Shown here: positions 1-64,000 of the stretch, piece after piece
How the letters are laid out: each line of letters begins with the position of its first letter
Numbering within the stretch: the stretch's first letter is position 1
Assembly (NCBI GenBank): GCA_018242365.1
Contig: JAFECB010000006.1
Coordinates: 816 to 64,815 of the forward strand
DNA length: 64,000 bases
Reading direction: 5' to 3'
Origin: Pseudomonadota bacterium
GTDB taxonomy: Bacteria > Pseudomonadota > Gammaproteobacteria > Xanthomonadales > Xanthomonadaceae
The notes under the pieces: generated by a model
The model's input: the letters and a program-made list of their open reading frames with translations, nothing else
Databases searched by the model: none
What the model was told of the DNA's origin: nothing
Program-made: the position numbers and the translations under genes

Positions 1-476
1 TGGCACAGGCCGGCTTCAATCAGTACGAAGTCAGTGCCTACGCCCGCGAAGGACACCGCTGCGAGCACAACCTGAACTACTGGGGCTTCGGCGATTACCT
101 CGGCATCGGGGCCGGTGCCCACGGCAAATTGACCCTGCCCACCCTGCCCGCCGAGGGCCGGGTGCTGCGGCGCTGGAAGCAGAAGCTGCCCAAGGCCTAC
201 ATGGCCAACGCCGGCAAGCCGGAGGCCGTCGATGGCGAGGAGACCCTGGCGACGCACCGATTGCCGTTCGACTTCATGCTCAATGCCCTGCGCCTGAACG
301 ATGGCGTGTCGATCGCCAGCTTCGAGGCCCGCACTGGGTTGTCACGGTCCGTCCTCGATGATCGCCTTGCCATTGCGCGCGAACGCGGCTGGCTCACCGA
401 CGAGCCGGACTGGCTGCGCCCGACGCCACTGGGACTGCGCTTCGCCAATGACGTGATCGGGCTGTTTCTGGACTGA
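1..476 (+). CDS. hemW: Radical-SAM heme chaperone HemW (HemN-like), C-terminal part. The 5' end lies outside the window.
   Basis: Frame 3 is open from the window edge. The translation AQAGFNQYEVSAYAREGHRCEHNLNYWGFGDYLGIGAGAHGK ... LGLRFANDVIGLFLD matches the HemW/YggW C-terminal region. The ORF-track entry 129..476 is the tail of this frame. Confidence 0.85.
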   Translation, partial: AQAGFNQYEVSAYAREGHRCEHNLNYWGFGDYLGIGAGAHGKLTLPTLPAEGRVLRRWKQKLPKAYMANAGKPEAVDGEETLATHRLPFDFMLNALRLNDGVSIASFEARTGLSRSVLDDRLAIARERGWLTDEPDWLRPTPLGLRFANDVIGLFLD

Positions 477-576
477 AGCTGGTTGGACTGAATTTTCCTC
501 GATTGAATCTCGGCCCCGATGGGTGCAGGATTCGCCTTCGACCATGCCTCCGGCATGAGGGCGCTGGGGGGCGTTG

Positions 577-2832
577 ATGGCGGCGACAGGTACTGGCTCC
601 ATGGATGGCAAGGCGGCCTCGCCGCCACTGTCGCGCCGGGCGCGCAGCGTGCTGGACACGTTGTATGCGGACGCCCGCAAGGAACTCGAATACCAGCTTC
701 CACGCATCATCGAAGCCACTGCACTGTCGATGAGCGAGCCGGTACCCGCCGGCAAACCGGAACTGGAGGCGGCCCGCATCACCTCGCTTCGCAGTCTCGG
801 CGACGGCAGCCGCATGTTCGTCCAGCGATTCCTCGCCCATGTGGAAGCGGCGTTCAAATTGTCTCGTTCGGGTCATGGCGAAACCGAACGCGCACGCTCC
901 GAAGCTCAAGCCGAAGCATTGAGCCTTGTTCTCGATGACGCACCCGACAATATCGGGACCTTGCTCGAGAACACGGCATTGCGACTGGCCTCGCGCAACA
1001 GTCTCGCATTGCAACTTCTGGGGCAACGCTTCGGCGTGCTGGCCCGTGCGCCTGCGTTCGAGCCGGAGTTGCTGCCACTGGGGCCGAACACCTTGTGCGA
1101 GGGCTTGGCCAAATCGGTGGAAGTGCTGGATTTGGCACTCCCTGCAAGACAGCAACTGATTTTTCAGTTCGAAAAGTCGCTGGTCGATGCCTACCCCACA
1201 TTGCTCGACAGCTTCAATGCCAGCTTGGCACGCGCGGGAATCCTGCCCTTCCTGAGCTACGTGCCAGTCCGCCGACACCCCGGCGCAAGTCCGGGAACCT
1301 GGGTAGAGGACGACGAGGCCGAATCCCTCGCAACACCAATCCAGCCACCCGAAGTCGAGGCGATCACCACCCGGATCACGGCACGTGTGCGCTCCGAACA
1401 ACGTGCGCCGATCGACGCCAGTTTTGCGACGTTGCAGTCATTGATGCAGCGCAGGCGCGCGGTACTCGCCAAATTGCGGCCCGGATCGCTGGCCACCACC
1501 GAACGCGAGAAGAACCTCGCCCCGCTGGCTCACGACGATGTCGTCGATGCACTCAAGCGCCTGCGCAGCACCAATACACGCGCCGAAAACGTGCAGGAGT
1601 ATCGGCAGATCCTGCTGGCGCAGGCACGCCAGCAACAGGGTCGCGGCGTTGCCCTGACGGAAAAGGACGAGGACAGCTTCGACCTGCTGGCGCTGTTCCT
1701 TGCCCAGCTCAAGAAGGGCCTGCGACGCACCAGTCCCGGCAATGCACTGACCGACAAGTTGTTCCTGCCGATGCTGCTGTCCGCAGTCCGCGATCCGGGG
1801 TTTTTCACCAACCGCGAGCACCCGGCGCGCGAATTGCTGGATGCGGTCTCGCTGTCGGGCGCGCGCTGGCTGGCCGAGGACGACCTCGATCCGCAATGGT
1901 TAGGCCTGTTGCAACGCGCGGTAACCTCGGTGCAGAACGACAAGGAAGGCAGCCCGGAATCGATCGCCGAATCCAACCGGACCCTGCAATCGGGCCTGCA
2001 AACCCTGCTGCGCAAGTCCGAGATGGCCGAACGCCGGCAGGTCGAGGCCGCGCGGGGTCGCGAACGCCTCGCCATCGCCCGAATGTGCGCCGGCGATGCG
2101 ATTTCGGCGCTATTGGGTGATCGCACCCTGCCGGAATTCCATGACGTGTTCATCCATCACGCCTGGGCCGATGTGCTGTCGCTGACGTATCTGCGCGGTG
2201 GCGATGAATCGGATGCCTGGCGCGAGCTGGTGGGCATTACCAACGACATCATCGAGTCTGGGTTCACCGACGCCACACATACCCTGCCCAGCGCCACCTT
2301 GACAAAAATCGGCGCGGCATTGGAGCAAGTGGGTTACCACAGCGACGACACCACGGCGATCACGCGCACATTGAACGCGGAGGCGTTCACCAGTGCGCCC
2401 GACCCGGAACGCACGCAGCTGCTGGAAAAACTCGGCACCCGCGCACGCCTCGGCGAAGACAGCCTTGGCCGCAAGGAGGAGCAGCAGGACCTGCAGCATC
2501 CGGCGGTGCAACGGGCCTACGACCAGTTGCGCAATGCCGAGATGCCGGCATGGATCGAATTCACCAGCGATCCCGAGCGCCCGTTGCGGCGGCGACTGGC
2601 ATGGGTCGGTGAAGCCTCCGGCCAGGCTTTGCTGGTCAACCGTCGCGGCCTGCGTGCGGAGGACGCCACTTTGGTCGGACTGGCGCGCAAGCTGGCCGCC
2701 GGCGACGCACTGTTGCTGGACGGTGATACCTCGCCAGCGAAATCGGCCTGGGAATCCACCCTCGAAAGCCTGCAACCACTGGCGCATGGCCACGACAAGA
2801 CCCAGAGCGAGGACATGAGCGATGGGCATTGA
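577..2832 (+). CDS. DUF1631-family protein (about 750 aa)
   Basis: 752-aa ORF (track start 574 is TTG; first ATG is 577, alternative ATG 601). Its size, N-terminal SRRARSVLDTLY segment and position directly upstream of a PilZ gene fit the gammaproteobacterial DUF1631 family. This is recognition only; no catalytic motif was identified. Confidence 0.6.
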   Translation: MAATGTGSMDGKAASPPLSRRARSVLDTLYADARKELEYQLPRIIEATALSMSEPVPAGKPELEAARITSLRSLGDGSRMFVQRFLAHVEAAFKLSRSGHGETERARSEAQAEALSLVLDDAPDNIGTLLENTALRLASRNSLALQLLGQRFGVLARAPAFEPELLPLGPNTLCEGLAKSVEVLDLALPARQQLIFQFEKSLVDAYPTLLDSFNASLARAGILPFLSYVPVRRHPGASPGTWVEDDEAESLATPIQPPEVEAITTRITARVRSEQRAPIDASFATLQSLMQRRRAVLAKLRPGSLATTEREKNLAPLAHDDVVDALKRLRSTNTRAENVQEYRQILLAQARQQQGRGVALTEKDEDSFDLLALFLAQLKKGLRRTSPGNALTDKLFLPMLLSAVRDPGFFTNREHPARELLDAVSLSGARWLAEDDLDPQWLGLLQRAVTSVQNDKEGSPESIAESNRTLQSGLQTLLRKSEMAERRQVEAARGRERLAIARMCAGDAISALLGDRTLPEFHDVFIHHAWADVLSLTYLRGGDESDAWRELVGITNDIIESGFTDATHTLPSATLTKIGAALEQVGYHSDDTTAITRTLNAEAFTSAPDPERTQLLEKLGTRARLGEDSLGRKEEQQDLQHPAVQRAYDQLRNAEMPAWIEFTSDPERPLRRRLAWVGEASGQALLVNRRGLRAEDATLVGLARKLAAGDALLLDGDTSPAKSAWESTLESLQPLAHGHDKTQSEDMSDGH

Positions 2833-3163
2833 ACAGCGCCGCAATCCCCGCCGGTCGGTCGAAGGCCGGGTCGATGTGTACGACACCATCGCCGAACGCT
2901 CGGCCGGCATCCTTGGCGATGTCTCCTCGGGCGGCATGTTGCTGATCGCCAGCGGCCCGGTGCCCGATGATGCTCTATTCCAATTTCGCTTCAGCCTGCC
3001 GGACGGTAGCCGCATGCTGCCGACCGTCGAGGTGGGTGCGCATGTGCTCTGGCAGGACCCTGCCAGCGCACCCGGCCAGTACTACATCGGCATGCGTTTC
3101 ATCGGCCTGGAGCCTTCGGTGGCGCGGATGCTGCGGCAATGGTCGGAGCCGGGTAGCGCCTGA
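2822..3163 (+). CDS. PilZ-domain c-di-GMP-binding protein
   Basis: 113-aa ORF with the bipartite PilZ signature RRNPRR (RxxxR) followed by DVSSGG (D/NxSxxG). Its ATG at 2822 overlaps the last 11 nt of the upstream gene. Confidence 0.8.
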   Translation: MGIEQRRNPRRSVEGRVDVYDTIAERSAGILGDVSSGGMLLIASGPVPDDALFQFRFSLPDGSRMLPTVEVGAHVLWQDPASAPGQYYIGMRFIGLEPSVARMLRQWSEPGSA

Positions 3164-3279
3164 TCGCTCGTCGGACCTCAGCACATACCTGTCACGCAAC
3201 ACCATTGCCTTGGCACGCCCTTGACACGCCCTTGCGGCGTCCCTGCGGCAGAATGGGCGATCCCAGCAGGCGCACGTCC

Positions 3280-4605
3280 ATGACCCGGTCCGATCTCGCA
3301 TCGCTTTATCCCGCCCACCTCGCCGTGCTCGAAACACGTGCCGACGAGGCGCTACGCCGCTGCCAACGCGCGCATCTGGTCATCCCCAGCGGCAACCTGC
3401 ACCTGCGCGCGTTCGATGACCTCGAATATCCCTACGCGACCAATCCCCAGTTCAAGGCCTGGCTGCCGCTGACCAATGCCCCCGGCAGTTGGCTGGTGAT
3501 CACCCCCGGGCAGCGACCGAAGCTGCTGTTCCTGCAACCGCATGATTACTGGCATGTCGTCCCCGCCACGCCTTCCGGCTATTGGGCGGCGCATTTCGAC
3601 ATCATCGTGATCCGTACCGCCGAGGAGGTACTGACGCACCTGCCCGGCGATCCGGCCCGCTGCGCCATCCTCGGCGAACCGCACAGCGCGCTCGGCGGCT
3701 TTATCCCCGACAACCCGCCGGCGGCGATGGCCTATCTCGATTACCACCGCGCCTTCAAGACCGCGTATGAAATCGAAATGATGGCGGCCGCCAACCGCAC
3801 CGCCGTGCGCGGCCACCACGCGGCCTTGCGCGCGTTTCGCGCCGGCTCCAGCGAGTTCGGCATCCATATGGCGTACTGCCAGGCGGCAGGGCAGGACAGC
3901 AGCCAACTGCCCTACGGCAACATCATCGCGCTCAACACCCATGCAGCCGTGCTGCATTACATGACCCAGGAAAGGCTGCCGCCGAACCCGCTGCGCAGTT
4001 TCCTGATCGACGCCGGTGCCGACCACGGCGGCTATGCCGCAGACATCACCCGCACTTACTCGGCGCACGAGGACGACGATTTCGCGGCCTTGATCCGGGC
4101 GCTGGATGATGCCCAGCAAACGCTGGCCGCACGCGTGCGGCCCGGCCTCGAATACCGGCAACTCCACCTCGACGCGCATCTCGCGCTGGCCGGCGTATTG
4201 CGTGAGGCCGGCGTGCTGCGCATCAGCGCCGAGGACGCGGTCGCACGTGGCGTATCACGCGTGTTCTTCCCGCACGGCCTCGGCCACGGCATCGGCTTGC
4301 AGGTCCACGATGTCGCCGGCTTCGCCGCATCGGATGCCGGCGGCATCCTCGACAAGCCCGAGGGCCATCCTTACCTGCGCCTGACCCGGACCCTTGAAGC
4401 GGGCATGGTGGTCACCATCGAGCCGGGAATCTATTTCATCGACATGCTGCTCGACAAGCTCAAGGCCAATGGCCTGGGCGATACCGTGGATTGGGGTCGG
4501 ATCGAGGCCTTCAAGCCCTGCGGCGGCATCCGCATCGAAGACGACGTGGTCTGCACCGAGGATGCGCCACGCAACCTCACCCGCGAGGCGTTTGCAGCAG
4601 GTTGA
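3280..4605 (+). CDS. pepQ: Xaa-Pro dipeptidase (prolidase, M24B)
   Basis: The N-terminus from ATG 3280 (MTRSDLASLYPAHLAVLETRADEAL) and the metal-ligand region (DAGADHGGYAADITRT, HGLGHGIGLQVHD, VVTIEPGIYF, GIRIEDDV) are typical of PepQ. The track start 3205 looks like an upstream extension. Confidence 0.85.
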   Translation: MTRSDLASLYPAHLAVLETRADEALRRCQRAHLVIPSGNLHLRAFDDLEYPYATNPQFKAWLPLTNAPGSWLVITPGQRPKLLFLQPHDYWHVVPATPSGYWAAHFDIIVIRTAEEVLTHLPGDPARCAILGEPHSALGGFIPDNPPAAMAYLDYHRAFKTAYEIEMMAAANRTAVRGHHAALRAFRAGSSEFGIHMAYCQAAGQDSSQLPYGNIIALNTHAAVLHYMTQERLPPNPLRSFLIDAGADHGGYAADITRTYSAHEDDDFAALIRALDDAQQTLAARVRPGLEYRQLHLDAHLALAGVLREAGVLRISAEDAVARGVSRVFFPHGLGHGIGLQVHDVAGFAASDAGGILDKPEGHPYLRLTRTLEAGMVVTIEPGIYFIDMLLDKLKANGLGDTVDWGRIEAFKPCGGIRIEDDVVCTEDAPRNLTREAFAAG

Positions 4606-4617
4606 GCGCATACGACT

Positions 4618-4648
4618 CCGTTGCAGCGCACCGCAGGGGCGCGATCGC
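4618..4648 (+). repeat. Single copy of the GTAG-type REP family (core AGCGCACCGCAGGGGCGCGAT)
   Basis: The 21-nt core at 4625-4645 is identical to copies at 37363-37384, 37455-37476 and 56466-56486. It lies in the 57-nt convergent spacer between pepQ and pepP. The head here reads GTTGC instead of GTAGG. Confidence 0.75.
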
Positions 4649-4662
4649 AAATCGACCTCGCC

Positions 4663-5997
4663 TCAGGCGCTTGCCTGCCGGGCCTGCGCCATCAACGCCT
4701 CGACTTCATCCGCGCTGCGCTCCAGTGCTGCGCTCAACACCCGATGACCCGTGCGGGTCACCAGCACATCGTCTTCGATGCGAATTCCGATCCCGCGCCA
4801 TTTCGCCGGCACGTCGGCCGCATCCGGCGGAATGTAGAGGCCGGGCTCGACGGTGAACACCATCCCCGGCTCCAGCAGCCGCGATGCACCGTCGATTCGA
4901 TACTCGCCCACGTCATGCACATCGAGACCCAGCCAGTGCCCGGTCTTGTGCGGATAGAAACGCGTGCAGGCCTCGTTCGCCAGCACGTCCTCCAACCTGC
5001 CCTTGAGCAGGCCCAGCGATAACAGGCCTTCGCTGAGCGTGGCCACTGCCGCCGTATGCATGGCCGCATACGGCTGGCCCGGCTGCGCCTGCGCCAGTGC
5101 GGCCTGCTGCGCCGCGCAGACCAGATCATGCAGGGCGCGTTGCTCCTTGCTGAAGCGGCCATTGGCGGGGAAGGTGCGTGACACGTCAGCCGCATAGCCG
5201 TGATATTCGGCGCCGGCATCAACCAGCACCAGATCGCCCTTGCGAATACGACTGGCATTGGCGCCGTAATGGAGGATGCAGCCATTACTGCCAGCGCCAA
5301 CTATGCTGGCATAGGCCGGTTGTGCGCCATTGCGGCGGAATTCACGCTCGATCTCGGCCTGCAGGGTGTATTCGTGCTGACCTGGCCGCACCGTGGCCAT
5401 CGCCGCGCGATGCGCCGCGATCGTGATGTCCACCGCCTGCTGCAGCAAGCGGATCTCGGCCTCGGATTTGAACAGGCGCTGTTCGTCGAGCAGGTGGCCG
5501 AGCTGCAGGAATTCCTGCGGCGCATTGCCGCCGGCACGCCCGCGCAAGCGGTTGACCCAGCCGATCAGCTTGAGGTCGAAACCGGCATCGAGGCCCAGCG
5601 GGTAGTACACCCGCGACCGCCCTTCCAGCAGCCCCGGCAGGATGTCGTCGATGTCGGCAATCGGATAGGCATCGTCCACCGCGAGCGCTTCACCGGCACG
5701 CTCCGGGCCGAGCCGTGGGCCGTCCCAGCCTTCGCGCGCCGGGTCGCGTTCACGGCAAAACAATATCGCCTCGCCGTGCTTGCGGCCGGGCACCAGCACC
5801 AGCACCGACTCCGGTTCGAGGAAGCCGGTCAGGTACAGGAAATCCGAATCCTGTCGATACGGATGCAAGGTGTCACGGCTGCGCACCCGCTCGGGGGCGG
5901 CGGGAAGCACCACGATGGCGTCCGCACCCGCGCCAGCGAGCAAGCGCGCGCGCCGTGACGCGTGGATCCGGCGCCACTCGGCGGTCAACCCGGGCAT
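4663..5997 (-). CDS. pepP: Xaa-Pro aminopeptidase (M24B)
   Basis: 444-aa ORF with ATG at 5997. It has the PepP N-domain (HPYRQDSDFLYLTGF) and M24 metal ligands (LVDAGAEYHGYAADVSRTF, HKTGHWLGLDVHD, VFTVEPGLY, GIRIEDDV). It sits in the conserved ygfB-pepP arrangement. Confidence 0.9.
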   Translation of the reverse strand: MPGLTAEWRRIHASRRARLLAGAGADAIVVLPAAPERVRSRDTLHPYRQDSDFLYLTGFLEPESVLVLVPGRKHGEAILFCRERDPAREGWDGPRLGPERAGEALAVDDAYPIADIDDILPGLLEGRSRVYYPLGLDAGFDLKLIGWVNRLRGRAGGNAPQEFLQLGHLLDEQRLFKSEAEIRLLQQAVDITIAAHRAAMATVRPGQHEYTLQAEIEREFRRNGAQPAYASIVGAGSNGCILHYGANASRIRKGDLVLVDAGAEYHGYAADVSRTFPANGRFSKEQRALHDLVCAAQQAALAQAQPGQPYAAMHTAAVATLSEGLLSLGLLKGRLEDVLANEACTRFYPHKTGHWLGLDVHDVGEYRIDGASRLLEPGMVFTVEPGLYIPPDAADVPAKWRGIGIRIEDDVLVTRTGHRVLSAALERSADEVEALMAQARQASA

Positions 5998-6000
5998 GGC

Positions 6001-6639
6001 TCAATGCAGCCGGCGGTCGGGAGCCGTCGGCCGCGCGCAGTCCGCATGCACAAGCAGGGTGGCGACGCGCAGATACTCCTCGATCTCGGCAAGATCGCGC
6101 GCGTCGTCATCCTCGTCACCTTCTTCAACCTGCGCAGCGGCCAGGTTGCCCATGTCCTGCAGGGCCTCGCTGATCTCGTCCGTCAGTTTGCCCTCGCGCG
6201 GTACCAGGCCAAAACCGCCAAGGAAGCCCCGGCACCACTCGAACACCGCAGCCGCGCGTACCGCGACCTTCTCGTCCTCCGGTAGCAGCAACTGAAAGCC
6301 GAATTGCGGGTCGTCCAACTGCGCCGTGCTGGCCACGCGCAGGCGGTCCAGCGTGTCGCCAGCGGCCGGTTGGGGCAACTCGGCATCGACCATCACCGAG
6401 CGCAGCCAGTCCGCCGTGTTGGCACCGCCAGCGGCCAGCCAACCGCACAATGCGCCGTGCAGTTCGGCCGGCCCCATGGCCAACTGCAATGGCTGGATGG
6501 CCGCAGCCACCTCTGCCCAGGCCGGCAATGCTTGATCGCGCACGCGTGAGGCTCCATCGACACCAGCCGCCAGTGTAGCAATCGCCTCCGCCCGCTTGTT
6601 GCCGGTGCAGGCTTTGGAAACACGGATCAATCGCTGCAT
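6001..6639 (-). CDS. ygfB: UPF0149 (YgfB-like) protein
   Basis: It has the motif GPAELHGALCGWLAAGG, an acidic C-terminal segment EEGDEDDDARDLAEIEEYLRVATLL, and the classic position upstream of pepP. The ATG at 6639 was verified. An in-frame GTG at 6543 would give a more typical length of about 180 aa. Confidence 0.75.
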   Translation of the reverse strand: MQRLIRVSKACTGNKRAEAIATLAAGVDGASRVRDQALPAWAEVAAAIQPLQLAMGPAELHGALCGWLAAGGANTADWLRSVMVDAELPQPAAGDTLDRLRVASTAQLDDPQFGFQLLLPEDEKVAVRAAAVFEWCRGFLGGFGLVPREGKLTDEISEALQDMGNLAAAQVEEGDEDDDARDLAEIEEYLRVATLLVHADCARPTAPDRRLH

Positions 6640-6695
6640 GATTGCTCCGTGGCCAGCCACCCATGGCTGGCGGGAGTCCCTGAATTGTTCAGAGG

Positions 6696-9047
6696 TTGCC
6701 GAGCGCCTACACTCGAAGCCGTGCCTTCCGTGGCGGCTCCCGCACCGACAACCATCAACCATTGCTGCCGGCGCGTTCCAACGCACCCCACCTGTCCACG
6801 ACCCCGTTGAACGCGCTCATCGACTCGCCACTGGTCCTGCTGCTGTCGGTACTCGTGCTGGCGCTGGCGGGACTGGCCGTCGCAAGTTTCCGCCGCCGCG
6901 AGCGCGACCAGCGCAAGCTCATGCAGGCCCTCGACGAGAGCGACCAGCAGTTGCGGCTGGCGCTGTGGGCGTCGGGTGAACTGTTCTGGCAGTACGACCT
7001 GCGCAGCCATCATCTGCAACGTACCCGGATCGTGGCCGATGCCGACAACGATCTGGCGGTGCGTTCCGATCTGGATCGTGACACCCAGATCCATCCCGAT
7101 GACTTGCCGCGTGTGCTCGACCAGCTGCGCGCCTATCTGCGCGGAGACGCGCCGATGGTGCAGATCGACCTGCGTTTCCGCGGCGAGGGCGATGGCGAGC
7201 GCTGGCACTGGTTGCGCGCACATGGCCGCACCGTCGAACGCGACGCCGACGGCCGCGCCATCAAGGTGGCCGGCACTGCGCGCGACATCGATGCGATGCG
7301 CGAACTGGAGGGGCAGCACGGCATCTCGGTCGAAGTGATGCGCAACATGGCCGAAGCGGTGGCGGTGCTGGATCCGGAATTCAATTTCCTCGCCGTCAAT
7401 ACCGCGTTCACCCGGATGAGCGGCTACGCCGGCGACGAGGTGATCGGCAAGGACGCCAGCCTGCTCAACGGCAACCAGCACGAACCGGAGTTCCACGCCG
7501 CCGCCCGCGACAGCATCCGCACCCGCGACACCTGGTCAGGCGAGATGTGGCAACGGCGCAAGGATGGCGTCGATTTCCTGTGCGCGATGCAGTGCACGGC
7601 GATCCTCGATCCGGGCACGCGCCAGCGCCGCTACGTGATCGTGTCCAGCGACATCACCGAACGCCGCCGGCTCGAACATGAGTTGCGCTTCCTCGCCAAT
7701 TTCGATCCGTTGACCAATCTTCCCAACCGCACCCATCTGGCGGGACGCCTGGCCCGTGCGATCATGCAGGCGCGTGCCAGCGGCACCAAGGTCGGCCTGC
7801 TGTTCCTCGACCTCGACAACTTCAAGGACGTGAACGATTCGCTCGGCCATCCGATCGGCGACCGTGTGCTCAAGGCCGCCGCGCAACGCCTGCAGGATGC
7901 GGTCGGAAGCGAACGGACCGTCGCCCGCGTCGGCGGCGACGAGTTCACCGTGGTGATCGAGCACATCACCACGGCCGATGAAGCGGGGGCATGCGCGCAG
8001 GCGATCATCGACATCTTCGATGCGCCACTGCGGCTGGATGATCGCTACGAGTTCACCATTTCGCCCTCGATCGGCATCAGCCTGTTCCCCGATCATGCGC
8101 AATTGCCGGATGACCTGATCAAGCACGCCGACACCGCGATGTACCGCGCCAAGGCCGCAGGCAAGCATGGCTACGTCCACTACACCGAGGACATGGACGA
8201 CGAAATCCGCCTGCGCGCCAATCTCATTGCGGCCCTGCGCAGGGTGCTCGAACGCGGCGAATTGCGCATCGAATACCAGCCGCAACTGGCGCTCGACACC
8301 GGCGACATCGGTGCGGTGGAGGCGCTGCTGCGCTGGTACAGCCCCGAGTACGGCGAGGTCCCGCCCAGTCGTTTCATACCGTTGGCAGAGGAAAGCGGCC
8401 TGATCGAGGCGATCGGGGAATGGGTGCTGCATGAAGCCTGTCGAACGCTGGCCGACTGGCGGCGCGCCGGTGTCGGCGACGCGCTGGTGATGTCGGTCAA
8501 TGTCTCGGCGATGCAATTGCTGCGTGGTGATCTGATCGGCAGTGTTCACCGGGCACTCGAAGCGAGCGGACTGCCGCCCGCGGCACTGGAGCTGGAATTG
8601 ACCGAAAGCGTGCTGATGAGCAATGCCGAAGTGGCTAGCGAGCGCCTGCAAGACTTCCAGCGGATGGGCGTGTCGATCGCGGTCGATGATTTCGGCACGG
8701 GCTACTCGTCGCTGGCCTACCTGCACCGATTGCCGATCAATACTCTCAAGATCGACAAGGCCTTCGTTGATGGCCTCGCCTCCAACAATGAAGCCGACAG
8801 CGAAGACACCACCATCACCACCACGATCATCGCGATGGCACGCACGCTCGGGCTGCTGGTGGTGGCCGAAGGGGTGGAGACCGCCGCACAACTGGCCTTC
8901 CTGAAACAGCACGACTGCAATCTCGTGCAGGGCTACTGGATCTCGCCACCCCTCCGCGCAGACGCCTGCCTGCAACTCCTGCTCGGCAAGCGCGGCCTGA
9001 CCTCGGCCCCGTCCGGCACGCTTGACCGCGACGCCACCCCTGCCTAA
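6696..9047 (+). CDS. Membrane-anchored PAS/PAC-GGDEF-EAL c-di-GMP turnover protein
   Basis: The protein has an N-terminal TM helix (LVLLLSVLVLALAGLAVASF), two PAS-like regions, an intact GGDEF motif (RVGGDEFTVV), an intact EAL motif (VEALLRW), and downstream DDFGTGYSSL and QGY motifs. The start is uncertain: 6696 is TTG, there is no ATG before the TM helix, and TTG 6807 is an alternative. Confidence 0.85.
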   Translation: MPSAYTRSRAFRGGSRTDNHQPLLPARSNAPHLSTTPLNALIDSPLVLLLSVLVLALAGLAVASFRRRERDQRKLMQALDESDQQLRLALWASGELFWQYDLRSHHLQRTRIVADADNDLAVRSDLDRDTQIHPDDLPRVLDQLRAYLRGDAPMVQIDLRFRGEGDGERWHWLRAHGRTVERDADGRAIKVAGTARDIDAMRELEGQHGISVEVMRNMAEAVAVLDPEFNFLAVNTAFTRMSGYAGDEVIGKDASLLNGNQHEPEFHAAARDSIRTRDTWSGEMWQRRKDGVDFLCAMQCTAILDPGTRQRRYVIVSSDITERRRLEHELRFLANFDPLTNLPNRTHLAGRLARAIMQARASGTKVGLLFLDLDNFKDVNDSLGHPIGDRVLKAAAQRLQDAVGSERTVARVGGDEFTVVIEHITTADEAGACAQAIIDIFDAPLRLDDRYEFTISPSIGISLFPDHAQLPDDLIKHADTAMYRAKAAGKHGYVHYTEDMDDEIRLRANLIAALRRVLERGELRIEYQPQLALDTGDIGAVEALLRWYSPEYGEVPPSRFIPLAEESGLIEAIGEWVLHEACRTLADWRRAGVGDALVMSVNVSAMQLLRGDLIGSVHRALEASGLPPAALELELTESVLMSNAEVASERLQDFQRMGVSIAVDDFGTGYSSLAYLHRLPINTLKIDKAFVDGLASNNEADSEDTTITTTIIAMARTLGLLVVAEGVETAAQLAFLKQHDCNLVQGYWISPPLRADACLQLLLGKRGLTSAPSGTLDRDATPA

Positions 9048-9056
9048 GGTTGGCCG

Positions 9057-9278
9057 ATGGACAGCTGCGACCCGCACACCGAACTGCACAAGCTGCTCGC
9101 GCGGATCGACCTGCTGGCCGAACGCATGCGCCGCCTGCAGGACGAGAACCGCAGCCTGCGCACGCAGGCAGCACAGCTGGCCAACGAGCGCGCGCAGTTG
9201 ATCGCCAAGCAGGAACAGGCGCACAACCGGGTCGAGGCGATGATCCACCGGCTGAAGTCGCTGGAGCAGCACACATGA
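9057..9278 (+). CDS. Small coiled-coil protein (ZapB-like / TIGR02449-like) upstream of zapA
   Basis: 73-aa all-heptad sequence (LLARIDLLAERMRRLQDENRSLRTQAAQLANERAQLIAKQEQ). Its stop TGA overlaps the zapA ATG (ATGA at 9275-9278). Confidence 0.6.
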   Translation: MDSCDPHTELHKLLARIDLLAERMRRLQDENRSLRTQAAQLANERAQLIAKQEQAHNRVEAMIHRLKSLEQHT

Positions 9279-9568
9279 GCGAGCCGGTCACCGTCCGCAT
9301 CCTTGATCGCGAATACACGGTCGGCGTCAGCGACGAAGAGCGCGCCGGCCTCGCCGCCGCAGCACGGATGCTGGATGCACGGATGCGTGAGCTGCGCGGT
9401 GGCAACAAATTGGTCGCGCCCGACCGCCTCGCCGTGTTGACCGCGCTCAACCTCGCCCACGAGCTGCAAAGCGCGAAGACCGGGCCGGAGCCGGGTCCGG
9501 ATCCCGCGCTGGCCCTGATCGACGAAGCCAACCGCAAGCTCGATGCGCTGTTGGCGCAAGCAGGCTGA
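9275..9568 (+). CDS. zapA: Cell division protein ZapA
   Basis: The translation MSEPVTVRILDREYTVGVSDEERAGLAAAARMLDARMRELRGGNKLVAPDRLAVLTALNLAHEL is a typical ZapA. It is followed by 6S RNA and ygfA, as in E. coli. Confidence 0.85.
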   Translation: MSEPVTVRILDREYTVGVSDEERAGLAAAARMLDARMRELRGGNKLVAPDRLAVLTALNLAHELQSAKTGPEPGPDPALALIDEANRKLDALLAQAG

Positions 9569-9727
9569 TCGCCGCCGCCGGGGACCGGCCTTCCGGTAAC
9601 GGCCACGCCATCCGGCAATCGACCTACTCATCGGTATCACTTTGGCGGATCAAGCACTTGCGTGGTGCATCGGCAAGTGTCGCGACAAAGACGCAGCAAC
9701 ACCTGCGCCTCCACCCCTGCACTGCGG

Positions 9728-9733
9728 TATATT
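9728..9733 (+). promoter_or_regulatory. Candidate -10 hexamer (TATATT) for ssrS
   Basis: TATATT lies about 8-10 nt upstream of the first base of the predicted 6S closing stem. No convincing -35 element was seen. Confidence 0.35.
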
Positions 9734-9737
9734 GGCC

Positions 9738-9928
9738 ACGCTCTCTGCCGGGTGCGACAGCGTGCGCAACATTTGCCTTGTCCCTAGATGACGACCACGG
9801 GGATGCAACGGTTGCCGGGAGTGCAAGTCCGCCTGCGAGCGGAAAGCCCGATGGCCGCCGCGCGTTCCCACTTGAACCATTGGTTCAAGGTCGTTTCGCA
9901 CGCATCGCCTCGGCGGAGGCCTCTTTCC
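9738..9928 (+). ncRNA. ssrS: 6S RNA (ends approximate, +/-10 nt)
   Basis: It occupies the zapA-ygfA gap, which is the conserved ssrS position. The 5' arm CTCTGCCGGGTGCGACAGCGTGCG (about 9743-9766) pairs, with G-U pairs and bulges, to the 3' arm CGCACGCATCGCCTCGGCGGAGG (about 9897-9919). This gives a long closing stem around a central region about 190 nt long. No credible ORF covers this stretch; the track ORF 9658..10560 only becomes ygfA-like after 9967. Confidence 0.75.
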
Positions 9929-9966
9929 TTGCCGCAGCCGGACCGCCCGCGCGTGAACCCAGTTCC

Positions 9967-10560
9967 GTGAACACAAGCACCGACCGCGCGGCGTTGCGCA
10001 CCGAACTGCGTGAACGCCGCCGCGCCCTGAGCGCGGCGCAGCGCATCGCCGCCGCCGAGGCCTTGGCCGAGCGCCTGTTGGCGCTGCCGTTCTTCCCGCG
10101 CAGCGGACACGTGGCTGGCTATTGGGCGGTGGACGGGGAAATCGGCCTGCATGTTCTGCAACTGCGCTTGCCCGCGGAAGTGAGCTACTGCCTGCCGGTG
10201 CTGCATACCGACGGCACGCTGCGTTTTGCCGAATGGCGCACCGGCGCACCCCTGGTCGAAAACCGCTTCGGCATCCCCGAGCCCGATGTCCCGGAAACCG
10301 CCTGCCATCGCGCGGAAGCATTGGATTTGCTGGTGGTGCCATTGACCGGCTTCGATGCGCAGGGCAATCGGCTGGGCATGGGCGGCGGCTGGTACGATCG
10401 CAGCCTCGGCTTTCGCCGCGAACGGGCCGCACCGCCTTGGCTGGTGGGTGCGGCCTTTGCCACCCAGCGCACCGATCAGCTTCCAACCGAAGCTTGGGAT
10501 GTGCGCCTGGACGCCATCTGCAGCGAAGACGCGACCTGGATCGCGAAGGACCCTCGATGA
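9967..10560 (+). CDS. ygfA: 5-formyltetrahydrofolate cyclo-ligase
   Basis: From GTG 9967 the translation is NTSTDRAALRTELRERRRALS...YWAVDGEIGL...CLPVLH...FGIPEP...VVPLTGFDAQGNRLGMGGGWYDRSL, the 5-FCL signature. There is no in-frame ATG, so a GTG start is inferred. Confidence 0.8.
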   Translation: MNTSTDRAALRTELRERRRALSAAQRIAAAEALAERLLALPFFPRSGHVAGYWAVDGEIGLHVLQLRLPAEVSYCLPVLHTDGTLRFAEWRTGAPLVENRFGIPEPDVPETACHRAEALDLLVVPLTGFDAQGNRLGMGGGWYDRSLGFRRERAAPPWLVGAAFATQRTDQLPTEAWDVRLDAICSEDATWIAKDPR

Positions 10561-11027
10561 GCACGCGTCGGCGCTACTGGATGATGAAGTCGGAACCGGA
10601 TGCGTTCTCGATCGACGATCTGGCGCGGGTCGGCACCGAGCCATGGAACGGCGTGCGCAATTACCAGGCGCGCAACTTCATGCGCGACGGCATGCGTGTC
10701 GGTGACGGAGTGATGCTCTACCACTCCAATTGCACCGTACCCGGGATCGCCGGTCTTGCCACGGTCGCCAGCCCCGCCTATCCGGATGAGACCCAGTTCG
10801 ATCCCGAGTCCCACTACCACGACCCCAAGGCCACCCGCGAACAGCCACGCTGGTTCCTGGTCGATGTCGCCTTCGAACGCAAGCTGCGTCGGTTGATTCC
10901 GTTGTCGGAAATCCGTGAGCACAGCGACGCACTCGGCGAAGGCTTTGCCCTGACCGCGCGCGGCAGCCGGCTGTCGGTATTCCCGGTCACCGCCGCACAG
11001 TGGAAACTGCTGCTCTCCCTCGAATGA
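10557..11027 (+). CDS. EVE-domain (PUA-like, DUF55) protein
   Basis: The translation is [57 protein letters not shown]...FLVDV, a typical EVE domain. It is coupled to ygfA by an ATGA overlap. Confidence 0.8.
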
Positions 11028-11044
11028 TCCCGGCGAAATTCCCC

Positions 11045-11692
11045 ATGTCCGAAGCCAAGCAACGCGCCGCCCAGAAAGCCATCGACTACCTCGAAGACGA
11101 CATGATCGTCGGCGTCGGCACCGGTTCCACCGTCGCCTGTTTCATCGACGCATTGGCCGCGTGGAAAGGCCGCATTCGCGGCGCGGTCTCCAGTTCCGAA
11201 CAAAGCACCGCGCAGTTGAAGTCGCATGGCATCGATGTGATCGACCTCAACACCGCCGGGCCGCTGTCGCTGTACGTGGATGGTGCCGACGAATGCGATC
11301 CGCACAAGCGCCTGATCAAGGGCGGTGGCGGCGCGCTGACCCGCGAGAAGATCATCGCCCAGGCCAGCCAGCGCTTCGTCTGCATCATCGATCCGGCCAA
11401 ACAGGTGCCGCTGCTGGGCAATTTCCCGCTGCCGATCGAGGTGATCCCGATGGCGCGCAGCCTGGTCGCCCGTGCCATTGTCGGCACCACCGGCGGCCAG
11501 CCGGTCTGGCGCGAGGGCTTCGTCACCGACAACGGCAATGCCATCCTCGACGTGCACAACCTGCGCATCGTCGATCCGGTCGGGCTGGAACGCGAACTCA
11601 ACCAGATCCCGGGCGTGGTCTGCGTCGGCTTGTTCGCCCAGCGCGCCGCAGACGTGGTGATCGTCGGCGGTGAACCGGTCAAGGTGTTGTAA
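11045..11692 (+). CDS. rpiA: Ribose-5-phosphate isomerase A
   Basis: From ATG 11045 the translation is [30 protein letters not shown]...VDGADE...[12 protein letters not shown], the RpiA motifs. The TAA stop (11690-11692) lies inside the first REP-like repeat. Confidence 0.9.
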
Positions 11693-11740
11693 TCAATGGG
11701 GTCAGTAATCAATGGGGTCAGAGTTAATCAATGGGGTCAG
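11690..11740 (+). repeat. Three tandem direct copies of TAATCAATGGGGTCAG
   Basis: Copies lie at 11690-11705, 11706-11721 and 11725-11740 (the last preceded by AGT). They sit immediately 3' of the RAYT gene on its coding strand and overlap the rpiA stop codon. Confidence 0.9.
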
Positions 11741-11742
11741 AG

Positions 11743-12456
11743 TCATTGATTTCTGGTCTCTTTGAACGCCGCCGACTTCCTATCCCCGCCCCGCCCTGAC
11801 GGCACAGGTCGACGGCCTGTCCTCGCTTCGATCTGCGCTTTGAATCTGTCGTCTCCAAGCACCCAAGCCTTGTTCGTTGCTTCCCGAATCGCCGTCAATT
11901 CCCGATCCGGCATCCGCCCACGAAACAGCGCACGGTAGGCGGCTTGTCGCTCGGCGTCGGATCTGCCCAAGCGGCGATACATCGGGTGCGGTGTCAACAA
12001 TTCAATCGGCTTTCCCAAGGCATTGCCCTGAAAACTTGACCACGGGTACTCGGACGCGTGGGCCACCATGCTCGCCCGCACCGGATTCAGTTCGATGTAG
12101 CGGTACACCGTCAGCAGATAGTTGTCCGCATCCACCAGCGTCGACTTGTACCGCCCCTCCCACAGGGTGCCGGTGCGTCCATGCGTGTAATTGAAGTACT
12201 GCACGTACTTCCGGCCCAGGGCCTGCATCATCCGGCTGACGCCCTGCGCATCGCCGGACGTCACCAGCAGATGAACGTGATTGGTCATCAGCACGAAAGC
12301 ATGGATCTCGACCTGCTGCTTGATCGCCGCATCCTTCAGGAACGCCAGATAAGCCTTGTAATCCGCCTCAGCGTAGAAACATGCCTCGCGATTGTTGCCG
12401 CGCTGGATCACATGCTGGGCACATCCGGAGAGATGGAGCCTGGGCAATCGAGCCAT
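11743..12456 (-). CDS. REP-associated tyrosine transposase (RAYT; IS200/IS605-like Y1 transposase fold)
   Basis: From ATG 12456 (AGGAGG 7 nt upstream) the translation is MARLPRLHLSGCAQHVIQRGNNREACF...IHAFVLMTNHVHLLV...YFNYTHGRTGTLWEGRYKS...YRYIELNPVRA...YPWSSF. These are the HUH (HVH) and catalytic-Tyr regions typical of RAYTs. Confidence 0.85.
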   Translation of the reverse strand: MARLPRLHLSGCAQHVIQRGNNREACFYAEADYKAYLAFLKDAAIKQQVEIHAFVLMTNHVHLLVTSGDAQGVSRMMQALGRKYVQYFNYTHGRTGTLWEGRYKSTLVDADNYLLTVYRYIELNPVRASMVAHASEYPWSSFQGNALGKPIELLTPHPMYRRLGRSDAERQAAYRALFRGRMPDRELTAIREATNKAWVLGDDRFKAQIEARTGRRPVPSGRGGDRKSAAFKETRNQ

Positions 12457-12504
12457 CGTGGGCCTCCTGGTGCACAAGGCAAGGGTACGCTTACCATCAG
12501 CGAA

Positions 12505-12546
12505 AAATCAATGACTCTGACCCTATTGATCAGACCCCATTGATCA
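12505..12546 (-). repeat. Inverted copies of the RAYT-flanking repeat
   Basis: AAATCAATGACTCTGACCC (12505-12523) is the exact reverse complement of GGGTCAGAGTCATTGATTT (11734-11752). CTGACCCTATTGAT (12517-12530) and CAGACCCCATTGATCA (12531-12546) are inverted copies of the TGATCAATGGGGTCAG unit. Confidence 0.9.
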
Positions 12547-12603
12547 CCTGCCGTGACGCCGGACGACGTATGCCCGGCCTGCGCTTCGTGATGCCCGTGC
12601 GAC

Positions 12604-15600
12604 TTATCTCCTCGCCTCGTCCGCACGCACCCGATACCACGCCGCATACAGTGCCGGCAGGAAAAACAATGTCAGCAGGGTCGCCGCCGCCAGCCCGCCC
12701 ATGATTGCGACGGCCATCGCGCCGTAGAACGCGCTGCGCGACAGCGGGATCATCGCCAGGATCGCCGCCAGCGCGGTCAGCACGATGGGCCGGAAGCGGC
12801 GCACGGTGGCATCGACGATGGCGTGCCAGCGGTCGTGCCCGGCTTCGAGGTCCTGGCGAATCTGATCGACCAGAATGACCGAGTTGCGCATGATCATCCC
12901 GGACAGCGCGATCGTACCCAGCAGCGCGACGAAGCCGAACGGCACCTGGAAGATCAGCAGCGCGAGCACTACCCCGATCAAGCCCAGCGGCGCGGTGAGC
13001 AGCACCAGCGCGGTCTGCGAGAAGCTGCGCAACTGCAGCATCAGCAAGGTCACCACCACCAGCAGGAACAGCGGCATTCCGGCCTTGATCGAGTTCTGCC
13101 CACGCGCGGAATCCTCCACCGTGCCGCCGGTTTCCAGCAGATAGCCCTCCGGCAGCGCGGCGCGGATGGGCTTGAGCGCGGGCAGGATGGCGTCGATCAC
13201 CGTCGGCGGCGTCAACGCATCGGTATTGAGGTCGGCGCGCACGGTCACGGTCGGCAGACGATTGCGATGCCAGATGATGCCATCCTCGAAGCCGTATTCC
13301 AGCGTGGCGATCTGCGCAAGCGGCACGCTGCCACCCGGCGTCGGCACCGCGAGGCTGGCCAACAGGTCGGGCCGCGCGCGCTCCTCGCCGGTGCCACGCA
13401 GCAGAATTTCGACCAGTTCGTTGTCTTCGCGATAGGTGCTGACCGACAGCCCCGACAGCGAGCCGGACAGGAACTTCGCCAGGCCCGCACTGCTCACGCC
13501 GAGGGCGCGCGCGCGATCCTGGTCGATGTGCAGGCGGATCACCTTGCTGGGCTCGCTCCAGTCGAGGTTGACGTTGGCGGTGTGCGGGTTCCTGCGCACC
13601 TGCTCGGCGACTTGCCGTGCGATTGCCTGCACCTGGCCGATGTCTTCACCCGACACACGGAACTGGATCGGATAGCCGACCGGCGGTCCATTCTCCAGCC
13701 GGGTCACGCGGAACTGCAGGTCGTGGAACTGCGGTGCCACCTCGTCGATCAACCAGCGACGGGTGGCCTCGCGCGCGTCGAGATCCTTCGCCAACACCAC
13801 GAACTGGCTGAAGTTGGCGGCGGGCAATTGCTGGTCCAGCGGCAGGTAGAAGCGCGGCGAGCCGGTGCCGACATAAGCCACGTAATTCTCGATCCCGGGA
13901 CGACGCTTCAACATTGCTTCCAGCCGCCGCGCCTGCACTTCGGTGGCGCGCAGCGAGCTGCCTTCGGCCAGCTCCAGGTCCACCATCAACTCGGGCCGCA
14001 CCGAATTCGGGAAGAACTGCTGCGGCACGAATCGGGCCAGCGCCAGCGACCCGACGAACAACAGGATCGTGCCACCGATCACCCACCAGCGGTGACGCAG
14101 GCAGGCGTCGATCCAGCCGCGCAGCGTGCGGTAGAACGGCGTCGCGTAGGGATCGTGATCGTCATGGGTGACGGCAACCGCGGTACTGCCGGACAGGCGT
14201 GCACGCAGGCGCTCCATCAGCGTCGGTGCGCGCGTGGCCGCGTGCAGGTCCGGCAGCATGCGATCACCCAGCCAGGGGATGAACAACACCGCGGCGATCC
14301 ACGACACCAGCAAGGCGATCGTCACCACCTGGAACAGCGAGCGTGTGTATTCACCGGTGCTGGACTGGGCGGTGGCGATCGGCAGGAAGCCTGCCGCCGT
14401 CACCAAGGTGCCGGTCAGCATCGGGAACGCGGTCGATTCCCAGGCGAAGCTCGCCGCTTTCAGTCGCGAATACCCCTGCTCCATCTTGATCGCCATCATC
14501 TCCACCGCGATGATCGCGTCGTCAACGAGCAGGCCCAACGCCAGCACCAATGCGCCCAGCGAGATCTTGTGCAGGCCGATGTCGAACAGGTGCATGGTCG
14601 CGAAGGTCATCGCCAGCACCAACGGGATACTGACCGCGACCACCGTGCCGGTGCGCAGGCCCAGCGAGAAGAAGCTCACCAGCAAGACAATCGCAACGGC
14701 CTCGGCCAGCACCCGCACGAACTCGCCGACCGCTTCATGCACGGTCGCGGGCTGGTCCGACACCTTGCCCAACTGCATGCCCACCGGCAGGGTTGACTGC
14801 AGCCGGGTGAAGGCAGCATCAAGGGCGTCGCCCAGGCGGATGATGTCGCCACCCTTGCGCATCGCGACTGCAATCCCGATCGCGTCCTGACCCATGAAGC
14901 GCATCTTCGGCTTGGCCGGATCGGCGAACCCGCGCCGCACGCTGGCGATGTCGCCCAGGCGCACCGTGCGTCCGCCGGCGGCGATCGGGAAGGCGCGGAT
15001 CTGTTCGACCGAATCGAACTGGCCGTCCACGCGCAGCTGGATGCGGTCGCTGCCGGTTTCGAAGAAGCCCGCAGGCACCATCGCGTTCTGTTCGTCCAGC
15101 GCCTGCTTCACCGCCGCCAGCGGGATGCCGAGCGTGGCCAGCCGCGTATTGGAGAGATCGATCCAGATCTTCTCGTCCTGCAGGCCGATCAGCTCGACTT
15201 TCTCGACATCCGGCACCCGCTGCAATTCCAGCTGGATGCGCTCGGCGTAGTCCTTCATCTGCGCATAGTCGAAACCGGGCGCGGTAAGTGCGTAGATGTT
15301 GCCGAAGGTGTCGCCGAATTCGTCGTTGAAGAACGGGCCGACCACCTCGGCCGGCAGGGTCGGGCGGATGTCGCCGACCTTCTTGCGCACCTGATACCAA
15401 AGTTCCGGCACATCTTTTGACGGCATCGAATCGCGCGCCATGACAATGACCTGCGATTCACCCGGTCGCGAATACGAGCGGATGAATTCGTACTGGCCGG
15501 TGCTCATCACCGCCTTCTCGACCCGCTCGGTCACTTCCCTGCCGACCTGCTCGGCGGTGGCACCCGGCCACAGCGTGCGCACCACCATCGCCTTGAAGGT

Positions 15601-15729
15601 GAACGGCGGATCCTCGGATTGACCAAGCTGGCGATACGACCAGATGCCGGCGAATGCGACCACCAGCATGATGAACAGCACCAGCGCGCGGTTGCGCAGC
15701 GACCACTCGGAGGCGTTGAACCCGGCCAT
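12604..15729 (-). CDS. RND (HAE1-type, AcrB/MdtB-like) efflux permease
   Basis: 1041 aa. The translation starts MAGFNASEWSLRNRALVLFIMLVVAFAGIWSY...SEDPPFTFK, has a twelve-TM/two-loop architecture, and ends ...FFLPALYAAWYRV, all typical of RND permeases. Confidence 0.9.
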   Translation of the reverse strand: MAGFNASEWSLRNRALVLFIMLVVAFAGIWSYRQLGQSEDPPFTFKAMVVRTLWPGATAEQVGREVTERVEKAVMSTGQYEFIRSYSRPGESQVIVMARDSMPSKDVPELWYQVRKKVGDIRPTLPAEVVGPFFNDEFGDTFGNIYALTAPGFDYAQMKDYAERIQLELQRVPDVEKVELIGLQDEKIWIDLSNTRLATLGIPLAAVKQALDEQNAMVPAGFFETGSDRIQLRVDGQFDSVEQIRAFPIAAGGRTVRLGDIASVRRGFADPAKPKMRFMGQDAIGIAVAMRKGGDIIRLGDALDAAFTRLQSTLPVGMQLGKVSDQPATVHEAVGEFVRVLAEAVAIVLLVSFFSLGLRTGTVVAVSIPLVLAMTFATMHLFDIGLHKISLGALVLALGLLVDDAIIAVEMMAIKMEQGYSRLKAASFAWESTAFPMLTGTLVTAAGFLPIATAQSSTGEYTRSLFQVVTIALLVSWIAAVLFIPWLGDRMLPDLHAATRAPTLMERLRARLSGSTAVAVTHDDHDPYATPFYRTLRGWIDACLRHRWWVIGGTILLFVGSLALARFVPQQFFPNSVRPELMVDLELAEGSSLRATEVQARRLEAMLKRRPGIENYVAYVGTGSPRFYLPLDQQLPAANFSQFVVLAKDLDAREATRRWLIDEVAPQFHDLQFRVTRLENGPPVGYPIQFRVSGEDIGQVQAIARQVAEQVRRNPHTANVNLDWSEPSKVIRLHIDQDRARALGVSSAGLAKFLSGSLSGLSVSTYREDNELVEILLRGTGEERARPDLLASLAVPTPGGSVPLAQIATLEYGFEDGIIWHRNRLPTVTVRADLNTDALTPPTVIDAILPALKPIRAALPEGYLLETGGTVEDSARGQNSIKAGMPLFLLVVVTLLMLQLRSFSQTALVLLTAPLGLIGVVLALLIFQVPFGFVALLGTIALSGMIMRNSVILVDQIRQDLEAGHDRWHAIVDATVRRFRPIVLTALAAILAMIPLSRSAFYGAMAVAIMGGLAAATLLTLFFLPALYAAWYRVRADEARR

Positions 15730-15732
15730 CGC

Positions 15733-16821
15733 TCAGCGCGCCTTGCCGTCGTTCGAAATCGCGACCGGACGATTGCGGCGATCGACCGCATGCACCGCTT
15801 CGCCCTCGTGCAGCAGATGGCCGCCTGCCGCCACCACCCAATCACCCGGCTGCACGCCAGCGAGCACCGGTACGCTGTCGTCGCCGAACGGGCCCACCCG
15901 CACCGCGCGCTTGCGCACGTGGCCACTGGCATCGACCACCCACACCATCGCCGCCTCGCCCACATCACCTTGTACCGCCGCCATCGGCAGGCGCAGCACC
16001 GACTGTGCATGATCGCCGACGATGAAGACGCGCATGCTCTGGCCGAGTTCGACCTGCGTGGCCGCATCGCCATCCAGCGCGATCTTGGCGTTGTAGGTGC
16101 GGGTTTGCGGATCGGAGGCCGCGGCGATTTCCCGGATGTGGCCCGACAGGCGCGTGCCCGGCGCATTCCATGGTTCGATGATGGCCTGCTGCCCGGTCTG
16201 GAAGTCACGGATGCGCGCTTCCGGCAAATTGATGACCACGTCGCGGCCACCGTCACCGGCGAGCACGAACACCGGTTGCCCGGCTGCCACCACTTGCCCG
16301 GCTTCGGCCTGACGACTGGCGATCACGCCATCGTCCGGTGCCCGTAGCTGGGTGTAGGCACCCTGATTGCGCATCAAATCGTACTTGGCATGCGCGGCGA
16401 CGAAGGCGGCCTGCTGCGCATCGAGGGCCGACTTGCTGACCAGTTGCTGCGCTTGCAGGGTGCGATAGCGCGCAAGGTCGCCGCCAAGCCGATCCATGTC
16501 GGCCTTGGCTGCGGCCATCTGCAATTGGGCATCGCCGGCATCCAGTTCGGCCAACAACTGGCCACGGCGCACCCGATCCCCATTGCCGACCAGTCGCCGC
16601 AGCAGATTGCCACCGACGCGGAACGACAGCTGGGCTTCCCGCTGCGCGCGCACCTCGCCGGCAAACGCAGCACCATCCATGCCCGGTGCCGCGCCGGGCT
16701 GCACCACCAGCACCGTGCGCACGCTGGTGGGCGGTGTTTGCGTGCCGCCGCAAGCGGCCAACACCACCAGCAAGCCCACCACCAGCGCAGCCTTGCCCCG
16801 ACACATCCCGATCCGCTTCAT
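15733..16821 (-). CDS. RND efflux membrane-fusion (periplasmic adaptor) lipoprotein
   Basis: 362 aa with a lipobox (LAAC). The barrel-sandwich/coiled-coil pattern includes RVGGNLLRRLVGNGDRVRRGQLLAELD and TQLRAPDDGVI. There are 3 nt between its stop and the RND ATG. Confidence 0.85.
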   Translation of the reverse strand: MKRIGMCRGKAALVVGLLVVLAACGGTQTPPTSVRTVLVVQPGAAPGMDGAAFAGEVRAQREAQLSFRVGGNLLRRLVGNGDRVRRGQLLAELDAGDAQLQMAAAKADMDRLGGDLARYRTLQAQQLVSKSALDAQQAAFVAAHAKYDLMRNQGAYTQLRAPDDGVIASRQAEAGQVVAAGQPVFVLAGDGGRDVVINLPEARIRDFQTGQQAIIEPWNAPGTRLSGHIREIAAASDPQTRTYNAKIALDGDAATQVELGQSMRVFIVGDHAQSVLRLPMAAVQGDVGEAAMVWVVDASGHVRKRAVRVGPFGDDSVPVLAGVQPGDWVVAAGGHLLHEGEAVHAVDRRNRPVAISNDGKAR

Positions 16822-16865
16822 GCCTGCCCCGTCGACCCGCGTAAAAATTGAACCGGCCGGTATGG

Positions 16866-16871
16866 TATAAT
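16866..16871 (+). promoter_or_regulatory. Consensus TATAAT -10 hexamer in the divergent TetR/efflux spacer
   Basis: A perfect TATAAT lies 32 nt upstream of the TetR ATG (16903), within the 81-nt spacer shared with the MFP-RND operon. The -35 is poor. Confidence 0.35.
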
Positions 16872-16902
16872 TGGCGAACCGAGTAGTCCACTATTTGATG
16901 CC

Positions 16903-17544
16903 ATGCAGCGCAACGCACCCCCCAAGAGCGCGACCCCCGGACGCCCGAAGGACCCCGCCAAGCGCGCGGCCATCCTTGCCGCGGCCACCCGGCTGTTCCC
17001 GTTGGAGGGCTTCGAGCGGGTCAGCATGGACCAGATCGCGGCCGAAGCAGGCGTCTCCAAACTCACCGTCTACAGCCATTTCGGCGACAAGGACGGCCTG
17101 TTCGCCGAAGCCGTGCGCGCGCACTGCGAACACGGCATGCCAACCAGGTTGTTCGACCCCCGCCCGAACGTGCCGCTGAAGCGCCGCCTGACCGAGATCG
17201 GCACCGCCTTCTGCGCGATGGTGATGAGCCCCGAGGCCATCGCCGGTTTCCGCATCCTGTGCTCGCCGCAGGCGATGGCCAGCGGGCTGCCGACGCTGGC
17301 GTGGGAGGCTGGGCCCCGCCGCGTGCAGGAGGCCTTTGCCGCCCTGCTGGAGCGGCGGATCGCCAGTGGCGAATTGGAGATCGACGATCCTGCGATGGCG
17401 GCCACGCACTTCTTCACCTTGCTCAAGGGCGAGCCCCACGCCTGCGCCCTGATCGGCGTGAGCTGCTGCAAGGCCCTGCCAACACCCAAGGCCCACGTCG
17501 CCAGCGTCGTCGACCTGTTCCTGCGCGCCTATGCGCGGCGCTGA
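16903..17544 (+). CDS. TetR/AcrR-family transcriptional repressor
   Basis: The N-terminal HTH is RAAILAAATRLFPLEGFERVSMDQIAAEAGVSKLTVYSHFGDKDGLF. It is divergent from the efflux operon. Confidence 0.9.
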   Translation: MQRNAPPKSATPGRPKDPAKRAAILAAATRLFPLEGFERVSMDQIAAEAGVSKLTVYSHFGDKDGLFAEAVRAHCEHGMPTRLFDPRPNVPLKRRLTEIGTAFCAMVMSPEAIAGFRILCSPQAMASGLPTLAWEAGPRRVQEAFAALLERRIASGELEIDDPAMAATHFFTLLKGEPHACALIGVSCCKALPTPKAHVASVVDLFLRAYARR

Positions 17545-17673
17545 ACGGCAGCCGACCTGCAGCGGGGGCGATGACTTCCGGCACGCGTGCTGGTGTACCA
17601 GCACGCTCAAACTGCGGAGCAATTGACGGGGCCCCATTAGAATTGACGACCCGCCAAACAACGACCTATCGAC

Positions 17674-18327
17674 ATGAACATCAACTTCTCCCGCGCCCGC
17701 GAAAACATGGTGGAACAACAGATTCGCCCTTGGGACGTGGTCGATGTGCGCGTGCTCGACACCCTCGCGAACCTGCCGCGGGAGGACTTCGTGGCCCCGG
17801 CCCTGCGCAGCCTGGCCTATGCCGATATCGCGCTTCCCATCGGCCACGGCGAAGCGATGATGAAGCCGGTCCTGGAAGGCCGCCTGTTGCAGGCCCTGCT
17901 GCCGGGCGCGGAGGAGAGCGTGCTGGAAATCGGTACCGGCAGCGGCTATCTCACCGCCTGCCTGGCCCGGCTTGCACGCGAAGTCGTCAGCCTCGAACGC
18001 CATGCCGACCTCGCTGATGCGGCGCGTGCGCGCCTGTCGGCACAGGGCATAGCCAATGCCACCATCCACGCCGCCGACGTGTTCGCCGGCGCCCCGGATC
18101 GCCGCTTCGACGTGATATGTGTCACTGGCGCGGTGACGGCGCTGCCTGCACAGTTCATCGACTGGCTGGAACCGGCCGGCCGCCTGTTCGTGGTGCGCGG
18201 CCACTCACCAGTGATGGAAGCGATCGTGGTGCACCGCGAGGTCAACGGCAGCCGCGTCGAATCGTTGTTCGAAACCGATCTCCCATACCTCGCGGGTGCC
18301 GAGCCGGTGCCTGCGTTCACCCTGTAA
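17674..18327 (+). CDS. Protein-L-isoaspartate O-methyltransferase-family (Pcm-like) protein
   Basis: It has the SAM motif VLEIGTGSGYLTACLA and a PCMT-like N-terminus (MVEQQIRPWDVVDVRVLDTLANLPREDF). A pcm-like gene directly upstream of tolC is a common Xanthomonadales arrangement. Confidence 0.75.
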   Translation: MNINFSRARENMVEQQIRPWDVVDVRVLDTLANLPREDFVAPALRSLAYADIALPIGHGEAMMKPVLEGRLLQALLPGAEESVLEIGTGSGYLTACLARLAREVVSLERHADLADAARARLSAQGIANATIHAADVFAGAPDRRFDVICVTGAVTALPAQFIDWLEPAGRLFVVRGHSPVMEAIVVHREVNGSRVESLFETDLPYLAGAEPVPAFTL

Positions 18328-18344
18328 ACCGAAGGAATCGCGTC

Positions 18345-19673
18345 ATGCTGCGTCATCCCCTTGCCATCGCCCTTGTCCTCGCCCTCGCCCCGTTCGCGGC
18401 GCAGGCGGACGATCTGATGCAGAGCTACCAGAACGCACGCAACAGTGACCCGCAATTCGCCCAGGCCGAATCCGCCCGCCTGATCTCCGCCGAACGGCCG
18501 GTGATCGCGCGCTCGGTCCTGCTGCCCAGCATCGGCGGCTCGATCGGCACCACCCGCTACAACAACGCCGCCGGCACCAGCCGCACCGGTTCCTGGGGCG
18601 TGAACCTGCAGCAGACCCTGTTCAATTACGGCGACATCAGCAACCTGCGCGGGGCCAAGGCGCAGGACCGCGCCGGTGGCTACACCTTGGCGGCAGCCGG
18701 GCAGAACCTGATCACCCGCACCTCGGCGGCCTACTTCAACGTGCTGGTGCAGATGGAAACGCTGACTGCCGCCGAAGCAGCGGAAGCGGCGGCCAAGAAG
18801 CAGTTCGACTACGCCAGCAAGCGGCTGGAAGTCGGCCTCGCCCCGATCACCGACGTGCACGAGGCACGCGCCCAGTACGACGGCGCCCGCGCCAACACCC
18901 TGCTCGCGCGAAATGCGGTGCAGGACGCGTATCAGGCGCTGCTGGAAATCACCAATGCGCCGGTTACCGTGCTCAAGGGCCTGCCGGATGACTTCAAGCC
19001 GGCGCAGCTCGCCCAGCGCAGCGCCGCCGAATGGGTGGCCGACGCCCTCGCCTCCAACCCCACCTTGCAGGCCCAGAAGGCAAGCCTCGAGGCCGCCGAG
19101 GCCAGCGTCGCCACCGCGCGTGCCGGTCACTATCCGACCATCGGCCTGCAGGCCAGTTACGGCAAGGCGATCACCGGCCTGTACGATCCGGCCTTCGTCG
19201 GTCCCAACCACGCATCCTCGAGTATTGGATTGAGCGTGAATATCCCGATCTTCTCGGGTTTCGCCACCCAGTCAAACGTGCGCAGTGCCTTGGCTCAGCG
19301 CGACAGCGCCGCCGATGCGGTCGAGCAGACCAAGCGTGCGATCGAACGCAGCACGCGCAGCGCCTACCAGGCGGTGGTCACCGGGATCAGCGAAGTCGAA
19401 GCCCGACGGCTGGAAGTGGTGTCGGCACAGAGCGCCTACGACGCCTCGCAGGTCGGGCTGGAAGTCGGCACCCGCACCGTGCTCGACGTGCTCAACAACC
19501 AGCGCACCCTGTTTGCCGCACAACAGGCCTATGCGCAGTCCAAGTACAACTTCCTGCAAAGCCGCCTGCTGCTGGAACAGTCCGCCGGCTCGCTGGATGC
19601 CTCGGATCTGGAAGACGTGAATCGCCTGCTGACTGCGGACAAGCCCATCGAGGCGGGTCTGGCATCGCCTTGA
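18345..19673 (+). CDS. tolC: Outer-membrane channel TolC
   Basis: ATG 18345 is followed by the signal peptide MLRHPLAIALVLALAPFAAQA, then DLMQSYQNARNSDPQFAQAE. The two-repeat OMF architecture includes ...LDVLNNQRTLFAAQQAYAQSKYNFLQSRLLLEQSAG. Confidence 0.9.
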   Translation: MLRHPLAIALVLALAPFAAQADDLMQSYQNARNSDPQFAQAESARLISAERPVIARSVLLPSIGGSIGTTRYNNAAGTSRTGSWGVNLQQTLFNYGDISNLRGAKAQDRAGGYTLAAAGQNLITRTSAAYFNVLVQMETLTAAEAAEAAAKKQFDYASKRLEVGLAPITDVHEARAQYDGARANTLLARNAVQDAYQALLEITNAPVTVLKGLPDDFKPAQLAQRSAAEWVADALASNPTLQAQKASLEAAEASVATARAGHYPTIGLQASYGKAITGLYDPAFVGPNHASSSIGLSVNIPIFSGFATQSNVRSALAQRDSAADAVEQTKRAIERSTRSAYQAVVTGISEVEARRLEVVSAQSAYDASQVGLEVGTRTVLDVLNNQRTLFAAQQAYAQSKYNFLQSRLLLEQSAGSLDASDLEDVNRLLTADKPIEAGLASP

Positions 19674-19734
19674 GGGTGAGGTCGCGGGTCAATGCCTGCG
19701 GCGGGTCTTGACCCGCCATCGAAACGCCCCGGCA

Positions 19735-21036
19735 TCACGCCAAATCCGCCTCCGGCAACACCGGCGCGATCAATGCCAAGGTGCGATCCAGCGCACCGCG
19801 CCCCTCCTCCAGCAACCGCGCCGCATTGGCGGCCATGCTTTGCCGCGCACCGGCATTGTCGAACAAGTCTCCCAATGCGGCCGCGAGCGTGGCCGCATCC
19901 TCGATGATCCGCATCGCCTGCGCTTCGCGCAGACGGCGGGCGATGTCGACGAAATTGTGCAGGTGCGGACCGCTGAGGATGGCGGTGCCGGTAGCAGCCG
20001 GCTCCAGCAGGTTGTGGCCACCGATCGCCTGCAGGCTGCCACCGACAAAGGCCACGCTGGCGCAGGCGTAGAAGCTGGTCAACTCGCCCAGGGTGTCGAT
20101 CATGAACACCTCGGTGTCGGGCCGCGGCCACGTCTCGACACTACGATTGGCCACCCGCAATCCCGCTTCGCGTGCCCGCTGGGCAACCGCACGAAAGCGT
20201 TCCGGATGCCGTGGTGCCCACAGCAGCAGCGCATCCGGGTGTGCTGCGCGTAGCAGGCGTTGCGCCTCGAGAACCGGCGCCTCTTCGTCGGCGTGCGTAC
20301 TGGCAGCGATCCACACCGGTCGCTTCTGCCCAAGGGCATTGTGGAAGGCCTGCACGAACCCGGCGGTCTGCGGCGGTGGAATGTCGAACTTGAGGTTGCC
20401 GGTAACACGAACACGCTCGGCGGGCGCACCCAGGCGCTCGAAGCGACGCGCATCCTCCTGCGATTGCGCCGCGACCAGGCGCACGCTGGCGAGTGCCCTG
20501 CGGATCAGCGGCGCAAGAATGCGATAGCCACGCAATGAACGCGCCGACAGTCGCGCATTGAGGATGTGGGTCGGGATACCGCGATCACGGCAACCGAACA
20601 ACAGGTTCGGCCACAACTCGGTCTCCACGATCAGCGCCAGCGCCGGACGGAACTGGTCGAGGAAACGCGCCACCGCACCCGGCAAGTCGTAGGGCAGGTA
20701 GACATGGGTGACGGCATCGCCCCACAGCGCCAGTACGCGCTCCGAGCCGGTCGGGGTGATCGTGGTGACCACCACCCGCAGGTCCGGTCGCTGCGCACGC
20801 AGGTGATTGACCAAGGGCGCTGCGGCATTGACTTCACCGACGGAAACCGCGTGCAACCACACCGGTGCAATCGTGTCATCGGCCGCATAGCTGGCATAGC
20901 GCTCGTCCCAGCGCTGGAAATAGGCACGCTGACGGAACCCGCGCCAGATCAGGTGATACAGGGTGATCGGCACCAACAGGTACAAGGTGGCCGAATACAG
21001 GCCACGCAGGATGTGTTCGATGGGATCGGCCCGCAT
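19735..21036 (-). CDS. waaA: 3-deoxy-D-manno-octulosonic acid (Kdo) transferase
   Basis: From ATG 21036 the translation is MRADPIEHILRGLYSATLYLLVPITLYHLIWRGFRQRAYFQRWDERY...WLHAVSVGE...GGSL...GGHNLLEPA. The track's 117-aa N-terminal extension overlaps lpxL and was rejected. Confidence 0.9.
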   Translation of the reverse strand: MRADPIEHILRGLYSATLYLLVPITLYHLIWRGFRQRAYFQRWDERYASYAADDTIAPVWLHAVSVGEVNAAAPLVNHLRAQRPDLRVVVTTITPTGSERVLALWGDAVTHVYLPYDLPGAVARFLDQFRPALALIVETELWPNLLFGCRDRGIPTHILNARLSARSLRGYRILAPLIRRALASVRLVAAQSQEDARRFERLGAPAERVRVTGNLKFDIPPPQTAGFVQAFHNALGQKRPVWIAASTHADEEAPVLEAQRLLRAAHPDALLLWAPRHPERFRAVAQRAREAGLRVANRSVETWPRPDTEVFMIDTLGELTSFYACASVAFVGGSLQAIGGHNLLEPAATGTAILSGPHLHNFVDIARRLREAQAMRIIEDAATLAAALGDLFDNAGARQSMAANAARLLEEGRGALDRTLALIAPVLPEADLA

Positions 21037-21080
21037 CCGCCAAGGATAACGGAGCGGCGGCGACCGGTAGAATCCTTGCG

Positions 21081-21989
21081 ATGACCGCCACGCCTCCGCC
21101 GCGCCCGTCGTTCGCCCCGCGCCATTGGCCGGCATGGCTGGGCGTGGGCCTGTACATGACGATGGCGCATCTTCCATGGCCACTGCAACGCGCATTGGGC
21201 GCGGTGTTTGGCCGATTGGCCTTGTGGCTTGCCATCTCGCGCCGGCGTGCGGCGCGCACCAACCTGCGCCTGTGCCTGCCCGAGCTTGGCGAAGCCGAAC
21301 GCGAGGCGCTGCTGCGTGCGAATTTCCGTGATGTCGGCATCGGCCTGTTCGAATTCGCGCGCGCGTGGTGGGGCGGAGTTGCACCATTGCGCGCCAGCGC
21401 CAGCATCGAGGGACTGGAGATTCTGGAACGCTTGCGCAATCAAGGCCGTGGCGTGTTGCTGGTCTCGGGCCATTTCATGACCCTGGAATTGTGCGGGCGC
21501 TTGCTGTGCGACCACATCGCGCTGGCCGGGATGTACCGCCGCTACAAGGACCCGGTGATGGAATGGGCGGTGCTGCGCGGTCGCCTGCGCTATGCCTGCG
21601 CGATGTTCGGCAATCGCGATACCCGTGCCGCGCTGCGTCACCTCAAGGGCGGCGGCGTGCTGTGGTACGCGCCGGATCAGGACATGCTCGGCAAGGACAC
21701 CGTGTTCGCGCCGTTCTTCGGCATCCCGGCCGCCACCATCACCGCCACCCACCAATTCGCGCGCATGACCGGCTGCGCGGTGGTGCCGTTTTTCCATCGC
21801 CGCGAAGGTGGCCGCTATATCCTGCGTGTCGGCCAGCCGCTGGATCCGTTCCCGACCGACGACGCCGTCGCCGATACCACCCGCGTGAATGCCGCGATCG
21901 AAGCGATGGTGCGCGAAGCACCCTCGCAGTATCTATGGCTGCACCGCCGCTTCAAACGTCAGCCGGATGGTGCTTCGCGTTACGACTGA
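21081..21989 (+). CDS. lpxL: Lipid A biosynthesis (Kdo)2-lipid IVA acyltransferase (LpxL/HtrB family)
   Basis: 302 aa with the features ...RTNLRLCLPELGEAEREALLRANF..., VLLVSGHFMTLE (the HX4D/E region) and YAPDQD. It is divergent from waaA. Confidence 0.85.
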   Translation: MTATPPPRPSFAPRHWPAWLGVGLYMTMAHLPWPLQRALGAVFGRLALWLAISRRRAARTNLRLCLPELGEAEREALLRANFRDVGIGLFEFARAWWGGVAPLRASASIEGLEILERLRNQGRGVLLVSGHFMTLELCGRLLCDHIALAGMYRRYKDPVMEWAVLRGRLRYACAMFGNRDTRAALRHLKGGGVLWYAPDQDMLGKDTVFAPFFGIPAATITATHQFARMTGCAVVPFFHRREGGRYILRVGQPLDPFPTDDAVADTTRVNAAIEAMVREAPSQYLWLHRRFKRQPDGASRYD

Positions 21990-23239
21990 CGCACTGGCTC
22001 GGTTTCGATCCGGCCCCAAAGCGCGCCCGCATACAGTCCGGCCATCATCAGGATGGCGCTGCCCCACAGCCCGCCATAGACAGGCAGCCCGGCATTGAGC
22101 GGAAACAGCATCGCCAGCAGCGCCTGCAAGGCCGGCCACGCGCGCATCCGCGCCGTCGCATCGGCATAACGCCACGCACGCCACGCCAGTGCCACCCCGG
22201 CCAGCCATAGCAACAGGCCGATCACGCCCGTTTGCGCGGGAAGTTCGAGCAGCAGCGGCACGCCGTTGCGATCCGCATCCGACACTGCCAGCGCATCCGC
22301 TGCGCAGTCGCTGGATTCCGACGGCAAAGCTCCGGTGCCGACGCCATTGATCGGATGCGTGCGCATCTGGCAGATCGACGTGCGTGATGAAGCCAATGCT
22401 GCATCGAGCGTGGCCTGCACCCGAGTCGTCGCAGCCCGATCCGGAGCATGGATCGCCATCGCCCAAACCAGCCCGATACCGACGAGGGCGAGCGCGAGCA
22501 CGCCGACAGCACGCCGCCAATCGAACTTGTGCAGCAACTCCAGAAGCAGCACACAGGCAAAGGCGATCCACGCCGCAGGCGCATTCGACAACGCAATTCC
22601 CGCTGCGAATACCAAGGCGGTTGCCCACCACGCGACAGGCGCCTTGCGCGCAGCCCAGCCCAGCGCAAACGGCGACAGGCAGGCCACTGCCAGCCAATGG
22701 CCCTGGCTGCCCAAGGTGCCGATCGCATGCGACGCATCCGTCGCGATGCCCGGCATCCCGCCCGCCAGGCCTGCCAGCGCAGCTGCGCCATTGGCATACA
22801 ACCCGTGCAGCAGGCTGTGCCCCAGGGTCACCGCAAGCAGGCCATCGATCCCCCATGCCAGTGCCACCACGACCAGGCCCGCGAACGCCCAGCGTCGTCC
22901 CGAATCGCCAGCAACTGCTGCGGCGGCAAGCCACATCAAGGGCAACCACCGAAGATCCAGCACGACGCCATGCCACGCCCGCCACCCGCCTTCGGTATCC
23001 ACGGCGGCGATGACTTCCGGCAGCCAATAAGCGCAGAACAGCACGCTGGTCAGTGCCCACGCCGGGCCGCTGAGGACCGCACTCCCACCACGGGAGCGCC
23101 GCAGCAACAGCCAGACCAGCCCCGCCAGCACACCCAGACTCAGCAAGGCCTGCGCAAGGACCGGGAGCGGCCAGGCTGCCGCCAGCGCCACGATCCAGAT
23201 CGGCGTCCAGCGCAGCGAGCTTGCCTGCGCGTCGCTCAT
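21980..23239 (-). CDS. O-antigen ligase-like (Wzy_C family) polytopic membrane protein
   Basis: About 419 aa from ATG 23239, with ten or more hydrophobic helices and a large loop followed by LLLELPAQTGVIGLLLW, which resembles the Wzy_C motif. Its ATG overlaps the GT4 stop (ATGA). Its 3' end overlaps lpxL convergently by 10 nt. Confidence 0.6.
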   Translation of the reverse strand: MSDAQASSLRWTPIWIVALAAAWPLPVLAQALLSLGVLAGLVWLLLRRSRGGSAVLSGPAWALTSVLFCAYWLPEVIAAVDTEGGWRAWHGVVLDLRWLPLMWLAAAAVAGDSGRRWAFAGLVVVALAWGIDGLLAVTLGHSLLHGLYANGAAALAGLAGGMPGIATDASHAIGTLGSQGHWLAVACLSPFALGWAARKAPVAWWATALVFAAGIALSNAPAAWIAFACVLLLELLHKFDWRRAVGVLALALVGIGLVWAMAIHAPDRAATTRVQATLDAALASSRTSICQMRTHPINGVGTGALPSESSDCAADALAVSDADRNGVPLLLELPAQTGVIGLLLWLAGVALAWRAWRYADATARMRAWPALQALLAMLFPLNAGLPVYGGLWGSAILMMAGLYAGALWGRIETEPVRQS

Positions 23240-24360
23240 GTCTGCCCCGTCACGGATGCGTACAACGCCAAGGTCGCCTCCTGCATCGCCTGCAGCGAAT
23301 GCGGCATCGTAGCGGGCAAGGCTGGTGCTGTGTCCAACAGGGCTTGCGCACGCAGTGCCAACGCCTCCGCATCGAACGGCGCAACCGCTCCCTCCGGCGA
23401 CAGCTCCGCCAACAATTCCCCCACGCCGCCATGCGCCCAGCCGAGCAACGGGCGACCAACGCACAAGGCCTCGATGACGGTACGCCCGAACGCCTCCGGC
23501 TTGCGCGACAGTTGCAGCACCACGTCACTGGCGGCATAGGCCTGAGCGATGTCGGAGGTGGCCTCGGTCATCGCGACGACTTCGGCCACACCGGCATCGC
23601 GCGCACGCGCCTGCAACTCGGCCAGATAGTGGCCGCGTCCGGCCTGCACCAAGCCCGCCATCCACAAGCGTGCATCGATGCCCTGCTGACGCAACCTCAC
23701 CAGCAGATCAATGCCATCGGCATGGCCTTTCAAGCGCGTGCCGCGCCCCGGCAGCAACAACAGCGGGCCATCACCGCCCAACGCCGGATAGCGCACTGCG
23801 AGCGCCGCGCGCAGCGCACGATCCACGCCGGCCACGCGCGGGAAGGCGGCGGGATCGACGCCACGCGGAATCACCACCAGCCGCTGCGGATCGACCTTCG
23901 GATAGTGCCGCAACACATGTGCCCGCACGGTTTCCGATACGCAGATCCCCCGCTCGCCGCGGCTCAGGATGGCGCTGTAACGCGAGGGCGAGTTCAATCC
24001 GTGCACGGTGGTGACGAAATGCGGACGTCGCTCCGGTGGCATCCCACGCAGCGCGAGCCACCCCACCCAGGCCGGGAATCGCGATCGCGCATGCACGACG
24101 TCAGCCTGCGCGAACAAGGCGCGCAGTGCGCGTGCATGGCGCAGGGTCAGCGGCGACTTGCGGCCAATCGGCAAATCGACATGCTCGGCACCACTTGCCA
24201 GCAAGCCCGGCAACAATCGCCCACCTTCCGAGACCACGATGGCGCGATGGCCGGCGGCGACCAGTGCGGAAGCGATTTCAAGGGTCGAACGCTCGACGCC
24301 ACCCGAATCGAGCGCCGGCAGCAACTGCACCACGCACAACGGCCGCGTGGTGACTGTCAT
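23236..24360 (-). CDS. Glycosyltransferase family 4 (LPS core type)
   Basis: 374 aa. The N-terminus is LCVVQLLPALDSGGVERSTLEIA, and the C-terminal EX7E region is PEAFGRTVIEALCVGRPLLG. Confidence 0.85.
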   Translation of the reverse strand: MTVTTRPLCVVQLLPALDSGGVERSTLEIASALVAAGHRAIVVSEGGRLLPGLLASGAEHVDLPIGRKSPLTLRHARALRALFAQADVVHARSRFPAWVGWLALRGMPPERRPHFVTTVHGLNSPSRYSAILSRGERGICVSETVRAHVLRHYPKVDPQRLVVIPRGVDPAAFPRVAGVDRALRAALAVRYPALGGDGPLLLLPGRGTRLKGHADGIDLLVRLRQQGIDARLWMAGLVQAGRGHYLAELQARARDAGVAEVVAMTEATSDIAQAYAASDVVLQLSRKPEAFGRTVIEALCVGRPLLGWAHGGVGELLAELSPEGAVAPFDAEALALRAQALLDTAPALPATMPHSLQAMQEATLALYASVTGQT

Positions 24361-24397
24361 TCAAGCGTACCCCGCACGCGCACGCGGCGCGCCCCGA

Positions 24398-24601
24398 TCA
24401 ATCCACCAGCACGTACAGCGCGCTGCAATACGGGCAACGTGCGCTGCCGCCGCGATCCTCGATCGCCAGATACACGCGCGGATGCGAATCCCACAATGAC
24501 ATTGCCGGCGTCGGACAGCTCAACGGCAGATCGGCGCGATGCACCTCGTAGCGCTTCTCGGCGTTGGGCGTTTGCGTTGCGGTGGAAGCTGGGTCGGCCA
24601 T
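24398..24601 (-). CDS. Zinc-finger (zf-CHCC / NDUFS6-like) domain protein
   Basis: 67 aa from ATG 24601. The segments ...LSCPTPAMSLWDSHPRVYL...ARCPYCSALYVL fit the CHCC zinc-finger pattern. Confidence 0.65.
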   Translation of the reverse strand: MADPASTATQTPNAEKRYEVHRADLPLSCPTPAMSLWDSHPRVYLAIEDRGGSARCPYCSALYVLVD

Positions 24602-24657
24602 GGGGGGAACAGTCCTGCGGATCGCGGGCATTTTACTGCACAACCGCCCGCCATTCC

Positions 24658-26601
24658 CTATGGCATCTCCAGCGTGTCGGTCTTGTAGATCGCCACATGC
24701 GGTACGCCGTCGCCCCCAATCCAGCCGCGATACATGCCGCCGGTATTGAACGGGAAGGCGATTGTTCCATCGGCGCCCATCGCGATCGCGCCACCGTCGC
24801 CGCCAGCGTGCGGGATATCCACGTTGATGACCTCGTTGGCTGCCCGGGCCAGCGGCTCACCAGCCAGCCGCACGCGGGCGCAGATTTCGTGCGCAGCCGC
24901 GGCACGTATGTAGAACTCGCCCCAACCGGTGCCGGACACCGCGCAGCGCCTATCGGCCCAGGTGCCTGCACCGATGATCGGTGAGTCACCGACGCGGCCA
25001 TAGCGCTTGTTGGTCATGCCACCGGTCGACGTGCCGGCGGCAAGGTTGCCGTTCGCATCCAGCGCCAATGCGCCGACGGTGCCGAAATAGGCTTTGCCCG
25101 GAAGGATCAGGTCGCGATGCTCGAGCTGCGCCTGTTTCTCTTCCTGCAAGGCGCGCTGCAAGGCACGCCAGCGCGCATCGGTACGAAAATAGGAGGGATC
25201 GACCAGGGTGATGCCCTGCTCGCGGGCAAACGCTTCAGCGCCGTCGCCGACCATCATCACGTGGCGGGAATGTTCCAGGATTGCCCGTGCCAACAGGATC
25301 GGGTTCTTCACGTGGTGCAAGCCGGCGGCCGCGCCAGCACGCCCTGTGGCACCGTCCATGATCGAGGTGTCGAGCTCGTTCCTGCCATCGTGGGTGAACA
25401 CCGCGCCACGACCTGCATTGAAATGAGGATCGTCTTCCATCACCGTGATCGCGGCAGTCACCGCATCCATCGATGGCGCGCCCGCCTGCAATCGCGCGTA
25501 GCCGGCACGCAGCGCAGCCGACAGCGCCGCCTTGATGTCGGTTTCCTGCTGCGGCGTCAGGTCACCCGGCTCGACGCCGGCACCGCCGTGGATCACCAGC
25601 AACGGTGCATCCAGCGCCGCCAGCACGCCGTTGCGCACCGCATAGTGGCGCTCGAATGCTGGCTGCTCGACCGTGCCGGTCGGCAATTGCAAGCGAGAGT
25701 TACGGTCGATCCCGATGGTCTCAACGCGCGCAAGCTGCATCGGCTTGTCTTCGGCCTGGGCCCCCTTGAAACCGCCGCGCACCAAAGTGGCACCTGCGCC
25801 GGGCGTAGTGGCGTAGACATGGGCACTGCCATCGCCTTCGACCGCGACGGCCGCATCCTCGTCCACGCCCAGCCCGATCAACGGGCGGCCCGCCATCGCC
25901 TCACCCTTGGCGAGGAAGGCGATCAGGCGACCGAGGCGAGCACGCTCGCTGAAGTGGGTATCGGTGATCACGCCATGCAACAAGGAAAGGCCGAGGAATC
26001 CGGTTTCGATGGTATTGGCGTCGCCCAGCGGATCCGCAAGCGCGCGCGGACTGGTGATGCTGCCGCCGTCCATCGCGCCATAGAGATACTCACCGAGCAT
26101 CGCCAGGCCCGCGCTGGTACCACCCAGCGGTTTGCCCGCGCGCACGTGGTCGTCGAGCGCCTTGGCAATGGGCGTTCCGCGCCAGTAACGCACATAGCGC
26201 GATTGATCGCCCCCGCCGATGAAGATGCCATCCGCCCGTGCCAGCGCGCGCAGGATACGCGGGTCACTGGCCGCTGCACGATCCTTGAACACGAAGGTTT
26301 CGACCGACTGGATGCCGCCGACCTCCTTGAAGAATTCCTCGCCGATCTCGCCGCCCTGCGAGGCACGAAGCACCACGATATGGCCATTGCCCGCCTTCTT
26401 CATGAACCAGCGCAAGGCATCGAAATTGCGATCGCCGCCACCCATCAGCAACAGGCCGGGCTGGACTTGTCCGGGCGTCCGGCTGGTGGTGTTCCCGAGC
26501 ACGTAATGGCCAACGTCGGCGGCCCGCGCGCTGATTGGCAGCATCAGCACGAGCAACAAGCCGAAAAGGAAAGCCTTGCAGGTTCCAAGCTTCGCGATCA
26601 T
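24658..26601 (-). CDS. Secreted two-domain hydrolase: N-terminal peptidase S51 (cyanophycinase-like) fused to a C-terminal Ntn isoaspartyl peptidase/L-asparaginase
   Basis: ATG 26601 is followed by the signal peptide MIAKLGTCKAFLFGLLLVLMLPISARA. The S51 half has LLLMGGG, IFIGGGDQSRY and the nucleophile motif PLGGTSAGLAML. After about residue 350 of the track ORF there is a complete asparaginase_2 domain (LLVIHGGAG, DPHFNAGRGAVFT, the autoprocessing site GTVGALALD, GTSTGGMTNKRYGRVGDSPIIGAG). The frame is continuous across the junction. Confidence 0.8.
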   Translation of the reverse strand: MIAKLGTCKAFLFGLLLVLMLPISARAADVGHYVLGNTTSRTPGQVQPGLLLMGGGDRNFDALRWFMKKAGNGHIVVLRASQGGEIGEEFFKEVGGIQSVETFVFKDRAAASDPRILRALARADGIFIGGGDQSRYVRYWRGTPIAKALDDHVRAGKPLGGTSAGLAMLGEYLYGAMDGGSITSPRALADPLGDANTIETGFLGLSLLHGVITDTHFSERARLGRLIAFLAKGEAMAGRPLIGLGVDEDAAVAVEGDGSAHVYATTPGAGATLVRGGFKGAQAEDKPMQLARVETIGIDRNSRLQLPTGTVEQPAFERHYAVRNGVLAALDAPLLVIHGGAGVEPGDLTPQQETDIKAALSAALRAGYARLQAGAPSMDAVTAAITVMEDDPHFNAGRGAVFTHDGRNELDTSIMDGATGRAGAAAGLHHVKNPILLARAILEHSRHVMMVGDGAEAFAREQGITLVDPSYFRTDARWRALQRALQEEKQAQLEHRDLILPGKAYFGTVGALALDANGNLAAGTSTGGMTNKRYGRVGDSPIIGAGTWADRRCAVSGTGWGEFYIRAAAAHEICARVRLAGEPLARAANEVINVDIPHAGGDGGAIAMGADGTIAFPFNTGGMYRGWIGGDGVPHVAIYKTDTLEMP

Positions 26602-26719
26602 GTTCCGTCCACGCATTGCAGGTCTCCATGCTGACGAACCAGGGCGCAACATCCCGCATCGAAGCTTGCGTCGGCAGATTCGTGGTCCACCAAGGCCGTC
26701 GTTTCGCTATGGTAAGCAC

Positions 26720-27292
26720 ATGCCCGGCGACCTCGACCAGTGGTTCATCCACGAAATCCTGATCCACGAAGAGGCCCTGATGCGCTACCTGCAGCGTACC
26801 TGGCCCCATCGTGACGAGGTCCATGACCTGCGCCAGGATCTGTACGTGCGCATCTACGAGGCTGCGGCGAAGTCGCTTCCGTCCCAGCCCAAAGCCTTCC
26901 TGTTCGCCAGTGCCCGACATCTGATGACCGACCGCCTGCGGCGCAGCAAGGTGGTATCGATCGAGCCGATGGGTGATTTCGAGCCCTCGAACGTCTTGAA
27001 GGATGAGGTGACGCCCGAGCGCTGGAGCGGTGGGCGGCAATCGCTTCGGCGTCTGTCCGATGCATTGGATCGATTGCCAGCGCGCTGCCGCGAAGTAGTC
27101 TGGTTGCGTCGCGTGGAAGATCTGTCACAAAAGGACGTGGCCATGCGCCTTGGCATCAGCGAGAAGACCGTGGAGAAACACATCGCCAAGGGCATGCGCC
27201 TGCTGGCGGATGCCTTGTTGTCCGGGGACGGCGCAGGCGCGACGGCCGCCACCGATGCACCCGCTTTCGATGCGCCGCGACGCCAGGACTGA
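26720..27292 (+). CDS. ECF (FecI-like) RNA polymerase sigma factor
   Basis: From ATG 26720, region 2 is DLRQDLYVRIYE...FLFASARHLMTDRLRR and region 4 is LDRLPARCREVVWLRRVEDLSQKDVAMRLGISEKTVEKHIAKGMRLL. Confidence 0.9.
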   Translation: MPGDLDQWFIHEILIHEEALMRYLQRTWPHRDEVHDLRQDLYVRIYEAAAKSLPSQPKAFLFASARHLMTDRLRRSKVVSIEPMGDFEPSNVLKDEVTPERWSGGRQSLRRLSDALDRLPARCREVVWLRRVEDLSQKDVAMRLGISEKTVEKHIAKGMRLLADALLSGDGAGATAATDAPAFDAPRRQD

Positions 27293-27296
27293 AGCC

Positions 27297-28346
27297 ATGC
27301 ACGCGTCCAGCGACAGCATCGAGCAATCGGCAGCCGAATGGCTGGCACGCCGGGATGGCTGCGCGTGGACCGACGCCGATCAGTCCGCCCTGGACGTCTG
27401 GCTGGCGCAGACCACCGCGCACCGGATTGCCTTCCTGCGTCTGCAGGCAGCCTGGAACGCCTCCGCCCGTTTGCGCGTGTTGGGAGCAGGGCAAGCTGCG
27501 GAAGGACCACCTGCACAGACCTCGGCACAGCCACCGGACCGTCGTAACCAGATGCTGCTTGCCTTGCGACCACACGCACGATCACCGCGCGACAGGCAAC
27601 GTGCGCGCCGCTGGTGGCTCCGCCTTGCCACCGCCGCCGTGCTGGCCACCTGCGCCTCGTTTCTTGTCTGGCAGCTGCCGCTGCACGCCCCGCCCGCCGC
27701 CATTACCTACACGTCGGCCCCGGGCGTTGTGCGCACCCTGACACTTGCAGATGGCTCCCGCGCGACGCTGTCCAGCGACAGCCGCATCGAAGTCAGGCTT
27801 TCGGAAAAATTCCGCGACGTCGAGTTGAGCCGCGGCGAGGCGATCTTCGAAGTCGCCAAGGACCCGAGCAGACCGTTCCGCGTGGCCGCCGATGGCTATC
27901 GCGCCATCGCCGTCGGTACGCGCTATTCGGTGCGCAAGGATGCCGCGGATTTGCGCGTGGTGGTCACCGAAGGCACCGTGCGGCTGGAATCCCCCGCCAG
28001 CGCGGCATCCGGCAGCCCTTCGATCCTGCTTCCCGCAGGCAGTGTTGCGCTGGTGCGCCAAAGCGGCGTCCTCGTGCGCAGCGTCCCGCTGGCACAAGCC
28101 CGTGAAATGCTCACCTGGTCCACCGGCATGCTTGCATTCCACGACGCTCCGCTTTCGGAGGTGGCGGCGGAGTTCAATCGCTTCAACACGCGCAAATTGG
28201 TGGTGGCCGATGCTGACGCCGCGGCGCTGCGGATCGGCGGCAGCTTCCGCTGGGACAACGAGGATGCATTCGTGCGACTGCTGGAGGCGGGATTCCCGAT
28301 TCGCGCCGAGCAGGGCGTCGACCACATCACGCTTCGCACGCGCTGA
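27297..28346 (+). CDS. FecR-family transmembrane anti-sigma/sensor protein
   Basis: The ATG at 27297 lies 4 nt after the sigma stop. The N-terminus is AAEWLARRDG...ALDVWL...HRIAFLRLQAAW, followed by a single TM helix (WWLRLATAAVLATCASFLVW) and a FecR periplasmic domain (TLADGSRATLSSDSRIEV...GEAIFEVAKD...FRV). Confidence 0.9.
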   Translation: MHASSDSIEQSAAEWLARRDGCAWTDADQSALDVWLAQTTAHRIAFLRLQAAWNASARLRVLGAGQAAEGPPAQTSAQPPDRRNQMLLALRPHARSPRDRQRARRWWLRLATAAVLATCASFLVWQLPLHAPPAAITYTSAPGVVRTLTLADGSRATLSSDSRIEVRLSEKFRDVELSRGEAIFEVAKDPSRPFRVAADGYRAIAVGTRYSVRKDAADLRVVVTEGTVRLESPASAASGSPSILLPAGSVALVRQSGVLVRSVPLAQAREMLTWSTGMLAFHDAPLSEVAAEFNRFNTRKLVVADADAAALRIGGSFRWDNEDAFVRLLEAGFPIRAEQGVDHITLRTR

Positions 28347-28432
28347 ATCGAAGCGCGACGGGGGATTTCACGTATTCGTTCGTCTTGGACTCCTGACGGC
28401 CCGCCACGCGCGCCACATGGGGAAATACCGCG

Positions 28433-31400
28433 ATGCCTTCGATTCGTCCATTCCGCCGCCTGCTGCTGGCCCTCGCCTGCTCCGCCGCACTCGCGGCACA
28501 GGCGCAATCCAATAGCGTGCTCGACGTTCCCGCCGGAGATTTGGCCACGGCGCTGGCAACCTATGCCCAGCAGTCCGGGACCCAGCTGATCTATCGCGCG
28601 GACCAACTCAAAGGCGCCCGCAGCGGCGGTCTGCATGGCCAGGCGGCATCCCCGCAGGCACTCGATGCCTTGCTCAAGGGCAGTGGCTTCCGCGCCCAGC
28701 GCGATGCTTCCGGTGCGGTACTGATCGTGCCGAGCACAGGCTCACAGGCAGCACCCGCACGACCTGCACCGGCACCGCGAGCCACGCCGCAGGCTGTGGG
28801 CGAAACCGCGCCGACCGTCCTTGAAGGCATCCAGGTCACAGGCTCGCGGATCCCGCGTGCGCAGGTCGAAGGCCCGGCACCGATCACCGTCGTCAATGCC
28901 GAACAAATCCGCGCCGCCGGCTTCACCTCGGTGCCGGAAGTCTTGCGCTCGCTCAGCCAGAACAGCGGTAGCGTGCAGGGCCAGCAGAACACCACCGGCG
29001 CGCAGTCCACACCGGGAGCACAGGCCGTTGACCTGCGCGGCCTCGGCCCCAACCACACCCTGGTGTTGATCAACGGCCGCCGGGTTGCCGACTTTCCATT
29101 GCCGCTCAATGGCCGCAGCAATTTCACCGACATCGGCAACATCCCGCTGGGGATGATTGATCGCGTCGAGATCCTAACCGGCAGCGCATCCGCGGTGTAC
29201 GGATCGGATGCCATGGCCGGCGTGATCAACTTCATCCTGAAGAAATCCACCGACGGCACGACGATTGATTACCGCTACGGCGACACCAGCCAAGGGGGCG
29301 GCCAGTCGCACAATCTGACGCTGACCACCGGCTTCGACCGCGGTGATTTCACCGGGATTGTCGGTGTCGAGTTCATCGACAAAAGCCCCGTCTGGGGCTT
29401 CCAGCGCAGCATCCAGGATTCCACCCTGGATGCACCGCCCGGACGCCGCCAACTGCCGCGTCTCATCGCGCAGCGTTACGACTGGGATGATGACGTCAAC
29501 ATCGCTGCTGCCGACGGCTGTGCAGCGATGGCCGGGTTGAACGAAGGCACGACAGTCGCTGCCCTGGATCGCTTCGGCGAACCCTACTGCGGCAGCACGC
29601 ATGCGATCTCCTATCGCACGATCGAGAACGAACGCCGCGGATTCACGGCTTACGGCTCGTTTGGATACAAGATTTCGGACAGCCTGTCCTGGTTCGCTGA
29701 CATCCAGCTTGGACACCAGAAAGTGAGGCTGCTGACCGGCACCAATGGCAATGACGTTGCCAGTGATCAGATGGGCTGGGAATTCCACGATCCGAATTCG
29801 ACCAACAACTATCGCGAGCCGATGTTCTTCAATGCCAACACCGGGCACTACGAGGTCTGGTCGCGGCAATTCAGTCCCGAGGAGATGGATGGCCTGCGCA
29901 ACCGCATGAACTCCACTACCGAGAACACCTTGGCGCTGACCACCGGCTTCAAAGGCTATTGGGGGCAAAATTGGGATTGGGAGCTGTCCTACAACCATTC
30001 CCAGTACAAGGCCGACGTGGCGATGCCGAGGATTCTCGCGGCCGCCGCCAACACCTACTTCCTGGGCCCGCGTCTTGGCTACGACGCCGACGGCTTCGCG
30101 ATCTATGCGCCGGATCCGACGCGCCTGTTCTCGCCATTGACACCCGGTGCCTTCGCCGCCTTCGGGGTGATGTCGGTGTTCCATCCCGTCGCCAAGAACG
30201 ACAACTTCAGCTTTACCGTCGATACCCCCGCCTTGTTCACCCTGCCTGCTGGTGATGTCGGCTTTGCCGGTGCCATCGAATATGGCCGTCAGTCCTATCG
30301 GATCAACCCGGATCCGCTGGCCCTGACCGAGGACGCCTACTACGGGCCGCGCTATGGCGACGGCAGCGGAAGTCGCAACCATTGGGACGTGGCCGCGGAA
30401 TTGCGCGCGCCGCTGCTGGACACACTGCAAGCCAGCCTCGCTGGCCGCTTTGATCGCTACAGCTTCGCCAATCGCAACCCCGGCAAGTTCACCTGGAGCG
30501 CCGGTCTGGAATGGCGTCCCGTGGATAGCCTGCTGGTCCGCGGCTCCTACGGCACCGGCTTCCGTGCGCCGGACATGCACTACCTGTTTGCCGGCAACGA
30601 TTACTACAGAACCCGCTACGCGACCGACTACTACCACTGCCGCACCGCCGAGCCGGGCTGGAGCGATGACGATTGCTATGACGACGGCAGTTACGACGGT
30701 GCCACCTTCGACGTCTACACCGGCAATCTCGATCTGGACGTGGAAACCAGCAAATCGGCCACGGTCGGATTCGTGTGGTCGCCCACTGCCAATTTCGACC
30801 TTGCAGTGGATTACTACGCGATCCAGGTGAAGAATCAGGTGCAGACCCAGGACCGCGAATTGCTGCGCGTCACCGAAGCCAACTGCAGGCTGGGCGTGAC
30901 CGATACCGGGGCCGCCGTGGACATCAATTCACCAACCTGCCAGGACGCGCTGGCCCGGGTCATCCGCGACGTCAACGGCGACATTTCCAGCGTCCATTTC
31001 GGGCCGATCAACATCGCCAGCGAACGCACCACGGGCATTGACGTCACCGCAAATTACCGGCTTGCCACCTCCGATGCCGGCAATTTCGCATTCAGCGCCA
31101 ACTACAACTGGACACGCCGCCACAACCGCCAGCTGTATCCGGGCGATCCGACCGAAGACATGCTCGATCTCAGCTTCAGCGACACCACCTTGCCACGCAC
31201 CAAGGCCAATCTCAGCGTGAACTGGGACAAGGGCCAGTGGGGTGCCAGTCTGTTCGGCAATTACCTCGGCAAGGTCGCCAATTTCGCCAACGATGCGTGG
31301 ACGCCATCCACCTGGCGCTTCAATGCAGGCGCACGCTACGACATCAACGACCACCTGCGTCTCGCCCTGTCGATCACCAACCTGTTCAACCAGAAACCAC

Positions 31401-31516
31401 CGAAGGATCCGACCTGGACGAGCTATCCCTACTACGACACGTCATGGTTCGACTCCATCGGGCGCAGTTTCTTTCTGCAGGTGACATGGAAGTTGGGTGG
31501 CGTCGCGCTGAGGTAA
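28433..31516 (+). CDS. TonB-dependent transducer (TonB-dependent receptor with an N-terminal STN signalling domain)
   Basis: 1027 aa with a signal peptide. The STN domain is LDVPAGDLATALATYAQQSGTQLIYRADQL...LDALLKGSGF, the TonB-box/plug is LEGIQVTGSRIPR...RVEILTGSASAVYGSDAMAGVINFI, followed by a long beta-barrel. Confidence 0.9.
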   Translation: MPSIRPFRRLLLALACSAALAAQAQSNSVLDVPAGDLATALATYAQQSGTQLIYRADQLKGARSGGLHGQAASPQALDALLKGSGFRAQRDASGAVLIVPSTGSQAAPARPAPAPRATPQAVGETAPTVLEGIQVTGSRIPRAQVEGPAPITVVNAEQIRAAGFTSVPEVLRSLSQNSGSVQGQQNTTGAQSTPGAQAVDLRGLGPNHTLVLINGRRVADFPLPLNGRSNFTDIGNIPLGMIDRVEILTGSASAVYGSDAMAGVINFILKKSTDGTTIDYRYGDTSQGGGQSHNLTLTTGFDRGDFTGIVGVEFIDKSPVWGFQRSIQDSTLDAPPGRRQLPRLIAQRYDWDDDVNIAAADGCAAMAGLNEGTTVAALDRFGEPYCGSTHAISYRTIENERRGFTAYGSFGYKISDSLSWFADIQLGHQKVRLLTGTNGNDVASDQMGWEFHDPNSTNNYREPMFFNANTGHYEVWSRQFSPEEMDGLRNRMNSTTENTLALTTGFKGYWGQNWDWELSYNHSQYKADVAMPRILAAAANTYFLGPRLGYDADGFAIYAPDPTRLFSPLTPGAFAAFGVMSVFHPVAKNDNFSFTVDTPALFTLPAGDVGFAGAIEYGRQSYRINPDPLALTEDAYYGPRYGDGSGSRNHWDVAAELRAPLLDTLQASLAGRFDRYSFANRNPGKFTWSAGLEWRPVDSLLVRGSYGTGFRAPDMHYLFAGNDYYRTRYATDYYHCRTAEPGWSDDDCYDDGSYDGATFDVYTGNLDLDVETSKSATVGFVWSPTANFDLAVDYYAIQVKNQVQTQDRELLRVTEANCRLGVTDTGAAVDINSPTCQDALARVIRDVNGDISSVHFGPINIASERTTGIDVTANYRLATSDAGNFAFSANYNWTRRHNRQLYPGDPTEDMLDLSFSDTTLPRTKANLSVNWDKGQWGASLFGNYLGKVANFANDAWTPSTWRFNAGARYDINDHLRLALSITNLFNQKPPKDPTWTSYPYYDTSWFDSIGRSFFLQVTWKLGGVALR

Positions 31517-31542
31517 AGATCGCGCGATCCCGCAAGATCAAG

Positions 31543-31569
31543 AAGCCCCGGCATGTCCGGGGCTTTTCA
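31543..31569 (+). terminator. Rho-independent terminator hairpin
   Basis: The arms AAGCCCCGG and CCGGGGCTT flank the loop CATGT, and the structure is followed by TT(C). It lies 27 nt after the TBDT stop, in a convergent gap with the acyltransferase gene. Confidence 0.7.
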
Positions 31570-31592
31570 TGTCCGATTCCGACGGGAGCCCG

Positions 31593-32159
31593 TCAGTCCT
31601 CCGGCTGCCGCACATCATGGTTGCGTCCCTTGTACGGCGCGTACCAGCGCTGGATGCGGGCGATGTCGGCGTCCATGTCATCGGTCAATGCGATCGGCGA
31701 CCCGATGCCGATCGTGCGACTGGGATAGTCGAAATACGCCGGCACCACCGGCACCCCGGCACCGTGGGCGATCTTCCAGAATCCGGTTTTCCACGCCGTC
31801 ACTTTCCTGCGCGTGCCTTCGGGGGCAACCGCGTACCAGATCGAGGCCTGCCCACGCATCGCCGCGACCGCCTGCTCGATCACGCCGAAGGGTGCCCTCC
31901 GATCGACCGGGATCACCCCCTGCCAGCGCAGCAGCTGCGCCAGCAGCGGGATCTTGAACAGGCTGTGTTTGCCCAGCACCGACAGGCGGATGCCAAGCGC
32001 GACCTTGGCGGTGATGCCCCAGAGGCCGTCCCAGTTCGACGAATGCGGCGCGGCGATCAGCACGGCCTTGGGGAGGTCCGGGAACTCGCCGACCATCCGC
32101 CAGCCGCCGACGCGCATCAACGTGCGCGCCAACCACTGCGCAAACGCGCTGCGCGGCAT
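31593..32159 (-). CDS. PlsC-family lysophospholipid/1-acyl-glycerol-3-phosphate acyltransferase
   Basis: It has the HX4D motif (APHSSNWD) and the EGTR motif (VAPEGTRRK). The ATG at 32159 was verified. The track start 32216 is TTG and overlaps arfB. Confidence 0.75.
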   Translation of the reverse strand: MPRSAFAQWLARTLMRVGGWRMVGEFPDLPKAVLIAAPHSSNWDGLWGITAKVALGIRLSVLGKHSLFKIPLLAQLLRWQGVIPVDRRAPFGVIEQAVAAMRGQASIWYAVAPEGTRRKVTAWKTGFWKIAHGAGVPVVPAYFDYPSRTIGIGSPIALTDDMDADIARIQRWYAPYKGRNHDVRQPED

Positions 32160-32212
32160 CTTCGGCACCGACGGCGGCAGCGTCGGCACGATGGCATTCC
32201 CCTGTGTCCCGC

Positions 32213-32626
32213 TCAATCCCAGCCTCGCCCACTGCGCCCCTGCTTGATCGTCGCACGTCCGCGCTTTTCGCCCAAGCGGCGTTCCTTCGCTGCGCGTCCC
32301 GGCCTGGTGGCGATGCGCGGCTTCGGGACATGCGTCCCGCTTTCGATGAACGCCGCCAGTCGCACGCGCGCATCCTCGCGGTTGCGCTCCTGGGTGCGGA
32401 AGCGTTGCGCGGAAATCACCAGCACGCCCTCGGCGGTCAGGCGCCGATCACGCTTGGCGAGCAGGCGTTCCCGCACCGTTTCCGGAAGTGCAGGTGAATT
32501 GGCGACATCGAAACGCAGTTCGACCGCAGTCGCCACCTTGTTGACGTTCTGCCCACCCGGACCCGACGCCCGCACGAAGCGTTCGCTCAGTTCTGCTTCG
32601 TCGATGTCGATCCGGCCGATGCGCAT
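32213..32626 (-). CDS. arfB: Alternative ribosome-rescue factor ArfB (YaeJ, peptidyl-tRNA hydrolase)
   Basis: 137 aa. The GGQ motif lies in RASGPGGQNVNKVATAVELRF, and there is a basic C-terminal tail (KERRLGEKRGRATIKQGRSGR). Confidence 0.9.
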   Translation of the reverse strand: MRIGRIDIDEAELSERFVRASGPGGQNVNKVATAVELRFDVANSPALPETVRERLLAKRDRRLTAEGVLVISAQRFRTQERNREDARVRLAAFIESGTHVPKPRIATRPGRAAKERRLGEKRGRATIKQGRSGRGWD

Positions 32627-32700
32627 GGTGACGAATCTTACCGGGCGCGCTGCACGTGCAGGAACCTTTTCCTGGCGTAGCCGTGGTACGAAAGAGCTTT

Positions 32701-32832
32701 TGACGCGGATGAACGCGGATAAACGCTGAGAAGACGGAGAAGACGGAGAAGACGGAGAAGACGGAGAAGACGGATCAAATTATTTCTTGCTTGATCCGCG
32801 TTTTCCGCGTCAATCCGCGTCAATCCGCGTCC
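32701..32832. repeat. Composite element: inverted arrays of a roughly 10-bp ACGCGGAT motif flanking the 9-mer microsatellite and a hairpin
   Basis: The left arm is TGACGCGGAT GAACGCGGAT AAACGC (32701-32726). The right arm is ATCCGCGTTT TCCGCGTCA ATCCGCGTCA ATCCGCGTCC (about 32793-32832), which is the reverse-complement orientation of the same motif. Between them lies CGGATCAA-N12-TTGATCCG (about 32770-32799). Confidence 0.85.
32728..32772. repeat. Perfect 9-bp microsatellite (GAGAAGACG) x5
   Basis: Five exact head-to-tail copies lie at 32728-32772, in the 243-nt spacer between the truC stop and the arfB start. Confidence 0.95.
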
Positions 32833-32869
32833 AAGCCGCTTTCGAACCCCGATAGCACCGAGGCAGCAG

Positions 32870-33595
32870 TCATGCATTCGCGCCGAACAGTGACAGTACC
32901 TTGCCGAACTCCGCATCCACTGGTGCCAGCACTTCGATGCGCGCCCCAGTCTGCGGATGCGTGAACGCCAGCCTGCGTGCATGCAGCAACATCCTCTGCA
33001 CGCCCAGCATCCGGAAATTGCGGTTGTGGCGGCCGTCGCCGTGGCTGCTGTCACCGATCAAATGATGCGACAGGTGCTTGAGATGACGGCGGATCTGGCG
33101 GAAGCGGCCGGTTTGCGGGCTGGCGCGCAGCCATGCGTAGCGCGAGGTGTCGAAGCCCGAGCCGGGCATCGCCAATTCACAGGTGGCAAGCACCTCGAAC
33201 GCGGTAATGGCAGGTTTTTTCTCCGGCTTGCCGGGGCCACCGTCCAGCGGATGGTCGACCGTGAATCTTGTTTCCGCGGGCCAACCGCGGCAGATCGCCC
33301 AATAGTCCTTTTCCAGCGCGTGCGCCATCACCTGCTTTCCCAACGCCGCGGCGGTTTCGCGATCAAATGCCAGCAGCAGGCAGCCACTGGTGGCACGGTC
33401 CAGGCGATGCACGAGGAAGATGGGTTTACCGAACTGCACGCGCAGGCGGTCGGCGGCAAAATCGGTCTCACCACGCGCCAGAGCGCTGTCGTGGACCATC
33501 AGGCCAGCGGGCTTGTTGACCACCGCCAACGCGGCATCGGCATGGAGCACTTGCAACGCCGCATCATCGCCAAGTAGCTCAGGCATGCACGCCAT
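32870..33595 (-). CDS. truC: tRNA pseudouridine(65) synthase TruC
   Basis: Motifs are VVNKPAGLMVH, the catalytic HRLDRATSGCLLLA, and the TruC-typical FRQIRRHLKHLSHHLIGDSSHGDGRHNR...QRMLLHA. The start is ATG 33595 or 33586. It overlaps the CDF gene stop by a few nt. Confidence 0.85.
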   Translation of the reverse strand: MACMPELLGDDAALQVLHADAALAVVNKPAGLMVHDSALARGETDFAADRLRVQFGKPIFLVHRLDRATSGCLLLAFDRETAAALGKQVMAHALEKDYWAICRGWPAETRFTVDHPLDGGPGKPEKKPAITAFEVLATCELAMPGSGFDTSRYAWLRASPQTGRFRQIRRHLKHLSHHLIGDSSHGDGRHNRNFRMLGVQRMLLHARRLAFTHPQTGARIEVLAPVDAEFGKVLSLFGANA

Positions 33596-34565
33596 CGACA
33601 GCGCAGTGATGCGCCTCCATCTGCAAGGTTGCGTGCGCGATTTCGAATCCATCATGCAGGACGCCAGCCACCGCTGCGCGCACCGCGTCCGGATCGCTGC
33701 CCGACTCCCCCAGCACCACATGCGCGGTCAGGATCGGTTCGTTCGAAGCCAAGGCCCACACGTGCAGATCGTGAATCGCGACCACGCCCGGCACCGCCTG
33801 CATCGCCTTGCGCACGGCATCGACATCGATCCCGGCCGGCACACCCTGCATCAGCACATGCACCGCCTGCAGCAGCAGCACCCAGGTGCGCGGCAACACC
33901 CACAAGCCGACCAGCACCGCCACCACCGGGTCGACCCAGGCCCAGCCGGTGAAATGGATCAACAGCGCGCCGCCGATGACGCCCAGCGAGCCGAGCATGT
34001 CGCTCCAGACTTCCAGGTAGGCGCCCTTCATGTTCAGGCTTTCGCCGGCACCGGCCGCCAGCAGTCGCATCGATAGCATGTTGGCAATGAGGCCGAAACA
34101 GGCCACGATCAGCATCGCCGTCGACGCCACCTGCACCGGCGCACGAAAGCGCTGCAGTGCTTCCCACAGGATGTAGCCGCCGACCAGGAACAGCATACTG
34201 CCGTTGATCAAGGCACCGATCGCTTCCATCCGCGCATAGCCGTAGCTGCGCCGCGCGTCCGCCGGTCGTCGGCTCAGCCGCACCGCGAACAGGGAAATGC
34301 CCAGCGCCGCCACATCGGTCAGCATGTGCGCGGCATCGGACAGCAGGGCGAGGCTGTTGCTCATCACCCCGCCGACGATTTCCGCGACCAACACCGCGAG
34401 CGTCAGGCCGAACGCGATCCACAACGGACGCTCGTGCTTGATCACCTTCGGAACATGGCTATGCCCGTGGCCGTGGCTGTGTGCATGGGCATGACCATGG
34501 TCGTGGTCATGATCCTGATGGTCGCGGCCATGCGCGTGGTGGTCGTGGTTGTGGCCGGCGGCCAT
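33579..34565 (-). CDS. czcD: Cation diffusion facilitator (CzcD/ZitB-type Zn/Co/Cd exporter) with a His-rich N-terminus
   Basis: From ATG 34565 the translation is MAAGHNHDHHAHGRDHQDHDHDHGHAHAHSHGHGHSH, followed by the CDF signature SNSLALLSDAAHMLTD, six TM helices and a C-terminal domain. Confidence 0.85.
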   Translation of the reverse strand: MAAGHNHDHHAHGRDHQDHDHDHGHAHAHSHGHGHSHVPKVIKHERPLWIAFGLTLAVLVAEIVGGVMSNSLALLSDAAHMLTDVAALGISLFAVRLSRRPADARRSYGYARMEAIGALINGSMLFLVGGYILWEALQRFRAPVQVASTAMLIVACFGLIANMLSMRLLAAGAGESLNMKGAYLEVWSDMLGSLGVIGGALLIHFTGWAWVDPVVAVLVGLWVLPRTWVLLLQAVHVLMQGVPAGIDVDAVRKAMQAVPGVVAIHDLHVWALASNEPILTAHVVLGESGSDPDAVRAAVAGVLHDGFEIAHATLQMEAHHCAVDGVHA

Positions 34566-34636
34566 CGAGGCCTTCCTCTGATTGCAAGCGGCGCAACAGT
34601 ACCGGCAGGCGCAGCGGTTACACAATTCCAGCGCGT

Positions 34637-35668
34637 TCAAGCACGCAGCGAGTGGCGCAACCGCTGCAATCCGTCCGCCATCGTCACTCTGGGCGCGTAA
34701 CCGAAATCGCGCTGCGCCGGTGCCATCGAATACCAGTGCGGCGTGCTGAGTTGTTCGGCCAGAAAGCGCGTCAACGGTGGATCGTCACGCAAGGGCAGCA
34801 GGGTCCACAGCGCTTCGCAGACGGCACCGATCACGTAGGCCGCGCCATACGGAATCGATTTGCGCACGATCGGTGCATCGGCGGCTTGCAGCAGGCCGTT
34901 GAGTACTTCGCGCAGCGGCCACGGTTCGCCATTGCTGATGAAATACGCCTTGCCTGCGCAGGCAGCGCCCGCATGCAGATGTTCCAACGCATCGCAATGG
35001 GCCTGCGCGGCATTGTCGATATAGGTGGTATCGACCAGATTGTTGCCACCGCCAACCAATCGCACCCGCCCACTGCGTGCACGCGCCACCAAGCGCGGCA
35101 GAATCTGGGTATCGCCCGGCCCCCAGATCAGACGCGGGCGCAACGCCACGGTGAAAAGTGCGTCGGAGTTCGCCGCCAGCACCGCACGCTCCGCAATCGC
35201 TTTGGTCGTTGCGTAGTGCGACTTGAACGGCTCGCCATAGGGCACCTCTTCCGCGCCCGCGCCCTCGACCGGCCGGGTGGCACGGTGGGTCACGCTGGGG
35301 GTCGAGGTATGGACCAGTCTGGGAATCGCATGCGCGCGGCAAGCAGCCAACACGTTTTCGGTGCCGATGACATTGGCCGAATGGAAGTCGTCATGACGTC
35401 CCCACACGCCGGCCTTGGCGGCGTTGTGCAGTACCGCGTCGAAGCCGCCATCGAATGCGTGCAGGGTGGCATCGCGATCCGCCAGGTCGCCCTGTCGTTG
35501 CGGCACGCCGAGTGCATCCAGTGCGGCATGTCGACTTCGGCTGACGCTGGTCACCGAGTGCCCGCGCGCCTGCAAGGCACGGCACAAGGCCAGGCCGAGA
35601 AATCCGCCACCACCGGTGACCAGTACGCGCACTACTGCACCACCGCAGGCAGCCGCGTCGCCGCCCAT
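34637..35668 (-). CDS. oleD: OleD: NAD(P)-dependent 3-beta-HSD/epimerase-family reductase of the olefin (ole) pathway
   Basis: It has the Rossmann motif [11 protein letters not shown], the catalytic YATTK, and a position directly after oleC. The start is ATG 35668 (37-nt overlap with oleC) or GTG 35632 (1-nt overlap with the oleC TAG). Confidence 0.8.
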
Positions 35669-37284
35669 GTCGCCAGCTTTTCGCGACCGATCTTGGCGTT
35701 GTGGCGGATGTCCACCGGGAATGGCTTTGGATAGTGCAGGAAGGCGTCGATCTTGCCGGTGTGCACGAAGCCCTCGGCGATATGGCGCAACTCGTCCGCG
35801 ACATCCTTCGGATCGGCCGTGCTGCCCGGCTTGAGTTCGAAGCAGAGCGCGGCGACCTGCGCACCACGCGGCCCGATCCCGACCAGTGCGCTGCGCGCCA
35901 GCGCCGGATGGGTATTGAAAATCGGCTCGACCTGTTCGGTGCACAAGGTGGTCACCGCGTCCACCACCACCCGCTGCGACTTGCGCCCGCAGAACCACAG
36001 CCGCCCCTCGCCATCGAGCCAGCCGAGATCGCCCATCCGATGCACGATGCGGGTGCTGCCATCCGCCAAGGTCTCGCGAATCTTGGCCAGCGCGGTCTGA
36101 TCGTCACGATTGAAGTAGGCATCAGTGGCACTGGGACCGGCCACGGTAATCTCACCCACGTCGCCCGGCCGCGCCAGCAGAGCGTCGTCCCAACGGGCAA
36201 TCGCACCATCGTGGATGGCGATGATGCGCACCGTGTTGCCTGACACCGGCCGACCGACGCAAGTACCGGCACCGGCTTCGGTGCGCGCACGCAATTCCAG
36301 CAATTCACGCCCTTCGATCACCGCCACCGGCAAGCATTCGGTTGCGCCATACGGTGTCCAGAAGCGTGCGTCAGGCGGCAGCAGTTCCAGCATCCGCTGC
36401 ACGATCTGAGGTGGCACCGGCGCGCCGGCACTGGTCACCCGGCGCAGGGTCGGCAATGACTCGCCATGCTCGGCCAGCACCCGCATCAGGGCCGGTGAAC
36501 CGAACAACTGGTCCGCCTTGAAGCGCGCGATCGCCGCGTGCAGCTTGTGCGGATTGGCGCGCGCCGGACGGGTGGGATCCATGTCCGGAATGAGGCTGGT
36601 CAGGCCCAGCGCCGGATCGAACAGGGCAAACGGCGGGAAGGTCGGGAAATCCACGCCACCGGCTTCGATCCCGAATGCGGTGCGCAGCATCTCGATCTGG
36701 GCAACGAAGTGACGATGGCGATACACCACACCCTTGGGCACGCCGGTGCTGCCACTGGTGAACAGGATCGCCGCGATGTCATCCGCTGCGGTGGATGCCA
36801 GTTGCGGGCCGGCCTTCGCACCCGTCGATTCAACCTGCGCCAGCGTGGCATTCGCCAGCAATGCGATGCGACCTGTGGTGATCCTAAGCGGCACCGTCGG
36901 TGCCCAGCCCAACACCGCCTTGGCCAGCAGGGCCAGAGGAATCCCGATGAACGCCACCGGCATTGCCTGCGCGAGGCATTGCTTGAGCGCGCGCTTGTCG
37001 ATGCCCGGATCGATCAGCACCGGCACCGCACCGAGCTTGAACAATGCGAACATCACCAGAAAGAACTCCGGCGTCGGTCGCAGCATCACCACGCAGCGAC
37101 TGCCTGCGACCACACCGCGCGCGGCGAGGCCCGCGGCAATCGCATCGCTGCGCGCATCCAGCTGGGCATAGGTCAGCGCGACATCGTAGCGTCCACCACT
37201 CCCCGGGCAGCGAATCGCCACCCGTTCCGGGCATTCGCGTGCCAGTCGTGGCAAGGCCGCGGCGATGTTGCAGGTCTGGTCCAT
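35632..37284 (-). CDS. oleC: OleC: AMP-dependent synthetase/ligase family (beta-lactone synthetase)
   Basis: From ATG 37284 the translation is [26 protein letters not shown]. The AMP-binding motif is [14 protein letters not shown], with ...TPYGATE... and [18 protein letters not shown]. It lies between oleB and oleD. Confidence 0.85.
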
Positions 37285-37360
37285 GGGGGCATTATCGCGT
37301 CTCGCCGGTGTGGCGTCTTGCGCCACAGGGCACTCGGGACGCACCGCAATTTCTCTTCGG

Positions 37361-37478
37361 CAGGAGCGCACCGCAGGGGCGCGAAAGGCATGTGGCGGGT
37401 GGGTGGCGGCAGATCGCACCCCTGCGGTGTGCTCCCACAGGACACGATTTTGTAGGAGCGCACCGCAGGGGCGCGATC
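37361..37478. repeat. Cluster of three GTAG-type REP copies (forward, reverse, forward) filling the oleB-oleC spacer
   Basis: The copies are CAGGAGCGCACCGCAGGGGCGCGAA (37361-37385, +), ATCGCACCCCTGCGGTGTGCTCCCACA (37412-37438, inverted variant) and TGTAGGAGCGCACCGCAGGGGCGCGATC (37451-37478, +). The last copy abuts the oleB stop codon at 37477-37479. Confidence 0.9.
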
Positions 37479-38382
37479 AGCCCAGCGGATTCCGTTCCAG
37501 AAATGCGCGAATCAACGGCACCATTTCCTCGTGCTTGTCTTCCAGCGCGTAGTGCGAGGCATCGGCATAGGCATGCACTTCCGCATTCGGCAGCGCGGCA
37601 CGGAAGCCGTCGAGGAAATGCCTGTCGAACACGAAATCGCGCAGCCCCCAGCCGATGAATGCCGGTCGATCCGCATAGCCGGGCAGCACTTTCGCACTGT
37701 CCTCGACCAGCGCCATGCCGCGATCACCCGGGTGCAGCGGGATGTCCTGCATGAAGCGCAGGGTGGAAATCGCATTCGTCCAACCGTCATACACATCGGC
37801 ATAAGCCGCGCGCACGTCCTTGGGCAGCCGGCGCACGGTCCCGAAGCGCGCCGCGCCACGGGCGAACAGGTTGAAGCGGCGGATCAGCCAGCCACCAAAG
37901 CGAGAGTCGCGCCCCATCGCCAAGCGCAGCGGGAAGCGCTTGCTGCTCGGCAGCGGGAAGGCGGCGGTATTGGTGATGACCAGCCGCTTGACCCGCGCAG
38001 GATCACGCAGTGCCCAGCCGAACCCGATCATCCCACCCCAGTCGTGCACCGCCAGTGTCAGCGGGCCATCGATGCCAAGATGCTTCAGCAGGGCATCGAG
38101 ATCGTCGATCCGCGACTGCAGGGTGTAGTCGTAGCGCGGCTGCGCCTGCGGCGCGTCATCGGGCTTGTCGGACAGGCCCATGCCGACGTGGTCGGGCACG
38201 ATGCAGCGGTAGCGATCACGCAGGCCCAGCACCAGATGCCGCCAGTAGAAGCTCCACGATGGATTGCCGTGCAGCATGACGACGACTTCGCCATCGCGCG
38301 GCCCCTCGTCGAGGTACGACAGTTCGATGCCGGGGCGCACCGCGAAGCGCTGCGGAGTGAAGGGATAATCAGGGAAATGCAT
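37477..38382 (-). CDS. oleB: OleB: alpha/beta-hydrolase (haloalkane-dehalogenase-like; beta-lactone decarboxylase)
   Basis: 301 aa. The translation runs MHFPDYPFTPQRF...LSYLDEGPRDGEVVVMLHGNPSWSFYWRHL...VPDHVGMGLSDKP...LAVHDWGG. This is the HLD-like nucleophile elbow with Asp, as in OleB. Confidence 0.85.
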   Translation of the reverse strand: MHFPDYPFTPQRFAVRPGIELSYLDEGPRDGEVVVMLHGNPSWSFYWRHLVLGLRDRYRCIVPDHVGMGLSDKPDDAPQAQPRYDYTLQSRIDDLDALLKHLGIDGPLTLAVHDWGGMIGFGWALRDPARVKRLVITNTAAFPLPSSKRFPLRLAMGRDSRFGGWLIRRFNLFARGAARFGTVRRLPKDVRAAYADVYDGWTNAISTLRFMQDIPLHPGDRGMALVEDSAKVLPGYADRPAFIGWGLRDFVFDRHFLDGFRAALPNAEVHAYADASHYALEDKHEEMVPLIRAFLERNPLG

Positions 38383-38412
38383 CCGCCTATTGTAGGCGGC
38401 TGCGGCGACCTC

Positions 38413-38751
38413 TCACTCCTGCACCCGGGTCAGCTCCTTGCCGTCCACGGTCATCTTCCACTCGCCATTGTCCTGATGCGGCGGCGCCGAGACCTTGTAG
38501 GTGGTCTTCATCGGCCCCAACCCGATGGTGAAATCGTTGCCACTGAAACCCTGCAACGGTGCTTCCACCCGAGTATTGCCATTGGCCCCCTCCTTCACCA
38601 CCACCACGTTCCCGCCCGCGCTGATGTTGACCGCCATGCCTTGCGATTGCCATTCGCCGACGTAGGCCTGTTTATCCGCAGGCACTGCCTGGCCACAACC
38701 GACCAGGCCGAGGATGGTGAGCAACAGCATGACGATGGTGAAGTGACGCAT
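38413..38751 (-). CDS. Small lipoprotein of unknown function
   Basis: ATG 38751 starts MRHFTIVMLLLTILGLVGCGQ (lipobox LVGC). 112 aa with no recognisable domain. Confidence 0.6.
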   Translation of the reverse strand: MRHFTIVMLLLTILGLVGCGQAVPADKQAYVGEWQSQGMAVNISAGGNVVVVKEGANGNTRVEAPLQGFSGNDFTIGLGPMKTTYKVSAPPHQDNGEWKMTVDGKELTRVQE

Positions 38752-38908
38752 GGCGGCCTCCGAAAGATGGAAAGAACGAGTGCGGCTAGCCTCACCCTTG
38801 TGAGGCAAGCGGAAAAATCGCCGCAAACCGGACACAATGCCTTTCATGCGCAGGTAAAGTGCCGCCGCCGGTACGTCCTCACGGCAACGCTGGCATCATG
38901 CCGACGCC

Positions 38909-39499
38909 ATGACCGATTCCTTCGACGCACTGCTGGCACGCGTCCGTGCCTGCCGGACCTGTGAGGCCTTCCTGCCGCTCGGCCCGCGTCCGGTCGTGCA
39001 GGCCTCGCCCACGGCAAGACTGTTGATCGTCAGCCAGGCACCGGGGCGCAAAGTGCATGACACCGGCATCCCGTTCAACGATCCCAGCGGTGATCGCCTG
39101 CGCGATTGGCTGGGCGTGGACCGCGCCACCTTTTACGATGCGAGCAAGGTCGCCATCGTGCCGATGGGCTTCTGCTTCCCCGGCACCGGCAACAGCGGCG
39201 ACCTGCCACCACGCCCGGAATGCGCGCCGGACTGGCATCCGCAGCTACTCCCACGATTGAACGACGTGCGGCTGACACTGGCGATCGGCCAATACGCACA
39301 GGCCGGCCTGCTGCAGGACGCGCGCGAACCAACGCTCACCGACACCGTGCGGGCGTGGCGCAGCCATCTCGCCCACGGCCTGCTTCCGCTACCGCATCCC
39401 AGTCCGCGCAATCGCCTGTGGCTGGTGCGCAATCCGTGGTTTGAAGTCGAGTTGTTGCCGGAGTTGCGGGACCTCGTGGCCGAAGCAATGCGCGTTTGA
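38909..39499 (+). CDS. Uracil-DNA glycosylase superfamily protein
   Basis: The features CRTC...RLLIVSQAPGRKVHDTGIPFNDPSGDRLRDWLG...PMGFCFPG...HPSPRN form a pattern typical of UDG-family proteins. Confidence 0.7.
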   Translation: MTDSFDALLARVRACRTCEAFLPLGPRPVVQASPTARLLIVSQAPGRKVHDTGIPFNDPSGDRLRDWLGVDRATFYDASKVAIVPMGFCFPGTGNSGDLPPRPECAPDWHPQLLPRLNDVRLTLAIGQYAQAGLLQDAREPTLTDTVRAWRSHLAHGLLPLPHPSPRNRLWLVRNPWFEVELLPELRDLVAEAMRV

Positions 39500-39547
39500 G
39501 GTTTCGACTCGGTGTGTCACCACATCATCCCGTGATGACCGCCTGCC

Positions 39548-39916
39548 TCAAGCCTTCTTCACGAACTCCGACTTCAGCCGCATCGCACCGAAGCCATCGA
39601 TTTTGCAATCGATGTTGTGGCCATCCGCGCCATCGATCAGGCGGATGCCCTTGATCCGCGTGCCGACCTTGAGCGTGTTGGATGCGCCCTTCACCTTCAG
39701 GTCCTTGACCACGGTGACGTTGTCGCCATCGGCCAGCACATTGCCGACGGCATCGCGCACTACGGGCATGTCGCCCGCATCGGAGCTTGCCGTGGCATCA
39801 CCCGCCGCCCATTCGTGGCCGCATTCCGGGCACACCAGCAGCGCGCCGTCGGCATAGGCATACGACGAACCGCACTGGGGGCAAGCCGGCAGGGCGGATT
39901 CGACCGCCTTCGTCAT
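39548..39916 (-). CDS. phnA: PhnA/YjdM zinc-ribbon protein
   Basis: [25 protein letters not shown] ... [54 protein letters not shown] is near-collinear with E. coli YjdM. Its ATG lies only 7 nt after the oleA stop. Confidence 0.9.
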
Positions 39917-39923
39917 TGCGGTG

Positions 39924-40940
39924 TCACCACTCGACTTCGGCCATCGAGCAGTTCAGGCCGGAGCCGATCCCGAGCAGGGCGACCCGGCTGCCTTTCTTGA
40001 GGCGGCCCATTTCGCGCAGTTTGGACAAGACAATCGGCACGCTGGCGGGGCCGATGTTGCCGTGTTCGCCGAAAATGGTCATCACCTTCTTCGGGTCGAT
40101 GCCCATCGCCTTGGTGAAGGCGGCGGTATGCACCTTGCTGACCTGGTGGATGACGAATTCGTCCAACTCGGTGGCCACCCAGCCCAGCTTGAGCTTGGCA
40201 ACCTCGAAGGTCTTGGTGGCCAGCTTGATGCCTTCGATCAGCAGCATGCGGGTGTCGGTGACCATGCCATCGAGGTTGCCGCGGCACAGCTTGTTCCACT
40301 CGGTGGCGGCGCGGGTGACGCCACCCTTGTAGCGCGGCGCACCCGGGGCCAGTTCGGCGCGCGCCAGCACCATGCCCGCCGCGCCGGAGCCAAGGGTGAG
40401 GGTGGCCAGTTCGTTGCGGAAATCGGCCTCGCTGATGTCCTCGCGGATCAGCCGTTCCATGGTCTTCTCATACGCCAAGTTGGCGGTTTCGCCGTCGACC
40501 ACCAGCGCGTATTCGATCTCGCCGCGCTCGATCATGCGGCTGGCGATGTCCATACCGTTGATGAAGGCGAGGCAGGCATTGGCGATGTCGAAGTTCTGGC
40601 AGGTGTCGGGCAGGCCGAGGTTGCCGCTGACGATCGACGCGGTGGACGGCTCCAGGTAATCGCGGCTGACCGAGGTATTGACCAGCAGGCCGACCTTGTC
40701 CGGATCGATGCCGGCATCGGCCAGCGCCTTGACCCCCGCCAGGGTGGCGGCGTCGGAGGCCTGGACGTTGTCGTCCCAGAGCCGGCGCGCATGGATGCCG
40801 GCGATGTCGCCGAGCACGTCGGTGCGGATACCCAGCCGATCCAGCGTCGGCTTCAGGCGGGCATTGATTTCTTCCGAAGACAGGCGACGCGGGGCGTCGA
40901 TATGGGCCAGGCCGGCGATGGCAACGCGTTGGAAAAGCAT
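39924..40940 (-). CDS. oleA: OleA: FabH-like thiolase-fold condensing enzyme (head-to-head acyl-CoA Claisen condensation)
   Basis: 338 aa. Features are [19 protein letters not shown]..., the active-site Cys context [15 protein letters not shown], and [12 protein letters not shown]...[15 protein letters not shown]. The call as OleA rather than FabH rests on sequence resemblance and the nearby oleBCD genes. Confidence 0.75.
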
Positions 40941-41131
40941 GGTGGATTACTCGAACTGGCGCCCAGCGGCCCCCTTGAACCTTTCAGGATAGCGCATTTC
41001 CGCAACCATTCGCATGCGTATGGGAATTTCGATATTGCTTGGCGGACCTGGATAACCTCCACATTTCTGGTCGCGTCATCGCGTGGTATACCCTGCGCAA
41101 GTGCTGGCCAGCGCTGCCGAAAGATGAATCG

Positions 41132-41638
41132 ATGAGCGCCAAATCGAAACTTAGTACCGCAGCAATTCTGACACTCATCGTCGCCGGCCTGATTGGTCTC
41201 GCCGCGATCAGCGGCATAATCATGGGGATGCAAGAAAAGGCAGCGCACGACAAGCTCGCCGCATTGATCGCGAAGCGCGAAGCAAGCATGACGCCAGCCG
41301 AACGCGCCGCACGAGACCAAGCCCGCGCCAAAGCTGCAGCGGATGCAACGCGCAAGGCCGAAGAAGAACGCAAAGCCAGAGCGTTGGCGGAACTTCCGCA
41401 AACAGCTCGACTTGCGTGCATGCAATGGACGAAAAACAACCTCGACGATCCATACAGCGCCGATTTTGGGCGCGTTTCCGATTGGCCATCGAATGTTCGC
41501 AAGGATGGGAAGGCCATCGTGCTGATGACATTCCGCGCCAAGAATGCTTTCGGCGCATACCGCATCGTGCGCGCGATCTGCACCGTCGCGCGCATCGATG
41601 ATGACCATGTTCGTGTCGATGAAGTGACGACAATCTGA
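41132..41638 (+). CDS. Hypothetical membrane-anchored protein (N-terminal TM helix, charged Ala/Lys/Glu linker, small C-terminal domain)
   Basis: ATG 41132 starts MSAKSKLSTAAILTLIVAGLIGLAAISGIIMG, followed by a coiled charged region, then NNLDDPYSADFG...FRAKNAFGAYR. Many A/T-ending codons set it apart from its neighbours. The competing antisense ORFs look like shadow ORFs. Confidence 0.55.
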   Translation: MSAKSKLSTAAILTLIVAGLIGLAAISGIIMGMQEKAAHDKLAALIAKREASMTPAERAARDQARAKAAADATRKAEEERKARALAELPQTARLACMQWTKNNLDDPYSADFGRVSDWPSNVRKDGKAIVLMTFRAKNAFGAYRIVRAICTVARIDDDHVRVDEVTTI

Positions 41639-41682
41639 GCGTAACTCACACGAAATTTTGAGCCGGCGAACGCAGTTCACAT

Positions 41683-41994
41683 TCAGGAACAGCGCCACAT
41701 CGCCCAGCGCTGGCGGCCGTTCGCGGGCTCCTGCATCGGATTGATCCGATTGGCCCCCAGCGCCGGCGCCTGATTGCGGGCCAGGATCTCCAATTCGTCA
41801 CGCACCCGCAGCGCATCACGCAGGTAGGGTCCGACCCGGTGGGTCATGGTCACCACCACTTCGCCACGCGACTCGCAGCCATTCGGGGCACTGGCCAGAA
41901 CCCGCACCCGCGCCCCGCTCGGGGTCATGCTGACGAAGGCGCAGCCGGCCAAGGCTGGCAACAGGCAGAACAACAGAAATATTCGCATCGACAT
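41683..41994 (-). CDS. Small lipoprotein (DUF4156-like)
   Basis: The signal peptide with lipobox is MSMRIFLLFCLLPALAGC. The protein is about 100 aa, with a second Cys and the segment ...LRVRDELEILARNQAPALGANRI, consistent with DUF4156-type lipoproteins. Confidence 0.55.
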   Translation of the reverse strand: MSMRIFLLFCLLPALAGCAFVSMTPSGARVRVLASAPNGCESRGEVVVTMTHRVGPYLRDALRVRDELEILARNQAPALGANRINPMQEPANGRQRWAMWRCS

Positions 41995-42068
41995 GCCAAT
42001 CGCCGCCGGAAAAAACGAAGCCCGCCAAGTGTGGCGGGCTTCGTCGACTTCAGGATGAACGCGGGGTA

Positions 42069-44909
42069 TCAAGGCTTCGGCGGCACCGGCTTGCCATCGG
42101 CATCGAGCACGGTCACCTGACCGATGTTCAAGGCCCGCACCGGTGCCTCGGTCTGCTTGAGATCGCCCACGATCAGCCAGGTCAGCCCGCTCGGGTTGAA
42201 CAGATGCGCCGCGGCATTGACCTGGGCCGGCGTCATCGCCTCGATCGCCGCCTTGCGCTGGAACACGTAGTCGTCCGGACGCCCGTACAGGTTGTTGCTG
42301 GCAATCGTGCCGAGCACCGCACGCGCGGTCTCGTAATCGCCCGGCAGGCTCAGGGTCTCGATCTTCTCCATGCTGGCGACTTCGGCGGCGGTGGCCGGGC
42401 GGGTGCCGTTGGCAAAATCGGTGATTTCGCGGCGCATTTCCGCCACCGATTCACCTGTCTTGTCGATCTGCACCGGTGCGCGTGCCATCCACTGGCGCGG
42501 CCCCAGTGCGCTGCCCGCGCCGCTGCCGGCGCCATACGACCAGTGCTTGTCCTCGCGCAGGTTCATGTTGAGGCGGGCGGTGAAGTCGCCGCCCAGCACC
42601 ATATTGGCCATGTCGTACTGGATCGAGTTCGGATCGCTGCTCGACGGGATCGTGGTGGAGGCCGCGATAGTGGCCTGCACGGCACCCGGCTGATTGATCA
42701 GGAACACCCGCGGCTGTGCCTGTGCGGGCACGCTCGGGATGGCCGCCGCGGCGGCGTGGGTGCCGGCCGGCTTCCAATCGCCGAAGTGGCGCTCCAGCAC
42801 CGGCAGGATCTCCGCCAGCGTGGTGTCGCCCACCACCACCAGGGTGGCGTCCTGCGGACGCAGCATGCTGTCGTGCCAGCCTTGCAGGTCGGCGCGGGTC
42901 AAGCCGGTGATCGAGGCCTCGGTACCGCTGGCCGGCACCGAGTACGGATGGCCGGCACCGTAGACCAGACCCGGCAACACGCGTGCCGCCAGTGCGTTCG
43001 GATTCGCCTTCTCCTGACGGATACCGGCGATCCACTGGCCGCGCACGCGGTCGATGTCGGCCTGATCGAAGCGCGGATGGCGCAGCATGTCGGCATACAG
43101 GGCCACCGAGGCATCGAGGTTCTGCTTCAACGCCGACAGGTAGACCTCGCTGCTATCGCGTCCCGAACTGGCGCTGAGGTTGGCACCAAGGGCTTCGGCA
43201 TGATCGGCGAAGGCCAGCGCGTCGAGGTCACCGGCACCTTCATCGAGCATGCCCATGGTGAAGTTGGCGAGGCCCGGATGCGCCACCGCATCGGCCGCCT
43301 GACCGCCACGGAACAGATAGCTCATCTGCACAACCGGGATGTCGTGGCGCTCGGCCAGCACCACCTTGGTGCCATTGCTCAGGGTGGCATGCTGCTGGGC
43401 CGGGAACACCAGATCGGGGAAGCGGGTCGGCATCGGCGGACCGGCCTTGCGGTCGACGCTGGACGCGGTGGTGGTGTAGCGCGGATCCGGCTTGGGAATC
43501 ACGAACGGTGCCGGCTTCACGGTCGGCTCCTCGACCACCGGCACGCGCGGGCCCGGATTCACCACCAGGGTGTGGCTGCCCTTGCCTGCGCCCAGCCAGG
43601 TGTTGCCGGCCGCACGCACGGTGTCGGGGGTGGCGGCGGCCAGGGTCTTGAGGCTGTCCTGGTAGCAATTCGGCTTGCCGGTGTAGACCGTGCATTCGGC
43701 CAGCACGTCGGCCTTGCCACCGAAGCCGCCGATGCGCTCGACGCCGCGCACCCAGGCCGCCTCGACGCCGGTACGGGCACGGGTCAGCTCATCGGCGCTC
43801 GGGCCTTCCTTCAACAGGCGCTGCAGTTCTTCACTGATGATCGCCTCGACCTTGGCCGGATCGACACCCTTCTTGACCGTGGCGGTGATGACGAAATTGC
43901 TGCTCAGCTGCGACGGCGACACCATCGCGGCGACGCTGTCGGCCAGCTTCTCGTCATGGACGAGGCGACGCGCGAGGCGCGAGGACTTGCCGCCGGCGAG
44001 CACGCGGGCGAACAGGTCGAGCCGGTCGAGATCGGGCTGGCCGTACTGGGCCACGTTCCAGATCCGGTAGATGCGCGACTGCGGCACCACATCGGTCATC
44101 GTCGAATGGGTGTCGCTGGTGTGTGCGGCGACGGCGACGGCCGGCTGGGCCATGGTCGGCGTGGCCGGGATGTCGCCGAAGTACTTCGCGACCTTTTCGC
44201 GCGCGGTGGCCAGGTCGATGTCACCGGCCAGCACCAGCACCGCATTGTTCGGGCCGTACCAGGTCTTGAACCAGGTCTTGACGTCGTCCAGCGAGGCGGC
44301 GTTGAGGTCGTTCATGGAACCAATCGTGCTGTGGTGGTACGGGTGGCCGGCCGGATACATGATCCGCCCCAGCTCGTCCCAGACCTGCCCATACGGCTGG
44401 TTGTCGCCTTGCCGCTTCTCGTTCTGGACCACGCCGCGCTGTTCGTCGAGGGTCTTCTGGTCGATCGCGCCGAGCAGGTGGCCCATGCGATCAGATTCCA
44501 TCCACAGCGCCATGTCCAGCGCGGTGGTCGGCACGTTCTCGAAATAGTTGGTGCGATCCGAATTGGTGGTGCCGTTCTGGTTGGTGGTGCCGACCGCGGT
44601 GAACGGCGTGAAGAATTCACCCGGTGCGTTCTCGCTGCCGTTGAACATCAGGTGCTCGAACAGGTGCGCGAAGCCGGTACGGCCAGCCGGCTCGTCCATG
44701 CTGCCGACGTGGTACCAAATGTTGACCGCGACGATCGGTGCCTTGCGGTCGGTATGCACGATCACCCGCAGCCCGTTGGGAAGGGTGAACGTGTCATACG
44801 GAATGTTGACGGCTGGTGCGGTGGCGGCGACAGCGGCCGGGGCATAACCCCCGAGTCCCAGAACGCCCGAGAGGGCAAGGGCGAGGACAGCAGGACGAAG
44901 GACGGACAT
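42069..44909 (-). CDS. Secreted M16-family (pitrilysin/insulinase-like) zinc peptidase, double-unit type
   Basis: ATG 44909 is followed by a signal peptide. The inverted zinc motif HxxEH lies in GFAHLFEHLMFNGS, with a second, inactive M16 repeat in the C-terminal half. About 946 aa. Confidence 0.85.
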   Translation of the reverse strand: MSVLRPAVLALALSGVLGLGGYAPAAVAATAPAVNIPYDTFTLPNGLRVIVHTDRKAPIVAVNIWYHVGSMDEPAGRTGFAHLFEHLMFNGSENAPGEFFTPFTAVGTTNQNGTTNSDRTNYFENVPTTALDMALWMESDRMGHLLGAIDQKTLDEQRGVVQNEKRQGDNQPYGQVWDELGRIMYPAGHPYHHSTIGSMNDLNAASLDDVKTWFKTWYGPNNAVLVLAGDIDLATAREKVAKYFGDIPATPTMAQPAVAVAAHTSDTHSTMTDVVPQSRIYRIWNVAQYGQPDLDRLDLFARVLAGGKSSRLARRLVHDEKLADSVAAMVSPSQLSSNFVITATVKKGVDPAKVEAIISEELQRLLKEGPSADELTRARTGVEAAWVRGVERIGGFGGKADVLAECTVYTGKPNCYQDSLKTLAAATPDTVRAAGNTWLGAGKGSHTLVVNPGPRVPVVEEPTVKPAPFVIPKPDPRYTTTASSVDRKAGPPMPTRFPDLVFPAQQHATLSNGTKVVLAERHDIPVVQMSYLFRGGQAADAVAHPGLANFTMGMLDEGAGDLDALAFADHAEALGANLSASSGRDSSEVYLSALKQNLDASVALYADMLRHPRFDQADIDRVRGQWIAGIRQEKANPNALAARVLPGLVYGAGHPYSVPASGTEASITGLTRADLQGWHDSMLRPQDATLVVVGDTTLAEILPVLERHFGDWKPAGTHAAAAAIPSVPAQAQPRVFLINQPGAVQATIAASTTIPSSSDPNSIQYDMANMVLGGDFTARLNMNLREDKHWSYGAGSGAGSALGPRQWMARAPVQIDKTGESVAEMRREITDFANGTRPATAAEVASMEKIETLSLPGDYETARAVLGTIASNNLYGRPDDYVFQRKAAIEAMTPAQVNAAAHLFNPSGLTWLIVGDLKQTEAPVRALNIGQVTVLDADGKPVPPKP

Positions 44910-45001
44910 GCAGGACTCCAGGAACATCGACAGTGAGCTTTCCATGATAGCCGTCACACTCCGGCGATACACTAGGCCGGAAGCCATCCTCCGGAGGCGT
45001 C

Positions 45002-45706
45002 ATGTCCCGCAATGTCGTGGTCACCGGTGCCAACCGCGGCATCGGTCTGGAATTCGCCCGCCAATGGCTGGCACGCGGCGAGCGCGTGATCGCCACCTGC
45101 CGGCGTCCCGGCAAGGCCACCGAGCTCAACGCCCTGGCCGGTGAACATCCGGGCCGGCTGCGCGTGCTGCCACTGGATGTGACCGATCCCGACGCACGTG
45201 CGGAATTGGTCGCCGAGCTGCCGCTGGTGCTCGATGAGGACGTCCACATCGACCTGCTGATCAACAATGCCGGCGTGCTGCATTCCGGCGAACGCTTCGG
45301 CCAGCTCCGCCAGACCACGCTGGAGGATAGCCTCCACGTCAATGCCATCGCGCCGCTGCTGTTGACGCAAGCCCTGGCTCCACGCCTGGCCGACGGCGCG
45401 AAGGTCGTCAACATCAGCTCGCAACTCGGTTCGATCACCAACGTGACCCGCTTCGGTGCACCCAGTTACGCGATCAGCAAGGCCGCGCAGAACATGGCGA
45501 CCGCGCAGCTTGCAAGGGCATTGGCCACACGCGGAATCGTGGTGCTGGCCCTGCACCCGGGCTGGGTGCAAACCGCGATGGGCGGCCCGCAAGCCACCGA
45601 TGCGCCCGCCGATGCAGTCGCCGGCATGCTTCGCGTGATCGACGATGTCACGTTGGAGCAGTCCGGTGGCTTCTTCGACTGGCGTGGGGAGAGGCTTCCG
45701 TGGTGA
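45002..45706 (+). CDS. Short-chain dehydrogenase/reductase (C-factor-like SDR)
   Basis: Motifs are VVVTGANRGIGLEF, NNAG and the catalytic YAISKAA. Confidence 0.85.
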   Translation: MSRNVVVTGANRGIGLEFARQWLARGERVIATCRRPGKATELNALAGEHPGRLRVLPLDVTDPDARAELVAELPLVLDEDVHIDLLINNAGVLHSGERFGQLRQTTLEDSLHVNAIAPLLLTQALAPRLADGAKVVNISSQLGSITNVTRFGAPSYAISKAAQNMATAQLARALATRGIVVLALHPGWVQTAMGGPQATDAPADAVAGMLRVIDDVTLEQSGGFFDWRGERLPW

Positions 45707-45754
45707 TGCGTTGGTCGCAAGGACGCGGCAGGACAAGTGGATGCCCTGTACGCC

Positions 45755-46099
45755 CTAATGATCCGCGCGGTCACGCTTCCAGCCGCGGTGGCGGATGTCC
45801 AGGTACAGGCTGTAGCAGGCGGTGAAGCTGGGGAACAGGTTCTGCAGGATGCCGACCGAATCGTTCTTGCCGAAGATGAAGTAGCTGAGCGTCATCAGGC
45901 TGCCCAGGATGCTCATGTACCAGAACAGCCGCGGGATGACGGGTTTGCCGTAACGGCGGCTGGCGATGAACTGCACCACCCAGCGGCCGCCGAACATCAG
46001 CGCGCCGGTCAGGCCGACCAGCTTCCACGGGCTCATGTGGATGCCGGTCCACGCCAATGCCGCGATTGGCGTGTCCATGAAGCCGATGGGCGCGAACAT
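45755..46099 (-). CDS. Lipid-A-disaccharide-synthase N-terminal (LAB_N) domain membrane protein
   Basis: From ATG 46099 the sequence WKLVGLTGALMFGGRWVVQFIASRRYGKPVIPRLFWYMSILGSLMTLSYFIF is the LAB_N signature. Its start shares 1 nt with the GT2 stop. Confidence 0.7.
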   Translation of the reverse strand: MFAPIGFMDTPIAALAWTGIHMSPWKLVGLTGALMFGGRWVVQFIASRRYGKPVIPRLFWYMSILGSLMTLSYFIFGKNDSVGILQNLFPSFTACYSLYLDIRHRGWKRDRADH

Positions 46100-46854
46100 C
46101 ACGGCTGCACGTCTTCGACGGCGGTACGACGATTGCGTGCAATCAGCCAGCGCACGCCGATCAAATCGCGTACGCCGACGATGGCACGGCCGAGGTTGTT
46201 GTATTTCGAGACTCCGGCGGTGCGGTGGCGATGGTTGACCGGCACGCTGACGGTCCGCCAGCCGGCGCGCTGCATCAGGGCCGGCAGGTAGCGGTGCATG
46301 TGGTCGAAATACGGCAGGTCGAGGAAGGCCTCGCGCTCGAACAACTTGATCCCGCAGCCGGTATCCGGGGTGGCGTCGCGCAGCAGGCTGGCGCGGATGC
46401 CGTTGGCGAATTTCGAGGCCCAGCGCTTGCTGCCGGAATCCTTGCGCTGGGTGCGCCAGCCGGCGAACAACTTCACCTCGGTCGCTGCCGATGCACGTTG
46501 TTCCAGCAATTTCGGAATATCCGCCGGATCGTTCTGCCCATCGCCATCGAGGGTTGCAATCCATGGCGCACGCGCGGCTTTCACGCCGTTGCGCACTGCC
46601 GTGCTCTGGCCGGCGTTGACGAGATGACGAATCACACGCAGTTCGGGCGTGGTTGTCTGCAGCGCCTGCAGTCGTGACAAGGTGGCATCGCGCGACGCGT
46701 CATCGACATAGATGATCTCGAATGCGATGCGGCCGCGCAGCGCCGACAGGATTTCGCCAACCAGCGTCGCCACGTTGTCCTCTTCGTTGCAGACCGGGAC
46801 GACCACGGCGAGTTGCGGTGCAGGGTTCATGGCGGATGCTGGATTGATCGGCAT
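46099..46854 (-). CDS. Family 2 glycosyltransferase (polyprenyl-phosphate sugar transferase, ArnC/DPM1-like)
   Basis: Motifs are AVVVPVCNEEDN, IIYVDDASRD, TLDGDGQNDP and the Q/RxxRW-like region. The start is ambiguous among GTG 46863, ATG 46854 and ATG 46830. Confidence 0.8.
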   Translation of the reverse strand: MPINPASAMNPAPQLAVVVPVCNEEDNVATLVGEILSALRGRIAFEIIYVDDASRDATLSRLQALQTTTPELRVIRHLVNAGQSTAVRNGVKAARAPWIATLDGDGQNDPADIPKLLEQRASAATEVKLFAGWRTQRKDSGSKRWASKFANGIRASLLRDATPDTGCGIKLFEREAFLDLPYFDHMHRYLPALMQRAGWRTVSVPVNHRHRTAGVSKYNNLGRAIVGVRDLIGVRWLIARNRRTAVEDVQP

Positions 46855-46866
46855 GTCCTGCACGGC

Positions 46867-48279
46867 TCAGCGCACGATCAAGTCGATCAGCCACTTGGCC
46901 TTGGCATACGGCGGCTTGAGCATGTCGCCGCCGGTGCGCCCGGATTGCCAGAACACCGGCAGCTGCTTGCTCATCGCATCGAAGCCGGCGCGGCCATGGT
47001 AGGCCCCCATGCCGCTGGCACCGACGCCGCCGAAGGGCAGCGAGGTGATCGCGAAATGGGTCAGGGTGTCGTTGACCGAGACGCCGCCGGCGAGCGTGTC
47101 CCGGAGGATGCGTTCGATACTGCGGCGATCATTGCTGAACGGGTACAGCGCCAACGGACGCTCGCGCGCATTGATGAAGGCAATGGCCTCGTCGAGCGTG
47201 CGGTAACCCTTGATCGGCAGCAGCGGGCCGAAGATCTCCTCCTGCATGATCCGGGCATCATCCGGCGGATCCAGCAACAGGGTCGGCGGCATCACCCGCT
47301 GGTCAGGGTCGGGTTGGCCCGCCAGGGTGACGCGTTCGACCTTGTGCTCGCGGGCATCGTCCAGATAGCCACGCAAACGCGCGAATTGGGCGTCATTGAT
47401 GATGCGGGTGTAGTCGTCGAGGTTGTCGAGCTTCTCGCCGTAGCGCTGCTGGACTTCCTTGCGCAGCGCAGCCACCAGCGCATCGCGCTTGGCCTTGGGC
47501 ACCAGCACGTAATCGGGGGCGATGCAGGTCTGCCCGCAGTTCAGCCATTTGCCGGTGGCGATCCTCGCGGCGGCTTTCTCGATCGGGAAATCGTCGCAGA
47601 TCAGCACCGGCGATTTGCCGCCCAGTTCCAGTGTCAGCGGGGTCAGGTTGGGGGAGGCGGCGGCCATCACCTTGCGGCCGACCGCGGTCGAGCCAGTGAA
47701 CACCAGGTGATCGAACGGCAGGGACGCGAAGGCCGAGCCGACGTCGGCATCGCCCAGTGCGAGCGAGACGCGGTCTTCCGGAAAAGTGGAGTTGAGCAGG
47801 TCGCGCAGGAAGGCGCTGGTGCGCGGGGTGTGCTCGGACGGCTTGAGGAAGACGTGGTTGCCGGCCGCAATCGCGGTGGCGAGCGGGATCAGGGCGAGGT
47901 TGACCGGGTAGTTCCACGGTGCGATCACGCCGACCACGCCCAACGGCATCGCCCGCACCTGGGCGCTGCCGGGCCAGAACCGCCAGCCGGGGCTGGCGCG
48001 GCGCGGGCGCATCCAACTGCGCAGGTGCCCCAGCAGGTGGTCGATGTCGGTCAGCGCGGTCATGCCATCGGCGACCCGCGATTCGTCCAGTGAACGATGG
48101 CCGAAATCGCTGGCGATGATCTTCGTCATCTCATCAAGCCTGCGCTTGAGGTTGGCGCGCAGGCGCGACAGGTCGTCGTGGCGTTGCCGGTAATCCGGCT
48201 TGTTCGCCTGCCAACTGGCGCGCAGGCGATCTAGGGTGGGCTGCAGCGAGGAAACCGGGGTGGCGGGAATGCGATCCAT
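46867..48279 (-). CDS. NAD(P)-dependent aldehyde dehydrogenase (class 3 / coniferyl- or fatty-aldehyde DH-like)
   Basis: 470 aa. Motifs are VIAPWNYPVNL, FTGSTAVGRKV, the catalytic LELGGKSP and NCGQTCIAPDY, and EEIFGPLLPI. Confidence 0.85.
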   Translation of the reverse strand: MDRIPATPVSSLQPTLDRLRASWQANKPDYRQRHDDLSRLRANLKRRLDEMTKIIASDFGHRSLDESRVADGMTALTDIDHLLGHLRSWMRPRRASPGWRFWPGSAQVRAMPLGVVGVIAPWNYPVNLALIPLATAIAAGNHVFLKPSEHTPRTSAFLRDLLNSTFPEDRVSLALGDADVGSAFASLPFDHLVFTGSTAVGRKVMAAASPNLTPLTLELGGKSPVLICDDFPIEKAAARIATGKWLNCGQTCIAPDYVLVPKAKRDALVAALRKEVQQRYGEKLDNLDDYTRIINDAQFARLRGYLDDAREHKVERVTLAGQPDPDQRVMPPTLLLDPPDDARIMQEEIFGPLLPIKGYRTLDEAIAFINARERPLALYPFSNDRRSIERILRDTLAGGVSVNDTLTHFAITSLPFGGVGASGMGAYHGRAGFDAMSKQLPVFWQSGRTGGDMLKPPYAKAKWLIDLIVR

Positions 48280-48386
48280 GCGCGGCAGTGTAGTGGCAGA
48301 CCATGCGCCGGGGAATGGCTTGTGCCATGCGGCTGGCCACGCGCCGATGGGCGGCGCGGAAGGGGCACACAGGCTAGAATCCGGAC

Positions 48387-48938
48387 ATGCACATTCGTCC
48401 CTACCGCGACCACGTTCCGGTCATCGGCCAGCGCGTCTACCTCGATCCGATGGCGGTGGTCGTGGGTGACGTGGAACTGGGCGATGACGTGTCGATCTGG
48501 CCGTTCACCGTGGTCCGCGGTGATGTCAATTTCGTCCGTATCGGCGACCGCAGCAATATCCAGGACGGCACCGTCATCCATGTCAGCCACGATGGCCCGC
48601 ACCTGCGGCGCGGCGGCTTTGCCACCCGGATTGGAAGTGACGTCACCATCGGCCACAAGGCGATTATCCATGCCTGCACCATCGAAGACGCGGCGCTGAT
48701 CGGGATGGGCGCGGTCATTCTGGATGGCGCGGTGGTGAAGAAGCACGGCTTCGTCGGCGCCGGCGCGCTGGTCTCGCCGGGCAAGGTGGTGGGCGAAGGC
48801 GAACTGTGGCTGGGCAATCCGGCGAAGAAGGTGCGGCAGTTGTCCGAGACCGAGATCGAGGCCCTGTACTACAGCGCCGGCCACTATGTGCGGCTGAAGG
48901 ACGAGTACCTGGCCGTCGGAATCGGTACAGGCCGCTGA
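48387..48938 (+). CDS. Left-handed beta-helix (gamma-carbonic-anhydrase/YrdA-like) protein
   Basis: 183 aa with hexapeptide repeats and the pattern VVVGDVELGDDVSIWPFTVVRGDVNFVRIGDRSNIQDGTVIH. Its stop overlaps the next ATG (TGATG). Confidence 0.8.
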   Translation: MHIRPYRDHVPVIGQRVYLDPMAVVVGDVELGDDVSIWPFTVVRGDVNFVRIGDRSNIQDGTVIHVSHDGPHLRRGGFATRIGSDVTIGHKAIIHACTIEDAALIGMGAVILDGAVVKKHGFVGAGALVSPGKVVGEGELWLGNPAKKVRQLSETEIEALYYSAGHYVRLKDEYLAVGIGTGR

Positions 48939-49618
48939 TGCTGGATACCGTTCGCGTCGTCGATACCCCCGAGGGGATTGCCCTGCGCCTGCCAGCCGCC
49001 GGGCCGATGCCGCGCGCCTTGGCGTGGTGCATCGATCTGGTGATCCGCTTCGGCATCCTGTGGGCGTTTTCGATGGTGCTGGCCCTGCTCGGCAAGAGTG
49101 GCATGGGCCTGTATCTGGTGTTGTTGTTCCTGGTGTTCTGGGGCTACCCGATCCTGTGCGAAGGCCTGTGGAACGGGCAGACGCCGGGCAAGCGCGCGCT
49201 CGGCCTGCGCGTGGTGGCCGGAGACGGCGCGCCGGTGGGCTGGCTGGCGGCGATCGTGCGCAACCTGATGCGCACCGTGGACATGCTGCCATTGGGCTAC
49301 GCCTGCGGCCTTGTCAGCAGCCTTGCCGATCCCTGGGGGCGGCGACTCGGCGATCTGGTGGCGGGGACGCTGGTGGTGCATGTGCGGATGCTGCAACCTC
49401 TGCCGGCCGTGCATGCGGTGGACGCGCACGCGCCGCAAGTGGCGTTGCGCCCGGAAGACCAGGTTGCGGTGCTTGCGTTTGCGGAGCGCGCGCCGCGGCT
49501 CACGCTCGAACGGCAGATGGAGCTGGCCGACATCGTCGCGCCGATGACCGGTGCGCGCCGCGAGGATGGCGTCGTCCGCCTGGCCGGCATCGCGCGCTGG
49601 CTGTCGGGGCGGGACTGA
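48938..49618 (+). CDS. RDD-family membrane protein
   Basis: From ATG 48938: PRALAWCIDLVIRFGILWAF..., GQTPGKRALGLRVV and VRNLMRTVDMLP give the RDD pattern with three TM helices, plus a roughly 80-aa soluble tail. Confidence 0.75.
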   Translation: MLDTVRVVDTPEGIALRLPAAGPMPRALAWCIDLVIRFGILWAFSMVLALLGKSGMGLYLVLLFLVFWGYPILCEGLWNGQTPGKRALGLRVVAGDGAPVGWLAAIVRNLMRTVDMLPLGYACGLVSSLADPWGRRLGDLVAGTLVVHVRMLQPLPAVHAVDAHAPQVALRPEDQVAVLAFAERAPRLTLERQMELADIVAPMTGARREDGVVRLAGIARWLSGRD

Positions 49619-49624
49619 GCACGG

Positions 49625-50617
49625 ATGCGACAGGAACAATTCATCGCCCACCACCAGCAGGAATGGGCCGACTTCGAGCGCTGGCTGGACGCACGTAGCG
49701 CCCGACCGCGCAAGGCACGCGGCGATATCCACTGGCGCGGGCTGGCCGATGTCGAGGTACCGGCGGTCTATCGGCGGCTGGCGCGGCAACTCGGGCTGGC
49801 GCGGCGACGCGGCTACAGCCCGCTGCTGCAGGAACGCCTGCAGCTGCTGGTGCAACGCGGCCACGACGTGCTGTACCGGCCACCGCTGCCGCGTTGGCAA
49901 CGCGCGGTCGAATTCTTCATCGCCGATTTCCCGCGCTTGGTGCGTTCCGAATCCGGCGTGATGCTGGCCTCGCTGTTGCTGTTCGTGGTGCCCCTGGTCG
50001 CCAGTTTCGTGGCCCTGCAATACAAGCCGGAATTGATCCACACCCTGATGCCGCCGGACCAGGTGGCGGACTGGGAGCAGATGTACGCCAAGGCCGCGCA
50101 GAAAGTGGGCCGCGACTCCGGCAGTGATCTGGCGATGTTCGGCTTCTACATCTTCAACAACATCAGTATTGGCCTGCGCACCTATGCCAGCGGCTTGCTG
50201 GCGGGGATCGGGCCGGTACTGACCATCGCCTTCAACGGGGTGATGATCGGGATGGTGGCAGGTCACCTGCAGAACGTCGGCCTTGGCGACACGTTCTGGC
50301 GTTTCGCGGTGGGTCACGCCGCATTCGAATTGACCGCCATCGTCATATCCGGTGCTGCGGGCCTGCGCCTGAGCCTGGCCTTGCTGGCACCGGGCCGGCG
50401 GCGGCGCGTCGATGCCTTGATCGAAGATGGCCGGCGCGGCGCGATGCTGTGCCTGGGCGTGTTCTTCATGCTGGTGGTGGCGGCCTTCATCGAAGCATTC
50501 TGGTCGTCGATCAACTGGATCCCGGCTGGCGTCAAATACGGCGTCGCCGCGCTGCTGTGGACGCTGGTGCTGGCATGGCTGGCGCTGGGCGGGAGGGATC
50601 GCGATGCGGCTCGATGA
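49625..50617 (+). CDS. SpoIIM-like (stage II sporulation protein M family) polytopic membrane protein
   Basis: 330 aa. It has a soluble N-terminal region of about 100 aa, then helices with the typical FIFNNISIGLRTYA...NGVMIGMV...HAAFELTAIVISGAAGL. Confidence 0.7.
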   Translation: MRQEQFIAHHQQEWADFERWLDARSARPRKARGDIHWRGLADVEVPAVYRRLARQLGLARRRGYSPLLQERLQLLVQRGHDVLYRPPLPRWQRAVEFFIADFPRLVRSESGVMLASLLLFVVPLVASFVALQYKPELIHTLMPPDQVADWEQMYAKAAQKVGRDSGSDLAMFGFYIFNNISIGLRTYASGLLAGIGPVLTIAFNGVMIGMVAGHLQNVGLGDTFWRFAVGHAAFELTAIVISGAAGLRLSLALLAPGRRRRVDALIEDGRRGAMLCLGVFFMLVVAAFIEAFWSSINWIPAGVKYGVAALLWTLVLAWLALGGRDRDAAR

Positions 50618-52151
50618 GCTGAGCGTCGAGCTGCGCCCGCGCAGCGCATGGGAAGCGGTGGAATTGGGCACCGCGCTCGTGCGTCGCCATGCCGGCGCGA
50701 TCTGGCGGCCGTGGCTGTGGGTGACGTTGCCGATCTTCGTCATCCTCAATGCCGTGGGCTGGGCGCTGGACAGGGTGTGGTTGGCGGCGCTGCTGATGTG
50801 GTGGGCCAAGCCCTTGTTCGACCGCATCCCGCTGTACGTGATGTCGCGCGCGGTGTTCGGTGCCGCGCCCGGCCCCCGCGAGACCGTGCGCGCGCATTGG
50901 CGCTGGGGCATCAAGCCGATGCTTGGCTACATGACGTGGCGAAGGCTGGGCGCGGTGCGTTCGCTGTACCTGCCGATCGACCTGCTGGAGGGCGGGCCAC
51001 GTCCGGCACAGCGGCGCAGCATCGTCGGCAGCGGCGTGCGTGGAACCGCCGCGCTGGTGACGCTGGTATGCGCCAATTTCGAAGCAGTACTGGTGTTCGG
51101 CGTCTATGTGCTGGCGCTGATGTTCGTGCCTGTGGAATTGATGACCGAATCCGCGCGCGCAGCCTGGACATTGCTGACCGAATCACCGCCGCGCTGGGTG
51201 CAATTGCTCGGCAACATCGTGGCGTGGGCGGCGACCAGCGTGATCGAGCCGTTCTACGTCGGTGCCGGTTTCGGTCTGTATCTGGACCGCCGCACCCGGA
51301 TCGAAGCCTGGGACGTGGAGATCGCATTTCGTCGCCTGCATGCGCGCCTGTTGGGTGCGGGCGTGGCGCTGCTGTGCCTGTTCGCGCTGGCGTTGCCGGC
51401 ATTTGCCCAAGGTGGGCAGGATGTGGAGGCACGAAATTCGGCATCCACGCCCGCTGTGACCGACGCCACCCCAGCGGCCAAGCCCGCGCCCGGATTGGAT
51501 GTGATCTTCGGACGGGTGGACGAGGATCCCGGATTCGCGCGCGCCGCCGGCCGGCTTGGCGAGGATCCGCTGCTGAATCCCAAGCGCACCGTCTCCGAGT
51601 GGGTGCGCCGGCATCCGAACGAGGAGCAGACCCAGCTGCCGGACATGCCGTGGCTGCAAGCCATCGCCAAGGCCATCGCCGCGATCGCGCAATACGGCCT
51701 GTGGATCCTGCTGGGCGTCCTGGTCATCCTGCTGGCAGCGACCTACCGCACGTGGATGCCCTGGCTCAGCGGGATGGCGCCACGCAAGCAGCCGGTGCCG
51801 GTCCCGATCGAGCACGACCCGCACGCCGAAGCCGAGCCACTGCCCGATGACGTGATGGCGCGCGCGCGCGCGCTGTGGGCCGAAGGCCAGCCGCGTCGCG
51901 CCCTGTCCTTGCTGTACCGCGCCAGCGTCGCGGCGATGGTCGCGCGCACCGGCGTGTTGCTGGTGCCCGGTGCCACCGAAGCGCAATGCCTGCGCGCCTC
52001 GCGCAGCCTGGGCGAGGAAGAGGACCGCTCTGCATTCGCGCGGATGGTGCGCACCTGGCAATACGCCGCCTATGCCGAGCGCATGCCCGACGCGGCCGAA
52101 TTCGACAGCCTGCTGGTCACGCTGGGCCGACGCTTCGGGTGGTCGGCATGA
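50604..52151 (+). CDS. Polytopic membrane protein with a C-terminal DUF4129-like domain
   Basis: ATG 50604 overlaps the SpoIIM-like gene by 14 nt. The N-terminal half has about six hydrophobic helices. It is followed by an internal signal-like segment LLGAGVALLCLFALALPAFAQG, another TM helix (GLWILLGVLVILLAATY), and a C-terminal part LYRASVAAMVARTGVLLVPGATEAQCLR...WQYAAYA that resembles DUF4129. Confidence 0.6.
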   Translation: MRLDELSVELRPRSAWEAVELGTALVRRHAGAIWRPWLWVTLPIFVILNAVGWALDRVWLAALLMWWAKPLFDRIPLYVMSRAVFGAAPGPRETVRAHWRWGIKPMLGYMTWRRLGAVRSLYLPIDLLEGGPRPAQRRSIVGSGVRGTAALVTLVCANFEAVLVFGVYVLALMFVPVELMTESARAAWTLLTESPPRWVQLLGNIVAWAATSVIEPFYVGAGFGLYLDRRTRIEAWDVEIAFRRLHARLLGAGVALLCLFALALPAFAQGGQDVEARNSASTPAVTDATPAAKPAPGLDVIFGRVDEDPGFARAAGRLGEDPLLNPKRTVSEWVRRHPNEEQTQLPDMPWLQAIAKAIAAIAQYGLWILLGVLVILLAATYRTWMPWLSGMAPRKQPVPVPIEHDPHAEAEPLPDDVMARARALWAEGQPRRALSLLYRASVAAMVARTGVLLVPGATEAQCLRASRSLGEEEDRSAFARMVRTWQYAAYAERMPDAAEFDSLLVTLGRRFGWSA

Positions 52152-53278
52152 GCCGGCGCGGGCAATCGCTTGCATGGCTGGGAGGCTTGTTGCTGCTGGG
52201 CCTGCTGGTGGCGTGGTTCTTCGTGACTTTCAAACGGGTCGATCGCAGCGTGAACCTGCCGCCGCGCGGCGAGGCCAGCTTCAATCCGCTGTACGCGCTC
52301 AAGCAGGTGTTGCGCGCGGATGGCCAGCCGGTGCTGTCACGGCAACGCCTGCAACTCGACACCATCCCGCTGGGGCGGCGCGATACCGTTGTGATCCACG
52401 GCGATCCGCGCACACTCACCGGCGCCGATCTTGATCGCTTGATGGGGTTCGCCGAGACCGGCGGCCATGTGGTGCTGCAGCTGCCGCCATGGAGTGAAAG
52501 CGGCAATCAGAACGGCGCAGCGGCACTGGCGGGCCGCCTGCCGATCCTGCCGGGCCTGCGTGAGCCCGCCTGCCTGTTGCTGCGCTGGCCGGACAAGACG
52601 ACACACAGGCTGTTCTGTGGTGCGCCGCGCTTTGCGCTCAAGGGCTCGCCGAAGCTGCTGGCGGGGTGGGAACCGGACGACGGTGCCGGTCATGTGTACG
52701 CCCGCTTCCAGATCGGCGAAGGCAGCGTGGACCTGCTGTCGGAGTTCGACGCGCTGACCAATGAAGGCCTGCAGTTGCCGCGGAATGCGGCGTTCACGCG
52801 CCAGCTGCTGGCACCGAACTGGGGCGCAGGCACCATCCACCTGATTTATGCCGCTGACGTGCCGCCGCTGTGGCGTTGGTTGCTGGAACACGGTTGGCGC
52901 GCGCTGTTGCCGGCCTTCCTGTGCCTGCTGCTGTGGCTGTGGATGCGCGCCCAGCAGTTCGGGCCACTTTTGCCGGCGCCGCAACCGCCGCGTCGCTCCC
53001 TGCTGGAACACCTGGAAGCCAGCGGCGAGCATCTGCTGCGCTATGGCCACTTGGGCGCGCTGCATCGTGCCCTGCTGAAGGCGGTGCATGAGCGCCTGCG
53101 TCGGCGCGATCCACTCGCCGCCGCGCTGGAAGGCGAGACCCAGGCCGCCCTGATCGGCAAGCGCACCGGCCTGCCCGCCAATGACGTGCGCGTGATCCTG
53201 GACACCCGCCCGCCACGCGACGCCCACGATTTCCGCCACCGCATCGCCCGCTTGATCGATTTGAGGAAACGCCTATGA
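52148..53278 (+). CDS. DUF4350-like bitopic membrane protein
   Basis: An ATGA overlap joins it to the upstream gene. It has an N-terminal TM helix (LAWLGGLLLLGLLVAWFFV), an extracytoplasmic domain (FNPLYALKQVL...VVIHGDP...GGHVVLQLPPW), a second TM helix near residue 300, and a cytoplasmic tail. Confidence 0.6.
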   Translation: MSRRGQSLAWLGGLLLLGLLVAWFFVTFKRVDRSVNLPPRGEASFNPLYALKQVLRADGQPVLSRQRLQLDTIPLGRRDTVVIHGDPRTLTGADLDRLMGFAETGGHVVLQLPPWSESGNQNGAAALAGRLPILPGLREPACLLLRWPDKTTHRLFCGAPRFALKGSPKLLAGWEPDDGAGHVYARFQIGEGSVDLLSEFDALTNEGLQLPRNAAFTRQLLAPNWGAGTIHLIYAADVPPLWRWLLEHGWRALLPAFLCLLLWLWMRAQQFGPLLPAPQPPRRSLLEHLEASGEHLLRYGHLGALHRALLKAVHERLRRRDPLAAALEGETQAALIGKRTGLPANDVRVILDTRPPRDAHDFRHRIARLIDLRKRL

Positions 53279-54267
53279 ACACGCCGTCCCTGCCCCCCGT
53301 GCCGCCGCCGGTCGGTGCCGCCCTCAGTACCCGCGTCAGTGCGATCCGCGACGCCGTCGGCAAGGCCTTCATCGGCCAGCCCGAGGTGCTCGATCAGGTG
53401 ATGATCGCCCTGCTCGCCGGCGGCCATGTCCTGCTGGAAGGCGTGCCCGGGCTCGGCAAGACCCTGTTGGTGCGCGCGCTGGCGCAGGCGCTCGACTGCC
53501 AGCACGCACGCGTGCAGTTCACCCCCGACCTGATGCCCAGCGACATCAGCGGGCATGCGGTGTACGACCCGAAAACCGAGCGCTTCGAAGTGCGCAAGGG
53601 TCCCGTGTTCACCCATCTGCTGCTGGCCGATGAGATCAACCGCGCTCCGGCCAAGACCCAATCGGCGCTGCTGGAGGCGATGCAGGAACAGCAAGTCACC
53701 ATCGAAGGCGAAAGTTTCGCACTGCCCTCGCCATTCCTGTGCCTGGCCACGCAGAACCCGCTGGAGCTGGAGGGCACCTATCCGCTGCCGGAAGCCCAGC
53801 TCGATCGTTTCCTGCTCAAGGTGCTGATCGGCTATCCCGGCATCGAGGACGAAAAGCGCATGGTCGCCGCGGTCAGCGAGGGCCGCACCGCCGCTGAGTT
53901 CGACCTGTCGCAGGTGCAGCGGGTGATCGGCAGCGAAGACGTGCGCGCGCTGCAGATCGGCACCGCGCTGGTGCGGGTCGATCCAGCGGTGCTCGACTAC
54001 GCGGTGCGGATCGCGGCGGCGACCCGCAAATGGCCCGGTATTGCCCTCGGCGCCGGGCCGCGCGGCAGCATTGCACTGGTGCGCGCCGCGCGTGCGCAGG
54101 CGGTATTGTCCGAGCGCGATTTCGTCACCCCGGATGACGTCCGCGAGATCGCCTTGCCCTGCCTGCGCCACCGCATCCAGCTCGCGCCGGAATTGCACAT
54201 CGAAGGCCAGGCGGTGGATGAGGTGCTGCGCGCTCTGCTGGCCAAGGTGGACGCGCCACGCCAGTGA
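53275..54267 (+). CDS. MoxR-family AAA+ ATPase
   Basis: Walker A is LLEGVPGLGKT and Walker B is LLLADEINRAPAKTQSALLEAMQE. Also present are QNPLELEGTYPLPEAQLDRF and the C-terminal lid. It has an ATGA overlap with the upstream gene. Confidence 0.92.
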   Translation: MNTPSLPPVPPPVGAALSTRVSAIRDAVGKAFIGQPEVLDQVMIALLAGGHVLLEGVPGLGKTLLVRALAQALDCQHARVQFTPDLMPSDISGHAVYDPKTERFEVRKGPVFTHLLLADEINRAPAKTQSALLEAMQEQQVTIEGESFALPSPFLCLATQNPLELEGTYPLPEAQLDRFLLKVLIGYPGIEDEKRMVAAVSEGRTAAEFDLSQVQRVIGSEDVRALQIGTALVRVDPAVLDYAVRIAAATRKWPGIALGAGPRGSIALVRAARAQAVLSERDFVTPDDVREIALPCLRHRIQLAPELHIEGQAVDEVLRALLAKVDAPRQ

Positions 54268-55565
54268 GACCGACGCTGGCCCTGATCGGGATGCTGGCAG
54301 GCTGGGCATTGCTCGGCCTGGCGGTCAGCTTCGACCTGCTGCCTGCTGACGCATGGGCATTGGGCGGTGTGTTGCTGGCCTTGCTGGCATTGGCCGACGC
54401 CACCGTCGTATGGCGACAGCCGCCACCCGAGGTACAGCGGCGTCTGCCCGACGTGCTGGCGGTCGGTGTCGAACGCGAGGTCGAACTGATGCTGGTCGCG
54501 GGAACGCGGCGACAGGCGATGGACGTGTTCGACCTGCATCCGGTCGGTTGGGAATGCAGTGGGCTGCCGCGCCACGTTGACCTGCTGCCCGGCAGTGACA
54601 CGCGCCTGTCGTATCGGCTGCGCCCGGTCGAACGCGGGGATGCCGAGTTCGCCGGTGTGCACCTGCGCCTGTACTCGCCGCTGCGGCTGTGGCGTCGCCG
54701 GTGCAACGTGGCGCCTGCGCAGGCGGTGCGGGTGTTTCCGAACTTCGCGCCGTTGGCCAAATTGGCCCTGCTCGGCGATGAGCAGGCTTCGCGTGCGGTC
54801 GGCGCGCATGTGCGGCGACGGCGCGGCGAGGGCACCGATTTCCACCAGATGCGCGATTACCGCGTCGGCGACAGCCTGCGCCAGATCGACTGGAAAGCGA
54901 CCGCGCGGATGCGCCGGCTGATCTCGCGCGAATATCAGGACGAACGCAACCAGCATCTGGTGATGCTGGTCGATACCGGCCAGCGCATGCTGGCGCGCGA
55001 CGGAACGCTCTCGCATTTCGACCAGACCCTCGATGCCGCCTTGGTGGTGTCGTGGCTGGCCTTGCGCCAGGGCGATGCGGTCGGCCTGCTGGCCCACGGC
55101 GGACCGCGTCGCTGGGTGCCGCCGCAGCGGGGCGCCGGTGCCATCGACATGATGCTGCGGCAAACCTACGACCTGCAGCCAACGCCGGTGGCCACCGACT
55201 ATCTTGCGGCGGCCACCGAGCTCACCCTGCGCCAACGCCGCCGCAGCCTGGTGATGCTGGTCACCAATCTGCGCGACGAGGACAGCGAAGACCTGCTCGC
55301 TGCGGTGCGGCTGCTGCGCCAACGCCACCACGTGGTGATCGCCAGCCTGCGCGAGCAGGTGCTCGATCAAGCCCTGGACGACGAGGCGCGCGACCTGCGC
55401 GGTGCCCTGCGCGCGGCCTCCGCCGCCCGCTATCTGCAGCAACGCGCTGCGGCCCACGATGCGCTGCGCGCCCACCACGTCGCCGTGCTCGATGTCACCT
55501 GCGCCGAACTACCCGGCGCGCTGGTCGAGCGCTATCTGGCGATCAAGCGGGAAGGCTTGTTGTAA
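54264..55565 (+). CDS. DUF58 (vWA-like, MoxR-partner) protein with two N-terminal TM helices
   Basis: The GTG start forms a GTGA overlap with the moxR stop. It has the DUF58 hallmark GEGTDFHQMRDYRVGDSLRQIDWKATARMRRLISREYQDE, then VMLVDTGQRM (degenerate MIDAS region). Confidence 0.85.
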   Translation: MRPTLALIGMLAGWALLGLAVSFDLLPADAWALGGVLLALLALADATVVWRQPPPEVQRRLPDVLAVGVEREVELMLVAGTRRQAMDVFDLHPVGWECSGLPRHVDLLPGSDTRLSYRLRPVERGDAEFAGVHLRLYSPLRLWRRRCNVAPAQAVRVFPNFAPLAKLALLGDEQASRAVGAHVRRRRGEGTDFHQMRDYRVGDSLRQIDWKATARMRRLISREYQDERNQHLVMLVDTGQRMLARDGTLSHFDQTLDAALVVSWLALRQGDAVGLLAHGGPRRWVPPQRGAGAIDMMLRQTYDLQPTPVATDYLAAATELTLRQRRRSLVMLVTNLRDEDSEDLLAAVRLLRQRHHVVIASLREQVLDQALDDEARDLRGALRAASAARYLQQRAAAHDALRAHHVAVLDVTCAELPGALVERYLAIKREGLL

Positions 55566-55592
55566 GGCGGGAGCACGACGCCGTTGCGGCGC

Positions 55593-56426
55593 TCAGTCCG
55601 CGGTGAACAGCGCCGCCGAGCGCGCTGACAGCTGCGCGAACACGGCTTCGGTCTCCGGGCGGACGCCGTGCCAGAGCAGGAAGCTTTCCGCGGCCTGTTC
55701 GACCAGCATGCCGAGCCCATCGACGGCCATCGTGCAGCCAGCGGCGCGGGCCCAGGCGAGGAATGGCACGGCGACTTCGCCATAGCTCAGGTCGACCGCG
55801 ATACTGCGTTTCTCCGCCAATGCCATCGGCAGTTTCAGCATCTCGCCGGCATGGAAGGCGGAGGTGGCATTGATCAGCAGGTCATAGCTGCCCAGCTTCG
55901 GCAACGCATCCCAGCCACGGGCATGCACGCGGGCGGGTTCGCCCAAGGCATCGGCCAGCGCATCGGCGCGTTCGCGGGTGCGATTGACGATCATCAGTTC
56001 GCGGATGCCGGCGTCGAGCAGCGCCGGCGTGACTCCGCGCGCGGCACCGCCAGCGCCCAGCATCAGCACTCGCCGTTGGCGCAGGTCGATGCCGTGGCGT
56101 TCGGTGAGGTCGCGGACCAGGCCGATGCCGTCGGTGTTGTCGCCGCGCCAGCCCTCGTCGTCGCGGACCAGGGTGTTGACCGCGCGGGCACGTTGCGCGC
56201 GCGTGCTGACCCGATCACCGCACAGGGCGAATGCCACTTCCTTGAGCGGCAGAGTGATGTTGGCGCCATCGACGCCACTGGCGGCAAGCTTGCCGGCGAA
56301 ATCCTCCGGCCCTGCTTCGATGGCGGTGTAGTCGAGCGCGATGCGGGCTTGCTTCGCAAATGCCGCGTGGATGAAGGGTGATTGCGAGTGGGTAATCGGA
56401 GAGCCGAAGACTGCGTAGCGTTGCAT
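55593..56426 (-). CDS. aroE: Shikimate dehydrogenase
   Basis: ATG 56426 (GGAGG upstream) starts [24 protein letters not shown]. Other motifs are NITLPLK, NTDGIG and [12 protein letters not shown]. The track's 16-aa extension comes from the REP repeat. Confidence 0.9.
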
Positions 56427-56461
56427 GAAGTCCTCCCGGGTCGTTGCCAAATCCTCGATCT

Positions 56462-56527
56462 TGTAGGAGCGCACCGCAGGGGCGCGACACGTTCCACAAC
56501 ATCGCGCCCCTGCGGTGCGCTCCTACA
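56462..56527. repeat. REPIN-like doublet: two GTAG-type REP copies in inverted orientation
   Basis: TGTAGGAGCGCACCGCAGGGGCGCGAC (56462-56488) and its inverted copy ATCGCGCCCCTGCGGTGCGCTCCTACA (56501-56527) are separated by 12 nt. They lie between the aroE start and the hemB stop (56531). Confidence 0.9.
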
Positions 56528-56530
56528 GGA

Positions 56531-57529
<999 letters not shown>

Positions 57530-57652
57530 TTACGCGCGCACCTAACAGGCTGCTGAAGTACCTCACCCCTCATGAACTCCCGACGACACGGCAACAGCAG
57601 AGCATCGATGCGCGGCGCAGACGTTTTCAGCGACCCGTCCTACACTTCCCTC

Positions 57653-58132
57653 ATGCTGCACGTCATCCTCCACCGCCCGGAAATTCCGCCCAACACCGGC
57701 AACGTGATCCGACTGTGCGCCAATACCGGCGCGCAATTGCACCTGGTGCGGCCATTGGGGTTCGATCTCGACGACCGGCAGCTGCGGCGTGCCGGGCTGG
57801 ACTACCACGAGTACGCGACGCTGCAGGTGCACGACGACCTCGATGCCGCGCTGGATGTCATCGCCGCGCACACGGGTGCGCAGCCACGAGTGTTCGCACT
57901 GTCCACTCGTGGCGCGCAGCGCTACAACGCGCCAGCCTATCGCGACGGTGATGCGTTCCTGTTCGGCAGCGAGACCGCTGGCCTACCGCCCGAGGTGTGG
58001 GCGCTGATTCCCGACGAACAGCGATTGCGCCTGCCGATGCGGCCAAACAACCGCAGCCTCAACCTGTCCAACGCGGTCGCGGTGATGGTATTCGAGGCGT
58101 GGCGACAGACCGGGTTTGACGGCGGCAGTTGA
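57653..58132 (+). CDS. trmL: tRNA (cytidine/uridine(34)-2'-O)-methyltransferase TrmL (SpoU/TrmH family)
   Basis: ATG 57653 starts MLHVILHRPEIPPNTGNVIRLCANTG. Other motifs are LLFGSETAGLP and SLNLSNAVAVMVFEAWRQ. Confidence 0.9.
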   Translation: MLHVILHRPEIPPNTGNVIRLCANTGAQLHLVRPLGFDLDDRQLRRAGLDYHEYATLQVHDDLDAALDVIAAHTGAQPRVFALSTRGAQRYNAPAYRDGDAFLFGSETAGLPPEVWALIPDEQRLRLPMRPNNRSLNLSNAVAVMVFEAWRQTGFDGGS

Positions 58133-58145
58133 GCCACCACGCGCG

Positions 58146-59180
58146 TCATTCCAGCAGATTGACGTTGCGGGTGATTTTCCCGGTCTTGAGGTCGATCTGC
58201 AGCAGCTGCGAGGCGTTGGCCAGCAACAGCGATTCCCCTTGCAGCACGAACTGCTCGGTGTCGAAATCATTGGCCCAATCGCCGCGCGTCTGCGGCAGCG
58301 GCGTGCTCCAGCGGGTGGCCAGCGTTGCCGGGTCCACCAGACTCAGCAGCTTGTGCTGGCCGCTGGTCTTGTCGGTGCGCGAGAGCACCAGCATGCCACC
58401 GTCGAACAGCGTCGCCGGGCGCTCGTGCATGCTGTCCTCGGCGCCGAGGAACAGATACTGGGGCTTCAGGAAATCCACCTGCGAGCGTTGTGTCGGGTCG
58501 TTCTCGCGCGCGATGTAGCGCCGCCCGTCGCCGGCCTCGCGCAGCCCCTTGGGCAATTCCCCGTCCAACTGCCGGGAGATTCCCCGGAACGACTCGAACT
58601 CGCCGGTAGCGACCTGCGCGGCGCCGGTCTCCGGGTTCAGCCGGTAGGTGCGCCCGTCCTTGCCCTGGAACAGCACGGCGTCCGGCTGCGCCGGATCTCG
58701 GCGGAAGTCGGTGAAGCTCGCCCCATCGAGCGCCATCCCGGGGTTGCGCTCCAGCAGCGCCGCACCGGTGAAGGTGAGCGTTCGGGAAGCCATTGAAAAC
58801 ACCATCGGTGCCAGCGATTCGCCTTGATGGCCCTGGCAGGCGATCACCACATAGGCATCGTTGGCCGTGCCCAGCTGCGGGAAGGTGCAGTCGGAGCTGT
58901 CGATTTCCAGCGGCGCGTCCAGCAGCTTGCGCCCACTGGCGGTGTCCACGACTTGCAGGTAATTGGTGTTCGAGCCACGCCGCGTCGTGCTTCCACCCTT
59001 GCGCTCGTAGGAGTAGATGAACGTGCTGTGGTAGATGTACGCGTAGTACCTGCCGCTGGCGCTGAAATCCCCCTGAAAGACTTGCGCGGGCTGGCGTCCC
59101 ATCTCGGAGCAGGACGCAAGCAACAGTACGCCAGCGGCGATCGCCAGCAAGCTGTTAACGGTTTGCTTCAGTTGCACCAT
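58146..59180 (-). CDS. Hypothetical lipoprotein, about 344 aa, no recognised domain
   Basis: ATG 59180 starts MVQLKQTVNSLLAIAAGVLLLASC (lipobox LASC). The remainder is beta-rich in appearance (repeated hydrophobic/Gly-Asp turns), and I recognise no family motif. Confidence 0.6.
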   Translation of the reverse strand: MVQLKQTVNSLLAIAAGVLLLASCSEMGRQPAQVFQGDFSASGRYYAYIYHSTFIYSYERKGGSTTRRGSNTNYLQVVDTASGRKLLDAPLEIDSSDCTFPQLGTANDAYVVIACQGHQGESLAPMVFSMASRTLTFTGAALLERNPGMALDGASFTDFRRDPAQPDAVLFQGKDGRTYRLNPETGAAQVATGEFESFRGISRQLDGELPKGLREAGDGRRYIARENDPTQRSQVDFLKPQYLFLGAEDSMHERPATLFDGGMLVLSRTDKTSGQHKLLSLVDPATLATRWSTPLPQTRGDWANDFDTEQFVLQGESLLLANASQLLQIDLKTGKITRNVNLLE

Positions 59181-59280
59181 CGGTTGTTCCCTCTGTCCTG
59201 GCCACTTCCATTCTGTACGCCCTTTTCCTGAAAAAGCGGACAGCGCGTTTACGCCTGCACACCTGAACAAATACTGGACG

Positions 59281-59304
59281 ATTCAGTTTGGTATTCAGTT
59301 TGTG
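59281..59304 (+). repeat. Tandem 12-bp direct repeat ATTCAGTTTGGT / ATTCAGTTTGTG upstream of the Ax21-family gene
   Basis: Two adjacent copies (10/12 identical) lie 79-102 nt upstream of the Ax21 ATG. The sequence is unusually AT-rich for this window. Confidence 0.8.
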
Positions 59305-59382
59305 TTGGCGTGCGGGAGTCGAGAGTGCGCGCACGTTCCGCCGACGCGCGGAGCGGCAATCAATCACACGGAGGTTTCCCCC

Positions 59383-59943
59383 ATGAAGCGTCAAATTCTT
59401 GCTCTCGCCCTGTGCGCCGCCGCCATCCCGTTCACCGCATCCGCCGCTGACGGCGTCAACTACAACTACGTGCAGGGTGGCTACGCGGCCACCAATGCCA
59501 GCGGTCCGGATGCCGATGGCTGGGGCCTGGGTGGTTCGGTTGCAGTGCATCCGAACGTGCACCTGTTCGCCCAGTACAGCAACCAGGGCATCAACCACAC
59601 CAGCATCGATTTCGACACGTGGCGCGTCGGCGGCGGCTACAACACCGCAGTCGGCAAGAACACCGACTTCGTGGCCAACGTCGCCTATGAGCGCATCGAT
59701 GCCGGTTCCGGCGTCAATGCCGACGGTTACAGCATCGAAGGTGGCGTCCGCAGCGCGCTGGCACACAACTTCGAAGGCTATGCGATGGTCGGCTACCTCG
59801 ACGGCAACCACGTCAGTGGCGAGGCTTACGGCCGCGTCGGTGCCACGGTCAAGTTCAGCCCGAATTGGGGTGTGAACGCCGACGTGCGCGTGATCAATGG
59901 CGGCACCACCGAATGGTTCGTGGGCCCGCGCTTCAGCTGGTAA
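59383..59943 (+). CDS. Ax21-family outer-membrane beta-barrel protein
   Basis: GGAGG lies 8 nt upstream of ATG 59383. The signal peptide is MKRQILALALCAAAIPFTASA. The sequences NYNYVQGGY...DADGWG...FDTWRVGGGYN...DGYSIEGGVR...NWGVNADV...EWFVGPRFSW closely parallel Xanthomonas/Stenotrophomonas Ax21. Confidence 0.85.
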   Translation: MKRQILALALCAAAIPFTASAADGVNYNYVQGGYAATNASGPDADGWGLGGSVAVHPNVHLFAQYSNQGINHTSIDFDTWRVGGGYNTAVGKNTDFVANVAYERIDAGSGVNADGYSIEGGVRSALAHNFEGYAMVGYLDGNHVSGEAYGRVGATVKFSPNWGVNADVRVINGGTTEWFVGPRFSW

Positions 59944-59969
59944 CGGATGTCCTGCATCCTCGTGATACC

Positions 59970-59999
59970 AAAACGCCCGGCACTGCCGGGCGTTTTTTT
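59970..59999. terminator. Bidirectional rho-independent terminator
   Basis: AAAA CGCCCGGC ACT GCCGGGCG TTTTTTT forms an 8-bp GC stem flanked by an A-run and a T7-run. It lies between the convergent Ax21 and gpsA genes. Confidence 0.85.
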
Positions 60000-60031
60000 C
60001 TGGATGATGGCTGTGTGCGCCTGACCGGCCC

Positions 60032-61060
60032 TCAGCCGAACAACGCCTGCGGATATTCGGCCTTGCGTTCGCGCGCCATCAACCGACCCAGCCCTTCCGC
60101 CGGAGTGATCTCGCCGTGCAGCACGTCACGCACGTTTTCCGCGATCGGCAGCTCGATCCCATGCAGCTCGGCCAGCCGCATGACCTCATCGGCGGTCTGC
60201 AGCGATTCCACCACCTGACCGATTTCGCGCACCGCCGTATCGATCGGGGTTCCGCGTCCCAGCGCCAAACCCAGCCGTCGGTTGCGTGACAGGTCGCCGG
60301 TGCAGGTCAGCACCAGATCGCCCAAGCCTGCCAGCCCCATCAGGGTTTCCGGCTGGCCGCCCAGCGCCAGATTCAGCCGCAGCATCTCGTTCAGGCCGCG
60401 GGTGATCAGGCCAGCACGCGCGTTCAGGCCCAGGCCCATGCCATCGGCGACGCCGGTGGCGACCGCCAGCACGTTCTTCATCGCGCCGCCCAGTTCGGCA
60501 CCGCGCATGTCGTTGCCGGTATAGGCGCGAAACGCCGGCCCGTGCAGGGCATCGGCCACCTGCCTGCAGAACGCATCGTCATCCGAATGCACGGTCAGTG
60601 CGGTCGGCAGGCCTTGCGCCACTTCCTTGGCGAACGAGGGCCCGGTGACGACGGCCAGCGGTACGCCGGGCCCCAGCACCTCACCCGCGACTTCATGCAG
60701 GAAGCGGCCGCTGCCAGGCTCGAAACCCTTGGTCGCCCATGCCACCCCGGCATGGCCGGGACGCAGCGGCGCCATGGACTGCAAGGTGTGCGCGAAGGCA
60801 TGCGAGGGCACCACCACCAGCACCAGATCGGCGTCGGCCATCGCGACGGCAAGATCGGTGGTGGCCTGCAACTCGACCGGCAGCGCAATGCCCGGCAGAT
60901 AGCGTGGATTGCCCTTGCCCGCGGACATGGCCGCGATGGTGTCCGGATCGCGACCCCAGAGCGTGGTTGGATAGCCATGGCGCGCGGTCAGCGCCGCCAG
61001 TGCGGTGCCCCATGAGCCGGCACCGAGGACGGCGAGCGTCGGTTTGTCGGTTTTCCCCAT
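60032..61060 (-). CDS. gpsA: NAD(P)H-dependent glycerol-3-phosphate dehydrogenase
   Basis: 342 aa. Motifs are [31 protein letters not shown] and the C-terminal region. It sits in secB-gpsA synteny. Confidence 0.92.
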
Positions 61061-61230
61061 GCCGAAAGCCTACCGTGATTGCGGCGGAAAAGGCGCAAGC
61101 GACTGTCGCCGCATTGCGCTCCGATACGTGCGCTGTTCAGGCAGGTACAACACCCGCCACGCACAGGCGACGGCGGGGTCACGCATCATCCAGGCCATGA
61201 TCCGCACGCGGTTTCCGCGCGCAGCGTGGA

Positions 61231-61746
61231 TCAGGCGTTGCCAGCGGTCTCGGCGTTGGCCAGGGCGCTGCCCTGTCCCTGCGCGGCGCGCTGGCGCAGC
61301 GATTCGGCATACAGCGCCTCGAAGTTCAGCGGCTGCATCGGGAACGGCGGGAAGCCGCCAGTCGTCACCAGCTGGCCGATCGCGGCCGCGGCATACGGGT
61401 ACAGCAGGTTCGGGCACTGGATGCCGAGCATCGCGTCGAGGGTCGGATCGTCGAAACCGCCGAGGCCGAACACGCCGGCCTGCACCACTTCGGCGAGGTA
61501 GGCGTTGTGCTCGTTGATATTGCAGGTCAGGGTGATGCCGAGGCTGACCTCGTAGGCATTCTCGGCAAGCCGGGTCACCTTCTGGTTCAGCTTCATCTGC
61601 AGGTCCGGCTGGCCCTGTTCGTTGAACACCTGCGGGGTGTTGGGCGCTTCGAACGAGGCATCCTTCAGGTACATCTTCTCGACGGTGAAGGTCGGCTGCG
61701 TCTGCTCGGCGACCGGGGCAGCGCCGTTCAGGGTTTCATCGGACAT
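61231..61746 (-). CDS. secB: Protein-export chaperone SecB
   Basis: 171 aa. Features are [17 protein letters not shown]..., [36 protein letters not shown] and an acidic/Gln-rich tail. Confidence 0.9.
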
Positions 61747-61899
61747 GGGGAACTCCAGGAATTCGGCGGCGCGGCCGCGCGGACAAGTGGGGAATTATCG
61801 CATCGCGCGCGGCGATCTGCCCGGCGATCCGTTTGAATTGGGGATGCCGACGCTGATTCACAAGGGCAGCGCCAACGCGATGCTGTCTGATCGAGAGGC

Positions 61900-62334
61900 T
61901 CAGCGGCCCTTGACCAGGGGCATATCGGCACCCCGCCACGCCTGCACGCCGCCGTCGAGCACGCTGACCTGGGTGAAACCGGCCTTGCGCAGGCGCGCGG
62001 CCGCGGTCTGCGCGGTCTGCCCGGACTGGCAGACCAGCACCACCGGCAAGGACTTCACCGGTGCCAACTGCTTGTTCTCAGGATCGAACTGGCTAAGCTG
62101 GACGTTTTTGGCCCCGGCGATATGGCCTTTTTCGAACTCGACCGGTGTGCGCAGGTCCACCACCAGCGCATTGTCGCGATTCATCAGGCCGACCAGGACT
62201 GACGGCCCGATCCGGCGGATGCCACTCAGGCGCAGGGCGATCTCGACACCGATCAGGGCGACGGTGATGACGGCCAGCGCGATGGACAGCTGGGGATGGC
62301 GGCCGGCAAAGGCGGCGAGTTCGGCAAAGCTCAC
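61900..62334 (-). CDS. Membrane-anchored rhodanese-domain protein (YibN-like)
   Basis: The inferred GTG start at 62334 gives VSFAELAAFAGRHPQLSIALAVITVALIGV (TM helix), then a rhodanese domain: VVDLRTPVEFEKGHIAGAKN and the active-site loop VLVCQSGQTA. The track start further upstream was rejected. Confidence 0.75.
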   Translation of the reverse strand: MSFAELAAFAGRHPQLSIALAVITVALIGVEIALRLSGIRRIGPSVLVGLMNRDNALVVDLRTPVEFEKGHIAGAKNVQLSQFDPENKQLAPVKSLPVVLVCQSGQTAQTAAARLRKAGFTQVSVLDGGVQAWRGADMPLVKGR

Positions 62335-62386
62335 GAAGGGCGACCCGGAAACGGCAAGGGCGGCAATTGTAGCCGCTTGCGTTACC

Positions 62387-62812
62387 TCAATCCTGCTGCC
62401 ACAAATCCGGCAGGCTGGACATCTGCCACCAGGTCTTGTGTGCCTCGTCGTAATGCCACTGTTCGCGGTAACGCACGGTGCGCTCGACCATGGTGTACTT
62501 GTTGACCACGCCAATCTCGATTTCGCGCAGTACGTCGCCATTGCCCAGCACGCTGCTGCCGAGTTCGCGATAACCGGAAATCTGCACCTGCTTGTAGCGG
62601 GAGAAATCGATGTCGGTCAGCGGATGTTCTTCCCGGACCTTGGGATCAACGAGGTTCCAGGCGCCTTCGAAGTTGCCCCAGCGGATCGCCGCCGAATAGT
62701 CTCTCTGGTTTTGCTCCAGCACCGTGCCCTTGCCGCCGCCTTCCTCCGGGCAGCCGGACAACGACAGGATCAGGCAGCACAACAGCAGGCAGCGCATCCA
62801 AAGTCGGGCCAT
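62387..62812 (-). CDS. Small lipoprotein of unknown function
   Basis: ATG 62812 (or 62797) starts MARLWMRCLLLCCLILSLSGC (lipobox). About 140 aa with no recognised domain. Confidence 0.6.
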   Translation of the reverse strand: MARLWMRCLLLCCLILSLSGCPEEGGGKGTVLEQNQRDYSAAIRWGNFEGAWNLVDPKVREEHPLTDIDFSRYKQVQISGYRELGSSVLGNGDVLREIEIGVVNKYTMVERTVRYREQWHYDEAHKTWWQMSSLPDLWQQD

Positions 62813-62856
62813 CGAAGCTCTCCACTCCTCGCTTGTCTGCATCCTACCTGCTCGCA

Positions 62857-63327
62857 TCAGCTTTTGCCGATTGCGACGAAACGGCCGGAGAAGGTTGCAG
62901 CCACCGCGCCATCGACCAGCAGGGTACGCGCACGCAGGCGCGCCCCGGCCCGACCTTGGCGCGACAACGTCTCGGCCAGCGTCAATCGGTCGCCATCGTC
63001 GTCGAACTTCGCTTCGACTTCGATGTCCTGGAATACCGGCTTCAGGTAACGCACCTGACTGTCCGCCACATAGACCTCGGCACTGGCACCGGCATCGGCC
63101 AGCACCAGCGACACCAGCCCCCAGGCCGCGATGGTCATCAGCGAGACCATGCTGCCGCCGAACGCGCAGCCCTTGTCGTTGACATTGGCCGCCAGCGGTG
63201 CGCGCAGGCGCAGCAGGCCGTCATGCCATTCGAGGATCTCGGGCTGCAGTGCCGCCACCGGCGGCATGCCGAGGAAATGTCCGTTCAGCTCGGCCAGGGC
63301 CGACGCGTGTTTCACGAGTGCATCCAT
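62857..63327 (-). CDS. Hotdog-fold thioesterase (YiiD C-terminal / DUF4442-like)
   Basis: ATG 63327 starts MDALVKHASALAELNGHFLGMPPVAAL. The segment ...NDKGCAFGGSMVSLMTIAAWGLV... is typical of YiiD_C-type putative thioesterases. The upstream 118 codons of the track ORF were rejected. Confidence 0.6.
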   Translation of the reverse strand: MDALVKHASALAELNGHFLGMPPVAALQPEILEWHDGLLRLRAPLAANVNDKGCAFGGSMVSLMTIAAWGLVSLVLADAGASAEVYVADSQVRYLKPVFQDIEVEAKFDDDGDRLTLAETLSRQGRAGARLRARTLLVDGAVAATFSGRFVAIGKS

Positions 63328-63371
63328 CACGACAGCCTGCCGCAAGCGAGCCGCTGTGCCAAGCTTGTGGC

Positions 63372-64000
63372 ATGCCATCCGCGCATCTGCCCCGCTTGAA
63401 CGACTGGACCGTGCTGTCGCTGCGACCGCGCGGCCAGCACGCTGGCTTGCGCGCGGCCGCGACGCATGCGGGTGCGCGCACCCTGGCGCTATCGGTACTG
63501 GCGATTCGTCGTCGGGATGACGCTGCGACGCGTGCCGAACTGGCCGAGGCGCTGGGCACACACATCCTCGTGTGCACCAGCGCCAATGCCGTTCGCGCGG
63601 CAAACGCGCTGACCCCGCTGCGCATGCGGCGCGGGCAAGCGTGGCTTGCGGTCGGTGACGGCACGCGGTTTGCCTTGTCACGATTCGGCATCACGGCGGA
63701 GACCCCCGCACGCATGGACAGCGAAGGCCTGCTGGCGATGCCGGCCTTGCTGGATTTGCGTGGGCGCAGCGTCGGCCTGATCACCGGCAGCGGCGGTCGT
63801 GGCGTGCTGGAGGAGGCGTTGCGTGCGCGCAATCCCGAGGCACTGCGGCGTGTCGATGTGTATGCGCGGGAAACCGTGCCACTGGGATCGGCTCGGGTGC
63901 AGGCGCTGGGTACCGTGCTCGAACGACCGCAACGTGTCCTGCTGGCACTCTCCAGCGGCGAAGCCTTGCAGGCCTTGCTGGCGCAGGTCGACGACCCGCG
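63372..64000 (+). CDS. hemD: Uroporphyrinogen-III synthase-like protein (HemD family), 3' end outside the window
   Basis: This gene is not in the ORF track because the frame stays open to the window edge. My own translation from ATG 63372 is MPSAHLPRLNDWTVLSLRPRGQHAGLRAAATHAGARTLALS...VCTSANAVRAA...ARMDSEGLLAMPAL...GLITGSGGRGVLEEAL, matching HemD motifs (TSxNAV, DSEGLL). Confidence 0.6.
   Translation, partial: MPSAHLPRLNDWTVLSLRPRGQHAGLRAAATHAGARTLALSVLAIRRRDDAATRAELAEALGTHILVCTSANAVRAANALTPLRMRRGQAWLAVGDGTRFALSRFGITAETPARMDSEGLLAMPALLDLRGRSVGLITGSGGRGVLEEALRARNPEALRRVDVYARETVPLGSARVQALGTVLERPQRVLLALSSGEALQALLAQVDDP

Follow-up and report, generated by a model that had tools for sequence, protein, structure and literature searches.

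A seven-gene run between an aldehyde dehydrogenase gene and aroE

Within the window, the whole 64,000-nucleotide stretch of DNA analysed, positions 48387-55565 hold seven consecutive open reading frames on the + strand, bounded on either side by genes on the - strand. The features of the locus are as follows (E-values from Pfam):

46867-48279, - strand: aldehyde dehydrogenase gene, the upstream boundary of the run
48280..48386, + strand: intergenic region separating the divergent aldehyde dehydrogenase gene (-) from gene 1, likely promoter region
48387..48938, + strand: gene 1, YrdA orthologue, left-handed beta-helix/gamma-carbonic-anhydrase-like, 183 aa (Hexapep, 8.5e-20)
48938..49618, + strand: gene 2, RDD-family membrane protein, 226 aa (RDD, 2.8e-18)
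49625..50617, + strand: gene 3, SpoIIM-family (PF01944, formerly DUF95) polytopic protein, 330 aa (SpoIIM, 2.8e-36)
50604..52151, + strand: gene 4, polytopic DUF4129 protein, 515 aa (DUF4129, 3.4e-5)
52148..53278, + strand: gene 5, bitopic DUF4350 protein, 376 aa (DUF4350, 2e-11)
53275..54267, + strand: gene 6, MoxR-type AAA+ ATPase, 330 aa (AAA_3, 2.2e-64; AAA_lid_2, 3.3e-22)
54264..55565, + strand: gene 7, DUF58 protein, 433 aa (DUF58, 1.9e-31)
55593-56474, - strand: aroE, the downstream boundary of the run

The seven-gene array and its junctions were reproduced exactly as described in the original prediction, and the junctions bear out its claim of tight coupling. Genes 1 and 2 share a TGATG (48936-48940), genes 2 and 3 are separated by a 6-nt gap (49619-49624), and genes 3 and 4 overlap by 14 nt (50604-50617), while the three remaining junctions are an ATGA (52148-52151), a second ATGA (53275-53278) and a GTGA (54264-54267). 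The same seven products appear in independent public annotation of three contigs on which this sequence is present unchanged. The called frames have GC3 values of 0.82-0.87 and GC2 values of 0.41-0.52, which fit real coding frames in a genome of 67% GC, where long spurious ORFs are common. Since the divergent region at 48280..48386 is the sole untranslated gap upstream of the run, it is the likely promoter region; direct reading of the sequence places a TAGAAT 8-13 nt upstream of the gene 1 start codon (ATG). A consensus promoter scan of positions 48000-56000 returned zero sites, so that we infer any promoter in this region from the layout. Gene 1 is probably co-transcribed with the genes that follow, which would here be read from the yrdA promoter.

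Domain architecture of the encoded proteins

Profile searches agreed with the domains assigned earlier for every gene, including the MoxR/DUF58 core, with DUF4129 falling marginally under its cut-off (24.3 bits against 24.8; many homologues carry a precomputed PF13559 match). Hydropathy likewise agrees that five of the seven products are membrane proteins (genes 2, 3, 4, 5 and 7). No enzyme, transporter or secreted-substrate gene was found by Pfam domain search within genes 2-7, hereafter the module.

The gene 2 product features hydrophobic segments in its N-terminal half, followed by a soluble C-terminal region of ~80 aa (hydropathy), and its family invariably adjoins a SpoIIM-like gene in the related loci inspected. 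Gene 3 encodes an Arg/Lys-rich N-terminal domain of ~110 aa that is presumed to be cytoplasmic; DUF8413, a newer Pfam family, is annotated on this part in the public gene table. In Mycobacterium tuberculosis, the SpoIIM-like Rv3694c and the RDD protein Rv3695 co-purified with the divisome-associated Rv0954 (PMC8093794), and circular bacteriocin clusters require SpoIIM-family proteins (PMC8659200).

Gene 4 begins with a helical membrane domain (residues 1-250) carrying invariant Arg/Glu/Asp motifs, followed by a variable periplasmic linker of ~90 aa, a last TM helix and, at the C terminus, the DUF4129 helical bundle. Its loops are Arg-rich, which suggests a cytoplasmic location, and hydropathy, charge and structural models place the invariant polar residues in these predicted cytoplasmic loops. 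At 50% identity the family resolves into 2823 clusters, and its full-length architecture persists to ~30% identity. In the AlphaFold model (mean pLDDT 79.7) the periplasmic linker is disordered; a search with this model as query gave no PDB fold match for the N-terminal domain (best E 0.46). Gene 5 encodes an N-terminal TM helix, a periplasmic alpha/beta domain, a second TM helix (~241-270) and a cytoplasmic helical tail, which is conserved and contains the motif FGP...RRxLLEHxxAxG. The periplasmic domain of its model (pLDDT 83.8) matches the fold of the non-catalytic 'trimerisation' domain of GH42/GH164 enzymes (E 1.7e-6) and of the IFT52 GIFT domain (E 2e-3).

The MoxR protein encoded by gene 6 is the best conserved of the module. 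It carries a Walker A motif (GVPGLGKT) and a Walker B motif (LLADEINR), and its nearest solved relative is 2R44 (E 4.8e-77). Gene 7 encodes an N-terminal TM hairpin followed by a predicted cytoplasmic vWA-like domain, for which the Pfam VWA_2 match lies under the cut-off (2.5e-4); zero solved relatives were detected by sequence search. Analyzing aligned module members, we noted that all 22 of 22 DUF58 proteins carry DxG[RK]xM in place of DxSxS at the MIDAS position. Thus, DUF58 must bind in another way, or is perhaps not a classical adaptor.

Conservation of a six-gene module

Among 80 related proteobacterial loci, 61 carry genes 2-7 in the same order on a single strand, and these come from Lysobacterales, Pseudomonas, Chromatiaceae, Woeseiaceae and Cellvibrionaceae; order and strand are kept in 61/61 loci showing all six genes. 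Contig ends truncate 16 of the 19 others, and the last three comprise a betaproteobacterial locus with all six genes present but gene 5 split by an N-run (L068), and two Pseudomonas loci in which the module ends after gene 5 (L059 and L079). This arrangement far exceeds chance, and the six-gene module is inherited vertically.

Catenovulum shows the identical family order, and the module also recurs in rearranged form in Alphaproteobacteria, Bacteroidota and Actinomycetota. The order in Rhizobium and Paracoccus is permuted, with the genes still overlapping (DUF805-DUF4129-DUF4350-MoxR-DUF58-SpoIIM-RDD), while Prevotella has RDD / SpoIIM-X-Y-DUF4350-MoxR-DUF58 and Nocardia has A-B-MoxR-DUF58 / RDD / SpoIIM. 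In Nocardia gene B, DUF4129 (Pfam, 1.4e-11) is fused to the cytoplasmic tail typical of gene 5 proteins (7.7e-12), and this version of the module is without the DUF4350 periplasmic domain. Two conserved blocks emerge from the comparison, RDD with the SpoIIM-like gene, and DUF4129, DUF4350, MoxR and DUF58. Each is also found apart from the other: Bernardetia has the RDD and SpoIIM genes alone, with MoxR not nearby, and on a Haloarcula plasmid DUF4129-DUF58 adjoins a MoxR-type gene in a neighbourhood from which the other module members are absent. The Haloarcula set supports DUF4129 as a partner of MoxR/DUF58, and the separate occurrences imply that the functions of the blocks could be separable. 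Recurrence of the gene set, for which a neighbourhood survey had been proposed, is thus strongly upheld across four phyla, and its persistence despite rearrangement argues for functional linkage.

Gene 1 behaves differently, and the seven-gene functional unit originally proposed reduces to six genes. Its product is 52% identical to Escherichia coli YrdA (E 3e-66), and E. coli has yrdA(+) and aroE(-) as convergent neighbours, with none of the module genes between them; in the host lineage, the module sits between yrdA and aroE, within this old arrangement. Throughout Lysobacteraceae, gene 1 lies upstream of the module, at distances from gene 2 that range from 3 nt to 3.4 kb (3-6 nt in the closest Thermomonas relatives). 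No copy of gene 1 adjoins the module in Rhodanobacteraceae, Pseudomonas, Alteromonadales, Alpha- and Betaproteobacteria, Bacteroidota and Nocardia. Judged by sequence and synteny, gene 1 is a housekeeping neighbour outside the conserved module.

Related systems and a model for the module

No experimental function for the module was found in the searchable literature, in agreement with the original prediction. To call the neighbourhood undescribed is too strong, since parts of it are covered in PMC5898192 and the family names recur in the annotation of the mycobacterial Rv3689-Rv3695 locus (moxR2 region). Makarova, Galperin and Koonin (2015) predicted DUF4350, MoxR and vWA proteins to form a secretion or membrane-remodelling complex, and reported SpoIIM homologues beside vWA and COG0714 genes in bacteria (PMC5898192). 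The mycobacterial locus, which is likewise uncharacterised, encodes RDD (Rv3695), SpoIIM-like (Rv3694c), DUF58 (Rv3693), MoxR (Rv3692) and DUF4350-named (Rv3691) proteins (annotation table, PMC8191103). One RNA-seq comparison in M. chelonae shows a joint 6- to 8-fold decrease of the orthologues of five module genes (PMC8191103). Nocardia farcinica shares MoxR, DUF58, DUF4129, RDD and SpoIIM (Pfam). Gene order and strands differ from the host module in both actinobacterial loci, and Nocardia divides the parts of gene 4, with the N-terminal domain on one protein and DUF4129 on another, the latter fused to the gene 5-type tail.

According to its Pfam description, DUF4129 typically forms the C-terminal part of transglutaminase-like membrane proteins of the TgpA kind. 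Among the closest known systems are operons that combine a MoxR-type ATPase and DUF58 with a co-transcribed polytopic membrane protein, as in MoxR-DUF58-TgpA of Pseudomonas aeruginosa (PA2875-PA2873; PMC3507681) and the bifidobacterial PFNA cluster (PMC12067865). However, the host module lacks the transglutaminase core (Pfam), and the TgpA operon as described is without RDD, SpoIIM-like and DUF4350 genes. The Bat operon (MoxR-DUF58-BatA/BatB(vWA)-TPR-BatD) begins with a MoxR-proper-type ATPase followed by DUF58 and also encodes several membrane proteins, whereas the vWA BatA/B, TPR and BatD genes are absent from the host module. The DUF58 protein of Bat operons is smaller; the one in Bacteroides finegoldii has 289 aa and is only ~25% identical across 39% of gene 7. 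The module type occurs on a Prevotella chromosome and the classical Bat operon in B. finegoldii, indicating that these are distinct operon types.

In the CbbQ/CbbO, NorQ/NorD and RavA/ViaA pairs, a canonical MIDAS grips the client, which is an enzyme. These MoxR ATPases work through vWA adaptors (PMC11834572, PMC12067865), and they resemble the host module in pairing a MoxR hexamer with an adjacently encoded vWA-domain adaptor for a specific client complex. The host module differs in its DxG[RK]xM signature, in the membrane anchoring of the adaptor and in its presumed clients, four non-enzymatic membrane proteins. In our best model, which we consider to have about an even chance of being correct, a membrane-tethered MoxR/DUF58 pair acts from the cytoplasmic face on these co-encoded proteins. 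The DUF58 TM hairpin would anchor at the inner membrane with its vWA-like domain toward the cytoplasm, hold the MoxR hexamer there and, as in other MoxR-vWA pairs, deliver it to specific clients. MoxR may contact their conserved cytoplasmic parts, namely the DUF4129 bundle and the Arg/Glu-rich loops in the N-terminal domain of gene 4, together with the tail helices of the DUF4350 protein. ATP-driven remodelling could then build, dismantle or switch a membrane complex of which the SpoIIM-like/RDD platform is part, altering the oligomeric or binding state of the GIFT/GldG-like periplasmic domain where present, with a likely output on cell-envelope biogenesis. The envelope-embedded remodelling or insertion machine envisaged earlier is plausible and fits the evidence. 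Hydropathy, the positive-inside rule and monomer models predict that the conserved parts of the module face the cytoplasm, not the envelope; the suggested envelope link draws on analogy with SpoIIM, one co-immunoprecipitation list and the fold match to a non-catalytic domain.

Two alternatives are unlikely to a similar degree. The first regards the RDD/SpoIIM-like and DUF4129/DUF4350/MoxR/DUF58 blocks as independent neighbouring systems, adjacent through shared regulation or history. It accounts for the occurrence of each block without the other, and for their shifting as units whenever order changes. However, the blocks are adjacent in four phyla, in three different arrangements, and stop/start overlaps are often seen at their boundary (14 nt in the host, 1 nt in Rhizobium, 4 nt in Paracoccus); chance or a purely regulatory cause would rarely let adjacency outlast so much rearrangement. 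The second, a novel secretion or transport system in which the membrane proteins form a conduit and MoxR powers or assembles export of an unlinked substrate, follows the 2015 proposal of Makarova and colleagues for archaeal DUF4350, MoxR and vWA neighbourhoods (PMC5898192). Gene 5 matches the archaeal arCOG01314 architecture, namely a signal/anchor, a GldG-related, extracytoplasmic flavodoxin-like domain and a C-terminal TM helix (PMC5898192), its fold is of the GldG/IFT52 GIFT type, and in both settings DUF4350 adjoins a MoxR ATPase of COG0714 and a protein of vWA type. Four membrane proteins without enzyme domains and the bacteriocin role of SpoIIM-family proteins (PMC8659200) would also suit export. 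Yet S-layer/Ig-like membrane proteins and a predicted-secreted vWA protein belong to the archaeal set and are absent from the host module; the DUF58 of the latter is apparently cytoplasmic and membrane-anchored, and RDD, SpoIIM-like and DUF4129 proteins are added. Moreover, the bacterial loci inspected have, in or beside the module, neither a gene for a substrate nor one for an outer-membrane component, an ABC transporter or an S-layer/Ig-like protein, the periplasmic parts are conserved least (that of DUF4350 being dispensed with in Nocardia), and the fold search with the membrane domain of gene 4 matched nothing transporter-like.

Somewhat less probable again is a maturation chaperone for an unlinked client, for instance a respiratory complex, which would perform cofactor insertion or reactivation with the membrane proteins as tethers or sensors. 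Enzyme maturation, as by NorQ/NorD, CoxD/CoxE and CbbQ/CbbO, is the best-documented MoxR-vWA role, and the module is missing an obvious end-effector. Against this, the canonical metal-binding MIDAS is missing in all aligned members, no candidate client is conserved beside the module across phyla (flanks differ by lineage), and four dedicated, co-inherited membrane proteins exceed what tethering needs. A conflict or anti-phage system of the MoxR-vWA kind, reportedly put forward in 2020 by Kaur, Burroughs, Iyer and Aravind (reference 57 in PMC12067865), is very improbable: gene 6 has a secondary Pfam match to bpMoxR (7.8e-12), far exceeded by its AAA_3 score, and a weak PADLOC match to mad8 (5e-6, AAA region only), but the five non-ATPase proteins have no PADLOC matches, effector, beta-propeller and nuclease domains are absent (Pfam), and the context is stable and housekeeping, with colinear vertical inheritance across Lysobacterales. 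A true seven-component system, with the YrdA-like protein supplying, for example, bicarbonate/CO2 chemistry or acyl transfer, is equally improbable, the TGATG overlap, the short Thermomonas gaps and the constant upstream position in Lysobacteraceae being outweighed by the E. coli arrangement, the gaps of up to 3.4 kb and the absence of gene 1 in the other lineages. With a membrane-tethered MoxR/DUF58 pair acting on its co-encoded membrane proteins as the favoured reading, the module offers a concrete handle on the roles of MoxR ATPases.

Operon limits and the place of yrdA

The unit and its surroundings in the window comprise the following features:

45755-46863, minus strand: a glycosyltransferase family 2 (GT2) gene, then a small LAB_N (lipid A biosynthesis N-terminal) gene, adjoining the aldehyde dehydrogenase gene
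upstream border, minus strand: an aldehyde dehydrogenase gene
48374-48389: TAGAAT 8-13 nt 5' of the gene 1 (yrdA) ATG, with no Shine-Dalgarno sequence in between
48387-55565, plus strand: genes 1-7, encoding in order a YrdA-like protein, an RDD protein, a SpoIIM-like protein, a DUF4129 protein (gene 4), a DUF4350 protein (gene 5), MoxR and a DUF58 protein
downstream border, minus strand: aroE, then hemB

Because the high GC content of the window (65-70%) gives long spurious ORFs on both strands, the coding frames of genes 1-7 were checked in three ways. The called frames have a GC3 of 0.82-0.87 and a GC2 of 0.41-0.52; public gene calls on three contigs identical in sequence agree on all seven products (183, 226, 330, 515, 376, 330 and 433 aa); and each of the products is backed by homologues or by a Pfam domain. 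All seven ORFs and six junctions of the original prediction were exactly reproduced, and Pfam returned Hexapep, RDD, SpoIIM, DUF4129 (slightly under the cut-off), DUF4350, AAA_3 with AAA_lid_2, and DUF58. No NCBIfam model matches genes 2-5 or gene 7. The promoter and terminator scan gave no more internal terminators than shuffled sequence, and an Rfam search for structured RNA (E up to 0.1) returned a single microRNA match, at chance level and located outside the operon. The consensus promoter scan reported no site at window:48374-48389; since TAGAAT lies close to the ATG with no Shine-Dalgarno sequence between them, the gene 1 mRNA may be leaderless or near-leaderless. Between the GT2/LAB_N genes and an SDR gene, public calls show an HTH/AHSA1 gene pair on one contig and not on another.

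Gene 1 had been counted as part of a seven-gene unit, which is over-inclusive by one gene. Its product shares 52% identity with E. coli YrdA, whose gene converges on aroE; the window has the same yrdA/aroE frame with six genes inserted between. Among the best 80 related loci, gene 1 occurs in Lysobacteraceae only, at a distance from gene 2 that varies from 3 nt to 3.4 kb. Because of this restricted occurrence, the variable distance, the YrdA identity and the E. coli arrangement, gene 1 is, judged by sequence comparison, a housekeeping neighbour, and we rejected it as a component of the system. In the Lysobacteraceae lineage, the gene 1 promoter probably drives the module (genes 2-7) too.

Distribution and two-block structure

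Scanning one genome per species yielded at least 596 gene 4 loci, and the six-frame ORFs of the best 80 were searched with the seven window proteins. In 61 of these 80 loci, the whole set of genes 2-7 is there, colinear and on a single strand; 16 of the remaining 19 stop at a contig edge. The other three are L068, which at first seemed to lack gene 5 but carries it, interrupted by a run of N, and two Pseudomonas loci that end after gene 5. One of the latter, L079 (Pseudomonas serbiensis), is without genes 6 and 7 at this point because recombinase genes are inserted there: directly after gene 5, in the place expected for MoxR, L079:12965-17168 holds three consecutive same-strand ORFs (381, 560 and 460 aa), the first with a phage-integrase (tyrosine recombinase) domain. 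A mobile element thus seems to have split the module. In L059 (P. alliivorans), genes 6 and 7 are likewise missing after gene 5.

Recurrence of the gene set outside close relatives, on which its reading as one system had depended, is borne out in Alteromonadales, Alphaproteobacteria, Bacteroidota and Actinomycetota.

Module arrangements outside close relatives
Catenovulum (Alteromonadales): same order; junctions -1, -11, +1, -4 and -4 nt
Rhizobium and Paracoccus plasmids (Alphaproteobacteria): DUF805-DUF4129-DUF4350-MoxR-DUF58-SpoIIM-RDD; all overlap or abut
Prevotella chromosome (Bacteroidota): RDD (minus strand), then SpoIIM-X-Y-DUF4350-MoxR-DUF58
Nocardia farcinica (Actinomycetota): A-B-MoxR-DUF58, then RDD (minus strand), then SpoIIM (plus strand)

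Two blocks stay intact through all of these arrangements: RDD with the SpoIIM-like protein, and the DUF4129 protein with the DUF4350 protein, MoxR and DUF58. Within the second block, MoxR and DUF58 are adjacent in every related locus with enough DNA. A main rival to a single machine is that the blocks represent two adjacent yet separate systems. Each is found without the other, the RDD/SpoIIM block in Bernardetia and the second block on a Haloarcula plasmid (as DUF4129-DUF58 beside a MoxR-type gene), while the two travel together in the phyla listed. The set may extend to mycobacteria by annotation: in an M. chelonae annotation table, the orthologues of Rv3691-Rv3695 bear the same family names, and they drop together 6- to 8-fold (PMC8191103).

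Several loci depart from these patterns. The Prevotella genes X (336 aa) and Y (204 aa) were considered as the two parts of a divided gene 4, but no profile comparison reached significance; the equivalence is positional only, and a database search with X returned near-identical Prevotella proteins only. A Bernardetia sp. plasmid (L081:9001-10854) encodes a SpoIIM-family protein that, at 617 aa, is roughly double the normal size and carries a polytopic extension at its C-terminus; its gene is divergently paired with an RDD gene, with no MoxR nearby. Its interpretation as a SpoIIM-X fusion was not upheld (BLASTP E 0.054 to Prevotella X, not significant). In Nocardia farcinica, a gene for a DUF4407 protein (L090:2737-4470; Pfam 1.1e-55) lies just 5' of the module on the same strand. 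The copy on Curtobacterium flaccumfaciens plasmid pCff1 (L085, NZ_CP045288.2:131256-147310), with 50-56% protein identity to the gammaproteobacterial version, is broken into many short gene calls; it probably reflects contamination or a decayed horizontal transfer and was set aside. Two contigs of one Dokdonella sp. MAG (cluster1_bin.217; L040 and L043) each carry the module, so that either the genome has two copies or the bin is mixed.

Architecture of the module proteins

Topologies of the module proteins were derived from hydropathy and charge, together with AlphaFold models of the single proteins. Gene 4 has its closest relatives in Thermomonas and Pseudoxanthomonas (about 66% identity at most, near-identical metagenomic copies aside), which points to an uncultured member of the Lysobacteraceae as the source of the window. 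At 50% identity, its family comprises 2823 clusters (E up to 0.001) or 1168 (E up to 1e-30), and the full 500-aa architecture persists to about 30% identity. DUF4129 (PF13559) matches residues 437-503 just under threshold (E 3.4e-5, 24.3 bits vs a cut-off of 24.8), and many full-length homologues carry a precomputed PF13559 match. The all-helical AlphaFold model (mean pLDDT 79.7) consists of a confident N-terminal membrane domain, a periplasmic linker that is disordered in the model and variable in sequence, a final transmembrane helix and DUF4129 as a bundle of five helices. The invariant residues (R11, R13, R114, R119, E129, R137, R230, E234, W236, D237 and R248) sit in Arg-rich loops and juxtamembrane helices, both of which are predicted to be cytoplasmic by the positive-inside rule. 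The N-terminal domain has no significant fold match in the PDB (best E 0.46) and no sequence match among solved structures. A HEPN-type assignment of the DUF4129 bundle reached an E of only about 0.8 and was treated as a generic resemblance.

In Alphaproteobacteria, the DUF4129 proteins match just the C-terminal half of gene 4 (E 2.3e-11 and 1.1e-7) and consist of a signal peptide, a linker, a transmembrane helix and DUF4129. One or two genes for DUF805 membrane proteins lie directly 5' of the DUF4129 gene (L082:3332-4415, L092:3024-3464), with an 8-nt overlap in Paracoccus. The DUF805 proteins may replace the N-terminal membrane domain of gene 4, which is absent from this version.

Nocardia gene B encodes, in order, an N-terminal DUF4129 (Pfam 1.4e-11), two transmembrane helices with a short Pro/Gly linker, and a gene 5-type tail (7.7e-12). 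In this fusion, a single protein combines DUF4129 with the gene 5 tail, and the two lie on the same side of the membrane as its N-terminus. Gene B has no DUF4350 domain, and the periplasmic domain is thus dispensable in the Nocardia lineage. For gene A, homology to the N-terminal domain of gene 4 is no more than suggested, by a weak but colinear profile match (E about 0.03, one target) and by motifs shared at the ends, (I/L)RP... and Y-x-[DN]-x-R-x-x-x-E-G-[WM]-D-I.

Gene 5 (DUF4350, Pfam 2e-11) is bitopic. In its AlphaFold model, which was built on a shallower alignment of 47-81% identical proteins, transmembrane helices 3-27 and 241-270 flank an alpha/beta domain. By fold, this periplasmic domain matches a non-catalytic part of GH42/GH164 glycosidases, their trimerisation domain, and also the IFT52 GIFT domain, in agreement with the GldG link reported for the archaeal family arCOG01314. 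The best-conserved motif of gene 5, FGP...RRxLLEHxxAxG, is located in the cytoplasmic tail. Homology between this tail and DUF4129 was not supported (hhalign E 0.13).

MoxR (gene 6) contains AAA_3 (Pfam 2.2e-64) and AAA_lid_2 (3.3e-22) and has both Walker A (GVPGLGKT) and Walker B (LLADEINR) motifs; it matches the solved structure 2R44 (E 4.8e-77), deposited as an uncharacterised protein. In pairs of the MoxR-proper type, a hexameric ATPase binds a vWA/DUF58 adaptor encoded next to it. Here DUF58 (gene 7, Pfam 1.9e-31) follows directly in the same orientation with a 4-nt GTGA overlap. It has an N-terminal transmembrane hairpin, and the remainder, including the vWA-like domain, is predicted from hydropathy and charge to lie on the side of the N-terminus, taken as cytoplasmic. 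The VWA_2 match on gene 7 is under the cut-off (22 vs 27 bits). The MIDAS position reads D-T-G-Q-R-M in the window protein; in an alignment of 22 module members from three phyla, it is DxG[RK]xM in 21 and DCSRRM in the remaining one, and the canonical DxSxS is absent from all 22.

Relation to known systems and proposed mechanism

The module resembles several described systems in part. The Bacteroides Bat operon is a clearly different MoxR-DUF58 type, and genes 1-7 contain no BatA/BatB vWA, TPR or BatD domains. In TgpA-type operons, the membrane partner (TgpA) is presumed to end in DUF4129, as gene 4 does (sub-cut-off PF13559). For the periplasmic transglutaminase-like core of that partner, none of the seven proteins matches a transglutaminase family (E up to 0.01). 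Gene 3 has the SpoIIM family (PF01944, 2.8e-36) in common with the SpoIIM-SpoIID-SpoIIP engulfment machinery, but no SpoIID or SpoIIP peptidoglycan hydrolase is encoded in or next to the operon, and the host is a Lysobacteraceae gammaproteobacterium, whereas that machinery belongs to sporulating organisms. Circular bacteriocin clusters of the SpoIIM/DUF95 type were also compared: such clusters have a precursor peptide gene and transporter genes next to the SpoIIM-family gene, whereas genes 1-7 contain no ABC transporter domain and leave no space for a peptide gene, their junctions being all overlaps or gaps of up to 6 nt.

Archaeal proteins of arCOG01314, encoded beside MoxR/vWA genes, have an N-terminal signal or anchor, then an extracytoplasmic domain that is flavodoxin-like and related to GldG, and a transmembrane helix at the C-terminus; gene 5 fits this description. 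The combination of DUF4350, MoxR and vWA in archaea was predicted in 2015 to form a secretion or membrane-remodelling complex, and bacterial SpoIIM homologues were noted next to vWA and COG0714 genes (Makarova, Galperin and Koonin, PMC5898192). A secretion system, like the one proposed for these relatives, is a main rival explanation for the bacterial module. The archaeal set, however, includes a vWA protein predicted to be secreted, whereas the vWA-like part of the window DUF58 is predicted to be cytoplasmic, and genes 1-7 lack the domains of the S-layer/Ig-like membrane proteins (arCOG02884 and relatives) and of the secreted Ig-vWA protein.

The literature qualifies the claim that the system is undescribed. 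We found no experimental function for the module or any orthologue in the searchable full text, which mostly excludes subscription journals; novelty had been slightly overstated, as the DUF4350-MoxR-vWA neighbourhood has been in print since 2015. As far as this literature shows, the full six-family set and its two-block structure across four phyla are new; the same holds for the separation of YrdA from the set, the replaced MIDAS of all members examined and the DUF4129-tail fusion. Overall, the original prediction described the locus accurately and interpreted it reasonably, with one gene too many, and the module is a real, widespread and experimentally uncharacterised variant of the MoxR-vWA kind.

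We propose a model to which we give even chances, in which a DUF58-tethered MoxR acts on co-encoded membrane proteins with an output in the envelope. DUF58 would hold MoxR at the membrane, where the ATPase would work on the cytoplasmic faces of its neighbours, with DUF4129 and the gene 5 tail as likely contact points; the SpoIIM-like/RDD pair would form the platform whose state is controlled. The envelope link is suggested, indirectly, by the GIFT/GldG-like periplasmic domain, by the role of Bacillus SpoIIM as a membrane scaffold for peptidoglycan hydrolases (summarised in PMC5898192), and by the presence of both Rv3694c (SpoIIM-like) and Rv3695 (RDD) in a co-immunoprecipitation with the divisome-associated Rv0954 (PMC8093794).

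The third main rival casts MoxR as the chaperone of an enzyme encoded elsewhere. The MoxR ATPases belong to the most widespread AAA+ proteins, yet to our knowledge only a handful have known clients; the module is unusual in that likely clients are encoded beside the motor and co-inherited with it across phyla, so that the six proteins can be tested together. A conflict system of the MoxR-vWA ternary or anti-phage kind, in which the third component is an effector or beta-propeller, has the least support and was rejected: PADLOC gave weak generic AAA matches for MoxR only and none for the other five proteins, and the flanks in the window are housekeeping genes.

A bolder form of the tethered-MoxR model, which we consider unlikely, is an ancient, self-contained AAA+-driven inner-membrane machine of an undescribed kind, common to Proteobacteria, Bacteroidota and Actinomycetota including Mycobacterium tuberculosis. 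In it, a membrane-tethered MoxR/DUF58 motor would put a complex of the SpoIIM-like, RDD, DUF4129 and DUF4350 proteins through cycles of remodelling, and so carry out a step in envelope growth, division or export that has gone unrecognised. Members of the module occur in tractable bacteria (Pseudomonas, Lysobacter, Rhizobium) and, by annotation, in M. tuberculosis (Rv3689-Rv3695). For specialists, the module is no surprise; it is a well-defined conserved set with testable predictions. Even should the model fail, annotators can take from the block structure that YrdA lies outside the system and that DUF4129 travels with MoxR/DUF58. If it is true, it would at once give a role to five families that lack a known function (RDD, non-sporulation SpoIIM, DUF4129, DUF4350 and DUF58) and would show how a vWA-like adaptor works without a MIDAS site.
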